DNA of 64,000 bases from Rebecca billardiae RCC1528 (Eukaryota > Protista > Haptophyta), in NCBI GenBank assembly GCA_965240325.2, contig OZ251233.1:1674001-1738000 (forward strand), written 5' to 3'. Shown piece by piece: positions 1 through 64,000 of this stretch (the stretch's first letter is position 1; every line of letters begins with the position of its first letter). A program made the translations under genes and the position numbers. The notes under the pieces are model-generated. The model had not been told where the DNA came from. It saw only the letters and a program-made list of their open reading frames with translations, and made no database searches.

Positions 1-334
1 CGCACGAGTCCCTGCCCGAGCATCAGAGTGGTCGCAGCTTCTCTGGACGACGCTGCGACGACAGACGACGTCTCGGGCGCATTTTCGTGGGGCGAGCACG
101 ACGCGTTGTTCGGTGCGAGCAACAGACCCGCAGGCCCTTGCCGTGAATCCGCGTTCGGCGCAGAGTCGCGTGACCGCGCGCCCGGTCCAGCACGGCCACG
201 CGCCCACGGTCAGGATCGTCAGACGCCAGTGCGTGTCACATCCTCTCAGCTCTCTCTCAGTTTCAGTCACAGTCAGTTGTTTCAAAACAGAGCACATGAT
301 GCATGCATGATGCGCAAGGCACTTACTACTGTAG

Positions 335-1015
335 GTGCATCTCATCACTCACTGGTCACCGCCCGCGCTGCCCAGACGTCGTCGAAAAGGCGGGCCACAA
401 ACGCTCCGGTTGGCTTCTGCTGCCATTTCGCCAATCGCCGCCGGAGTTCGCGATTTTTCGTGTCCTCTTTCGCTCATTTTCCATTCCCGCCGCTGCTTAT
501 TGCAATGCTTGCTTGTAGTTTTCATCGCATCGTCATCTTTTGCTCTTCCGCCTGGGTCGACAGCCACAGCCGCCATCGTTGCCCTCATCTTGCCGGCGGA
601 AGCCCTCGCAAGCACGTACGGCACAATGCCGTCTGCAGAGTTGTGCGCGCTCGCCGCCGATGGCCTCGCCGACGCGGACCTCAACGTCCTAGGCGACCAC
701 TCCGACGCGTTTGTGCGCCTGCATGTGGGCGAGTATACCTTCACGTCGCCGCACGTCGACGACGACCTCGCCCCCATCTGGGCATTTTGCACCCAGGAGA
801 TCGAGGGCTGGGACGCGCCCACCGAGGTGCGTATCGAAGTACTGGATCACGACAACTTCTCCTCGGACGACCCCATAGGTGAGGTCACGGCCACACTCGA
901 TCCAGCCGTTGACGTGGACACGTGGCTCGATCTCGTGCCGCAGGGGCGTGTGCACCTGCGCGTCCGAGCAAGGGAGCACCCGAATCCAGCCACGCCGCCA
1001 GCCAGCCCGCCGCCA

Positions 1016-1092
<77 letters not shown>

Positions 1093-1582
1093 AAGCCCAA
1101 GCCCAAGCCCGGAGGCACGCGTCAGCCCGAGCCCGAGCCTGCCCGTGCTACCGCCTCCGCCTTCGCCCACCGCAGACGTCTTTGCTCTCCCAGCCTCCGT
1201 CGAGCCACAGCTCGAGCCAGCTGGTGCGCACACTGCGGGCGCGGTCATCCTTGTGATCATGCTCGTCATCGCCGCGGCAGCTTCGCTCTTTGCTCTCGGG
1301 CGTGCCGTGCGCCTCCGTGCAAAGCGCTGGAGGGACGGTGGGCGGCTGATCCGCACGCACTCATCCGCCCACCCGCGCTGGCGACGCGCTGTCGACGGGC
1401 CAATCGCACCCGTCGGTGATGACGGCGACGACCTGCGCGTCATCGAGCTAGTGCAAGCTATTCCGATCGACGACAGCGTCCGCGTCGACGCGGAGGGCGT
1501 TGTCGTCGGCTCGGGTGTCGCCCAACAACCGCCCAACTACACGACGGCAGTGCTGAGCGACAAGCCTGCACTCGTCAACTGA
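335..1582 (+). CDS. C2-domain, Ser-Pro repeat, single-pass membrane protein (true start uncertain; first in-frame ATG at 626)
   Basis: C2-like segment ADGLADAD...SDAFVRL...APIW...[19 protein letters not shown], then an (SP)n stalk, a hydrophobic helix [19 protein letters not shown] and a basic stop-transfer [11 protein letters not shown]. Confidence 0.75.
1011..1110 (+). repeat. (CCGAGC)n/(CCAAGC)n hexamer repeat encoding Pro-Ser
   Basis: Directly visible tandem hexamers in frame with the C2 ORF. Confidence 0.95.
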
Positions 1583-1790
1583 TACAGTCTGAACTTGTGA
1601 ACTGCTGTCTGTGAAGCCGGCCGGCGGTGCCTATGATGTCGTCGCACTTATTATCTGAGCAACGCTCATGTCGGATGATTCGGCAGTGGTCTGTATATAG
1701 CAATAAGCTATTCACTTACCACATCAGTGCAGACGGATCAACCGGCTCTCATCTGTGATGATGATTGATGAGTCATTGTCAGCCCGATCA

Positions 1791-3590
1791 TCAGCCGTCG
1801 TGCGGATTGGCCGGAATCGGATTCGGCTGCGCGCCGCCACCAGCGGCGGCCAGTCTTTGCTCTGCTCGGGGCGTGAGCGCAGCGTAGCTGAGCTTGGGCA
1901 TGATCGGGGCCAGCGTGGTGCCCGTGTGGTAGGCGATGGGCGCGCTGCGCTCGCTGGGATCTGCGAGGCCGATCTGCCAGCTGTCCACGAGGCCTGCGAG
2001 GAGCGCGCGCATCTCCAGCGACGCGACGCGATAGCCCGGGCACTTGCGCGCGCCCGCGGAGAAGGGCGCGGACAGGATCGGGTGGTCGAGAACCTCGGCC
2101 GCCGTGCCCTTCCGCGCCGCCACGCCCTCCGGGAGCCAGCGCTCGGGGCGGAAGGCCTCAGGCTCGTCGAGGAGGCGCGGGTCCAGCACGAGCGAGTGGT
2201 TGTCCAGCGCGACGAGCGCGCCGCGCGGCACGCGGAAGCCAGACAGCTCGACGTCCTCCTCCATCTGCTTGATGGAGGAGAGCACGAGCGCCGGCGTGAG
2301 GCGGTGGGCCTCGCGCACCACCGCCTTGAGGTAGGGCAGCCCCCCGCCCGGCGCGCCCGCCCCGTCTCCGCCGATGGCCGCCTCAAGCGGGCCCTCGGCC
2401 AGCGCCGCGCGCACCTCCTCGCGCACGCGCTGCTGCACCGCCGGCTCCCGCGCCAGGTGGGCGAGCGTCCAGCAGGTGATGGAGGACGTCGTGTCCACCG
2501 ACGCGATGAGCGTGAGCGACACCGCGGCGACGATGTCCTCGTCTGCCAGCGTCGGCCGCCCCGTCTCCGCGGCCTCCGCCCGCTGGCGGCGCAGCGTGTT
2601 CACAGCATAGGAGCGCTGCTCTGCGTCCGTGAAGGCCGCGCCGCGGTCCCAGCGCTCGATGATGTCCCGCACCGCCTCGTCCGAGTAGTCCAGCGCGTCC
2701 AGCATGGCCCGCTCAAAGCCGCGGCGCTTGCCCGACTTGAGCCCCAGCCCGCGCGCGAGCAGCGACGGCAGGTGCTGCATCACCGGCACGAGGCTGTCGA
2801 GCGCATCGATCGTGTCGCCGGCAAACTTGGACGCGGCGGGCTCCGCGGCGCCGGGGGAGGGGTCCGAGGTGCGCGTGCGCCGGCCGAGGGTGAGGGTGCT
2901 GAAGAGGTCGAACGAGGCGCGCGACATGAACGCGCTCGCGTCCTCCCACAGCGGCGCATTCAGCACCACGTCGCTCGCGGCGTCCGCGATGGCCGGAGCG
3001 TAAGAAAGCGCCGCCGCGGGTGGCAACAGGTCCTTCTGAAAGCCGTGGCGCATGCGGCGCCAGTCCTCCGTGCGCGTGTAGAGCTTGGCGACGGTGCGGC
3101 CCGTCTCGCGGAAGCAGCTAATGGCGGGCCAGTGCAGCATGATGGCGCCGAACGGAAACTTGCCCTCCGCGCGCAGAGCCTTCATGAACTCGCGTGGGTC
3201 GGCGCAGATGTGCACCTCGCCCGAAAGCCCCGCGCCTATGCCGGGTATGCCGATGCGCCAGACTGGGCCGAAGCGCCGGTGCCCTTCGGCGAACGCGCGA
3301 TGATGGTCCACCGTCGCGTCCACTCGCTCACCGCTGGGGAGCGCGAGCGACTTGACCCACGGGAGGCTCCCGAGCACAGGAAGCATCGGGAAGCCAGGGG
3401 CGCGCGGGCCGGCAGTAGCGGGCGCTCCCACGGCGGGCGTAGCGGCACTCGTGGACTTGCCCGCGCGGGGGCGCAGGCTGAGACGGGCGCCGTAGCGGCG
3501 AGGCGCGGCGGCGAGGTGGCCAGCGATCGACATGACGTGTTGGGTCGCTCGTCGTCGGCCGGCCGTCAGCTGAGCTGGAGACTGGCTCAT
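1791..3590 (-). CDS. Cytochrome P450
   Basis: C-helix WRRMR, I-helix ASVDTTS, ExxR (EAHR), PERW, heme motif PFSAGARKCPG; Arg/Ala/Ser-rich transit-peptide-like N-terminus. Confidence 0.95.
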   Translation of the reverse strand: MSQSPAQLTAGRRRATQHVMSIAGHLAAAPRRYGARLSLRPRAGKSTSAATPAVGAPATAGPRAPGFPMLPVLGSLPWVKSLALPSGERVDATVDHHRAFAEGHRRFGPVWRIGIPGIGAGLSGEVHICADPREFMKALRAEGKFPFGAIMLHWPAISCFRETGRTVAKLYTRTEDWRRMRHGFQKDLLPPAAALSYAPAIADAASDVVLNAPLWEDASAFMSRASFDLFSTLTLGRRTRTSDPSPGAAEPAASKFAGDTIDALDSLVPVMQHLPSLLARGLGLKSGKRRGFERAMLDALDYSDEAVRDIIERWDRGAAFTDAEQRSYAVNTLRRQRAEAAETGRPTLADEDIVAAVSLTLIASVDTTSSITCWTLAHLAREPAVQQRVREEVRAALAEGPLEAAIGGDGAGAPGGGLPYLKAVVREAHRLTPALVLSSIKQMEEDVELSGFRVPRGALVALDNHSLVLDPRLLDEPEAFRPERWLPEGVAARKGTAAEVLDHPILSAPFSAGARKCPGYRVASLEMRALLAGLVDSWQIGLADPSERSAPIAYHTGTTLAPIMPKLSYAALTPRAEQRLAAAGGGAQPNPIPANPHDG

Positions 3591-4002
3591 GTCATCCTAT
3601 ACTCTGTATTCTTAGTCAACTGTACTGTCTCGCCTGCCTGAGCTGTGTGCGTCTCTTATTCTTAGTCAACTGTATCCGATGCAGTACTCACAAGTAGTAC
3701 ATGTAGTAGTAGTACATTGGTAAGACGTCATGCTGCTACTCCTAGACGAGCGCGCGCATGCCTGTGCGGCGGCGGCCCAGGCGTCGACAGAGCTGGTTAC
3801 TCAGCTGCGTCGTTACTCAGCTGCGTCGGCTGCTGTCATGCGGCCGGTCTATCTCTGCACCGCCGATGTCGTGGTGCAGACCGCGTGGGGTTTGAACCAT
3901 GACTGTGAACATGATGACATGACAAGTTCACGAGTGCAACGCGACGGCGGCGTCCGACGCCGTCCTGTGTTTCAACAACTACTGAACCGTGCTGATGACG
4001 AG

Positions 4003-5544
4003 TCAAAAGATATCGCCGTCGTAGTCGTCGTCGCCGCTGATGCCCTCACCGTCGTCATCATCGTGGATGCAGCTGGCGCCGATCTCCTCGTCGTCGCCGT
4101 TCCCTTGCTGGTTGTCCGCCTCCTCGTCGGCCTCGTGACAGTCGGAGTGGTGCCGCGCGGCCGCAGCGCTAGACATCTTCCGAGAGCAGTGTGCATCAAG
4201 TAGCTGGCGAATGTGCGCATGAGCGCCATCGCCGCCGCTCGCGGTCTCGAGGCCGAGCAGCCGCGCACGCACGGCAGCCGAAGTGCTCTGCTGCGCGACG
4301 GCAACGATCGCAGTTGCCAGCTCAGGCACCCATCGCTCACGGATGAGCGCGTCAGCACGCTCGGCGCGCGAGCAGAGGGCGGCCTGCGCAGCCGGGGAGC
4401 GTGCGCGCAGGTCCAGCAGCGCGCCAGTCACCGCACTCGTGCCGACCCGTCGCTGCTCCGGCGTGAGCTCGTCCCAGTGGTGCACCGTCGCTCGGCCCTG
4501 TGCACCCAGCGCGAGGACGAAGACTCGCACCGTTATGTAAAGCCGCGGCGCGCATGCGGTGCTACCCGCACCCAGTCCGCCGCTGCCTTCGGCCAGACGG
4601 ACGCGCAAGGCGGCTCGGACGGGCGCGTCGTCTCCGAGGCCGTGAAGCCCAGAAGCTCGTGGCGATGCATCCAGGCCCTCGCCATCGCCCTGCGCATCGC
4701 CTGCCCAGCCGTAGCCACTGTCGCCGGCCCCACTTCTGCTCGCCGGCGGCCTCGCCGGCTCGATCCCGAATTGCTTCCACTCGACCGACCCGATGACCTC
4801 CTCCGAGAAGCGGCGGCGCTTGTGCGCGGGGAGCGGCAGGCCGTCGATCAGCGGGAGCACAAGCGCGCATGGGCCGTTGACCTCCGCCGCAGCGGGCGCA
4901 TCGTGCACGGCCGTCGCGAGCACGAGCACCCCGGCGCTCTCCGCTTGGCACGCGCCGACCTCCTGAGCGCTCGTCCCGAGCCACTGTGCGGTCACCTCGC
5001 GGGCGCTCGGGAGCGGCGGCTCGTACTCGATGGTCATGCACGCCTTCACGCCCTGCTGACCAGGCTGCGCTCCCTCGTCGCCGTCGAGGAGCTCCAGCTG
5101 CACGCTGAGCGGGCTGTCTGCGCCCGCCAGCGCATGGTGCAGGTACGCGCGCACGTCCGGGAGCGCGAGCGCGCCCTCGGGCAGCGGCGTGCGGCGCCAC
5201 TCGAAGCGCGCGCGATCACGGTCTGTGTCAACTCCAGCTGAGCTGATCTCGTGCACGCAGCCGCGCTCGTCGACCTCAATCGCTCGGTGCGTGGCGGCCC
5301 CAAGCGCGCGCCACGCGATGCATGCGCTGCTCGCGCGGTGCCACGATGCGTTGAGCGCGAGCGCGGAGGGCGCGTGAAGCAGCTGCTCTCCGTCGTGCTC
5401 AGCGGTGATCACGTCCTCGCCAATGCGTACGCGCACGCGCGTGGGCCGACCGGGGAGCACGTCCTCCTGCATCCACTCGAGCGCGTGCCATAGTGCGTCC
5501 ACCGCCAGGTGCGACATGACCGCTCGGCGGCCACCCGCGCGCAT
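4003..5544 (-). CDS. TOPOVIB-like protein (MTOPVIB/TOP6BL-like, putative SPO11 partner); possible start at 5517
   Basis: LPLIDGLPL...GSVEWKQFGI resembles the TopoVIB WxxYGL motif; AVTGALLDLR...WVPELATAIVAVAQQS...LLGL resembles the C-terminal transducer helix of plant MTOPVIB; N-terminus resembles a degenerate GHKL fold. Confidence 0.65.
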   Translation of the reverse strand: MRAGGRRAVMSHLAVDALWHALEWMQEDVLPGRPTRVRVRIGEDVITAEHDGEQLLHAPSALALNASWHRASSACIAWRALGAATHRAIEVDERGCVHEISSAGVDTDRDRARFEWRRTPLPEGALALPDVRAYLHHALAGADSPLSVQLELLDGDEGAQPGQQGVKACMTIEYEPPLPSAREVTAQWLGTSAQEVGACQAESAGVLVLATAVHDAPAAAEVNGPCALVLPLIDGLPLPAHKRRRFSEEVIGSVEWKQFGIEPARPPASRSGAGDSGYGWAGDAQGDGEGLDASPRASGLHGLGDDAPVRAALRVRLAEGSGGLGAGSTACAPRLYITVRVFVLALGAQGRATVHHWDELTPEQRRVGTSAVTGALLDLRARSPAAQAALCSRAERADALIRERWVPELATAIVAVAQQSTSAAVRARLLGLETASGGDGAHAHIRQLLDAHCSRKMSSAAAARHHSDCHEADEEADNQQGNGDDEEIGASCIHDDDDGEGISGDDDYDGDIF

Positions 5545-5555
5545 TCCACTGCGAA

Positions 5556-5706
5556 GGCGCGAAATGCGACGACCATTTCAAATGCGCGGGAAAACTGAAA
5601 ACTGAAAACTCGCGGGACGGGATCAATGCGTCGGCGGCGGGAATGTCTGCTGGATTTTGTGTCAATCGTTGAATCGCCCCACGGAATAACCGCTGGCTGA
5701 TTTGAA
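5556..5706. promoter_or_regulatory. Bidirectional promoter with E2F-like and CHR-like sites
   Basis: GGCGCGAAA (5556), GCGCGGGAAA (5584), TTTCAAA (5576) and TTTGAA (5701) between the divergent starts at 5544/5517 and 5771. Confidence 0.45.
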
Positions 5707-5770
5707 TCCCACGTTCAACGTGCGCCGCTGCCGCCGCCGGCCCACTATTCCTTTGGGCCCACCCCGCAAG

Positions 5771-8700
5771 ATGGCGTCTCGCGGGCGGAACGTCTTCAGC
5801 GGTGCGCGCAGCCTCAGCGCCGAAGCTCAGGGCGCGCGCGCCATCGCAGACCTGCCTGGTGTGGCTAACCATCGTCACATACGCCATCTCTCATCTTTGC
5901 GTGCGCCGCGCCCGCCCCGCAGCCGGCTGGGGCCGCCGGCCGCCGGCTGAGCCCGCAGTGATTGAGGAGGACGAAGAGGAGGAGGAGGAGGACACGGGCG
6001 CGGGCATAAGCGCTCGCCGCACGTCCGAGGTGAGCGAGATGAGCGAGTTCTCGGAGGAGGACTTCGCTCCTCGCGCGCGCGCCACGGCCCCGTCGGGTGC
6101 CCCCGCGCCGCCCAGTGCTGGCTCGGTGCGCACGCCTGCGCCGATGCCGTCGAGCGCCGCGACGCCGACGGCCGGCAGGTCGGACGTCTTCGCCGAGGCC
6201 GGGGGCGGCATCGAGCTCGAGGAGCTGCCAGATGCCGACGATGCGTCGAGCACGTTCAGTGGGAGCTCCGCCGCCTCCTCGCGCCGAAGGCAGCCCCGGC
6301 CGGCGCCCACGGCGCGCGACGAGTTTGCTTCGGGCGGCGGCGTGGCCAGTACCACGCCGGAGGCGCTGCTGCGCCGCGGCACCACCGGCACGAGCGACAG
6401 CGAGGAGGAGGTCTCGGAGCAGTCCGATTCGTTTACTGACGTCGAGCATATCATCGCGCAGCTGCGGAGGCCCGCGCCGCCCGATGCGGGCGGCGGCGGC
6501 AGCGCGCTCGGCAGCTGCCGCGGCAGCGCCGGCGCACGCTCCGCGTCCGCCACCTCGCTCGGCTCCCGCACGAGCTCGGGCGACGGGCACGGCGAGGCGG
6601 AGAGCCCGCGCGCCGAGCCACAGCAGCCGGCTGAGCCGAGGCGCGAGCCGGCGCCAGTGCCCGCCGCCGCCAGCGCAGCCGCCGCGCACGCACAGCCGAC
6701 GGTGCCGCTGCCGCTGCCACAGCCGCTGCGTGGCGCGGCCGCGGCACCGCCCGGCGGCGGCACCGACGGCGGCGGCGGTGCCGCCTTTGTCGAGCCCGCC
6801 GCCGCGGCGTCCTCGGGGGGCGCGGGCTTGGGCAGCGCGCGCGAGGCGCAGCGCACAGCCCAGGCCGCGGCCGCGGCGACCTCGCAAGTGGCGGCGGCCG
6901 CCGCGGCCGCCGCGGCCGCCGGGAGCGGTCGCTCCCTGGAGGCCGTCCCGCCGACCAGCCCGCGGCCGGCGGCCTCCCCACGCTCAGCGCGGGCGCAGCA
7001 CAGGCCGGTGTCGTCAGCCGCGCGGCCGCAGGCTGCTGAGCCGTGGGAGTCGCCGTCGGCTGCGCCGCACAGCGCCGCGGACGGCGCGGCCGAGGGCGCA
7101 AGCGGCAGCGCCGCGCCGCTCGCCGAGGCTGAGGTGCGCGCGCAGCGCGGCGCGGCACTGTCCTCCTCCGCCTCACACGCTTCGACCGACGGCGACGGCG
7201 CGGCGGGCGGGAGCGACGGGAGTGTGTCCGCGGCGGCGATGGCGGCGGCGATGGCGGCGATGGCGGCAGAGGAGGAGGGCGAGGACGGTGGCGTGTCCGC
7301 GGCGGCGATGGCGGCGGCGATGGCGGCGATCGCGGCAGAGGAGGAGGGCGAGGAGACTGAGAGTAGCGGCGAGCTGAGCGCCGCCGACAGCCCCGCGCCG
7401 CGCCCGGCCGCGGCGACGCCCTCCACCGGCGGCGGCGAGCGGATCAGCATGGCCGCCATGCTGGGCATGATGCACGCGCAGATGCGAACTGGCACGGCGC
7501 TCGGGCGGCAGGCGTCCGCACCGACGCCCGGCTCGGCGTCCGCGCCGGAGCCCGCGGCGGCGAACGCGGCGGCAGGCTCGCCCCTCGTGGTGCCCGCGCC
7601 GCAGCCCGGCCTTGCGCCGCCCTCGCCTGAGGGACGGCGGCCCGAGTCCGCGCCGCCCAGCTCCGCGGCGCGCGAGGAGGCGGCGGGTGCGCCGCCGCAC
7701 GCCGAGCGGACGGCGGAGGCGCCGCGCGCCTCAGCCGGTCCGAGCTGGGCGGCCGCGCGGCCGCAGCCGCAGCCCGCCGTCGCGGAGGGGGCGAGCGCCG
7801 CGCAGCCAGCCTCGAGCTGGGCGGCCGCGCGGCCGCAGCCGCAGCCTGCCGTCGCGGATTCGGCGAGCGCCGCGCAGCCAGCCTCGAGCTGGGCGGCCGC
7901 GCGGCCGCAGCCACAGCCTGCCGTCGCGGATTCGGCGAGCGCCGCGCAGCCAGCTGAGAGCGCGCGCGCAGAGGAAGTCCCGGAGGGCGCGGCACACGTG
8001 GCGGGCGGTGGGTCCGACGGCTCGGCTGCGGCGGTGCCGTGGCGCTCGCAGCTGCAGCAGGCGGCCGAGGCGAGGGAGGAGCCGCGCATCGCCGCCGCGC
8101 GCGCGCGCGCCGCGGCCGCATCGCCCGCGGGCGGAACCGTGGACATGGAGACCGCCCGTGAGCGCTTCGAGGTGGCTGTGTCCGCGGCGGGCGGTGGCGC
8201 GGGCGGAGCCGGGGGGACCGGTGCGGGCGCCGGTGCGGGCGCGGGCGGTGCCGGCGCTGGCGCCGGCGCCGGTGCCGAGGGCGAGGGCGCTGGGGCTCGG
8301 CCGCCGCCACGGCGCCCGTGGGCGCAGCCGAGCGCGGTGCCGCCGCCGAGCGCGGACGAGCGCGCGCGCGCCGCGCGGCTGGACGCGCGCGAGTCGCAGC
8401 TCGGCGCGTGGGAGCAGCAGCTGCACGCGTACGCGGCAGACCTGCAGGCGCGCGCCGTGCACCGCGAGCGGCTGTCCCGCGTGCACGAGCAGCTCACCTC
8501 CGCGCGGAGGCCCCCGGCGGAGTGGCGCGTCGTCCTCGAGCAGCGCGGCGCGACGGTGGAGCTGCTGCGCGCGGAGAACGCCCAGCTGCGCGAGGCTGCG
8601 CTGGCCGCGCGGCAGGAGGCGGTCGGCAGGGCAGCCGGCGGCTCGGGCGCGACGCCGCCGCGCGCGCACCTCCCGCCGCCCGCGTCGACGGGCTCGCTCG

Positions 8701-10562
8701 ACGCCACCGCCGCCACGCTCGTCTCGGAGCGCGCCGAGTCACGCGCGCGCATCGCGTCGCTTGAGGCTTCGGAGCGGCGGCTGCGACAGACGTCCGCGCG
8801 GCGCGAGGCGTTCGTGGGCGCGCTCGAGCGCCAGTTGCACGGCTCGGCCGAGCTCGAGGCACGGCAGGGCGAGCGGCTCGCGAGCCTCACCTCCGAGCTC
8901 GCCGCCGCGCAGGAGGCCACGCAGCGCCTCTCCGCGGAGCTCTCGCGCGCGCGCATCGACAGCGTGCAGCTGGGGCTTCTGCGGGAGGAGCTGGACGGCT
9001 ATAGGGCGTCGACGCTGCTGCTCGAGAAGACAAAGGCGCAGCTGCTCGCAGAGGTGGCCGCGCTGCGCGACGGCTCGGCGCTGCAGGACACCATCGACCA
9101 GCTGCAGGAGAAGGTGGGCGCCGCCGCGGCGAACGAGGCCGCGCTGCGCGCGGAGCAGGCCGAGCGCGACGCGGCCGCGGCGGCGGAGCTCGACGCGGCG
9201 CGCGCCGCCGCGGCCAAAGAGGCGGAGGTGGCGAGGATTCTCGAGCACACGCTCGCCGCGGAAATCGCAAACTCAGAGCGCACGGCCGAGCGGCTCGGCG
9301 CGGCGGGCGGCCGCGCGCTGCGCGCGCTCGTCAACGTGCGCGCGACGGCGCGCGCGGGCGCGCTCGGCGGCGCGCTGCGGCGCTGGGCGATCGCCGCGGC
9401 GGATGCGTCGGCGCTCGAGGCACTGGACGGGCTGGCCCGGCGAGTGGCTGACCTCTCGGCCGAGGCGGCGGTGGCGGTGCAGCACGCGAGCGCGCTTGCC
9501 GAGCTCGAGTCTGGCAACCTCTCCGCCGACGAGGAGCGCCGGCTGTACGGCGTCACGCGCGAGCAGCTCGAGACCGACGCGCACGAGCTCGCGCGCCAGC
9601 TCAAGGCCACCTCGGACGCGCTCGCGCTCAGCTCGGCGCGGCTGCAGCGGCGGGAGGACGACCTCGTGTTGCTGCTGCGGCGGTACGAGGAGCAGGCGGG
9701 GCGCGCGGACGCGCTCTCGCGCAAGCTGGGCGCGCTGCACGCCGCCGACGCGCCGCACGCCTCCCGCGCGAGCGCGGCCGCGCGCGAGCGCGAGCGCGCC
9801 GCGGCGCTGGCGCAGGGACACGAGGGCGCTGACATGCCGACGCGGCTGAGCAGCGCGCTTGTCGCCATCGTCGACGAGCGCGACGGCTGGCGCGCGCGCG
9901 CCGTCGACGCGCAGGCGGCGAACGAGCGATTGGCTGAGGAGCTGCGCACGCGCGCGCACGAGGCGAGCCTGCTGCGCCGCGAGCTCGCGCTCGCGCGCAC
10001 GGGCGGCGGGCCCCAGGCCGGCCTGGGCGCGCGGCTGCGCGCGCGCGAGGCCGCCCTTGGCGCACTGCTTACACACGTGCACGCGCTTGCAGAGTGCGCC
10101 GAGCTCTCGAGCTCGCGCGCGCGCGAGGCGCGGCGCCGCCTCTTCGCCGCGGCGGCGCGCGCGTTCCAGGAGCTCCACGCCGCGTCGCTCTCGGCGGGTG
10201 AGCGCCCCGCCGCCTTCGGCCAGCTCTACGCCGCGCTGGGCGAGGGCGAGCCGGGCGCCATTCTGCCGCCCGCCGCCTACTCGGTCGGAGCGCCGCCGCG
10301 CGCCGCGCTCGAGCTGCTCGGCGGCGCGGCGAGCAACAACCGCGCCGGCGGCGGTGTGCCGCCGGGGGGCGGAGCGCCATCGGGCCAGAGTGGCGGCTCC
10401 GCTATGGACGCGGGCGGCGCGCTCGGCGAGGCCTCGTCGCCCGATGCCGCCGCCGCGGGGGAGCAGCACACAGCTGCCGGTCGTGTCGGTGCAGCACACG
10501 GGCCGAGCGCCGCGGGGGGGGCGGCAGACGAGTCTTACTCTTACGACGGCCTGCGCGCATAA
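5771..10562 (+). CDS. Large protein with disordered N-half and coiled-coil C-half; exon 1 5771-5801, intron 5802-5922
   Basis: ATG 5771 (MASRGRNVFS), GTGCGC donor and CGCAG acceptor restore the frame of the 1586-codon ORF; heptad-rich E/R/A/L region in the C-half. Confidence 0.75.
7743..7953 (+). repeat. Three copies of a 72-bp coding repeat (SWAAARPQPQPAVAxxASAAQPAS)
   Basis: Visible in DNA and translation. Confidence 0.9.
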
Positions 10563-10762
10563 AAAGAATCATGCGCGCGAGATCGATCCATCCGTGATCG
10601 GATCGGCGCGGCGCCAGCAGAAATTCAGCGCGCAGACTCTGAGCTCTGCGTGCGAGTTACTGCGAGTATAACTTACTGTAGTATAGATAGTTGCTGCTGA
10701 TCTGCTTGAGTGATCGCGATGATCTGAAAGTGTTAAATTTCGGACGATGATCGTCGCGATAT

Positions 10763-10862
10763 ATCCATCCGAATTCCGACGATCATATCATCATCAAAGA
10801 TCAATCATTATATATAATGATTGATCTTTGATGATGATATGATCGTCGGAATTCGGATGGAT
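10763..10862. repeat. Perfect 100-bp palindrome with no spacer
   Basis: ATCCATCCGAATTCCGACGATCATATCATCATCAAAGATCAATCATTATA is followed immediately by its exact reverse complement. Confidence 0.95.
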
Positions 10863-11750
10863 GACGATTCACGATGTCGATGTGCCAGCCAGATGTCGAT
10901 GACGATCGATGTTCACGGCGGACGCCCCGTCTGCGGGCGTCACGGCGGTGTCCGGGCTTATGTCCGGCGGCGTAGTGAATCGGTTGGCCACCGTGGCCCG
11001 TGCCCGTGTCCAAGACCAATCTGAAGCCAACGGCGCCCGTTCATTTATTGTTCAACGCGGCAACTGGTATTGGACAATTGGTAACCTTTACCTGTCGTAG
11101 ATAACTACTAGTACTAATAACACAGTCCGTCACCGTGACGGATCGTCCGGACGATATAACTACTCTACTGCGCTACGGATAAGCGAATAAAGTCATCGAT
11201 ATATATATGGCGCAGCAGGCAGTCTCGTCAGCATCCGCCATCCGCCCATCCCGGGCATCCGGCCCGGACCCTGCGCCGGCGGCGCCGGGCAGCCGGGCTG
11301 ACCGCACGGGCCCCCGCGATAGCCGCAGCACGTCCGGTCGCCGCCCCCTTAGGCCTTACTCACTCACTCAGTCACTGGGCCTGCCGATTCAAGAATCAAG
11401 TGTCGTCAGTCACCACTGAGTCAGCTACGCACGATTGTAGTCATCATAATAATGCGTCCGGCAGTGCGCCGGTGGCGACACGGTCACACGGTACCGCGGC
11501 TGACTGCCCGTGTACTCTGAGTCTCTGTAGGCGTTGCGCCCGGGGTCTGGCGGCTCGAATCGGGGCTCTCGGATGATCTTGGAGCGCCTTATGGAGCCCA
11601 GGCGTGCGGTGTTCGGTTCGTCGCTGATGCTTTCGTGCGACCTGGCGAGGAGGTGTCGGCCGTGGACGTAGATGGCACCTTCTTTCGGCGCAACTCCGCC
11701 GTCGCCGTGCTGACAGACCCACAGCAGCACGCCGCCAGCGACTTGGGTGC

Positions 11751-12281
11751 TCACAAGTCGTCGTCCGACTCGGCTCGGCGGATCGGGATGAGCGCCGGGT
11801 CCACGCCCATGCGCACGAGCGCCTCGTATGCGGCGCGTCGTCGCGACTCGCGCTCGACATGCATGCGCGCAAGCAGCTGGTTGATACCGTGGTAGCTCAA
11901 GTTCTCCGCATCCCCGTTCGCCTCGTCCGCGGCGTGCAGGTCTGCTCGTGCCGCACCAGAGGCGAGCACTGATTGTCCGTTCGGCGCCTGACCAGCAGCC
12001 TCGGCGGCGTGCTCGCGGGCGGCCTCGTGGTGCGCATGTGCGTGCTTTGCGTCACGCTGCCATGCGCTCTCCAGCTGCGACGCGCCCTCCCGCCCGATGT
12101 TGAGACGCTTGATGCGGTCGTGCATCATGTCGTCGTCGACGACGTCAAAAGCATCATGCCGCCCGCGCTTCGCAAAGGCTGACGCCGCGGAGGTTTCGTG
12201 TCCGAGATGGACGGGCGGCGGGGTCACGTCGTGTGCGCCGACGCCCAGCTCGACCTCCTCCATCGGCTCGTCGACCCACAT
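11751..12281 (-). CDS. Small hypothetical protein, possible FAM104/VCF-like p97 cofactor
   Basis: Basic NLS-like KRGR...RIKRL and C-terminal helix YHGINQLLARMHVER. Confidence 0.55.
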   Translation of the reverse strand: MWVDEPMEEVELGVGAHDVTPPPVHLGHETSAASAFAKRGRHDAFDVVDDDMMHDRIKRLNIGREGASQLESAWQRDAKHAHAHHEAAREHAAEAAGQAPNGQSVLASGAARADLHAADEANGDAENLSYHGINQLLARMHVERESRRRAAYEALVRMGVDPALIPIRRAESDDDL

Positions 12282-12533
12282 CGCCCGCGCCGAGGGGGCG
12301 GACGACTGGTGCTTGGCCGAGAGGGAGCCGCGCTTGAAGGCCGGTGCGCACAGCGGCTGCGCACACTGGCGCCTCCCCGTCCGGTGGCGACAATTTTGCG
12401 ATCAGGAGTTTGGCCGCGAAATCGAGCACAAAATCCGCCGCACGGCGCACGATGGCGTTGGCGATTTTATCCGCGCGGCTTTCCGCTGTCAACGGACGCA
12501 CGGCCAACTGGCCAAGTCCGTCTGGCGAAGACA

Positions 12534-13690
12534 TGACACGCTCACGGCCGGCCGACGCGTCCGTCGCCGGCGACACATCCATGGGCGGACGAGGCACCCT
12601 TGGCGCAGAGACCCTCGAGGAGCTCTGGCACGACGAGCCAGCGCTCATCGTTGGGCCGCTCGTTGTTGGCGTTGGGTTGCAAAGCCTGTGGCATATCCCC
12701 GCCTTCGCTGAGCATGCCGCCGCGCACGGCATCGAACCGTGGGGCGTGTACAACGCGATGCACTACACAGCGTTCGCCATCTTGCTCGCCTACGCTTTTC
12801 ACGGCTTTGTATGCACGCATGTCCCCATCACGCTGAAGTTCCAAAAGAAGCGAGCTCCCGACCTGAGCCCTGCCGCTGCCGCCACGCGCAACACTGCCAT
12901 CCTGCTCACGGAGCTTGTGTACACGTCGCTACCGCTGCGGCCACCGAGTTCGAGCTGGCTGCACTTCCTGGCGGCGCTTGCAGCATTCACCGTGCTGTGG
13001 GACATCGAGTTCTTCCTCGTGCACAAGGCAGCTCACGAGTCGCGCTGGCTGTACACCTGCGTGCACAAGCTGCACCACGCGATCAAAGACCCAAACTGCT
13101 TTGGAGCATATTTCGTTTGGTATCAATCTCACGTGCTGCTCGAGCAGCTTGTGGTGGTGACCTGCTGCCTTGCGTTCTTGCCGCGTGACGTCTTCATCTT
13201 TGTGATGTACACGTGCACCCTTGGCACGTACATCGAGCACGCAGGATGCGACGTGAAGCAGCTCAAGTTGCCCTTCCTACCTATCCGGTGCGGCCACATC
13301 TTGGATGCACTGCTGCTGCACGCTGCGCCGCTCGGCATCATGGGCGCAGGCCACCACGACTGGCATCACGAGAAGTTCACGGCGAACTACGCGCTGTATT
13401 TCACCTGGCTCGACCGACTGTTCGGGACGTACAACCCTGGGCGCAAGGTGGAGGATCCAGCCGTCGAGCCTGCCTTGCCTAAGGGCGGTGTTTGCGAGTT
13501 GGCAGAGGCAACAGGCAGCACAACACTGCCGCACCTGGTCCCAGTTCCCAGTTCGAGGCTGCAGCAGACTGCACCAAGCCTGGACACACCATCCTCGCCG
13601 TTTGGTGTGCAGCCCGATGTGCAGGCCTGCGATGGCTTGGCTGCCATCAACTGTTCATTCAACTCATCAAGCCCATCAGCAGCTAACTAA
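12534..13690 (+). CDS. Fatty acid hydroxylase / sterol desaturase family protein (start 12534 or 12581)
   Basis: His boxes HKAAH, HKLHH, EHAG, HHDWHH followed by NYALYFTWLDRLFGT; TM segments. Confidence 0.9.
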
Positions 13691-13989
13691 GTATTGGTCG
13701 TCCGATTACCCCACTCCCCTGTCCCCAGCTCAAAGTCAAACTGGCACACTGTAGCAGCAGCAGTCACTGTCTGTCAGTCGCATTGACCGCTGATACCATT
13801 TAGGATTAATCGACGATGATGATAAGCCTGCTATATGCCACACTAGCACGTTACACACGATGACTATACGACTATATACTCGCGCGTATCGCGATTCGCA
13901 TAGTATACTGCGCTGTAAGCTAGTTATTACCGATGTACGTAACAGCACGAATGTAAATAGTGCTACGTAACAGAACGAATCGATATATC

Positions 13990-14195
<206 letters not shown>

Positions 14196-15181
14196 GACTA
14201 GACGAGAGCTAACGACGGAAGACGAGCCCAATAAATAAGTTCTGGCGGCTTCATCATCATCATAATCATCCTCCTCCGCCAGTACCTATAGCGTATAGGC
14301 TACTAGCAGTAGATATTCCATATTGATAAGTGTGATGGCAGCGAGCACGGTCGCCGACCAGCCAACGCGGGCAACGGCCCTTGGACCGGCGCGCGCTAGT
14401 TAGTAGTTAGTAGTTACTAACAGTTACAGTACGTCGTCTGTAAGTACTAACTGATTCTGAGATACCGCGTTGAAACCGCGTAGTTATTACCGCGTGCAGT
14501 GCTAGCATAAGCTAATTATGGCCAGCGGTGCAGGGCGGAACGCGCAGCGTGGAGCCCGCTCCGTGGGCCCTAACCACGTTTCAAAAAGATCTTTGATCAA
14601 GAAAAAAGGGACGGGGGACGATTTTCAAGGCTGGAAGAGACCGAGTTTCGAATTTTGAGACCGCAAAGAGACATCTATTAGCGAGAAATGGACGCGCCCA
14701 CGACTTCAGATAAGCAAAGCGGGAGTGACGCCCGTCCAAAACACTTCACGCCCTTTAGGATCCCTGACGTAACGAACCGTTACAAGCGATTTTTTCCAGC
14801 CAATGAGATTGCCGCAAGGTCAAGGAGCGACGACGACGTATCTAGATAGCCAGCCGGCACAGCATTACTTGTGTGCTGGACTGCCGCTTTGGCGGGTTCT
14901 GATCAATCACCCAGGGCCCGGTCTGGTCATAAATGAGCCCGCCGTTTATGACGACCCATGTACATGTATGAACAATGGGTCATTAGACCGCGTCGTTTCT
15001 TAAAAAACCGCTTCACGTTGGACCGCGTCGTATCAATGCTCGTAAATGAAATTCTATTCTACCGCTTCACGTAGTAACCCTGATGATGATCATAGATTAT
15101 TGAAGATGCTCGCGTCGAGTCGTCGCGGCCCCGTCACACGCAAACAACCAAAGAGGTGGGCCCGATCGCACGTGGGGGGCG

Positions 15182-16000
15182 ATGGCAAGCAGCACCTCGA
15201 CCGGCGACGCCGACCAAGACTACTACGTTCGCCGCGTATTGAACGCGCTGCTCGACTCGAGGACGGTGACGCGGGTGAACAACACCACGTTCCAGAGCAC
15301 CGCTGCCGCCATCTCCGTCGCCAGGCACAAGCAGACCATCCCCGGCGCCGCGAGCGAGTACGGCGTGTCAACAAAAGCGATCAAGAAGCTCCTTGGCCAG
15401 GTCCGCGAGGTGCTGGCGGCGGAGGGCGCACTCGGCAGCGGTGGCGCTGCGCGGTTCATCACCGACTTCACCACGCGCCCCGCAGGCCAGCTCCCTCCCT
15501 CCTTCTCACCCGGCCCAACAGCTGGCAGCCGCTTCGAGGCACTCGCCGCGCTCGACGGGGAAATGCCCGCTGCAGACAGAGCAAGCACAACCACAGCGGG
15601 GGCGCCCGGCCGGCTCGCTCAGCCTGCTGGGCACGCTCAACCTAGGCGTCACGTGCTACCTCGGCTCGCTGCTGGCCGCGCTGCTCGCGTGCCCTTCCAT
15701 CGTCTCGCTCGCCACATCTGCCGCGGCGGAGCAGTGCACCAACCCCATCCATCGTGTCCAGCATGCGCTCGCTGGCGCTCGCGCATGTCAACTGCGAGTG
15801 GCCCAGCGAGGTGGGGCCGACGCGTAGCTTGCTCGAGCCGCTCCACGACGCGATCGCGGAGGTCTGTCGGTGGACAACGGCGTTTGGGCAGCAGCAGCAG
15901 GACGCGTGCGAGGTGATGTACAAAATCATGGAGGCCCTGGCTGGCTGCGACGAGGCGTGCTCATTATACCTTGGCTTGCTCGAGTGCCTCGGTCAGCTAC
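15182..16000 (+). pseudogene. Frameshifted HTH + USP/UCH (peptidase C19)-like fragments, probably TE-borne
   Basis: psq-type HTH-like AISVARHKQTIPGAASEYGVSTKAIKKLL; Cys box GTLNLGVTCYLGSLLAAL; QQQDACE motif; the three pieces lie in different frames; no His box found. Confidence 0.55.
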
Positions 16001-16346
16001 TCAGCTGGCGAGCGAGCAGCCCTCGCAGCAGCAGCGCGTGCCGACGCCGACGATCTCGCAGCAGCAGCGCGTGCCGACGATCTCAGTCGGCCATATGACT
16101 TCGACTGTACACAATCGGCGCCGCGCCGGCGGCTGCGATGGGCCCGCCCGGCCGCGCGGCGGGCGGCGGCGCGCCGCTGGAGTCTACTCGCTGCCGGGCA
16201 GTCGCGGCCGGGCGGGCCCACTCTCGATCGCGACGGAGGGTGCGACGGAGGGTGCACCGCCACCGCAGGCCCCGAACTACGTTCGTTCTACGGAAAAGGA
16301 CCGCGGAACGCGGTCATAAGTATAGCTAGCGCGACTCTCGTCATCA

Positions 16347-18164
16347 TCAGTCTCGTCGTCTGCCGCCCTTCTGTGCACAGACCACGTACCGCGTGCTAGG
16401 GCTGGTATCCGCATCACGTGGCAGCTCGTCGAGGGAGTGCGCGTCGTAGAGCTTCACCTCTCCACCAAACGCCTCCTCGAAGAGCTGGCGCACGCGTAGC
16501 ATCGACGGCAGGTGTCTGCGGTGCGTGCCGGCGTCCTTGATTCGAACTCGCTCGCCGCGGAGATCGATGTTCACGATGCTCGAATCCTGGTGCGTCCGGC
16601 AGCCGTCCTCGACCAACATCGGGATGCGCAGGCTGACCACATGCCCGCCGATGCCGACGATTAGGTTGGGGTACCAACGGACGTGGTCGGGTGCGATGAA
16701 GTCGCCAAAGAAGTGGCCATCGTCGCACAGGACGGCAGCTGTGTTGCGCACTGCGTCGCGCATGCGCTCCGCAGGGAGGTACTGGAACACGTTGAGCCCA
16801 GCGAATGCGACGTCGAACTCACCGAAGTCGTCTCGGTCCATGCGCAGCACGTCGCCGGTGCGCGCATTGAGGCCGCGTTGCTGCGCGGCCGCAGCCTGCG
16901 CTGGCGAGAGGTCGAAGGCGAGCAGATTCGCGGCGCGCACGCCTTGCTCGCGCACGATGTGGGCTTCGACCACGCCCGTGCCACAGCCGATGCTCAGCAG
17001 CCTGCACGCTGCGGGCTCGGGCACGTGCAGGTCGAAGAAGCGCCTTATAAACCCGGCCATGAAGCCATCGAGGCAGGGCTGCCCAATCAGCGCATCGTAC
17101 ACGTCCGCGTATTCAGCAAACGCATCGCCTCCTCCAGCCTCGGCAGCCCCGTCGACGGGTGTGGCGGACTCTGGGCGCGTCTCCGTCTCCACCTCCAGCG
17201 CTGCCCACTCGCGGACGGTCCGGTGCAGCTGGGCGAACCAGCGCGCGTCGGTGGCGTGGTCTGTCTCTGACACGTGGCTGCGCAGCTCGGTGAGCAGCCG
17301 AGCGTGCATGCGCGCTGGCTGCTGGAACAGCGTCTGCAGGAGCCAGGCCTCGCTTCGGCCGCCGCCCACTGGGCGGTCGGCAGCGGCGGCACGGCACACG
17401 CGGCGAGTGGCGAAGATGAGATCGCGCAGCCAAGTCGTGAAGTCTGCCTCGACTGCCGTTCGCTCGACGTTCGCCGCACCCGCTGGCACTGGGAGGAAGG
17501 CACCACCATGCACAAGGGCGACGCTGCCCGTGCACGCCTCAAAGAGGCGATTGCGATCAGTGACGACGCGATCGGCCGTGGTGCCGAGGCGGGCATGGAT
17601 GTGCAGGCTGAGCACGGGCGTGTCGCCCACGTTTCTGAACTGGTGGATCATCTCCCGACCGACAGCGATCGTGCCGCGGTCGGGCAACAGCGAGCAGTCC
17701 ACCATCTGCAGCCGCTCGCCATCGGACACAAACTTGGCGTACTCAAGCGAGCCACCAAACACCTGCACACACCCGCAGTGCACGTCGGCACCACTGTTGT
17801 GGATCGCGGAAACGTCTCCAGGAAGCCATGTCCGTGCCATCAGCTCAAGCGCACCCGCCAGGTGGATCGTCTTCTCGCCGTAGCTGTCCTCTGGTGGGTG
17901 TTCAAAGTCAGCCCACGCCATCAGGTCGTGCTCCGTGATAGCGGCGTCGCTGACAGCCGTCGTGAGCTTGGCTGCGTTGAGGCGCGGCTCTGCCTGGAGC
18001 GAGCGAATGAGGCTCGAAAGGGCCGCAGAAAGGCGCGGGACGCCGTGCCGCTCACGACACGCCGCCATTGGCGTGATGCCCAGCGGTCTACCATCCCTGG
18101 GGCGGATGCGCTGCCACGTGGGGGAAACGACCTCCCGAGCGGCAACCCGCGGTACCCTGAGCAT
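16347..18164 (-). CDS. Cysteine-dioxygenase-like cupin fused to class I SAM methyltransferase
   Basis: N-half SYGEKTI...ELMARTWLPGDVSAIHNSG...IHQFRN...LSLHIH (CDO-like); C-half LLSIGCGTG, AFDLSP, GDVL, FDVAF (SAM motifs). Confidence 0.8.
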   Translation of the reverse strand: MLRVPRVAAREVVSPTWQRIRPRDGRPLGITPMAACRERHGVPRLSAALSSLIRSLQAEPRLNAAKLTTAVSDAAITEHDLMAWADFEHPPEDSYGEKTIHLAGALELMARTWLPGDVSAIHNSGADVHCGCVQVFGGSLEYAKFVSDGERLQMVDCSLLPDRGTIAVGREMIHQFRNVGDTPVLSLHIHARLGTTADRVVTDRNRLFEACTGSVALVHGGAFLPVPAGAANVERTAVEADFTTWLRDLIFATRRVCRAAAADRPVGGGRSEAWLLQTLFQQPARMHARLLTELRSHVSETDHATDARWFAQLHRTVREWAALEVETETRPESATPVDGAAEAGGGDAFAEYADVYDALIGQPCLDGFMAGFIRRFFDLHVPEPAACRLLSIGCGTGVVEAHIVREQGVRAANLLAFDLSPAQAAAAQQRGLNARTGDVLRMDRDDFGEFDVAFAGLNVFQYLPAERMRDAVRNTAAVLCDDGHFFGDFIAPDHVRWYPNLIVGIGGHVVSLRIPMLVEDGCRTHQDSSIVNIDLRGERVRIKDAGTHRRHLPSMLRVRQLFEEAFGGEVKLYDAHSLDELPRDADTSPSTRYVVCAQKGGRRRD

Positions 18165-18508
18165 CTAATCGTACAATAACGCGCCCACGGCCGCGGAGCT
18201 TGCCCAGCCTCTTACTAAGGAGCGCACAGGGCGGCCATCGTTCAGTCAAGGGACTCAAGGCGGTCGCGAGCCTGGCTGGTACTCTCCGCCATCGCACTCG
18301 CTTCACGCGAGTGCTGTGCCCGCCGAGTAACGATGGCGGCGCAGTCCGGAGCTGGTACCAAGACCAAGACAGGTTGCGAGCGGCGGGGCCGGCACGCAGG
18401 TGTGCACGGCCGGGAAAGCGCGTCTGGAATCACATGCCCACGGCCGCCCGAGCTCATCGGCGGCTAACGTCGGCGATCGTCGTCATCGCCTCCTCGCTGA
18501 CGGTGGCC

Positions 18509-19386
18509 ATGGCCAAGACTGCCATCGTGACGGGCGCAAACAAGGGGATCGGCTTTCACATCGCTGAACAGCTCGTCGCGGCCAAGCACGACGTCATCAT
18601 CGCCTGCAGAGACCGGCAGCGAGGCGAGGAGGTGCGCGGCGCCCCGCGGCCTGCGCTGCGACGCGGCCGGGCCCAACCACGTGGCGTGACCCCGCGCTGG
18701 CCGGCCGTGCGCGTTCCACTCAGGCGGCGAAGAAGCTTGGCTGCCAGTCTGCCGTCCTCGATATCTCGTCGCCCGCGTCCATCGACCAATTCGCCCAGCA
18801 GATGGCGCGAGAGCACGAGCGCATCGACGTGCTCGTCAACAACGCCGCCATCGCCTTCAAGGGCGCGGACCCCACGCCCTTTGCGCAGCAGACGCGACCG
18901 ACGCTCGCGACCAACTTCGAGGGGACAGTTGGCGTGACGGAGGCGCTGCTGCCGCTGCTGCGGAAGGCGCCATCGGCGCGGATCGTGAACATAGCGAGCA
19001 TGGCCGGCGTGCTTCGCCAGCTCGCGCCGGAGCGGCAGCGCCAGTTCTCGGACCCGGGCCTCACGCTGCCCACGTTGCGCTCGCTCGTGGGCGAGTTCGA
19101 GGCAGACGTGCAGAAGGGTAACCATGGCGCTGCGGGCTGGGGCAACTCGAACTACGGCTTCTCCAAGCTCGCGGTGATTGCGTACACCAACGTGGTGGCC
19201 AAGCAGGAGGGCGACAAGATGCGCGTGAACTCCTGCTGCCCCGGGTACTGCGACACGGACATGACGTCGCACAAGGGCCCGCGCCCGCCCGCTGAGGGGG
19301 CACGCACGGCAACCAAGCTCGCCATGCTGCCAGACGACGGGCCGACCGGCACGTTCTGGCAGGACGAGAAGCAGTCTGTCTGGTGA
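18509..19386 (+). CDS. Carbonyl reductase-type short-chain dehydrogenase/reductase; intron 18632-18723
   Basis: TGANKGIG, VLVNNAAIAFK, YGFSK, CCPGYCDTDM; a GT-AG intron joins the two frames. Confidence 0.93.
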
Positions 19387-20146
19387 GCAGGCTGGCGCAC
19401 AATCCGCCGGTTGTGTCATGTGTGTCATGTGTGTGGGTCACGAGCATGACACTTGACAGGCATGGGTCCGCCCGGGCCGGTGGGCTCACACCGCTCACAG
19501 ACCACACCTGAGTTCAGAGCCCTGTGCCAGGCGCGCCCTCTGGCACGTGATGCTAGCGCTCTTGGTCGTGGTTCGCGGCCTCGAAGTCAAAGTGAAGAGG
19601 CGTCATCAAGTTCTCTGACTTGTCATGCGGCTGTTGCGAATAATGCGCCAGTCGTAACTTGCGACAAACAGAGTACGTTATATCGGTTGAGAATAAGTAT
19701 ACGTATGAGATTGTGGAGCGGGAGATGATGCTGGGGCGGCGGTCCGGGCGGCAGGCAGCAGTGCAGAGCCAGAGACAGAGTGCAGACAGCACTCGGTTCG
19801 GCCAGCTAGAACCAATGATGGCATCAATCAATGCTGTCCGACAGTCCGTCCGCGGGGGCGTGCAGCAAGCCGGGGGCGGCGTCAGGCGGCGTGGCCCGCG
19901 CCGGCGCCGCCGACTGCGGCAGCCGTGGCCAGTGGCAGTGCCGCTGGCGGCTGGCCCAGCCGCTGGCGGCGCTCCCCGGGACGGGCGGGACTGCCGCGAG
20001 AGCGGAGAGGGTCTACCGCGGGCACCGTTCGGCTGTTTAGCCGTAGTCACTTAATTGGAATGTCTATTATTATTAGAATCGCGTTAACAGACTAACATCA
20101 TGTTATTTATAATAACTAAGGCTAAGCTAGTCAGAGCTCCTTATGC

Positions 20147-20623
20147 GGCTCCGGCTCCGGTCCACCCCCCCCAGCTCCGTTACGTCTTGGCCCCGAGCCG
20201 AAGTCAACCAAGCGGACCATGCAGCAGAGTCCCTTCCTTCCGCCCGCGACCCCCGATTGGCCATTGATGACTTCAACGAGAAATGTCGCATCCGACCACC
20301 TCCCAATAGGTTCAGACTCTGCTATTTTACTATGTAATTACCCGTCCCTTACTCAGATTTCAGCACAATCCGGGAGCGTTCCGGACACCTGTATACATAT
20401 GCGAAAATGGTACCCGGGCTGGGTATTTAGTTATAGAAAATAGAGTCTGAACCTATTGGAGGTGTGGCTGATGATCCATCTGGCCGTAACTGTCGTCCAA
20501 GGGACCGCCTGGGGTGGTCTAGGAGCTATCGTAGATCATCAGAGGCGGCGATCCCGCCGATTGCAGTGTCAAGATGTAACGCTCCAGTGACCGGACTGGG
20601 GGGGGTGGACCGAAGCAGGAGCC
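20147..20623. mobile_element. 477-bp non-autonomous TIR element (MITE) with ATGC target-site duplication
   Basis: Ends GGCTCCGGCTCCGGTCCACCCCCCCCAG / CTGGGGGGGGTGGACCGAAGCAGGAGCC, flanked on both sides by ATGC; internal inverted repeat 20297-20320 vs 20442-20464. Confidence 0.85.
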
Positions 20624-21415
20624 ATGCCCATAATCCATATCGTCAATCCGCCGCCGGCGGACGAGCGCCCGGGGGCAGAGCCCAGAGCGGCTACGGTCCG
20701 ACCCTTGCCTTCATTCATTGTTGATAGTAGCAGTAAGCAACGGTCCGTGTCTGTCAGCCTCGGGCAGGCCCGGGCGCGGGCGGCCCGTGTGGCCGAGTGG
20801 GCGTCCGGCGTGCCGGCACTGGCTGCCGGCGGAGCAGTGCTGCAGTGCAGGCCGCCAGCCGGCCCCCGGCGCGGCGGCCGGCGGCGGCCCAGCGGCGGCC
20901 CGCACACGGTGGGCATGCAATTTATACGATATTATTATATTGATTATTTTACGACGATTATTAATTCACGGAGATACTGTCCCGTGTCCGCGTGCGGCCG
21001 TGCGCGCGCGCAGCCCGCAGACGCATTGCCCCGGCGGTCGTAACAGCGTACCGACCGGCCGTCGCCAGCCCGTCCGCCGAGTTCATCAAGAAGCGAGTGC
21101 CATCGCGGACCCTCGGCACTCGAAGACGCAGCCACTGCGCCGACAACAACGGTCAGACAGCGGACCCAGGGACTACCCCCCAGCTGGACGGCGCATCATG
21201 CGGCGTGACGCGTTCGGTCCCGCGCCACGGCCGCGGCAGTGGCCCGTGACCAATCTTAGTGCCAGTAGGAGCGTGAGGCGATGCCAAAAGTATTGCCCAT
21301 GCCACCTTGATGAGTGATTTGCTTCGCGCCATGCACTCTCCGGGAAGTGAGATACCTCCGTTGGCGCAGCCTGCTGGTCAGAGTGCACTGCGTCCGAATC
21401 CGCCTCGGACTCGAG

Positions 21416-21781
21416 TCAGGCATTCGAGATGACCTCCTTCGGCTCACTGCGCAGCCAGGCGCACAGATGCATGTGCGCGCCCTCAAGAGGTGTGGAGTCC
21501 ACAATGCTTCTTGTTCGCCCGCGCACGCGTCCGCCGCACTTGGCGCACGCAACCTGCGCGTGGCAGGTGACTTGCCGGTACCGCCGCTTGAGCTGCGCGG
21601 CCGGTCTGCCCGCATCGCTCTCATCGAGCAAGCCCTCGCCCGCGCAGAGCCGCCGCCACAACGCGTCAGCGTCTGCAAGTGCACGCAACCGCGTACTTGT
21701 CATCTCCGTGAGATAAATGGCGTCGCGTGCGCCCAGATGAGCCACGATCATCGCGAGCACCTCGCCTGGGATGGCCTCCAT
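21416..21781 (-). CDS. Small F-box protein (may be partial)
   Basis: MEAIPGEVLAMIVAHLGARDAIYL...STRLRALADADALWRRLC is F-box-like; followed by a CxxC. Confidence 0.6.
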   Translation of the reverse strand: MEAIPGEVLAMIVAHLGARDAIYLTEMTSTRLRALADADALWRRLCAGEGLLDESDAGRPAAQLKRRYRQVTCHAQVACAKCGGRVRGRTRSIVDSTPLEGAHMHLCAWLRSEPKEVISNA

Positions 21782-23577
21782 CGTTCGTCGGGCGTCGGCG
21801 AAAAGTGAAGTTCGAATTGTCACGCCCGGCCCGACCGTTTCCTCCCGTACACGGCGCTCGTGGTCGGTGGGCGACGACGACGGCAGGTGGCACGGAATTC
21901 TCTGCGACCAAACAAAAAGGGGTCATTGCCACCGGTTGAGAGTGTCGGAACCACTTCATACATAAATGGGGCGGATGAAAAGGTGGGCTCCGTTTCGTAA
22001 CTGGAACTCTGAATCGCATACAGGAACGAAGTCGGCTGATGACTGATTGAGTTGGGTTTTGTACTACTGTACCGAAAATTAGTGTGGCAAGACAGTGGCT
22101 CGGTTTCGTGCGACTCACTTGCCGAGCCACTAGAAGCCACGCTCACCCCAACAATTACACGCAACCCCGTCACAGAAAATATGCACTTGGCCGGCCACCC
22201 ATTTTCGTCGTAATCAATTTTGAGAAGCGCACCCGCACTCACGCCCCAACCTGCCACTCCGCTACCCGTCGCGGCTCGACCTCCCGTCCACTGCCTCGAG
22301 ATGGTTTTCCCGCACACCGAGGGGCGCGACACGCGGAACGCGGAGGGCCACCGACATGGCGCTCGTTCGGGTGACATTGTCGGTGACGTAGACGACTGCG
22401 TCGAGTTCCACGACCTCGAAGAGCCGCTGCGGTGATCTTGGCGGACGTCCGCGTCTGACATGACCCTGCAGTTCCCGCCTCGCGCGACACAGCCGGACGG
22501 CATGGCCAAGCGACATCGCTTGACCGTGTTCCCGGACCAAGCCGTCGCCGCGTCCAGTACCCAGCGTCTTTGCCCACGTGCATCGAGCTGCTGCATCCCG
22601 CCGCGCTCAGCCGTCGTTAGTCAGTTGCGCACCGTCCGAGTCCCGTTCTTGCCAATCGTGTCGTCGCAGTTGCCGTGATGCACCCGCACTCTGCCACACG
22701 GACCCTGCGTGGGAGCCTGAGCATCCGTTGAAGTGGATCGACTCAAACTGACTCGTAAGGAGTAGTCATATCATCACGTGCTATATTGTCATTGAGCGAG
22801 TGCTGACTGATTGCGGTCCGCGCCCGGACAACCGGCGGCCCGGTACAGGTTCTGAAACGGTCACTAATTATATTAGTGTCACTCGATATTAATTTATTAT
22901 TAATTTTATAATATAGTATGATCACTCACAGCCTAACAGTAACAACTCACCGATCCCGCCGACCCGCGTGACTGAGTGACGAGTCCGCGCCAATCCGCGG
23001 CGTCATTGCTCTTGCAGCGGACTCTGAATAAGTAGGCATAAGCCCGGGCGGCGCCGGGGCTGACCCCGGGCGGCCCGGCCCGGGCGCCACTGGCAGTGGA
23101 CCACTGATGAGTGGACTGGCAGTTGACTCGGACGCAGACCCGGTCTAACTGCGAGTGACGGTCCGTTTAATAATATACTCGAGTTATACACGGCATTCAG
23201 TAATGTCGATTGCGCAGAGCCAGAAGCCGAGCCGGCGAGCCGCGTCGATCGTCCGATACGGATTACGGTACTATGGCGGGCCAGCCAGTCTGAGACGGAC
23301 TACTAGTACTACGGCCGCCACCGTGTCCGTAGCGGCCGGGCCGCGGGGCCGTGGCGTCGGTGCCCATGGCCCGCAGCCCGCCGCGCCGCGTCGAGAGCCT
23401 GCGACTGCCGCGCCCGCGCTTGCTGGCACTCAGCATGATCCGGACGATTGCGCACTCTAAGGCCTGCTCTGTGCTCACACAGATGACACAGAAGCCAGAG
23501 ATGAGAGAAGCCCGCGCGCGCCGCGGTGACAAGTCCTCGTGCCGCCTTGAGGCGCGAACGCCAGGCGCGACCGTGAC

Positions 23578-24885
23578 CTATCGCCTGTCATCTCGACGCT
23601 CGGTCGAGCCACGCGGGGCGCACTCGGGCGGCAGCGGGTAGTCGAAGCACACGTAGTCCTGCGCATAGTACTCGCACAGCTGGCGCAGCACGCCCGCCTC
23701 GGCAAGCGTGGCGCGCGTCACGCGGCAGGCGTCGACCCCGCCCGTACCGCCGTCGCCCTCGGCGGCGTCGCTGAGTCGACTCATCCACGTGTCTGGCAGC
23801 GCGCCCGGGTAGAGCTCGTGCAGCTCGGGTGCCCGCCCACCGAGCAGCGGCAGCCCGGCCACGCGCCTGCGCCTGGGCGCCTCCAGCTGCCGAACCTCTC
23901 GCAGCCGGACGTACCGAGGGCGGTCCTGCCGCAGCCGCCCGGACCCCGGGTCTGGGCGGAAGGCGCAGCCGAGCTCGTGCGCCTGGGTGGCGGTGTGCAG
24001 GTCGTAGCGCAAAGCGGCGAAGGGCACGCCGTCGCGCGCGCTGCCCGCCACGGTGCTGTTCCCTCCCGCGCGGCGCGCTGCCTCTGGAGCCATCATGCCG
24101 CTCACGAAGTGGGACAGGACCGCTTCCTTCGCAGCGCACGCGCGCGGGCCCGACGGCCAGCGCGAGAGGGCGCGGTGCTGCAGCTTCGTGATGGTCGTCG
24201 CGTCGGTCGCGTCGAGTACGGTGTTGTACCCCAGCACAAAGCGCGCGATGGGCTCGCGCACGGCCGTGAATGCAACGTGCTTGCGCGCTGCGCCTCGGCC
24301 TGCGCCGCCGGCAACGACAGCGCGTGCGCGCGACGTCACGGCCAGCCTCCGCTCCCGGGTTTTCCTGGCTGCTGGGTCGTCGTACGTGTTCCGAGCGCCA
24401 CCGAACATCGACTGCGGGTTGCACGAGCGCATGTACTTGAGCTTGAGCCGGTGCGCGACCGAGCCGTTTGCATGCAGCAGGGTCGCGTGCGCACGCGTCG
24501 CCGCTGCATGCACTGTCACGTAGACGAGCGTGCCGTCCGTCTTGATCTCGCTCTGCGCGTGGGGGTAGAAGGGGTCGTAGCACCGCCCCTCGCGAGACCA
24601 CTCCCGCCGTCCGTCCACGCGCACCCACGACGGCTTTGGCGGCGGCATCGGCCGCGCGCATGGCAGCTGCACATGCCCATCCGCATACAGCCGCTCGCAC
24701 GTCGGTGTGTACAGGTTGAGCGTGCGGGCGTGGTGCTCGCCGGCCTCGGCGCGCGCGCGCGCGCGCGCGCGCTCGATCTGTGCCATCACGTCCGTCACGT
24801 CCGTCACGTCCGTCTCGCCGGCCCGGGCTGAGCGCGGCCAGCTGGCCCACAGCACGAGTACGTGTGCAGCTCGCGAGCCCGCCAT
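23578..24885 (-). CDS. Carbohydrate sulfotransferase-like protein (Sulfotransfer_2-like)
   Basis: FTAVREPIARFVLGY (3'-PB-like motif) and C-terminal LCEYYAQDYVCFDY; signal-like N-terminus; 5'-PSB lysine degenerate (VTVHAAAT). Confidence 0.65.
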   Translation of the reverse strand: MAGSRAAHVLVLWASWPRSARAGETDVTDVTDVMAQIERARARARAEAGEHHARTLNLYTPTCERLYADGHVQLPCARPMPPPKPSWVRVDGRREWSREGRCYDPFYPHAQSEIKTDGTLVYVTVHAAATRAHATLLHANGSVAHRLKLKYMRSCNPQSMFGGARNTYDDPAARKTRERRLAVTSRARAVVAGGAGRGAARKHVAFTAVREPIARFVLGYNTVLDATDATTITKLQHRALSRWPSGPRACAAKEAVLSHFVSGMMAPEAARRAGGNSTVAGSARDGVPFAALRYDLHTATQAHELGCAFRPDPGSGRLRQDRPRYVRLREVRQLEAPRRRRVAGLPLLGGRAPELHELYPGALPDTWMSRLSDAAEGDGGTGGVDACRVTRATLAEAGVLRQLCEYYAQDYVCFDYPLPPECAPRGSTERRDDRR

Positions 24886-25018
24886 CGTGCCGCCCCGCGC
24901 CGGTCGTGTTCAGCGGCAGTCCGGGTGCGCAGTGCGTCTGTGGCCTGTGCGCAGTGCGCACTGCTGGCGCCCGGCTCTGCCGACCGTCGTCGTCGCAGGA
25001 GAATCTAACACGACAACC

Positions 25019-27635
25019 ATGCGCGCGCTCGTCCCGGCGCTGTGCTGCCTCGACGTGTGCTTGCTCGCGGCGGCGGCCGCATGCGCCCGGGGCACGCCGA
25101 CGTGGCACGTGTGGCGCGACGGGCGCTTCTACTTTGCCGACTCCGTCCTCGACCTGCTCGCGGGCGCGGCCGTTCGCTGCGCGCTCGTGTGCGCGCTGCT
25201 GGCGCTCGCCGCGCGCGTGCACGCGCCGCCCAAGCCACGCCGCAGCGGCGGCCCGCTCGCCACGCCGCTGATCGACGCAAGCGCCGACGACGTCGATGCC
25301 GACGGCCACGGCCCGGCCCGCCTGGCTGCCCGCCGGGCGAGCCGTCTCCTCCTGGGCTCACGCGTCGTCCTCCTCGGCATCACGGCCGCTTACCTAGTGT
25401 GCAAGTGCCTCACGCGGCTCGTGGCCGGCCCGCCCGCGGAGCCGTCCGAGCGCTCACGCGAGGTGGTCTTCTGGGCCGCCGTCGGCGCCACCCTCGCACT
25501 CAGCGTCGCGGAGCACTCGGCGCTCGCGCGCGTGTGGCTCGACCAGCCGATCGCGAGCGGGGAGGCCGCCGACGCGCCCGCGGCCGCCGACGCGACGGGC
25601 ACGCCGGCGCGCTCGGCGCGCGTGCGGGACGTGCTCGCGCTGTGCGCGACCGACTGGCCGCTCTTCATCCAGGCCTTCTGCGGCCTCTCCGTCGCCGCCG
25701 CGGGCGAGTCCGCCATCCCGTACCTCTACGGCGAGATACTTAATGAGATCGCCCTCTCTGAGAACCCGACCGCCTTCCATCGGCCGATGGCGCTGCTCGT
25801 GCTCACGGCGGGCGTGACGGGGCTCGCGACGGGCGTGCGCGGCGCGACGTTCACCATCCTCGGCGCCCGCTTCTCCACGCGCATGCGCCAGCGCCTGCTC
25901 GACGCGCTGCTGCGTGCGGAGATGGGCTTTTTCGACTCCGTCAAGACGGGCGACATCTCTAGCCGGCTGGCGGCCGACTGCCAGAAGGTGGGCGACCAGG
26001 TCGAGCTGAACGTGAACGTGTTCGTGCGCTCGCTGCTGCAGGCGCGCGCAGCGCGCGGGGCCGCGCCGCCGAGCCGGCCCACTCCGCGCGCGCCGCGGCT
26101 CACGCCCCACGCACGCGCCGCCCTCGCCCCGCGGCCGCGCGCGCCCGCCGCGCTCGCGACAGGTGGTGCTCACGACCGCCGCGATGTTCGCCATCAACGC
26201 GCGGCTGGGCGCGGTGGCGTTCGTCTCCGTGCCGCCCATCGTCGTCGCCTCGCGTGTCTTCGGCACCTTCATCCGCAAGCTCGTCAAGGACTACCAGAAG
26301 GCTTTGGCCGACTCGACGGCCGTCGCTGAGGAGGCGCTTGGCTCGATGCGGACCGTGCGCGCGTTCGCGGCCGAGGCGGAGGTGTCGGCGGCGTACCAGC
26401 GCGACATGCGCAAGTACCGCCGGCTGGTGTACCGCGAGGCGGGCGCGTACTTCTGGTACTCCTCGCTCACCTTCACCTTCCTGCCGTACTGCTCCGCCTG
26501 CCTCGTGCTCTTCTACGGCGCGCAGCTCGTGCAGTCGGGCGGCATGCGTCCGGGGCAGCTCGTTTCGTTCGTCTTCTATCTTCAGGCGCTGCAGGGCTCG
26601 TTCAACTCGCTGGCGAGCATCTACACGGGGCTCACGCAGGCGGTGGGCGCGGCGGACAAGGTGTTCGAGTGGATCGAGCGCGAGCCGCGCGTCTCGCCGC
26701 GCGGCGCGCTCATGCACGGCAGCGCGCAGCACGCGAGCGGCGAGCTCCGCCTCGACTCTGTGCACTTCAGCTACCCGGCGCGGCCGGGCGTGCGCGTGCT
26801 CAGGGGGCTGAGCCTCGAGGTGAAGCCTGGGCAGGTGGTCGCGCTGTGCGGCACGTCGGGCGGCGGCAAGTCGTCGGTGCTCGCGCTGCTCCAGCGCTGG
26901 TACGACCCCGAGCCGCCGCCCGCCGACGCGGCCGCCGCCAACGGCTCGGCGGGCTCGGGCGCGCGGCCGAGCGGCACCGTCACCCTCGACGGCCGCGACG
27001 TGCGCGAGTTTGATTCCGTGTGGTATCACACCAACGTCTCGATCGTCTCGCAGGAGCCGACGCTGTTCTCGCGCTCGATCCGCGACAACGTGCGCCTCGG
27101 CCTGCTCCCGCCCTCCGCCGACGGCGCCGCGCCCGCCGACGACGCGCGCCCCGTCGTCGGCGACGCGGAGGTGGAGCAGGCGTGCCGCGAGGCGAACGCG
27201 CACGAGTTCATCAGCACGTTCCCAAATGGGTACGACACGGACGTGGGCGAGCGCGGCGTGCAGCTCAGCGGCGGGCAGAAGCAGCGCATCGCGATCGCGC
27301 GCGCGCTGGTGCGCCGGCCGCGCGTGCTCTTCCTCGACGAGGCCACCTCCGCCCTCGACGCCGAGTCCGAGGCGCTCGTGCAGTCGGCGATCGACCAGAT
27401 GATCCTCAACTCGGGCGGGCGGATGACGGTCGTCGTGATCGCGCATCGGCTCTCCACGATCCGCTCGGCCTCGCAGATCGCCGTGGTGAGCGGCGGCACG
27501 GTGGTCGAGCTGGGCACGCACGACGAGCTGCTCGCGCGCGACGGCGCGTACGCACAGCTCGTGCGCATGCAGCTGCAGGGCCCGCCCGACACGCTCCGCA
27601 GCACCTCGCGCGAGAGCGCGGGCGGCGCCGCCTGA
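25019..27635 (+). CDS. ABC transporter subfamily B half-transporter (TAP/ABCB9-like); GC-AG intron 26042-26162
   Basis: TMD with FFDSVKTGDISSRL, Walker A GTSGGGKS, Q-loop VSQEP, LSGGQKQR, Walker B LFLDEATSALD, IAHRLST. Confidence 0.95.
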
Positions 27636-28239
27636 GCGCTGACTCCGTCGGCGTCTGCCGTCCGTTGCCAGCCGTCAGTCACTAGATAGGCAGCTTCAAG
27701 TCACGTATACGTGAACTGAACACATGGCGGCGAAGGCCTGCGATGATGTGGCGGTGCACGTTTGGCGGCGGGCGCGGAGGCTTAAACATATATATCGTCA
27801 TATATGCCGCGCCCCGGCCGCGGTGCCGCAGCGCGGCCGCTGGCCGGATATGTCGTCACGTAGTAGTCATCACTCACTCTCAGACGACGAGTCACAAAGC
27901 CTAATAAGGCTAAAGCCTGACGATGTCATCATCACGCGACATCGTCAGACTCAGTGATGGACAGACTCGCATCAGCATTCGGGCAGTGCCAGTGGTGCTG
28001 ATGAGTTCAGTGGTGATCGACCACTGATACTGATAGTGGCGACCATCTCGGATCCCGCCTGCTCGGCTGCTCAGCCTGCTGTGCGGCTGCTGTTTCAGTG
28101 GTCGTCGCGTCGTCTTATATTATTATATATTGCTGACCCGCCGGGTCCGGGGCCACGGATAAGTCATAAATTGTGACATCTATCATTCAAATTCAATGCG
28201 TGCCGCGCTGGCAGCGCGCTGCGGCCGCCAGAGTCGCAG

Positions 28240-28971
28240 CTAGGGCGCATCAGAGTTCACTCGCACCGCCAGCCAGCAGAAGGCGCGCGGCACGTCGCGC
28301 GCACGCGGCGCCGTGCCGAATAAGTCGTCGATGACGGGCATCGTGAAGGAGAGCCAATGCTCGTGCGAGTGAACGTGATGCAGCAAGTGCCGCGCTCGCA
28401 CGCGCGCCCAGTGCCCGCTCAGCGGGATGCGCGTGTGCACCGCAAAGTGCACCCACGAGTATATACCCCCGCACGCTGTGTACGCGGCGACCGAGCTGAG
28501 CGCGAGCGCGCGGGGCAGGCTTCTGATGGCGATGGCGCCAACGACCGCGAACCAGACCACCGCGAGCGGCAGCGAGTCGATCGAGACGTGGTGGAAGGGC
28601 ATGAGGTGGTGGTCTGTGTGCACACTCAAGTTGGTCACATGCAGCGCCCGGTGAAGCAGCCATTCTTGGACCCACCACAGCACTGGCGTCGCCACGAGCA
28701 CGGAGGACTCCGCTGCAGACAGAGGCTCGGCCACGCGGAGGCGCGCCGCACACGCGCACATGACGGCGAGAACGATGAACACGGGTGTGGGGTGCCCAAA
28801 GAAGGCACGCACAGCAGCCGCGCGCGTCGTCGGCACGTCAAACTTGCCGCTGGTGCTGATCGGGCGGAGCACGGCACGAGCCTCATCATCCAGTTGCTCG
28901 ATGCTCATCAGTGGGCGCGGATTGTGCGCTCGAAACGCCTTGAGCGCGCTGGCCACCTCCGGCGTCATCAT
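28240..28971 (-). CDS. Fatty acid hydroxylase superfamily protein
   Basis: His boxes HRALH, HTDHH, HFAVH, HLLHH and IDDLFGT. Confidence 0.85.
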   Translation of the reverse strand: MMTPEVASALKAFRAHNPRPLMSIEQLDDEARAVLRPISTSGKFDVPTTRAAAVRAFFGHPTPVFIVLAVMCACAARLRVAEPLSAAESSVLVATPVLWWVQEWLLHRALHVTNLSVHTDHHLMPFHHVSIDSLPLAVVWFAVVGAIAIRSLPRALALSSVAAYTACGGIYSWVHFAVHTRIPLSGHWARVRARHLLHHVHSHEHWLSFTMPVIDDLFGTAPRARDVPRAFCWLAVRVNSDAP

Positions 28972-29114
28972 GGTGCGGCGTGCGCACGCGTTCGCGCGGT
29001 GACGCCCCCTTCGTGATCACGCGTGATCTCGCGAAAGTCATGCAAGGTCGAGTTTCGTCGAAATGGCTGCCGAGCGTGAATTTGAAATGCATGAAAACCC
29101 GCTCCAACGCCAGC

Positions 29115-30076
29115 ATGGTCGTCGTGTCCGCGGCGATCGCCCACCTGTACCCTGACGAGGAGGAACTCGAGCAGGAGCTCAAGGGCCTAGATGAGGCCGA
29201 GGGGCACGCGGTCGAGGCCATCCGGGCCGAGTTTGCTTCCAAGCGCGACTCCGCGCGCGAGAACTTCCACGCTAGGATGCTCGAGGCGCGCAGGCAGGAG
29301 GTCGAGCTGGCAGCCAGGCTCGAGGCGGAGCGCGTGGCGCGCGAGGAGGCTCGCAGGCGCGAGGACGAGCTGGCGAAGCAGGCCGAGCTCGAGCGCATCC
29401 GCGTCGAATACGAGCAGCAGCGTACGGTGAGGCCCCGCTCCGCTCGCTGCGCTCAGCCAGATGCCGTCGTGGACATGCCTGACATGTGCTCAATCGGATG
29501 CCCCCACCCTCCCGCCCCGCCCCGCCCCACCGCACTATCGCGCAGCGCGATGAGGCCGCACAGGCCGAGGAGCAAGCGCGGCTTGGCGCCGAGCTCGAGC
29601 GCCAGCGGGCGGCCAAGCAGGCTCAGCACCCAGCGTCGAGTGCACCGAGCTCGAACTTCGAGAGCCGGCAGTACCGGTTCGCGCCGGGCGTGGACGAGGC
29701 GTTCCGCAGCCTGAAGCGGCCTGCGCCGGGTACACGCACACTAGTGCTGCGCATCGAGCACGACGAAGGCACGCTCGAGATCGACGGCGAGTTTGATGGC
29801 GAGTCGCTCGACGACGTTGCTGCCGACATGTCCGAGGCGGTTCCCCGCTACGTGCTGCACACGTTCCCCTGGGCGCGCGCAGACGGACGGACCCAATACC
29901 CACTGGCCCTGGTGACGGTCATGCCCCGCGCTGTCCCTGCACAGCTGCGTGTCATGTACTCGCGCCCCATCTCTGAGCTGCGTGACCACCTGGGCGTCTC
30001 GCGCGCCTTCACGTGTGAAGATGTCGAGGATTTGGGCCAAGCCTGGCTCGAGGAGCAGCTCGAGGGCAGGCGCTGA
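29115..30076 (+). CDS. Coiled-coil + glia maturation factor (ADF-H)-like protein; intron 29427-29545
   Basis: PRYVLHTFPWARADGRTQYPL matches the GMF-type ADF-H motif; phase-0 GTGAGG...CGCAG intron joins the two ORFs. Confidence 0.8.
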
Positions 30077-30584
30077 TCGCGGCGAGCAGCCACTACCGTT
30101 GACGCGAGCCGTCTGGCACGGACCGTGACAGACGAGTGCGACTGCGACGGCGAGTGACCACACCACGGACGTCGTGTCATTCGTATACTGGACCGCCGCG
30201 ACGAGGACGACGAAGCTGCCGCGCGCGGTCAGTCCGGACCCGGAGTCTGCAGCGGCCGCCCGCAGACTCGGCCAGTAGCCAGTAGGCAGTACGGTCGGAC
30301 TCGGAGTTGGTCCGGCGGACCGGCCGCGCTGCGATCCTGCCAGACAGCGAGTGGCAGCGAGTCTCGTTAACATTATTCGTCATCACGTCACTCGTCATTA
30401 CAGGTACTCACTACTCGTCATCACGGTCAGGTGTCACGCGCGGGTCCCGGTCAGTCACCCGGACTTTATTAAAAAATCCCGCGACCGCGTCGCCGTCGGC
30501 CCGGTCCCGCCGGTCCGCGGGCCGTGCCCGGGCTGCCGCCCGGCTGCCGGCGGCGGCTGGCCGCGGCGGCAGCACTCTCAGCGC

Positions 30585-30587
<3 letters not shown>

Positions 30588-30654
<67 letters not shown>
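30588..30654. repeat. (TA)n microsatellite
   Basis: Direct observation. Confidence 0.98.
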
Positions 30655-30659
<5 letters not shown>

Positions 30660-32733
30660 ATTAAATAAAGCATTATACTAGCCCGGCGACACTGACTCAC
30701 TCGGAACTTTTACTTGCCGCCGGGCCCGGGCTGCGGGCCCCTGTGGCCTGTGGCCGCCTGCCCCTTCATTCAGAAGTGCCCGCCCGCCCGCCAATAAGTA
30801 TATATGTATAATCGTGCTGCGCCTGCGGCGACGAACCGACGATAGTACATCGAAATGCATATGACAGTATACGGTAATACGTATGTACTCATACCGGATT
30901 CCGGAAGCGCAAAAGGCCCGATCATCCGCGCAGTGTGTAAAGCGGCGCGGTCGGCTGTTCATGAGTGTTCATTCCGAAGCTTGCAAGTATAGTCAGTGAC
31001 AGACAGGTTGCACGCAAAAATGACCGCCCGCGACTGACAGATGTTACATTCACAGTGGACGCGACCTGTCCACCCGTCTTTCGGTACATCGCGCCCGTCC
31101 CATGGCGGCCGGCGCGTGGCGCGAGTGCTTGGAAACGGAGGAGCACACGAAGGTCGTCCGTTTCCGACCTTCGCGGCCAGGGCCCGCCTCCCCGTTCGCC
31201 CGCAATCGGTACCACAGTCTGGTGCCCAGTTCCTCTCACTCCCGCGTCGGCAGTGGCGCGAAGCCGAAGCGCATCGGGAAGAAGCACAAGGTGACCTGGA
31301 TACAGGTGGTAGATAGAGCCTTCAATGAGGCTGCCGTCGCGAACGATCAAGATGCACCGGTTGCGGTATGCGCGTGCACCCTTGCACGAACGTGTGCTGG
31401 TCTCCTGCTGCGCTGCTCATACCGTACGCACGAGCGCGCAACCGTGCGCACGCGCTCAGGTGGCTCGGACCACACACGCGAGTGCTTGTGAAGCTCGCCT
31501 CACGAGGCCTTCGTAGAAGAAGGCGGGCAACCGTAGCGCGCTAAGGAAGCAGAAGAAGATGCTCGCCAAACGCGTCCAGCGCGCGAGGGTGAAGCTTGCT
31601 ACGGCGCGCGCGGCCTCTGCTGTTGCAGCTCGGGCCGCTGCTCCGGCCGTGCAGGCGTCTGGCGCGGGGTCCTCAGACAAGCAGGCGAACTCTGGGCAGT
31701 CTGCCTTTGCCGCCGGCAAGAAGTATCGGAAGCGCACACATTTGGTCGTGCGCGTGGCGCGCTCGCGCGCTGTGACGCAGCAAGCAGGCGATCCTTGACA
31801 AGCGCCTCGCTGACGCTCAGCAGGCCGAGGCGACGAGAGGCGCTCGACCACGCCGACAGGCACGCCCTGAGCGAGGGGGAAGGCACCTTTCGAGACAGCA
31901 CTCAGTCGCTCGACTTTGAGTATGTCGTTGATCGCGCGCGTGTGTGATCACGTCAGCAAGACTAAGTCGCGCGAGGTGGAGTAGGTGGTAGCGCGCCTCT
32001 TCGCCGCATCATCTGCAGCTGACTGGCGTGCACCCGCCAGCTCGCTCACGTCGCGCGCGGCAGCGGTCGGCTTCCACCCTGTTCGCACAGCGCGGCGCCG
32101 GCTGCACCGCCCGTTCCGCTGGACGCCGGCTCGCTCGTCGTTGACGACTTCTTCTTCAACCCGGTCGCGCGGGCGCGGTGATGGTACGGTACACTCCGGC
32201 AGGCAGATGCGGCGCACTGTCTGATGCTCTGCTATGCGTGCGCGTGCCTTTCCACGACGTCGACTCAGGCTGCTACGCGTGGCATCCAGCTCGAGGCGGA
32301 GGTCGCCGAGGCTCGCCCAAGGTCGAGTCTGCCTTGCGTGTGCTAGGTCGCCGAGGCGCGGCCGCAGGGTGCTCGCTGGCTGACTCCTGATGATGACGAG
32401 GAGTTGCGCGCCGTCGCAACCTCTCGCACGCATGGTGCCGACCGAGTCGAGCGGATGACGCTCGTGGCGGCTGCTCTTCAAATGACGCGGTCGGGCCCTT
32501 GGCGAGCTTGGGAGGAGGGCTCGGTCTGCTACATGTGCGTCAGTAGTCATGGCCTAAACCGTGCGCAAGACTCATTGAGTCGTACATGGCGCGGCAGCAA
32601 CGGCCGCACCCCGTGGGCACCGTGGGCGGGCAGCCATGCTCCAAAGGGCCGAAATGTAACACCAAGGTCAGTTTCCCGTGCAACCTGTCGACAGTAGACA
32701 GCGGCGCCCGGCGGTTCACGAGTTGTCGAGTCT

Positions 32734-35700
32734 GGCTCTGGCTCCGGTTGACCCCTGCCAGTCCGGTCATAGAAACCGGGCGTACCGAAAATGATCTTCG
32801 CATTCCTGCGGCCGAATGAACGCCCGAAGGCGAAGTGCCCCACGGGGCCCGAAGTAGGGTTGCTATCTATGGATGGCCAATAAGTGCCCAGGGTGTGAAA
32901 CTCAGTTTGTGACTACTTCAGACTCTATTTTTCATAGCTATTTACCCAGTCCGGTGACACATTTCCAATAGCTACGGGTGCATCCGGATCGCTCCCGGAC
33001 CGTGTTCTGACCAGAGTCTGAAATGGGTAAATACATACTCATAGTAAAAATAGCTAGTCTGAACTATAGACTCATCTTAGAGAAAGTGCTTGTCGGCCCA
33101 ATAATAAAACTGTGCCCTGGCGGGCGGGGGGGTCGGCGGGCCGTGCCAGTGCTGTCGCAATATTTCCTCTGCGGGTTCGCGTCTTTCATCCACATTCGCT
33201 CGTGGCCGTGGGTGACGGACAGTCCGAGGGCGAGGACCAGTGACACCTGAAGGCTGAAGTTCTCCCACGTGTACACGTCCCGATGTACTCTGTGCGCATC
33301 AGCGAGGCCCACACCCACGAGGGAATGTGCAGCACGCGGGGCGGGGAGGGTAGCCCGTTGCTCCGCGCGAGCGCGGGTACGCGCTGTATGTGCCGCATCT
33401 CGACCGCGATGGCGTAATCGAGCGCCTCGCCGCCGACGAAGCCGCCAGAGTAGATCATGTGCGCATGTCCTCCTGACGCCAGCCGAGAGCGGTCGTCGCG
33501 AGGATGCTTGCCGATGTCCGCTCCGGGCACGATGGGCTAGGCGCAGGTCGCGCTGACGTCGTACACGGCCGCCACGCTGAGCACGAGCGCGTTGACGTTC
33601 ACGCGGTTGTCGCTCTTCGCCTCTTCGACAGGTCTGGCGCCCGCGTGCTCGGCGGCACGAGGAGCTGTTGGTTGTGCGCGCGCGCGCGCACAGCGACAGC
33701 GTGTGCCACTCGCGATCGAGAGTGGGCACGAGCTGGTCACGCGGGCACACGAATCGCAGCGCATCCGTCACCGGCGTGACGACTTCCGCCTCGTCCCGCA
33801 GCGCCTGCGCCATGGACGAGGATGGCGCGGCGATGTTGCATGCTCGACGTTTCATCTCTCTGCGGATGGCATCACGGGCTTGTCTGTGTCGCGCTGCGGC
33901 GAGGGTCGCCAATTCGCAAAGACGCGGCTGCTGCCTTGGCGATAGACCCGGGAGGTGCGTCCGCTGCGCGTCGTGCGCTTCCGTCGCATTGGTCACCGTG
34001 GACGCCATGCACGCCGGACGTGGGCTTCGGCTGAGGGACCGCGAGCGACAGTCCGGTGCGCGGATTCCGGCGATCGAGTTCAGAAGGCGCGCCAATCTTG
34101 CGTCGCGTGCGATGGCGCTTCCCGCCCGCGAGACACCTCGTGATGAGGGCCTTTCCGCACCGAGCCCGACGCGCGGCGGTGGATCGCGCGAGGTGGTTGT
34201 CGAGCGCAGCGCTTGCTACTATGACCCGTGCGAGCGTTCGACGTGCAAGTCGGGCGAGGACCGCCCCAGGTCGCACGATCGTGTCGACGCGCCGAGCGTA
34301 CCTCCAGACGCGTCGACTTTGGCCCTCGTTTGACCTGCACGCGAGACGACGAGGGCAGCAATCGCGAATCGGGCGAAAAACCCCCTCGGGAGTCCTCGCG
34401 CGATGTCCGCGCCGGCGTTGGATTTGGCGCGCGCCGCCCATGCGCTCCGCGCCATCGGGGAGATGTTTTCGGCTGAGCGTCCCCAGTGGGAGCTGCGAGG
34501 GCGCCCGGTAGTGAGCGAAGCGATTTCCTTTTCTCTGCGAGGCGATTTTCTTTTTCCTTTTTCTTTTTCTTATCTTTTCCCCGGGCACTACAAGGGGCGG
34601 ACCTACCCGTACGGCCCGCCATATATCGGCTCTGAAGTCATTAGTCAATAGCGTCTTAACCCCTATTGTGGAACGGACCCCTATTGTGGAACGGCGCCAG
34701 TTTTTCCTATGTAGAGCTCGGATGTCGCGGAGGCGATGAGATCGGCGGCTACCGCCGTGTGCGCCTGGCCAAGGCGCGTCCAACGAGCCCAAGAACGTCG
34801 CCATAGCCCCACCCCAGCGCCGTCCGCTGCCGATCGTTTGCTGGAGTCAGAGCTGAGAATCTGGTGTGAAAAAATGGTTTTCGGCTCCTGTAGGCCGAAG
34901 CTTCGGCTGGGAGGGCGCGCACGGTATTTTTGGGAGCTCCCCGAAAGCAGCCCGGGCAGGGAATCAAGCCGGCTTGCCGCTGCCGCACTCGTGGATGGAG
35001 CGCGAGTGACACGAATTGGGTCAGGTCAGCATGGCTGATTCCTGGGTTGGAGGGTCGAGGACGCCCCGCCGCGGCGGGGGGCGGTGCGGCGGCGCGAGCT
35101 GACTGGTGGCGATGATGAACGCGTAGCCGAAGGTGCCGGACCGTCAGGCGACGCCCAACCCCGCAAAGCAGCTTCATCGCCTGCCGACCGCGCGAGAGCC
35201 GCGCCGCGTTAAGCGGCTGGGCGCGAGTGGACTACGACCCGCCGGATGCAGCCATCAGGGACTGTGTGTCGAGCGGGGAGCTGGCGTGAGGGCACAGCTG
35301 TCGCCGACTTCGGCTCATATGCCGTGACAACGGGCCACGCTCTGTCGGATGGTGAAGGACCCGACCAGCCCGTCGAGGCCGCTGGGGCTGAAGTCGCGGC
35401 TGAGCGGCTGTGACGGTCGAGCAGATGCACACCGACCAGGTCGTGGAGATAGCGCTGCTCGGCTTCGCGCCGACCACGCGGCAGGTCTGCATCGATGCGG
35501 CGCTTCTCTTCCTGCGTAGCGGCGCGCCCTTCTCGACGCTCTCCAGCATGCCCTGGAAGCGGTGGTGTCGGCGGCGGCTCAGGCGCCACGCGAAGGCGAG
35601 CGAGCGTCGATGACGGACACACTCGTCGACCGCCACTCATCGTGGAGAGGGTTCGCGCGGGCAAGACGTGCCCCCCGGCGGCTGCGGGGTCGAGGGCGGG

Positions 35701-36149
35701 TGCCCACACCACCAGCGCGCCGGCGAGCGCCAGTGGGCCGACTGCGAACGCTCAGGAGCCAGCAGTGGCACCGTCCTGAGCGAGGAACCAAAATCGTTCC
35801 ACAATAGGGGTCAGTCGACCCGTCGACGCACCCCGCGGGCGCGCGCGCGCGCGCGCGCGCGCGCGGGCGAGTTCCGAGTTGCGCACCCTCAAGGGTGTAT
35901 GGTCCCTTCGGTAGGACCCATGGCCAGCACCTGACACCTTTAAGATCGCTCGCCGAGCCGCACTACCTCGCCCTAGGGGCGGAAAACCCGAAAATCGTTC
36001 CACAATAGGGGTTAAGACGTTAGTCATCATCTAGGCATCCATTGAAGTCCTCCTGACCCTGATCACTCACCCTGTGCAGTTTTCACGAGTGACTTCATGA
36101 AGGAGCTCACAGTGCCCGTCTCTGGCAGGGGTCAACCGAAGCCAGAGCC
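32734..36149. mobile_element. 3.4-kb TIR DNA transposon derivative with GTCT target-site duplication, same family as 20147-20623
   Basis: 28-bp TIR (27/28 match) GGCTCTGGCTCCGGTTGACCCCTGCCAG at 32734-32761 and 36122-36149, flanked by GTCT on both sides; 32917-33063 is homologous (inverted) to 20311-20451. Confidence 0.8.
34652..36019. mobile_element. Nested 1.37-kb non-autonomous TIR element (piggyBac-like TTAA-CCCC ends, or TA-flanked)
   Basis: Perfect 24-bp inverted repeat CGTCTTAACCCCTATTGTGGAACG at both ends; the core motif recurs subterminally at 34677-34693 and 35795-35811. Confidence 0.8.
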
Positions 36150-36170
36150 GTCTACTACGTACGAGTACGA

Positions 36171-37661
36171 CTACGAGTAGCCTGGGAAGAAGACGTGGTG
36201 GAAGAATGTTGTGGACATCAGCGTTGGAGTGCCGCCGTGCGGCGCGCCGCACGCGTGCTCAGTGGCCACCGACTCGAGCCAACTCGTGTGCTCCTCCTCG
36301 CCGAAGCGCGGGAAATCGGCACGGCTCGCCGCCGAGCCGTGGCCAACGCTCGTTGTGCCATTCGCAGCCACGCTTGCATCGGGCGCGCTCGAGGTCGGCC
36401 CACCAGCAGCTGGCGCGCCCTCGAAGCTCGGCGAGCTGTTCGCCGCCGCGCCCTGGCCCGCGCCGAGCCTAGCCGCCACGTCCGGAGGTGCGACCAGCCT
36501 CCAGTAGAGGTGGCTCCCGTGCCGCGTCTCCGGCAGCAGGTCGGCAGTCTGGGCGGGCGGCAGCGAGATGGGATCCCCGACGAAAGGCGAGAGCCCTGGC
36601 TGTAATGCGCACCGCCCACTCCGCACGGAGGCGCCCGCCCCATCCGCAGGGGCCACAGCCTGCTGCACACGCGGATCGGGCGGCGCTCTCGAGCGCGGCG
36701 GCGAGGCGGGCGGCGCGCGATCGTGCTCGGCCACCGCCCCACCCACCGGCTGGAGCTCGCGGCTCGCAGCGCGCGCGCCGGCCTGGTCGGGCGGCACTGG
36801 CTCTTTCGGCGCGCCGCACACACGCAGGAACGCGTGCCCCCGCGCTGCCGCGCTCGCGCTGGCTGCCGCGAGAGCCGGAGGCATGGCACGTGCACCGGGC
36901 GCGGGCATGGCCGGCGGTGGCATGGGCGCTGTGGGTGTGTGCGCCACCTCGGGCGTAGTGCCCGGTGCGGAACCAGGCAGCGACGGCTTGGGCGGAGGGC
37001 AAGCCGCTGCCGTCCTGGCTGTGCCGCCTCCGCCCTGCGCTGCGCCGTCTGCCAGCCCGCTCGCACGCTGGGTGGTGCCATCCGCGTCGGTGCCTGCCAC
37101 GTCCACGTGGCTAGCGTCCACCGGCTCGGTCGCAGGCGCGTTCTCCTCCGCGTCGTCGGCGGTGAGATCGATCGTCGTCACGGGTGCGCCTGCGGCCAGT
37201 GCGCCAGCACGCATGCGCGGGGTGGGAACCGTGTTGTCATCTCTCGCAGCGCCGTGCAAAGCCACTGGAGCGACGGGCTCAGACGCGCTGCTGTTGTCGG
37301 TGGCCGCCGTGCCCCAGCACAGGTGAGAGCCAGCGCCGAAGAGGTGTATGGAGACGGTACGCAGAGACTCGGCCTCTGCATCGACCGGAAGTACCCGCGC
37401 GGCCTTTTGTGCCACCGCGGGAGCGTCTGGCGCCATGAGTTTGATGCGCGGCGAGTCCAGAGCAATGTGCTCGTCCCAACGAGATGACCATCCCTTGTAG
37501 TGCACGAGCACCGTGCGGTTCGCGAAGTCGCTGCCGATCACTTTGGCTTCGACCCAGCTTCCGTACGTGTCGAGACACAGCAGCGGCCAGAAGCTGTTGT
37601 CGGACGGGCTCACGCCCAGATCTCGTGCCCACCAGTCAAGCGGGGGGTTATCGTCCGCCAT
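36171..37661 (-). CDS. Tudor-knot/chromo-barrel (MBT-like) domain protein with long disordered region
   Basis: CLDTYGSWVEAKVI...VLVHYKGWSSRWDEHIALDSPRI. Confidence 0.65.
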   Translation of the reverse strand: MADDNPPLDWWARDLGVSPSDNSFWPLLCLDTYGSWVEAKVIGSDFANRTVLVHYKGWSSRWDEHIALDSPRIKLMAPDAPAVAQKAARVLPVDAEAESLRTVSIHLFGAGSHLCWGTAATDNSSASEPVAPVALHGAARDDNTVPTPRMRAGALAAGAPVTTIDLTADDAEENAPATEPVDASHVDVAGTDADGTTQRASGLADGAAQGGGGTARTAAACPPPKPSLPGSAPGTTPEVAHTPTAPMPPPAMPAPGARAMPPALAAASASAAARGHAFLRVCGAPKEPVPPDQAGARAASRELQPVGGAVAEHDRAPPASPPRSRAPPDPRVQQAVAPADGAGASVRSGRCALQPGLSPFVGDPISLPPAQTADLLPETRHGSHLYWRLVAPPDVAARLGAGQGAAANSSPSFEGAPAAGGPTSSAPDASVAANGTTSVGHGSAASRADFPRFGEEEHTSWLESVATEHACGAPHGGTPTLMSTTFFHHVFFPGYS

Positions 37662-38002
37662 GTTGCTACGGTCGACCGAGTGCACGTAGCCCGCTCGACC
37701 TCGAACGAGTCGTCAGCCAGCAGCCGTCACCAAACGCGCGCGGCGGCGCTGCTCGCGGCCGACACCCACCCAGGCGAGGCCTAGCGGCTAGCCGCGGCTC
37801 GTCTCGGGTGCGTTGCTTCGAACCCGGCTACTACCAGTAGGTAGCAGGCTGCTGCGGCGGCGGGCAATAATTGAATGCACCGGATGCGGACGAAACGGTA
37901 CGAATCCGATGAAAGACGAGGCACTTTTGTTCTTGTAAATGGTTTTACCCGCTACTATCGGATCTCCACGGGACCTGCAGCTTGCTCGCCGTGGACAGCT
38001 GC

Positions 38003-38659
38003 TCACGCGCCTACGCCCACGCCTAGCGGCTGACAGCAGCGCTTCCACCAGGCCTGGGCCCAACCGGCCTTGGAGACCAGCACTGCGACGATCCACGCCA
38101 CCGCTGAGGCAACCCACGGCACGAGCCGCGCCCGCGCCTGACGTGCGCGCAGCTCTTTCAGCTCTGACTTGAGCGCAAGCTCGCGCTCCGCCCAGCTGTC
38201 TTGATGATCGTTCAGGACAGCTTCGAGCACGCGCACGCGCTCGTCAGCCTCGCGACGCAGCCGCTGCTCGAGTGCGCGCCCATTCGCCTCAAGCGAGGCG
38301 ATGCGCGCCTCTGCTGCAGATGCACGCGCCTCGGCGCGATTGAGCTCAGATAGCCGCGCGGTGAGCGCGGCGTCTTTCGCGCGCAGCTCCTCCTCGAGGC
38401 GCTCGGCCATGCCCACCTTGAGCATCTGCCGAAACGCGCCGAAGGATTCTTCGCGTGCTCGAGAGAGCTCAGCGCGCATCGCTTCGCGGCTGGCGCCGGC
38501 GTCAGCAGGTGATGACGCCAACACCACGGATCGTGGCATTCGAGTGCGATGAGCTGTGCGCATGAGTGGGGCGCCCCGCCGCGCCGCGTGCGCACCCTGA
38601 GCGAGCCAGCTCAACGCGATACACGCCGCCGCCAACCATGATGCAGCTGATGAGCCCAT
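38003..38659 (-). CDS. Coiled-coil protein with signal peptide (possibly bipartite plastid leader) and C-terminal hydrophobic helix
   Basis: WLAAACIALSWLAQGAHA followed by an Arg-rich stretch, heptad region and LVPWVASAVAWIVAVLV. Confidence 0.65.
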   Translation of the reverse strand: MGSSAASWLAAACIALSWLAQGAHAARRGAPLMRTAHRTRMPRSVVLASSPADAGASREAMRAELSRAREESFGAFRQMLKVGMAERLEEELRAKDAALTARLSELNRAEARASAAEARIASLEANGRALEQRLRREADERVRVLEAVLNDHQDSWAERELALKSELKELRARQARARLVPWVASAVAWIVAVLVSKAGWAQAWWKRCCQPLGVGVGA

Positions 38660-38979
38660 GAGCTGCTCGGCGATCGCGAATGACTGCGTGAATCTCCACG
38701 GCCGGCGCAGCGCAACCCCGCCACCCCGGACTTTCACGCGCCAACGCGCGACTCCCCTTGGCCAGTCCGCCGCCAGGCCTGCCCGGCCGGGCGGCGGCCC
38801 CCGGACCGTGCAGATTTGTTATTTCGCCGCCAACATGCGCCGATGCTCGGTGCATTGGGCAGCCACTGAAGGCTCGAAGGCGAGAGGCAGGGCGCGAGGT
38901 GCGCGGGCGCGCGCACCATCGAGCAAGTGCGGCGTCGCTTGGTGTGGCACACTCCAAAGAGTGGCAAGGGAGCGATGCA

Positions 38980-40534
38980 CATGGCGTTGCGCCTCGCGCT
39001 CTCCGCTGTGTTCTCCGCCGTGGCCGTCGCCGGCGTGTCCGTGGAAGTGCCGCTCAAGTACCGTCCTCTGCGCGTGCCGCGAGGCCAGCCGGGGCCCAAG
39101 CTCGTCGCCGTGCTGCACCCGGGGACATTCAAGACAGGGAGCTCGACGATTCAGGACGCGATCATCTCGCGCACGGAGGTGAACAAAACCGCCATCGCCC
39201 GCCTCCTCGCGGGCGAGGGACTGCGCGCCAGTGCCGGCCCGGCGGTCGTGCTGCCGCGCATCCCTGGCACGTGGACTGGTCCGCTCAACCACGCGAACCT
39301 CGCGGTGTACCTGCAGTACAAGGTGCCTGAGAGCTCGTGGACGACGCTGACCGACTTTCTCGCGTCGGCCTCGCGCAACTGGTCGCACGTGCTCATCTCG
39401 TCCGAGTTCCTCGCGCAGCCGGGCGTGCCGAACGCGCCGCTGATCAACGCGCTCCAGCCGACGTGGAGCGTGCGCGTCGTGCTCGTGTACCGCCGCTTCT
39501 TCTCGTGGCTGGTCTCGGTGCACTACCAGAAGTACAAGTTCCGCAAGCGCATCGGCACGCGCGCGGGGGACTACCGCTCGCTCGTCGAGTTCCTCTCGAT
39601 CGAGCACATGCGCAACGAGTCGCGCGGCGTGTGGTCGGGCGCCGCCTTTGACCGCTACACCCAGTTCCCGGGCGTGACGGTGCAGCTGCTCAACATGCAC
39701 GACACCTCGCACCGCAGCGGCTCGCTGATCGCCGCGTTCGTGTGCGACTACCTGCCCGGGCCCGGCGCGGAGCAGGCGTGCCGCTGGCTCACGCAGACCA
39801 CCAACGGCAAGAAGGTCGCGACCCTCAAGGCGAACACCGGCGGCGCGGGCAACCACATCCACCTCGTGGAGCTCGCGTTTGCCGCCACGCGCCGCGGCGC
39901 GCTGCCGCCGTACGCGTACAACCTGACGTCGTCGCACGTGGTGGCGCACCTCAAGCGCCACCTGGTGAACGCGACGCTCCCGACGGTGTGCATCACGCAG
40001 GCGCAGCGCGAGTTCCTGTGGGAGCTCTCCAAGTCGGAGGAGGCGCGGCTGCTCCCGCACTGGCACGACCCGCTCGACATGCGCGCCGCCTTCAACGCCG
40101 ACGTCGGGCGCAAGAAGTTCTGCTCGGTCGACGCGACGGCGGCGCTGGCGAACGAGACCATCTTGCGCGTGGTGGAGACCGTGCCGCGCCCTCGCCGCCG
40201 CCGGCGCGTCAACGGCACGCTCACGACCGCGAACGGCACGGCGTACCTCGCTGCTCGAGGCCCGGTGGAGCGCGCGCGAGAGCGGCGCTCGCGAGCGAGC
40301 ATCCTGGCCGCGCACGGCGCAAACCTGAGCGAAGCCACGGGCTCGCGTGGTCTGGCTGAGATCGAGCGCGCGCTGACGCTGCTCGGTGTGGGCGCAGACT
40401 CGCCGGTGGAAGATGTCAACGCGACGGCCGAGAACAGCGCCGGCGGCCGAGGGAGCCTCGGCACCACGGCGTGGCATTGGCTGAGTGACGTGCTGCGCTC
40501 GATCGAGGGCTGGAGCGCGCGCCTGCTGCAGTGA
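38980..40534 (+). CDS. Secreted P-loop/sulfotransferase-like protein
   Basis: Signal peptide; VLHPGTFKTGSSTIQ, LISSEFL and VVLVYRRFFSWLVS motifs; strong coding-type codon bias. Confidence 0.7.
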
Positions 40535-40893
40535 GTCTCAGCCAGCCTTGCAGCAGCTAGGTCTTCACGTTTGACAAAGCGAGACACTGATGATCATAGA
40601 TAGATGAGTGCGCGGATGACGGCGGTTCCTTCGTTCGCGGCCGATGGGCGTTGACCGCCTGTCGTCGGCGGCCCCCACGCAGGCCGCACAGTGACCCTGC
40701 ACATGGCACTATTGGCAGCCAAGGTCATCGCTGCAGCGCTTGTGCATCGTCTTCGGTCTTGCAGTGGCGGTGGCAGCCATCGCTCGGCCGTGCCTCGGCT
40801 GGACGTGAGTGCCACGCTCGAGAGTGCACGCTCGGCCTCTGCGGCCGCAGGACGGTCCCGTGGCGAGGGCCAGCCGCGTGTGCTGGCCCTACC

Positions 40894-41381
40894 ATGGGCA
40901 GTCCCAGCCTTAGTGCAACACCCGCCGTGCTTGTTGGCGTGTGCATCGCCGCTGTGCTCGCCGCGGCGTTGCTTGGATGCTGCGTGTACCGAGGAGTGCA
41001 TTGGTGGCGAGGCCGGAGGAGATTGGACACGCAGAAGCGGCTCGCGGACATCGAGCTCGAGTTTGCGACCGACGATGACGACGACGAGCTTCTCCAGTGC
41101 GTGCGTGCGTCCCGCTTCGCGCCGACCCAACCCCACACCTTCTCACCCGTGTACCCAACGCGCGCATGCCGCTGTCGTCGCGCAGTGCCGGGGTGGCGAT
41201 AGATGACGAATGGAGCTGTATCGACACTCGAGCTGAGGAGTCGTCAGCGCCGACGCCGCTTCCCGCCACTGGACGGAAGTTCTCTGCGTTGCCGACCGCA
41301 GGAAGTGATGATGGCAACAGCGATGTGCCACACAGCCGAGCGTCTGCGCCGGCCTCCAACTCGGCGACCCCAACCCGCTGA
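40894..41381 (+). CDS. Small single-pass membrane protein; intron 41097-41185 (start uncertain)
   Basis: TM helix AVLVGVCIAAVLAAALLGCC, basic juxtamembrane segment, acidic tail; GTGCGT...CGCAG intron restores the frame. Confidence 0.5.
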
Positions 41382-42384
41382 TGCTGAGTGAGACACACTG
41401 CACCACGAGCGCAGCAGAGGACGGTCCATGAGCGCATGGAGGAGCGTCTCACGGACACATTGCGGCTCGACGCCTGGAGGACGGTGATCTGGTCAGTCCG
41501 GGAAGCGGCACCGCCACCGGCAGCATGGAGCTTCTAGTGGACCCGCTGGACCGCCGGAACTGCGCTGACATGAGTCACGTGATGAGCCACAAGTCACGAG
41601 TCGCGTCGAATCGGCGCCACCGTGGCCGTCGTACTGTACGACGTACAGCTTATTACCCGAAGGCGCGCAGCTCTCCCAGGACCGAGTGCCGCCGTGAGTA
41701 GTGGCCGGCGGCAGTGCGGCTGCGCCCGCACGCCGTGTGCCTGTACGACTGGGCGCCGTGACGTCGGCCTCACTCACGTCGTCTATCTATAGACGTCGTC
41801 CGCGACGACGCGGTCAGCGGTGTGACACACGGTGTCACTAGTCGGTCCGGTACGACTGTCACACCGACTGGTCAGACGCGGATTCGGAACGGCCGCTCCA
41901 GTGAGAACACTGACGAACAGCACACACATATATATATATATATATATACACATATATATATATATGTGCTGTTATTGGTACAATAACTGAGTGTGTACGA
42001 GCTGCATGACGGAGGGGCTCGCTGTGAGGCCTCTGCACTCCACTTACCTGTTTCGTCGCAGCCGCCCTCGCAGAATTTCAGGACTCTTCTGCGGGTACGC
42101 CGCGGGTGCACGAGCAAAGTGCCCCGAGTGCCAGAGCGGCGGACGAACCAGCCATGCTGCTGCCCCCGGGCATTCGGCAAGTCATCGGCGCGAGCACCGC
42201 CTCGCTTCTCGAGCAGCGAGCTGGGAATCGGCAGCGCACAACCTGAGCGCGCCAGGTACCTCTCGCCTCGTCCTTCGACCACAGGATGCCCACCATCAAC
42301 TCGTCTCAGCAAGTTGTCCCTCGGCTGCGCACGAGTGCACCACGCAGCAGCGCAGCAGCAAACGACCAGCAGCTGCTTTGTTTG

Positions 42385-43166
<782 letters not shown>

Positions 43167-43167
<1 letters not shown>

Positions 43168-45788
43168 TGCATGCAGCGATCGGGAGGGATCGTACGCGCG
43201 GCGCTTTCTCATCGATCGCGCCGATGAGCACGAGCGGCCGGTACTACGGCTCGGTCGACGTTGGGAGCCTCAACGACAAGGGGATTCAGCAGCGTTGGCT
43301 CGCGCAATCGGCGAGCAAGCTGGCGGCGCTTCCGGCGGGGCAAGGTGCTACGATGTCCGCACTGAACGGCATCATCGTGACGCACGGCCCGAACGCGGAG
43401 CACCGCATCAACACGCTCGAGGAGTACAACTCGACGTGGGAGACATTCAACCCATCCGCTGCCAAGATGATCAAGGTCAGTGCCGAGCGGATGGACCTGG
43501 CGCGTGAGAACTACGCGCTGCAGCAGCGGCTGCTCGACCATCGCCACGAGCACGAGCGCCGCGAGCACGCCGAGCGCCGGGCCGCGGCGGAACGCGCGGC
43601 GGCGGCGGCGGCGGGGGCGAGGCAGGCGCCAAGCTACGCGCAGGCTGCCTCGGCGGGCGCGGGGAGTGGTTTAGCCACTCCGGGTGGCCCGACGGCGACC
43701 GGACCGGGTTCAGGTCCGGCGGCGGGCGGCGGATCCGGAATTTCTCCGGGTCCGGCGGCCGGCACACCCGGTCCGGGTGTGGGCACAGGCGGCGCTGCAG
43801 GTGCGCCGGCTGGGACTGACGGCGCGACGCCTGCGGGCGGCGCCGGCGTCGGCGCGGCGCCTACGGGCGGCGCCGGCGGGATCGGTGGCGCGGCGCCCGC
43901 GGGTGGCGCTGCCGTGACGCTCGATCCGCGCGCGCGCGAGCTCTACCGCCGCGAGCGCGAGACCGAGGAGCAGATGCATGAGCGGCAGGCGAGCGAGCAT
44001 GCTATGCTGGACATCAAGCTCCGACAGAGCGTGTTGGAGGCAGCGCCGGACGGCGACGAGGCGGACCCCGCCAAGTACGCCGGGGCGCAGTACGAGAAAG
44101 GGACGGCTTTCTTACGCACCGAGCTGCGGTCGTGGGTGACGGAGGCTGCGTGGCAGCACATCAACCGCCTCATGGAGACGCAGCCGGAGGTGCAGGAGGA
44201 GCGCGCGCGCCGGGGCGCACTTACGCCGGGGCGCGAGTTTCTGTACCTGTGGAAGACGATCCTGCGCATGCGCAAGCCCGACGACATGCGGAAGTACATG
44301 TCGGTGCGGGCACGCTGGCACCGGACGGTCCTGCCGGATTGCGGCAAGGACGGCGTCGGCGCCCTCGAGCTCTTCCAGGTGCTACAGCACAACCACGTGC
44401 TGCTGCAGGAGCTGAGTGACGCAGCGCCAGCGGCGGAGATGCTTGCGCGGCTCATCGAGTTCATTCCGTCGGTGGGCGCGGGCATCGAGATGCGGACGCG
44501 GTACGAGTCGAAGGACTACAGGACCGTGACGAACTTCGACGTGCAGGAGCTCGTGCACGAGCTCAACGGCAAGTTCGAGGACTGGGACTTCTCCAAGGGC
44601 AAGCGGGTTGACCGCGGCGGCCCTGGGCGCCCAGGGGCGGGTGGCCGCACGCCAGGAGGCGGCGGCGCTACCCGCGCGCACCCAATCGACGGGCTCCGCC
44701 TGGCGCAGGCGGCGGCGGCGTCGGCGGGTGGCGGCGGCGGCGACACGACGTCGCCGGCTGGCCGTGGTGGCGGCGGCGGAGGTCGTGGCGGTGGCGGCGG
44801 CGGCACTGGCCGCGGCGCCGGCCGCGGAGGCCAGGACGACTCCGACGACGCGCACGGGCCGCGCTGCTACAAGTGCGGCGCCGTGGGGCATATCAAGCGT
44901 TATTGCCCGCAGGTGACGCAGGCTGATCGCGACTCGAACGCTGGCGATGACGCGGCGTCGACGCGGTCGGATCGCAGCCGTGGCTCACATCGGAGCGGCG
45001 GTGGCGGTGGCGGCGGCGGTGCGGGGGGCAGCACCCGCGCCGTGGTCGGGAATGGCAACGGCGGCGGCACGGTCCGCACGCAGGTCGCGTTCGCACCCGA
45101 GCAGGGTGACGAGCCCGACGGCGCCGTTGGTGGCGACGGTGACGCTGACGCCGGAGACGGCGGCGGCGCCGGCGCCGGACTCGGCTTGGCGCCTATTGGC
45201 GCGGCTATCGGCGGCAGGGCGCAGCGCGACGAGGACATCGAGATCGTCGCGGCGCGGGCGGCCGAGGCACGCGTGGCGCCGCCGGAGGACAACACGCGGG
45301 CGTTGGTGTTTGACACTGGCGCACGGAAGAACATCGCCATGGCCGAGGATTTGACGAATCTTACCCCGGTGGACGGCGCATGTCAGATCGAGTGGGGGAA
45401 CGGTGCGCGGGAGCGGGTCACTCACCGCGGGACCCTGGTGGTCAAGCTTGCGGCGGACGACGACAGCGACAAGGTCCTCACGCTCGAGATCGAGGCGTGG
45501 GCGTCGCGGCGCGTCACGGCGCCGCTGCTGTCGGTCGAGCACTGCGCGGACGCAGGCATCGAGTTCCACTACTCGCAGCGCGGCAACACTGCGGACTTTA
45601 CGGCGCTGGGAGGCGGCGTCGTGCAGCTGCCGCGCGATTCCACGCTGCGCGCCGAGATTGTACGGCGCCAGGTGGGGCCGGACGTCGGCGATGCGCCGGC
45701 GGAGCAGCGCGCACGGCGCAGGGCGCCAGTGCGGCGCGTGGGCGCGGGGCGGGGGCGCGTTGGCGCTGCGCCGCCCCCAAACGCCTAA
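43167..45788 (+). CDS. gag: Copia Gag-protease ORF (likely start ATG 43224)
   Basis: Zinc knuckle CYKCGAVGHIKRYC; aspartic protease VFDTGA followed by WGNG...GTL and PLLSV. Confidence 0.9.
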
Positions 45789-45805
45789 GCCCGGAACCCG
45801 CGCAG

Positions 45806-48800
45806 GTGCGAGCCACAAACACAACCACTACGGTATCTAATACCACTACTACTACGGAGGCGGCGCGAGGCGCTGATCCGGCGTGGTTACGCACTTGGTC
45901 GGTTCGAACGGGCACCAATGACCAACGTCTACTCGAGCGCACGCGACGCGTGGCCGAGGGGATGGAGGGGGCGAACGCGCGGCGTGAGCCGCTTGACGAG
46001 CAGTCGGCGGCGGGCATGACGCGGCGGTCGTTCGCGGACGCGATGCCGACGGCGCACTACCCTGGGCAGGTGACGCACGTCGACATCTTCTCTATGGCGC
46101 GGATCGACTTACCAGTTGGGGCCGATGGCGCACGTGGAGGGTATCCTCATGGGATCATATTCATCGATGGGCATTCACGTCGATGGCAAGTGTACGCGCT
46201 ACGCAGCTTGGATGACGCCGAGGTTGGTCGGGCATTCCGCTGGTACGCGCAGTTGCTTGGTACAGGGGCCATGCACATGTCGCATTGGGTCCTGGCGTCG
46301 GGGTGTACTATGGCGCGACGCCATATTCACACCGACGGTGGCTCGACGCTGCTGAGTACGTACGTCGAGGGTGAGCTGGCGAAGCTTGGGTTCTCGTCGA
46401 CGGTCACGTCGGCGCCCGACTCGCCGAGCTCGAATGGCGTGGCGGAACGCGCTATCCGCACGCTGAAGTCGAGACTGCGCGCCACGGTCGTTGCGCGTGG
46501 AGTCTCGAGGGTCGATTGGCACTACGCGGCGTGGCACGCATGCGCGTCGCGCAATCGACTGGCGTCACGTGGTATCATTCGTGACGATGGCGACATTGAG
46601 TGGCTCACGCCGGATGAGCTGTTCTTTGGCAAACGCCCGACGTGGAAGCATCACGTGGCGTTTGGCGCGCGCTGCCGCGTGCTGATGCTGGGCGCACGGC
46701 GCAATGCATTGGGGCAGCTGAAGCAGCGCGCACTACCCGGACGTGTCTATCTCTGGGGTGGGCACGGCGTGCAGTGGCGCGGTACATGGCGCTACGTGCT
46801 TGGGTACGTATGTCGTTTAGACGACGGACGTCTCGTTCACTCACGTGACGTACGCATCGACGAGACCGACCTGGTCGAGGGGGGGCACTCGTCGCTGGGC
46901 GCACCTGACGGTGGCGCGTACGTGGGTGATGGTGACGACGCCGCGGTAAGCGGCGGATATCGTCCAGTCGGCGGTGACGCCGACGGTGAGGACGAGGACG
47001 GCGATGGCGGCGAGACGCCAGCCGACGCCGGGAATGACGACGCGACAGAGTTCGACGTCGGGTACGACGACGACGCAGATGCGTCAACGTCGGGGCGCGG
47101 GCGCAGCAGCGTGGACGCGGGACAACGCGGGTGCAGCAGCGCGGGCGCACAGCCGTCGACGTCGACGCCGCAGGGCGGGCGCGGCGGGGCAGGCGCGTCA
47201 ATGACGCAGCCGGGTCGGCAGGATCAGATACCGCCGACGGAATCACGGCGCGGGACCGCAGCAGATGCTGGCGGGTCGCCGCGCGGCGCAGACGGTGACG
47301 ACGGCGTGATCGAGGACGCGCCGCCGCCCGGTCTGGATATGGGACACGATCCGCTTCGCAGGGATCGGACGTCACGCCGACGGCCGCAGCTGCTTACTGC
47401 CGTCGTCAGCGCCGCGTCGGTGTTCCAGAAGATCAACGTGAAGGTGCCGACGAACTATCGCGAGGCGATGCGGTCGGCGGAGGCGCCCCAGTGGCAGGGC
47501 GCCATGCTCGAGCACTTGGAAGGTCACAAGTTGCTCGGCACCTCGGAGGAGGTGGTGGTTCCGGAGGGCACGCGGGTGTTGCCGAGCCAGTGGGTCTTTG
47601 ACGTCAAGTCGAACCCGGAGGGCGAGGTGACGCGCTTCAAGGCGCGGTCGGTGCTACTGGGGAACCTACAGCGGCCGGGGATCGACTTTCAGGAGGTCTT
47701 TGCTCCGACGATCCGGCCGGAACAAGTGCGACTACTCGTTGCGATCGCCGCTCAGCAGGCGGGCGCGAGGGTCGACTTGGGTGGAGCGTCGGTTGCAGCG
47801 CTGGGCATACTGTCGAAGGGCGACGTCAAGGACGCGTACCTCAACTCGGAGTTGAAGCCGGATGAGCGGCCTCTCTTCTCATTCCCGCCGGGCTACGTGC
47901 CGAGCACGCAGGCGCCGCCGGGGCACAAAGTCGTGGGCCGGAGCCTGAAGGCGTATCCGGGCCTACGCCAGTCTGGGCGCGCGTGGCATCGCACGCACCG
48001 CACCCAGCTGCTCGCGCGCGGCTTCTCGGAGTGTCCGAGTGCGCCGTGCATCTACGTCAAGGAGTCGGCGCCGGGCGAGTTCATCATCGCGGGCGGCTTT
48101 GTCGACGACTTGCTGTTTCTCAACCTGACGCGCGACGCGCGCGCGGTGGAGAAGCTGGCGGCTGACCTGAAGGAGCATTACGAGATCAAGCTGAGTGAGC
48201 GGCTCGATAAGTTCCTGGGCGCCGTGTTTGAAGTTCATGACGACGGCATCCTGATGCACCTGGGGCCGTACGTCGAGAGCGTGCTTCAGCGGTTCGGTTT
48301 GAACGCGAGCACGCCGGCGCGCACGCCGGAGCCGGCGGCGCGGACGCAGCTGAGCGACGACGATGAGGCGTTGCTGCAGCGCGCGGAGATTGAGAACTAC
48401 CAGGCGATGGTGGGATGTCTCATGTTTGCGATGGTCACGGCGCGGCCGGACATCGCGCACGCGGTGAACATGCTGACGCGACGCATGTCACGTCCGCGGG
48501 CGGTGGATCTGGTAAGTGCGAAGCGCGTGCTGCGCTACTTACGTGGATGCCCGCGATTGGGAATCTTGTTCAAGTTTGCGACAGATTCCGAGCACCCCGA
48601 CCTACTTGCTTTCGCTGACTCCGATTGGGCAAGCAATCCGGTGGAGACCAAGGGCAGGTCAACGGGTGGATACATTGTGTTCTACAATGGGGCGCCGGTG
48701 TCGTGGCACAGCGGGCTGCAAGGTACAGTCTCGCTGAGCTCGACGGAGGCGGAGTACGTCGCGCTGAGCGATTGCTGCCGCGAGGTGAGCTACTTGCGGA

Positions 48801-49090
48801 GCATACTCGAGTCCATGCGGCAGCCGCCGCGGGCCGCGACGGAGGTGCGAGAGGACAACAAGGGGGCTATCGACCTCGTGGAGAATCCTGTGCACCACAA
48901 GCGCTCGAAGCACATCGAGATCAAGCATCACTATGTGCGTGACGCGCAGGAGGGTGGCAAGGTGAAGGTGGTCAAGGTACACACCTCACTCAACCACTCT
49001 GACATCATGACGAAGGCGACGGACGGTGCGACGTTCAAGCGGCACGTCGACGCCATCATGGTGGACCGACACCCGACGCGCGCGCGGTAA
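45806..49090 (+). CDS. pol: Copia integrase-RT-RNase H region (frame open from 45380 or earlier; -1 relative to gag-PR)
   Basis: IN HVDIF / HTDGG / NGVAER; RT RFKARSV, DVKDAYLN, PGLRQSGRAW, FVDDLL; RH FADSDWA, SSTEAEY, EDNKGAI, SDIMTK. Confidence 0.95.
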   Translation: MRATNTTTTVSNTTTTTEAARGADPAWLRTWSVRTGTNDQRLLERTRRVAEGMEGANARREPLDEQSAAGMTRRSFADAMPTAHYPGQVTHVDIFSMARIDLPVGADGARGGYPHGIIFIDGHSRRWQVYALRSLDDAEVGRAFRWYAQLLGTGAMHMSHWVLASGCTMARRHIHTDGGSTLLSTYVEGELAKLGFSSTVTSAPDSPSSNGVAERAIRTLKSRLRATVVARGVSRVDWHYAAWHACASRNRLASRGIIRDDGDIEWLTPDELFFGKRPTWKHHVAFGARCRVLMLGARRNALGQLKQRALPGRVYLWGGHGVQWRGTWRYVLGYVCRLDDGRLVHSRDVRIDETDLVEGGHSSLGAPDGGAYVGDGDDAAVSGGYRPVGGDADGEDEDGDGGETPADAGNDDATEFDVGYDDDADASTSGRGRSSVDAGQRGCSSAGAQPSTSTPQGGRGGAGASMTQPGRQDQIPPTESRRGTAADAGGSPRGADGDDGVIEDAPPPGLDMGHDPLRRDRTSRRRPQLLTAVVSAASVFQKINVKVPTNYREAMRSAEAPQWQGAMLEHLEGHKLLGTSEEVVVPEGTRVLPSQWVFDVKSNPEGEVTRFKARSVLLGNLQRPGIDFQEVFAPTIRPEQVRLLVAIAAQQAGARVDLGGASVAALGILSKGDVKDAYLNSELKPDERPLFSFPPGYVPSTQAPPGHKVVGRSLKAYPGLRQSGRAWHRTHRTQLLARGFSECPSAPCIYVKESAPGEFIIAGGFVDDLLFLNLTRDARAVEKLAADLKEHYEIKLSERLDKFLGAVFEVHDDGILMHLGPYVESVLQRFGLNASTPARTPEPAARTQLSDDDEALLQRAEIENYQAMVGCLMFAMVTARPDIAHAVNMLTRRMSRPRAVDLVSAKRVLRYLRGCPRLGILFKFATDSEHPDLLAFADSDWASNPVETKGRSTGGYIVFYNGAPVSWHSGLQGTVSLSSTEAEYVALSDCCREVSYLRSILESMRQPPRAATEVREDNKGAIDLVENPVHHKRSKHIEIKHHYVRDAQEGGKVKVVKVHTSLNHSDIMTKATDGATFKRHVDAIMVDRHPTRAR

Positions 49091-49126
49091 GCGGCGCAGC
49101 TCGCGGCTATGGCTGTCGAGGGGGGG

Positions 49127-49736
49127 TGTTGAGCTGACGCAGCCTGGGGCGCGCATCTCAGCAGATGGCGTCGCCGCTGGGACGTCAGGGCCGGCGCCGC
49201 ACCAGGCGGGCCGGCGTCATCAGCTACGGAGCAGTGGCTGGCTGGCGGCGCGCGCGCGCGGCGCGCGCGGCGGCAGGAGCGCGAGCGCAGCAGCGCTGGC
49301 GCGGATCGACGTGGACGCGGAGCGCGGACGCGGCAGCGCGGACGCGGAGCGACACGGACGCGGCGCGTGCGCGGGCGGTACGGCCCGGCGCAGCGCGGCA
49401 CGGTGACGTCGCACGGGCATGGCCCGGACGCCATCGTGGGAGTCCATCCGGATTTCCACTTTCGGAAAAGTGGGAATCCGGCTGAGGGTGGACGGACGAG
49501 GACGTCCGGGAGTTACGTCGGGACGGGCGGTTTTCGGGAAGGTAACGCATTCCCCGGAGCCGGCCGCGACGTGGTCACCCCGCGACCAAAAAGGTCGGCG
49601 GGAGGTTAGCTTGTCTTCGTAAAGGAGCGAAGGGAAGGAGGTTGCCTCTCGTGGTCAACATCGACGACGCGCCCGAGGACGCGCCGGTGAGCTTTTAGCA
49701 GGGCTCGACACGCTCGGAGCTCGCGTTTACCCAATA
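49127..49736 (+). repeat. 3' LTR
   Basis: Direct repeat of 42558-43167, preceded by the PPT. Confidence 0.97.
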
Positions 49737-50150
49737 ATATATATCGATATGACAATGTTGGTGACACTGGCATATAACTAGTTACGACACGTGAGCAGCA
49801 CGTTCATTGATTGATCGCGCGCGGCGCTGGGAGGTCGGATGATTGTGGTCGACGTCGTCACTGGCACCGCGATGCCGACAGCTACTAGCTAGGCGGCCAC
49901 TGTTACAGTTACAGAGTCAAATAAAAGGTGACTGAGGTCTGAGCATAACTACTGCTGTTATGACGACGTCGCCACTTACGCAGCGGGTGTCGCCCATATA
50001 ACGGTATAATAATCCAGTCACTAGTTTAGTTAGGTGGTACCTTAGAAGGATGGTGTCACAGTAGTCAGTTGGCCTCGCAGTTCGGATGACGTTGTGGAAG
50101 CCTGGGCTGAATGCTGATATCGATCAGTCATCGTCAATTAATACGTACAG

Positions 50151-50510
<360 letters not shown>

Positions 50511-50719
50511 GTGACATCAACGTCAACCACTCAATGCTGACTCACCGTTGGCGCCCGTCATTGTCGGATTCCAATGTAAACTATATAATTTTTTTGTTGC
50601 GGAACATGTATGCGCTAGCTGCTGGTCGGTGGTGACCGTTGATGCCTTCATCGACATCGTCGGAACGGTTTCCGATTCTTAATTACTGCCAGCTCCAGAT
50701 ATATATGTCAGTGCTGGTG

Positions 50720-50721
<2 letters not shown>

Positions 50722-50802
<81 letters not shown>
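50722..50802. repeat. (TA)n microsatellite
   Basis: Direct observation. Confidence 0.97.
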
Positions 50803-50805
<3 letters not shown>

Positions 50806-50991
50806 CAGACGCCAATATCATCAGTCGTCATCACACGGCGACTACATATACGCTATACGCGGTCCGGCGGTGTGACAGAGTACTCGTTACTTAGTGACCG
50901 TCGTCGTACTAAGTTATAACTTCCGTGAATCGCGACTGGGAACGCCGCCGCCACTTAGCTCAGCTGTGCAGTGGCCCAGGTAAGCCATTCA

Positions 50992-51639
50992 TCAGGAAAG
51001 ACTGCGGCCGTCACGTTCGGGTGGCATCGCCGAGGACGAGACACTGCTACGCCACGGCAGCACCACCGGAATTGAGCCGTGCCATCTGCAGGCCGTGCCG
51101 CCTTTTCCGTTCTCGTTCCGGCCAAAGCCAGTGATGCGCTCTTCGAAGGTCAGTGCCACCCCACGCTCACGGCATGCAGATGCATGTTGCTGGACGATGG
51201 CCTGTAGGTCTGCCGCAAACGCATGTGTGCCCTTGTGCTTCAGGTAATGGTGAGCTCCATTCCCGCCCACGCCGAGCAGCACGAAGAGAACGACCACGAG
51301 GATCAACGGCCAAATGATTGCGCCTTCCGTGATGCCAGCCACGACACCAGTCGCGAGAAACGCGGGGGGCAAGATGATGACGCCCGGTATCACCACCCGG
51401 CGCGTGGTATCCATCTTGTACCCGTTGGAGATCAGCTTGTCAGCTGCCTCACAGAATGCATCGCGGATTTGCGCCCAAGAGTCTGCGCGGAGCTGTGCCT
51501 GTACTTGGCCCGGGACGGCCGACTCCCGATCATACGAGGGAGTCAGTACTGTGGCGAAGCACTTCCCTGGCGACTCGATGACCTGTAGCACTGCTACCGT
51601 CTCCGTCTCTTGCATCTCGACGCTTTTCGAGTTTCCCAT
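50992..51639 (-). CDS. Two-TM membrane protein with MG-xx-KS myristoylation-like start (ERF4/Golgin-A7-like architecture possible)
   Basis: MGNSKS start; two hydrophobic helices; RERGVALTFEE after the TMs. Confidence 0.6.
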   Translation of the reverse strand: MGNSKSVEMQETETVAVLQVIESPGKCFATVLTPSYDRESAVPGQVQAQLRADSWAQIRDAFCEAADKLISNGYKMDTTRRVVIPGVIILPPAFLATGVVAGITEGAIIWPLILVVVLFVLLGVGGNGAHHYLKHKGTHAFAADLQAIVQQHASACRERGVALTFEERITGFGRNENGKGGTACRWHGSIPVVLPWRSSVSSSAMPPERDGRSLS

Positions 51640-52884
51640 CTCGCGAGCACGGCCGCGGCGCAAGTTCGTGTGTCGTCGGACGGGAGCCACCTGGGACGGT
51701 CGTCGTTTCGTCTGAACAATGATGAGTACAGTATGAATGTATGATATATAATAGTACTACTGTGGTAAGTAGGAATAAAGCAGATATGCTATGATTGATA
51801 GGATCTTGCATGCACTTCCGGGTAAGCGTATAAGACCGCGTTACAGCGAAAACCGACTACGAAAAGAAAGGAGGCGCGATGACCGATGTTGGTCCGCAAG
51901 CAAAGTCGTACAGTAGTAGCTTTTTTCTCTCGAGCGACGACCGCGACGCTCCGCGACATCACACCAAGCAAGGGCCGTAATCACACGATCATCACTCTTT
52001 CTCTCGCGAGTTATATAATTCTGGGTGCCGAACCTCCAGCGAGTGATGTCGCCGTTTAATCATAGAATGAGTCTGAGAGCACTCCTGTCGGTCTAGACGG
52101 AGAGGAGAGGTCAGAGGACGGCCCAGGCCTGCCGCGGGCGCACATCAGGGCAGTCTGTGAGGCATACTAGCAGCCGTCGACCGCACGGGCCAAGGGCAAG
52201 TGTGATTGAAGTGAGTCACTGACGGACTGAGACTGTCACTGTGTCTGTGCATGTGTTCAAAGTCTTGTGCCCTTGTGACGACTGTGCCGCACCAGACAGC
52301 ACACGGTCCCGAATCCCGATGTGACGGCGGTAATGAGTAATCACTGGGACGGACAGTGAGTCACAGTGACCCGGCGTCTCGGGCCGTGAACTAAGCCTCT
52401 ATCTAGAGACCGTAGACAGTACTGTAGACAGTAGTCAGACAGTGACAGTCACGGTACGGTCGGTAGACTGATCGATGATCGTCTGCTGACGATGAGTGAT
52501 TGATGATGGCCTGATGGGCCTGGACCTGGTCTGTAGAGTGTAGAGTTGAGTACTGATAACTTCATCGAACCGTGTTAAAACGTGTTACTACACCTCAGTG
52601 ACTAGGCTACACGGTGTCCCAACGCGGACCGTGAATTAAACGTCGGTACTCGAAATACTATTATTATAATACTGTAGTAAGTGTAGCTGCTTACGTCGCA
52701 GATGATTAAATATTATTTATTATAATAATACTATCGGAATTATTATTGCTGTGGCATAATAACATGACGACACAATATAATACTACGTCCGGTGTGCAGG
52801 GTCCGGTTCGGGTGTCGCCACTGCGAGTTGCCATCGGCAATGTTGGCAGGGGCCCATTATCAGCATGGCAATGAATCATGGCAT

Positions 52885-54267
52885 TCATGCCACGGGCACG
52901 GCGTGCTCGGCCTCGTCCTCGGGCGCCTCGGGGATGCTGGGCTGCGACGGCTGGCGCAGGAGCGCAGTGCGCACGCTCGATGCTCCGGGCGCCCCCTGCT
53001 TGGGCGAGCTGCGCAGGCCGCCCTGCGGCAGCGTCCGCCTGAGCAGCCGGTTGGTCGAGACGAAGAGGGCGGTCAGGCAGACGGCGCCGCCGACCGCAAA
53101 CGCGAGCAGGATGCGCCGCCCGTGCGTCTGCCTTGGCGTGAGCTGGGCGCCGCGCGGGTCGGTGGAGGGCGAGCCGGCGGGCGCGGAGGGTTCGATGCTC
53201 GTGCCCGGCTCGCAGCCGATCGGCCCCGGCTGCGACTGGAAGCGCTTGTCCCCGAGCACGCGCTGCCGCCACAGCGCTCGGTGCCGCGCGTCCGCCTCGA
53301 GCCGCGTGTCGCCCCAGCCTCCGCCGGTCCACATGGGTTGCGCGCTCCAGTTGCAGTCGATGTACGCGAAGAGGCGCACGTCGCGCGCCTCGATCCACGT
53401 CAGCAGCGGCTCGAACCAGCTCGCCCACGTGTCCGCCGCCAGCGCCGTCCCGTTGTGCACGCCCGCGCCCGCGTGCGCGTTGCCCGGCACGTCGCGCGCC
53501 GACGGCGAGTGCAGGCCTCCAAAGGGCGTGGCCTCGGCGATCATGAGGGGCAGCCGGCGGATCGCGGCGAAGTCGGCGACGCGGTCCATGTGCCCCGTGC
53601 CGCCGTACCCCTCGAACATCTGCTGGAACGCGGAGACGCCCACCCAGTCGACGAACGCCGCGCCCGGGAACCACTCGCCAATCGGCCGGTCGTCGGCCGG
53701 CGCAAACCCCCACGAATGCCACGCAAACGCGACATTGGGCACACCGCGCGCGCGCACGCGGGTGACGAAGCGGCGGTACGCCGAGATGAACTCGGTCGGG
53801 TCGTACGCGTTCCCTGGGTTGTCGAACTCGTACCCGAAGCGCACGTACACGGGCACGCCCGCGTCGCGTATCCAATCAGCCAGCTCATCGATCGAACGGT
53901 CGTGCACGCCGGCGGTCACGTTGCGCAGCTCGCCAACGGCCCACACGGCCAGGAGGAGCGACGCGCCAGGGTAGGTGCGCACGAGATCGTCCACATCCTG
54001 CACGCCCCCGCCGTGGTCTGCGCGGGCGCGCACGCCGCCGAGCGTGACGACATCCGTGTACGCGCTCAGGCCAGCCGGCGCGCCAAAGGTGTCGGCGTAG
54101 CTCGCAATCGAGTCCACGTCCTGGCCGACGACGAGGAGCGTCTTGCCGGTTTTGGGCACGCACGGCCGCGCGCTCGTGCCGCGCGTGAGCGCGACCAGCA
54201 CGACGACTAGCGCGCGTGCCGTGCCGACGCGGGTCGCGGCTCGTCGCTTCGCGGGTGGGCGGTCCAT
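52885..54267 (-). CDS. Membrane-anchored glycoside hydrolase family 26 (beta-1,3-xylanase/mannanase-like)
   Basis: VYVRFGYEFDN (acid/base), NVAFAWHS, WFPGAAFVDWVGVS, PLMIAEATP (nucleophile); signal-like leader; C-terminal TM. Confidence 0.88.
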   Translation of the reverse strand: MDRPPAKRRAATRVGTARALVVVLVALTRGTSARPCVPKTGKTLLVVGQDVDSIASYADTFGAPAGLSAYTDVVTLGGVRARADHGGGVQDVDDLVRTYPGASLLLAVWAVGELRNVTAGVHDRSIDELADWIRDAGVPVYVRFGYEFDNPGNAYDPTEFISAYRRFVTRVRARGVPNVAFAWHSWGFAPADDRPIGEWFPGAAFVDWVGVSAFQQMFEGYGGTGHMDRVADFAAIRRLPLMIAEATPFGGLHSPSARDVPGNAHAGAGVHNGTALAADTWASWFEPLLTWIEARDVRLFAYIDCNWSAQPMWTGGGWGDTRLEADARHRALWRQRVLGDKRFQSQPGPIGCEPGTSIEPSAPAGSPSTDPRGAQLTPRQTHGRRILLAFAVGGAVCLTALFVSTNRLLRRTLPQGGLRSSPKQGAPGASSVRTALLRQPSQPSIPEAPEDEAEHAVPVA

Positions 54268-54452
54268 GTTGGACACCGCCGTGCTCGGCGCCTTGGCCTT
54301 CTACTCCTTGCTTGAGCGGCCGCCGAGAAAACACCGGACTCAAGCGCCGAGCGGCAAGCAGCCGGAAGTTGAAAGTACCGCGGCGCCCGTGCCGGAGCCA
54401 CTGCGGAAGCCGGGAAGCGGTTGCTCAGTGCTCACCGTCATCCGGACGCACA

Positions 54453-54562
54453 CGGACTGCAAGGTCCAGGCCAAACCGTGCGTCCCACAAGCGATGGCGT
54501 AGGCTGGCAAGCGGATGAGAGTTGGAGCGCACCCAAGCCATTCGCCTCGTCGCTCTGGGCAG
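54453..54562 (+). pseudogene. Truncated duplicate of the 5' end of the GPCR gene at 58190
   Basis: 44-bp exact match 54519-54562 = 58208-58251, plus upstream partial matches (CGGACTGCAAG, CAAGCGATGGCG). Confidence 0.75.
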
Positions 54563-54589
54563 GCGGCGTGCCGTCCGTGGACGCCCCCA

Positions 54590-55695
54590 CCCTACTGCAT
54601 CGCCGATGCGGGTGATGCAGGTGATGCAGTCCGGGTGGCGGCAGTCCGGGCTGGCGGCGGCGCGCGGCGCGCCGGCCGCGGAAGCCGCGGCCCCCTGCAC
54701 CGCCGATGCAGGTGATGCAGGTGGTGCAGGCGGTGCATAATCCGGGTGGCGGCGGTCCGGGCGGGCGGCGGCTCGTCGCGGTAGTCCTGGCGCGGACGCG
54801 GAGATGACAGCGGCGGCCTGGATGGGGAGGGCCCCACCCGCGCCAGCGGTGCATGCGGCGCAGGTGTCTGCTCGGCGCCGCGGCCTGCGGACCGATGATC
54901 ACAGTCGCTGGTAGTGAGCAAGACGGGGTGGGCGGGCGGGGGGGGCGACTAGGAGCAGGCGCCATTCACAAGCACGACACCGTTGGAGAGGACGCCCTGT
55001 ACGGGGCTCACAAAGACCGCTCGAGCACCAGAGCGGATGCCGAGTCCGGCCGAGCGCACAGCCTGGGGTGCCCCCATCCATGCCATGCGGCCCACGTGCG
55101 CGGCCCGTCCGCCTCGGCGGCCGCTGGCAGCCTTGCCAAACCGCGCCCACCGTGCGCCGCGTGGGCTCCGCGCAGGGAGCACGCGGACATGACGGCGGCC
55201 AACAGGCGCAATGTCGGCTCTCACCTGTGCGCTCGGCCCGAAGGGCGCGTGCGACTCAGTCATCGCCATCGGCGCGCAATGCCACGACGGCGGCTGCCAC
55301 GCCATCAGCGGCACCGGCCGCGGCCACGACTGCGGCGATGCCTGGCTGTCGCGGCGCGGCTCAGGGCACAGTGCGCGGGCTAGGACTTCCACAGCCAGCG
55401 CGCCGCGCGCCGCCCCCCCCCCCCCCCGGACTCAGACTGCCGCCACCCCGACTGCATCACCTGCACCGCCTGCATCACCTGCGGCTGCATGCAGCGGTGC
55501 AGGGGGGGCTTCCACGGCCGCCGGGCCGTGGACTGCAGTCCTGGTGATGGGCAGTCCGGGCGAGTGGCGAGGGCGGCGGCGGCCCGTGGGGAAACCCTCC
55601 CTCTGCATCGACGTCGACCGATGCAGGTGATGCAGGACAGCAGTAGGTGGTGCACGGGTTATGATGAAGTCCGGGTGGCGCGGCAGTCCGCGGGC
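54590..55695. repeat. Dispersed (GATGCAGGT)n-TCCGGGTGGCGGC module, three direct copies and one inverted
   Basis: Copies near 54595-54660, 54695-54765, 55432-55500 (inverted) and 55605-55695. Confidence 0.7.
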
Positions 55696-56393
55696 GGGCG
55701 GCGGCGCGCGGCATTGGTCACAAAGCTGCACCACCGGGGTAATGGGCAATGGCACTCATCAGTCCGAAGATCGATCTATCGTTATCATTATTAGCTAGTG
55801 ATGAGAGTAGTCAGTGTGCCGCAGCTTAGTGAGCTTGGCTGCATAGTATCACTGATGGGTGTCTTGGCATCCGACTGGATGTCTTGTGCAGCCTGCTGCA
55901 TGCACTGGCATTCTGGTGACTTCATTGCGCCGCAACTCATGTCGTCATCATCCAGTCCGATCAGCAGCTAGCATCGTCAGTCGTCTTATGTGAAGCGCGT
56001 GGCTAGCTGCTAGTGCTACGCTAGTAATTAGTATAAACTGGCGCCGCCAATGGTACTACTAAGTAACTAATCGTCTTATTCTGAAGATGAGACTTCGCCG
56101 TACCGTATTGCGGACACGGACATCAGTGCTGAGTACGTCATCGGAAGATACGATACCGAAGCATCATCAGTCGTCGTTGATCAGTCGTGCCACGAAGTGC
56201 CGGCCGATGATAGGACTGATGACGTCCTTCGTAGGCATAACAGTAAGGGGCTAAGGCGGACAGTCCGAGCCCGCGGTCGGTGGGTCAGCCATTGGAATCG
56301 ACGGTCGGTGATCGCGCCGCGTGTTCCGAGCCCCGAAAGCTCGAGGGGCGCACCGCGCCAGGTGCCCTGGCACATGCAGTGTGCGCAGCGGCT

Positions 56394-57869
56394 TCACTCG
56401 CCGAGGCTTGCCACCTTCGATCGCTGGCGCCAAACGCAGTAGACCACGCTCGCGAACACACCACAGCCAATCACGGCACCGCCGACAGCGAGCGCGATCA
56501 CGAGCGTCGAAGCCGCTGCTGCGTCGCCAGTGACGCCCTCGTTGCCACCTGTGGCATCGCCACCGTCGTCGTCATCGTCGCCGCCATCATCATCGTCATC
56601 GCCATCACCGTTGCCGTCATCGCTTGCGGACGCTCCGAAAAGGCTGACCGAAGGGGCCTTCTCGACACTCACTCCGAGCGAGTCGCTAAGCTCTGCCGCC
56701 GACACCGCATTGAGGGCCGCCTCGACGCTGACACCCACCGCGTCGGCCTCGAAGATGCGCACGTCGACGATGAGACTGCCTGCCGCCCAGCTCACAATCT
56801 CGCACGCACCGTCAGGCAGGCCGAGGTAAGCCGTGAGGTTGCGAAGGAAGCTCACGCGCGCCACCGCGTCGAAGGCGTCCGCGCTGAGCGCAAGGGTGAA
56901 CTCTGCCTGGAGCACACGCCCGGGCGGGCTGGGTGGCGGCGTCGGCGGAGGCGGGCTCGGCGGTGGCGTGGGTGGTGGCGGGCTAGGTGGCGGTGGCGGC
57001 GAGGGCGGCGGCGAGGGCGGCAGCGGCGGCGGTGAGGGCGGTGGCAAGGGAGGCGGCGGCGAGGGCGGAGGTGACGGTGGCGGCAAAGGCGGCGGCATCG
57101 GCGGCGGCGATGGCGGCGGCGATGGTGGTGGCGGTGAGGGCGGCGGCGAGGGCGGGGGTGACGGCGGCGGCAACGGTGGCGGCGAGGGCGGAGGTGACGG
57201 TGGCGGCGAGGGCGGCGGCGAGGGCGGAGGTGACGGTGGCGGCAACGGCGGCGGCATCGGCGGCGGCGATGGCGGCGGCGATGGTGGCGGCGGCGAGGGC
57301 GGCGGCGAGGGCGGGGGTGACGGCGGCGGCAACGGTGGCGGCGAGGGCGGGGGTGACGGTGGCGGCGAGGGCGGCGGCGAGGGCGGAGGTGACGGCGGCG
57401 GCATCGGCGGCGGCGATGGCGGCGGCGATGGTGGCGGCGGTGAGGGCGGCGGCGAGGGCGGGGGTGACGGCGGCGGCAACGGTGGCGGTGAGGGCGGAGG
57501 TGACGGTGGCGGCGAGGGCGGCGGCGAGGGCGGAGGTGACGGCGGCGGCAACGGCGGCGGCAACGGCGGCGGCGAGGGCGGTGACGATGGTGGCGGCGGT
57601 GAGGGCGGCGGCGGCGGTGGCGGTGAGGGCGAGGGCGGCGGCGGAGAAGAGCTCGGGGGAGGGGACGAGATGCACGCGGAGCGGCTACCGCACCAGGAGC
57701 CCGTGCACGTAAGGCAGTCCGTGCAGAAAGTGAATGGCCAGACCCCCGTGCAATACGCGTCCTCGCCACAATCGGCGTCGGTGGTGCAGGCTGCGGCGAG
57801 CTCGACGGTGTTGAAGAGCGACGCGATCGCAAGCCAGATAATGGCGAAGCTGAAAGCGTCGCGACCCAT
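56394..57869 (-). CDS. Type I cell-surface glycoprotein: Cys-rich N-domain, SPPP (HRGP-like) stalk, SEA-like domain, acidic linker, TM
   Basis: Signal peptide, 7-Cys domain, about 240 aa of SPPP repeats, WAAGSLIVDVRI, TM LVIALAVGGAVIGCGVFASVVYCVW. Confidence 0.85.
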   Translation of the reverse strand: MGRDAFSFAIIWLAIASLFNTVELAAACTTDADCGEDAYCTGVWPFTFCTDCLTCTGSWCGSRSACISSPPPSSSPPPPSPSPPPPPPPSPPPPSSPPSPPPLPPPLPPPSPPPSPPPSPPPSPPPSPPPLPPPSPPPSPPPSPPPPSPPPSPPPMPPPSPPPSPPPSPPPSPPPSPPPLPPPSPPPSPPPSPPPPSPPPSPPPMPPPLPPPSPPPSPPPSPPPSPPPSPPPLPPPSPPPSPPPSPPPPSPPPSPPPMPPPLPPPSPPPSPPPPLPPPSPPPLPPSPPPSPPPPPSPPPPTPPPSPPPPTPPPSPPGRVLQAEFTLALSADAFDAVARVSFLRNLTAYLGLPDGACEIVSWAAGSLIVDVRIFEADAVGVSVEAALNAVSAAELSDSLGVSVEKAPSVSLFGASASDDGNGDGDDDDDGGDDDDDGGDATGGNEGVTGDAAAASTLVIALAVGGAVIGCGVFASVVYCVWRQRSKVASLGE

Positions 57870-58189
57870 CACGGCTCGCTGCTCCGACTGAGGACAGTGC
57901 GCTGGTAACAAGAGCACACGACGACCGGGCGGCGCGATGCTCGTTCGCCCTTGCTGTCCTGCCTCGGACGACGTCAAAGGACAAAACAAGAGCAGAGCGT
58001 TGCGGGCTTTGGATCGCTTTCGCGCGCGGCCGGGCGGTCCGGACGGAGAGGCGCCCGCCTCCCGCCTCCCGACCGGTCCTGGTCAAATCGGTCGCGCACC
58101 GGACTGCAAGATCCAAGGCCAACCAAGCGAGGGAGGTGGCCACACCGTCCCAAGCGATGGCGGCAGCGGATGGCCAACCGTCCTAAGTG

Positions 58190-59374
58190 ATGGCGGCAGC
58201 GGATGACGAGTTGGAGCGCACCCAAGCCATTCGCCTCGTCGCTCTGGGCAGCTCGGTGCTCACGGTTTGGGGGTTTGCCTTCATCCTGTCCGCATACGTC
58301 GCTCTGCGCCAACTGCGCAGCTCGCAGACCTTTTTGCTCGTGCTGCTGCTCACGGCGTGCGATTGTCTGAGCGCGTGTGCGATCCTGGTCGAGTTCCTCT
58401 CCGCGCGCTCGGATGCGACGTGCGTCGCGGTGGCGGCGCTCACGCAGTTCTCGTCCGTGGCGTCGTTCCTGTGGTCGGCGTGCATTGCGTACGCCGTGCA
58501 CGCCATCCTGATCCTCGACCGCCCGCCAACGGCTGCGCGCGCGCGCGGGATGCACTTGCTGGTGTGGCCTCTCTCTGCAGCGCTCACCATCATCCCCGGG
58601 GCCGCGGGCACATTTGGGGACGCGGGGCTCTGGTGCTGGATCATGACCACCGCGGCAGGCTCCTGGCTCCGCCTCGTGTGCTACTACCTGCCGCTCTGCG
58701 CCGCCTTCGCGTACGTGGCACACGCGTACGTGCGCGTCGCACGGCAGCTCACCGCGGGCGGCGCTGGCAGCACCGCCGCGGCGGATGATCGGGTGATCGT
58801 GCGCCGGCTGCGGCTGTACATGCTCGTCTTTGTGCTCTGCCGCGGGCCGTCTGTGCTGCACCGCGGCTACGAGCTGCTGCGCCTCGCGAGCGCCGGGCGG
58901 CTGCCCCGCTCGCACGCGCTCAGCGCGCTGAACGCAGCGCTCTCACCGCTGCAGGGCTTTGGCAACGCCCTCGTGTATGGAGCCAACCGGACCGTGCTCG
59001 CGCAGTGCGCGGCGTGGGCGCGGGCGTGGGCCGGCGGGCGGCAGGCGCGGCTGCGGCGTGGGGATATGGTGCGCATGATCTCGATGGGCACCGTCGGAGG
59101 CGGCGCGGCAAGCGGCAGTGCGGCTCTCGTGGCAGATTCTGTCGCCGCTGCGGCGCCAGGCGGCGAGGCTGCGGGCGCTGAGCCCGACTTGCGAGTGCCA
59201 GCAGCCGGCTTGGAGCTGGAGAGCTGTGGCGCCGGGCTCAGCGCCTCATTCGCCGATGGAAGCTTGGCCATGCACGTGTCAGAACGGCCTGCCGAGGCTG
59301 AGCTCCCCCCGTCCCGGTCGGACTCCCAACGATGCAACCGTGCGCATCTGACCCTGACAACCGCACGCGCGTGA
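58190..59374 (+). CDS. 7-TM receptor, cAMP-receptor/GCR1/GPR157-like GPCR
   Basis: Seven hydrophobic helices, ASFLWSACIA, GLWCWI, LSPLQGFGNALVYG. Confidence 0.88.
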   Translation: MAAADDELERTQAIRLVALGSSVLTVWGFAFILSAYVALRQLRSSQTFLLVLLLTACDCLSACAILVEFLSARSDATCVAVAALTQFSSVASFLWSACIAYAVHAILILDRPPTAARARGMHLLVWPLSAALTIIPGAAGTFGDAGLWCWIMTTAAGSWLRLVCYYLPLCAAFAYVAHAYVRVARQLTAGGAGSTAAADDRVIVRRLRLYMLVFVLCRGPSVLHRGYELLRLASAGRLPRSHALSALNAALSPLQGFGNALVYGANRTVLAQCAAWARAWAGGRQARLRRGDMVRMISMGTVGGGAASGSAALVADSVAAAAPGGEAAGAEPDLRVPAAGLELESCGAGLSASFADGSLAMHVSERPAEAELPPSRSDSQRCNRAHLTLTTARA

Positions 59375-59473
59375 TACTACATACCCGGAATTCCGAATTA
59401 TTCCTCTTTCGTCTCGGCGGCACGCATGCGACGTGACTGAGCAAGCGCAACGTCACGCGGCGAGAAAAGGAGC

Positions 59474-60427
59474 ATGCCGCCGTCCACGCTCGCGCCATGG
59501 ACCCTTGCGCTGCTGCTGCTGCAGCCGAGCCTCGGATCGTTGGTGCCCGTGAGCCCCCCCCGCGATTTCAGCTCGTCCTCAGCCCCGAGCCCGCGCGAAG
59601 CTGCATGCGCGGCAGCCTGCGCCTCTGCGCGTGCGCGGCTACGTGAGCTTGCGGAGAGGCTCGAGGAGCGCGTCACCACGCCGGGCGAGCCGTGCGCGGC
59701 CGAGGAGTTCGCGCGCGAGGTGGATGCGATCCGGCGTGAGAGTCGCGATGCGTTCAACGAGGCGTGCACACGCGGCGCAGATCATTCGCAATTGCCGTGG
59801 CTCCAGCGCTGGCGCGCTCGGCGCGCGCTCGCCACGGAGTGCCGCGCGGTGCTGCTCGCGCCGCTGAGCGCGCACCTTGGCCGCCTCGCCGACGACGCGT
59901 CGGACCGCTTCGCCCGCGCGCAGCTGCAGCTGGTGCCCGGGACAAAGGCCTATCCGAGCAAGCTCGACGCCGTCGCGCGCACCACATACCGCCGCTTCTG
60001 CTCGGAGGCAAGGGCATCGGCGCCACGCTTGCTCGGCTGCTCGCCCGCATGGCGGCGCGAGCTGCGCGGCACGGCCGCGCGCGTCCGGGCGGAGCTACGC
60101 GAGCAGACGGACGGGATGCTGCGCGCGCACCCCCCAATGGAGCCGCCTTCGGACAAGGCCGCGAGCACGTGGTGGTCGCGCCTGAGCTGGCAGCTCGTCG
60201 CCCTCGCGCTCAACTTGGCGCAGGCGCAACTGCAGCACTGGTTTGCACTGCGCGCGCAGAGGAAGCGCGCGGCCGCAGCCGCGGCGGAGGCGGCGGTCTC
60301 CGATATGCCGCCGATCGGAGCCGGCGCGGCGGGCGCGAGCGAGGGGCAGCGCGGGAGTCGCTCGCGACCGCACGCGGGACGCCGACCGCCTGCACCGCGT
60401 GACACCACCGATGGGCCGACCTTTTGA
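59474..60427 (+). CDS. Hypothetical alpha-helical protein with signal peptide
   Basis: LAPWTLALLLLQPSLG leader; coding-like composition. Confidence 0.55.
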   Translation: MPPSTLAPWTLALLLLQPSLGSLVPVSPPRDFSSSSAPSPREAACAAACASARARLRELAERLEERVTTPGEPCAAEEFAREVDAIRRESRDAFNEACTRGADHSQLPWLQRWRARRALATECRAVLLAPLSAHLGRLADDASDRFARAQLQLVPGTKAYPSKLDAVARTTYRRFCSEARASAPRLLGCSPAWRRELRGTAARVRAELREQTDGMLRAHPPMEPPSDKAASTWWSRLSWQLVALALNLAQAQLQHWFALRAQRKRAAAAAAEAAVSDMPPIGAGAAGASEGQRGSRSRPHAGRRPPAPRDTTDGPTF

Positions 60428-61270
60428 CTGCTCCGTGAGCCAACTTCGTCCGTTTCAGAGTCATAATGAGTGAGCCTTGACATTACTCACGGGCTCGGCC
60501 TCGCTGCTCGCCCTCGGGCTGGGAGGATGTCACTGACGATGTACACTATCACTATGCGCTGTAATATCACTCGATGCGGTAACACAATATTTACATCACG
60601 CTACGACCCATGTGCCGATGTGGCGGCTCCGGCACGCGGTCCGCGGCCGCGCCGGGCGGCCGGGCCGCGCCGGGGACTCCCACCCCCAGGCACCCGCCCG
60701 GGAGGGGCCCGATCGACGGGTCAACCGCGCCCGGCCCAGTGATGCGCCGGCCACCAGGCCAGATAAGGCCTAGGCGCCCTATGCCGACCCTATAAATTGC
60801 CGCCGGGACCTGCCTCGAGAGTCGAGTGCCTCGGCTGCCTGAGTCCCGGCGCGGTCCGACCGGCGACCGACCGGGCGACGCGGCCTGGTACTTTAGTGGT
60901 AACGGCTCAGTGGTAACGCCGGCACGCCACACGGCCGCCGCTCGGCGGCGCTGGCCGCCCGGTCACTCCGGTGGCGGTGGCGACTCTCACTCAGGCGAGT
61001 CTCAGCCGCTGGCGACGCGGCACGGCGCCGTGCCTGTGGGCTCAGTCACTGCGGCAGCTTGATGAGCTGTCACTCGTACGCGATCGAGGTTGAGAGGGTG
61101 CAGACTTCAGTGTGGCCACCGTGCTGTCCGGTTCGCCCGCACTGTCATTGGTGGGTCCGGATGTTGCACGCCCGTGCATCTGCGTCGCGCGCTGACGCAC
61201 GGACGAGCGCATCGCCCGCAATTCACGCGTCGAGCCCGCACGGTCGGAGGCCACCCCGCACGGCGCCGCG

Positions 61271-64000
<2,730 letters not shown>

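Follow-up and report, generated by a model that had tools for sequence, protein, structure and literature searches.

A putative −1 frameshift signal between protease and integrase in a clade of Ty1/copia retrotransposons

An intact copia element with protease and integrase in different frames

The window analyzed here, a stretch of 64,000 nucleotides from the haptophyte Rebecca billardiae RCC1528 to which all coordinates refer, carries an LTR retrotransposon with the following parts:

42558–49736, + strand: whole element, a Ty1/copia LTR retrotransposon
42558–43167, + strand: 5' LTR, 610 bp, beginning with TGTTG, 100% identical to 49127–49736
43167–45788, + strand: ORF1 (Gag-PR), 873 codons counted from the first ATG, stop codon TAA at 45786–45788
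about 44862–44912, + strand: CCHC zinc knuckle within ORF1
45261–45695, + strand: protease domain (PR), active-site D-T-G at 45312–45320
45782–49090, + strand: IN-RT-RH (ORF2), −1 frame as read from the proposed slip onward, 1102 codons and a stop codon at 49088–49090
46082–46447, + strand: integrase (IN) catalytic core, invariant D, D and E at 46082–46084, 46334–46336 and 46445–46447
47552–48328, + strand: reverse transcriptase (RT), Pfam RVT_2, E = 3e-33
49127–49736, + strand: 3' LTR, 610 bp, 100% identical to the 5' LTR

The 2 LTRs had merely looked identical in the original prediction, and full identity over 610 bp bears this out. A polypurine tract (GAGGGGGGG at 49118–49126) lies directly 5' of the 3' LTR, and ATATA on both flanks of the element (42553–42557 and 49737–49741) is likely the 5-bp target duplication but ambiguous because it sits inside an (AT)n tract. 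The element is a member of Ty1/copia (Pseudoviridae), with the domain order Gag(CCHC)-PR-IN-RT-RH, a copia-type reverse transcriptase (zf-CCHC and RVT_2 were both matched) and an RT-RH sequence that places inside copia sequences in a tree. Its Gag-PR frame ends at the TAA and IN-RT-RH follows in the −1 frame, both as originally predicted and now verified by the ORF coordinates; formally, the −1 frame is open all the way from 45314 to its stop codon.

Pfam alone is blind to the protease and detects the integrase of the window copy weakly, and profile and fold searches were required. An AlphaFold model of the protease (pLDDT 79) matches the proteases of XMRV, FIV and HIV in a fold search (E 1e-4, prob 1.0), and the active-site Asp is invariant. 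The integrase profile matches Ty1 integrase (7z0h, E 1.4e-8), and Pfam rve was matched in 6 of 8 clade members. The RNase H region lies 3' of the reverse transcriptase, with a copia-type D-I-M-T-K motif close to the end of the ORF. The N-terminal HHCC zinc-binding motif of integrase is absent: the window has W-S-x-R-x-G-T and D-x-x-S at the homologous positions, and the rest of the clade is similar. This absence is a peculiarity of the lineage and no argument against its copia membership.

The frame offset is shared by all copies and relatives examined

Our census of copies in this genome was based on 4-kb pieces around the break, fetched for 30 copies. The cassette of heptamer, stop codon and GCCCGG is identical in all 30 of them, 27 of which keep about 660 codons open to either side of it; genome-wide, ORF2 is open in about 37 copies (1248 or 1258 aa). 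Logan contigs of run X1 span 45170–45845 with no indel. Sister copies with one continuous ORF, the outcome that would have spoken for a private lesion, were found neither among the copies examined nor among the relatives in the clade, and the break is neither a private indel nor an assembly error. Run X1 is possibly the same sample from which the window was assembled. A second family in the same genome has open frames of 1159 aa.

The relatives are ten contigs within our set L061–L071 with ORF2 products 35% to 57% identical to that of the window, and the clade as a whole was drawn from this GC-rich alga, metagenome contigs and contigs of other public runs. In 10/10 related contigs, ORF2 lies in the −1 frame at the end of ORF1 with the 2 frames overlapping, and the stop and frame offset are kept across aligned copies and relatives alike. 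One contig (L067) is a decayed copy or carries a homopolymer assembly error, because it requires one further frame change downstream. A single clade (SH-aLRT 99) unites the 17 IN-RT-RH proteins that were called separately, and the copia elements sampled outside it have single long ORFs, including four copia loci of this genome; the single-ORF copia elements of this genome encode about 2,000 to 2,300 aa.

Between the two subfamilies of the window's family, pN/pS is 0.10 for the protease in frame 0 and 0.15 for IN-RT in the −1 frame, compared to 1.5 to 3.7 for IN-RT in the other 2 frames. Both the protease and IN-RT are under purifying selection, each in its own frame.

These data bear directly on the view that the break is an inherited, functionless defect—with copies mobilized in trans by other elements—or else a systematic homopolymer sequencing error. 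In its favor, the copies are all young, a single master could have given rise to them, and a run of 5 C precedes the site. However, the same architecture recurs at 35% to 57% identity in other samples, with other assemblers, sequencing projects and heptamers, and ORF2 is under strong purifying selection. The Logan contigs agree with the assembly, and longer homopolymers elsewhere in the ORFs leave the frames unbroken. We regard this explanation as largely refuted and barely credible.

A slippery heptamer, a short spacer and a predicted helix at the break

The region in which the 2 frames meet contains the following features:

45729–45805, + strand: 77-nt candidate intron, present as originally predicted, not considered a genuine feature
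45776–45782, + strand: slippery heptamer C CCA AAC, proposed −1 shift site, in ORF1 phase and one codon before the stop
45783–45788, + strand: spacer GCCTAA, 6 nt, including the ORF1 stop TAA
45789–45913, + strand: predicted long irregular stem-loop, 125 nt
45821–45850, + strand: 30-bp in-frame indel separating two subfamilies, part of the A/C-rich tract of the loop (T/N/V/S codons)

C CCA AAC fits the X XXY YYZ rule for −1 slippery sites, though as an uncommon variant. Its frame and its position one codon before the stop are as first described, and it is the sole X XXY YYZ heptamer (Y = A/T) in any phase of the 5.9 kb of coding sequence. All ten related contigs have an in-phase heptamer of this kind 0 to 28 nt 5' of the ORF1 stop, which reads GGGAAAG, GGGAAAC or AAAAAAC. 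With a background of 7.4e-4 heptamers per nt in these elements, this position and phase would be expected at about 0.007 per lineage. The residues encoded by the heptamer vary (PN, GK, GN or KN), and it is therefore the nucleotide pattern that is kept. In L062 the frames overlap by just 37 nt, and the heptamer lies inside this overlap. G GGA AAG is the heptamer of two lineages, and a final G usually makes for a weak slippery site in eukaryotes.

The 5' arm of the predicted stem-loop (45789–45816) opens with GCCCG, and its 3' arm (45883–45913) closes with CGGGC within the W-S-x-R-x-G-T codons of the integrase N-terminus. Its energy is average and not exceptional for a GC-rich element. In the window and five relatives (L061, L062, L064, L065 and L066), a predicted helix of at least 5 pairs opens exactly 6 nt past the heptamer, for which the background chance is 10% to 15% each and about 2e-6 jointly for the six sequences. 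L067, L069 and L070 also have their helix start at +7 and L071 at +8, amounting to +7 in 9 of the 11 folded sequences and +8 in one, while the fold of L068 has no clear helix. The predicted helix is strong in L061, L062, L064, L066, L067, L069 and L071, and the 60-nt hairpins of L061, L062, L066 and L067 rank in the top 0.2% to 1.4% of windows in their own elements. The arms covary (GCCCGCC/GGCGGGC in L061 versus GCCCGUC/GACGGGC in L062), but on a common alignment the register is common across lineages for the invariant GCCCG/CGGGC pairs only. Cognate arms pair at a mean of −25.5 kcal/mol versus −21.0 kcal/mol for non-cognate ones, a difference that is clear only for the window, L061 and L062; the arms of the window pair modestly better with each other than with those of other lineages.

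The original prediction had also pointed to an unusual A/C-rich tract downstream of the heptamer. This tract does exist and occupies the apical loop, but it is not conserved, with one subfamily lacking 30 bp of it (45821–45850) and the relatives lacking it altogether. We therefore rejected it as a signal and treat it as a variable loop insert.

Programmed −1 frameshifting as the probable route to Pol

The combination of −1 offset, in-phase heptamer and frame overlap looks programmed, as originally proposed for the break between protease and integrase, and the break, its offset and a slippery heptamer recur in all copies examined and throughout the clade. The element is an intact and very recently active member of Ty1/copia, and we consider it very probable that programmed −1 ribosomal frameshifting after the protease gives rise to its polyprotein. 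The majority of ribosomes would translate Gag-PR and terminate at TAA 45786. A minority would slip one base back on C CCA AAC (45776–45782). The P-site tRNA-Pro would exchange CCA for CCC and the A-site tRNA-Asn AAC for AAA, and ribosomes are probably slowed at this point by the helix, which begins at 45789 after the 6-nt spacer. Translation after the slip would yield Gag-PR-IN-RT-RH as one fusion protein of about 1,970 residues, to be cut by the protease. The expected outcome is structural protein in excess over enzymes, as retroelements need. The anatomy, its occurrence in every copy examined and throughout a clade, and selection on the two frames are observed, whereas slippage, its efficiency and the role of the helix are inferred.

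Of the two routes around the stop that had originally been envisaged, −1 frameshifting has comparative support, while the 77-nt intron has none. According to the latter idea, a short and partly spliced intron (45729–45805, or with donors at 45660 or 45672) would remove the stop and fuse Gag-PR to IN-RT-RH in the manner of Ogre elements. The GT at 45729 and the AG at 45805 are indeed present, removal of the 77 nt restores the frame (as the alternative donors also do arithmetically), and the stop region reads AAA|GTAAGT in L061 and AAA|GTAGGT in L062. Yet the window contains 135 in-frame, stop-removing GT..AG pairs by chance, and its + strand alone has 44 CGCGCAG and 28 GTGCGG motifs, which leaves the proposed signals at chance level. 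None of the donors, acceptors or other splice signals around the inter-ORF region recurs in the relatives, and GT is missing from the site in L065, L066 and L070. The ORFs overlap instead of being spaced apart, the 77 nt are retained in 30/30 aligned copies, and in-phase heptamers and a helix 6 nt past them would go unexplained. The Logan contigs of run X1 (assembled, library type unrecorded) contain no joints and bear on the DNA only. We consider an Ogre-type intron in this element very unlikely.

Alternatively, IN-RT-RH could be a separate translation product, made by termination-reinitiation, by internal initiation or from a subgenomic RNA, with no fusion. Gene callers placed an ATG or GTG start of ORF2 in every relative, and the stop adjoins the heptamer in several lineages. 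However, the called start codons sit at differing, non-homologous positions, several of them remove the conserved W-S-x-R-x-G-T N-terminus, and neither the constant −1 frame nor a heptamer that is always in phase for tandem slippage is explained. Separate translation is, in our assessment, extremely unlikely.

Comparison to retroviruses and other retrotransposons

In alpharetroviruses (RSV/ASLV), the protease ends the gag frame and the other enzymes follow in the −1 frame. The signal for the shift lies close to the gag-pro stop and combines an X XXY YYZ heptamer with a short spacer and an RNA structure 3' of it. Gag and protease likewise share one frame in the element described here, with the protease last and the remaining enzymes in the −1 frame. 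Unlike in RSV/ASLV, its order is PR-IN-RT-RH, and the shift parts protease from integrase instead of protease from reverse transcriptase; it also has no env, and the kinship is at the level of retroelements only. A AAA AAC is the gag-pro site of MMTV, HTLV and BLV, while G GGA AAC is used by MPMV/SRV-1 and luteovirus. The AAAAAAC and GGGAAAC of the clade are letter-identical to these classical viral heptamers, and the 6-nt spacer is likewise shared, but betaretroviruses and deltaretroviruses shift between gag and pro and the element after its protease.

Copia elements are textbook single-ORF retroelements. To our knowledge, their known controls of the Gag:Pol ratio are splicing, protein degradation, +1 shifting and stop readthrough, and all act 5' of the protease. 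Recoding sets this ratio in Ty1, Ty2 and Ty4 (+1 frameshift), Drosophila 1731 (gag-pol frameshift) and Tca2 (stop readthrough) of the copia group (PMC5580714, PMC5009743, PMC5443660). These elements recode at the gag|pol border 5' of the protease, in contrast to recoding after it, and Ty1 shifts +1 at CUU AGG C with neither heptamer nor helix. Drosophila copia, BARE1 and EVD make a spliced subgenomic Gag mRNA (PMC5580714) and share the goal of an excess of structural protein, but reach it with one ORF and splicing instead of 2 frames and a translational signal.

A break after the protease is known from Ogre and Retand of the Ty3/gypsy Tat group, which are organized as GAG-PROT | RT-RH-INT (PMC6317226, supplementary file 5). 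These are gypsy elements, however. Ogre bypasses the break by partial splicing of an intron and Retand has a single stop codon there, with a −1 overlap in neither. The plant copia elements SIRE and Bianca also have a split coding region with two ORFs, but as GAG | PROT-INT-RT-RH. A survey of 16 Viridiplantae copia lineages lists none in which GAG-PROT | INT-RT-RH prevails (PMC6317226, supplementary file 5), and in a 2003 survey, as summarized in PMC5009743, no plant element had its pol in the −1 frame.

A broader proposal, on which we are evenly divided, is that these elements are a distinct Pseudoviridae lineage, ungrouped in the literature searched. This copia clade would use Gag-PR / Gag-PR-Pol −1 frameshifting between protease and integrase like alpharetroviruses, with a stimulator helix reaching from the linker into the N-terminal integrase codons and an integrase devoid of all four HHCC zinc ligands. 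Apart from the frameshift, the absence of the integrase zinc finger throughout the clade offers a second lead.

We know of no recoding studies in this algal lineage. The clade would offer short, naturally varied frameshift cassettes from an algal source, with three to four heptamers and both local and long-range helices. For annotation, elements of this clade should not be scored as broken. A copia clade with a classical viral −1 signal after its protease would show that copia elements and retroviruses reached this solution independently.

Anatomy of the element and its surroundings

The window's copia element is an LTR retrotransposon with two 610-bp LTRs that are 100% identical to each other, a polypurine tract (GAGGGGGGG) directly 5' of the 3' LTR, and ATATA at either flank, the flanks being (AT)n microsatellite. 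It is embedded in an extended (AC)n(AT)n microsatellite (42377-42557 and 50105-50510), with further (AT)n tracts and a drop in GC (46% at 50001-52000) on its 3' side. Among the host genes in the window, the cytochrome P450 finds database relatives only in Logan proteins.

42558-49736: LTR retrotransposon, 7,179 bp
43167-45788: ORF1 (Gag-PR), with a CCHC zinc knuckle
45314-49090: second open frame (ORF2), with integrase, RVT_2 reverse transcriptase and RNase H end
1791-3587, - strand: cytochrome P450, long open frame (E 3e-48)
12344-13687, + strand: fatty-acid hydroxylase domain, long open frame, host gene
16347-18161, - strand: methyltransferase domain, long open frame, host gene

The C-terminal part of ORF1 carries an invariant D-T/S-G motif, and its AlphaFold model (pLDDT 79) matches the proteases of XMRV, FIV, and HIV. 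The integrase profile of the clade of related elements described below matches Ty1 integrase (7z0h, E 1.4e-8), Pfam rve is found in 6 of 8 clade members, and every sequence of the clade alignment has the DDE triad; the RNase H end bears the copia-type D-I-M-T-K motif. Because the domain order is Gag-PR-IN-RT-RH, we assign the element to Ty1/copia.

The DDE core is invariant; the N-terminal domain of the clade's integrases (45890-46010 in the window; also L068 and L069 among the related contigs) lacks the HHCC zinc ligands in the alignment. The window's counterpart of W-H-x-R-L-G-H reads W-S-V-R-T-G-T and that of C-x-x-C reads D-E-Q-S, while deep-branching L068 still has Cys and His in the first motif (A-R-C-G-L-H).

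The break separates two selected reading frames

The anatomy of the break was predicted correctly: ORF1 ends at a TAA at 45786-45788, the frame beyond it is -1, and a C CCA AAC heptamer at 45776-45782 lies in ORF1 phase one codon 5' of the stop. At least 39 copies of the element are present in the genome (72 Mb, 41 contigs), of which about 22 are 98% to 100% identical and about 17 are 95% to 96% identical with a 30-bp in-frame deletion inside an A/C-rich tract. We checked sister copies for a continuous ORF, and all 30 that were fetched keep the same cassette of heptamer, stop, and GCCCGG, with about 660 codons open on either side in 27 of them; a Pfam scan of the genome finds the second frame intact (1258 or 1248 aa) in about 37 copies. 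Logan contigs of the public sequencing run X1, which may be the same sample as the window assembly, cover 45170-45845 without an indel. The break is neither a private mutation nor an assembly error.

Comparison of the two subfamilies gives a pN/pS of 0.10 for the protease (frame 0); for IN-RT the value is 0.15 when read in the -1 frame and 1.5 to 3.7 when read in either of the others. It follows that each frame encodes a protein under selection and that recoding or splicing of some kind is needed. The tail after the protease (45663-45785) shows no sign of constraint (pN/pS about 1.0), and neither does central gag (43800-44699) against subfamily-2 copies (about 1.1). Divergence between the subfamilies is about 12% in central gag and only 0.3% to 1% in PR and IN-RT, suggesting that this glycine/alanine-rich module was swapped or evolves very fast.

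Slippery heptamers recur in related elements

Using ORF2 as query in word-indexed and exhaustive protein searches, we found 17 related proteins, 35% to 57% identical to it, and all (940 to 1260 aa) comprise IN-RT-RH alone. We compared the DNA of ten related contigs (handles L061-L067 and L068-L071). In every one, an upstream ORF ends just 5' of the IN-RT-RH frame or overlaps it (in L062 by just 37 nt, with the heptamer inside), the IN-RT-RH frame is -1 relative to it, and an X XXY YYZ heptamer lies in its phase 0 to 28 nt 5' of the stop. The contig of related protein P0003 shows the -1 offset too, judged from gene coordinates only.

Heptamers of the related contigs
L061, L062, L063: GGGAAAG, adjoins ORF1 stop
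L065, L070: GGGAAAC, adjoins ORF1 stop
L064, L068, L069: GGGAAAC, 12-16 nt 5' of ORF1 stop
L066, L067, L071: AAAAAAC, 24-28 nt 5' of ORF1 stop

Since the encoded dipeptides vary among lineages, it is the nucleotide pattern that is conserved. The density of these heptamers in clade elements is 7.4e-4 per nt, and 5.9 kb of the window's element contain none besides CCCAAAC; for each lineage, an in-phase heptamer would fall within 30 nt of the stop with a chance of about 0.007. This recurrence, together with the cassette's conservation among copies, supports the original prediction that the break is programmed. L067 (1480-1900) keeps heptamer and hairpin with its integrase motif one further frame away, 3' of a G7 run; either the copy has decayed or the Logan contig has a homopolymer error. 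The 216 codons 5' of the cassette in L061 (1-651) look like coiled coil or low complexity and contain no protease-like sequence, though heptamer, spacer, and helix are all intact in this element (57% identical to the window's in ORF2); this may be a derivative that lacks the protease or arose by recombination.

Splicing had been proposed as one of two routes past the stop. The 77-nt GT..AG interval at 45729-45805 exists and would fuse ORF1 to the second frame, but its signals are common on the window's + strand (CGCGCAG 44 times, GTGCGG 28 times), and 135 GT..AG pairs in the element (71 to 215 in relatives) would remove the stop in frame. The window's element has no splice donor or acceptor in common with its relatives, several of which lack GT at the site. 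We consider a stop-removing intron very improbable; judging from sequence, the stop is most probably bypassed by -1 ribosomal frameshifting.

Predicted RNA structure downstream of the heptamer

For the window's element and L061, L062, L064, L065, L066, and L067, the first helix of the minimum-energy fold starts exactly 6 nt past the heptamer. Given a background chance of 10% to 15% for a helix of at least 5 pairs at a given base, the joint chance across the six non-redundant lineages tested is about 2e-6. The first predicted helix likewise starts at this position (+7) in L069 and L070, and at +8 in L071, and the predicted fold of L068 has no clear helix past the heptamer. Compact G+C hairpins are predicted for L064, L066, L067, L069, and L071, and the 60-nt windows of L061, L062, L066, and L067 rank in the top 0.2% to 1.4% within their own elements. 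In the window's element, L061, L062, L065, and L070, an invariant GCCCG opens the 5' arm and is predicted to pair with a CGGGC in the Thr/Ala-Gly codons of the integrase N-terminal motif W-S-x-R-x-G-T; the pairs beyond covary (CC/GG in L061 versus UC/GA in L062). The predicted stem-loop of the window's element spans 125 nt (45789-45913), but its energy is just average for this GC-rich sequence, so the role of the helix is the weakest link. The A/C-rich tract, considered and rejected as a signal, is variable apical-loop sequence and missing in relatives.

A split that maps to a single change among copia elements

An RT-RH tree of 40 rows (IQ-TREE quick search) places the 17 IN-RT-RH-only proteins in a single clade (SH-aLRT 99), whose sister is L060, a distinct copia locus in the genome of the window. 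Our comparison of ORF organization outside the clade covers the sampled copia other than L060. In these, PR and often also Gag share an ORF with IN-RT-RH; four further copia loci from this genome are among them, and other copia families here have open frames of about 2,000 to 2,300 aa. With split ORFs confined to the clade and this outgroup unsplit, one change is enough to account for the split on this tree. The open frames of a second copia family in the genome are uniformly 1159 aa (or 867 aa) long, as at C18:1503262-1506282, C5:19532-22552, C26:143321-146341 (contigs of source genome G000), and others. This family is 39% to 40% identical to the deep-branching P0069 over residues 29-1107, which makes it a probable member of the clade, probably divided into Gag-PR and IN-RT-RH in the same way.

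Retroviruses, and many gypsy and BEL elements too, routinely shift by -1 at X XXY YYZ sites. Within the copia group, Ty1, Ty2, and Ty4 use +1 recoding, Drosophila 1731 has a gag-pol frameshift, and Tca2 uses stop readthrough, all at the gag|pol border (PMC5580714, PMC5009743, PMC5443660), whereas the break described here follows the protease. In a 2003 survey, as summarized in PMC5009743, none of the plant elements had its pol in the -1 frame. In a large survey of Viridiplantae, all 16 copia lineages have a single ORF or GAG | PROT-INT-RT-RH, and the only lineages listed with a break after the protease are of gypsy type, namely Ogre, with an intron, and Retand, with a stop codon (PMC6317226, supplementary file 5). 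Full-text literature searches returned no relevant report of a frameshift between protease and integrase or of haptophyte copia frameshifts. The putative mechanism is a familiar one, placed at a position that is undescribed in copia elements and defines this clade.
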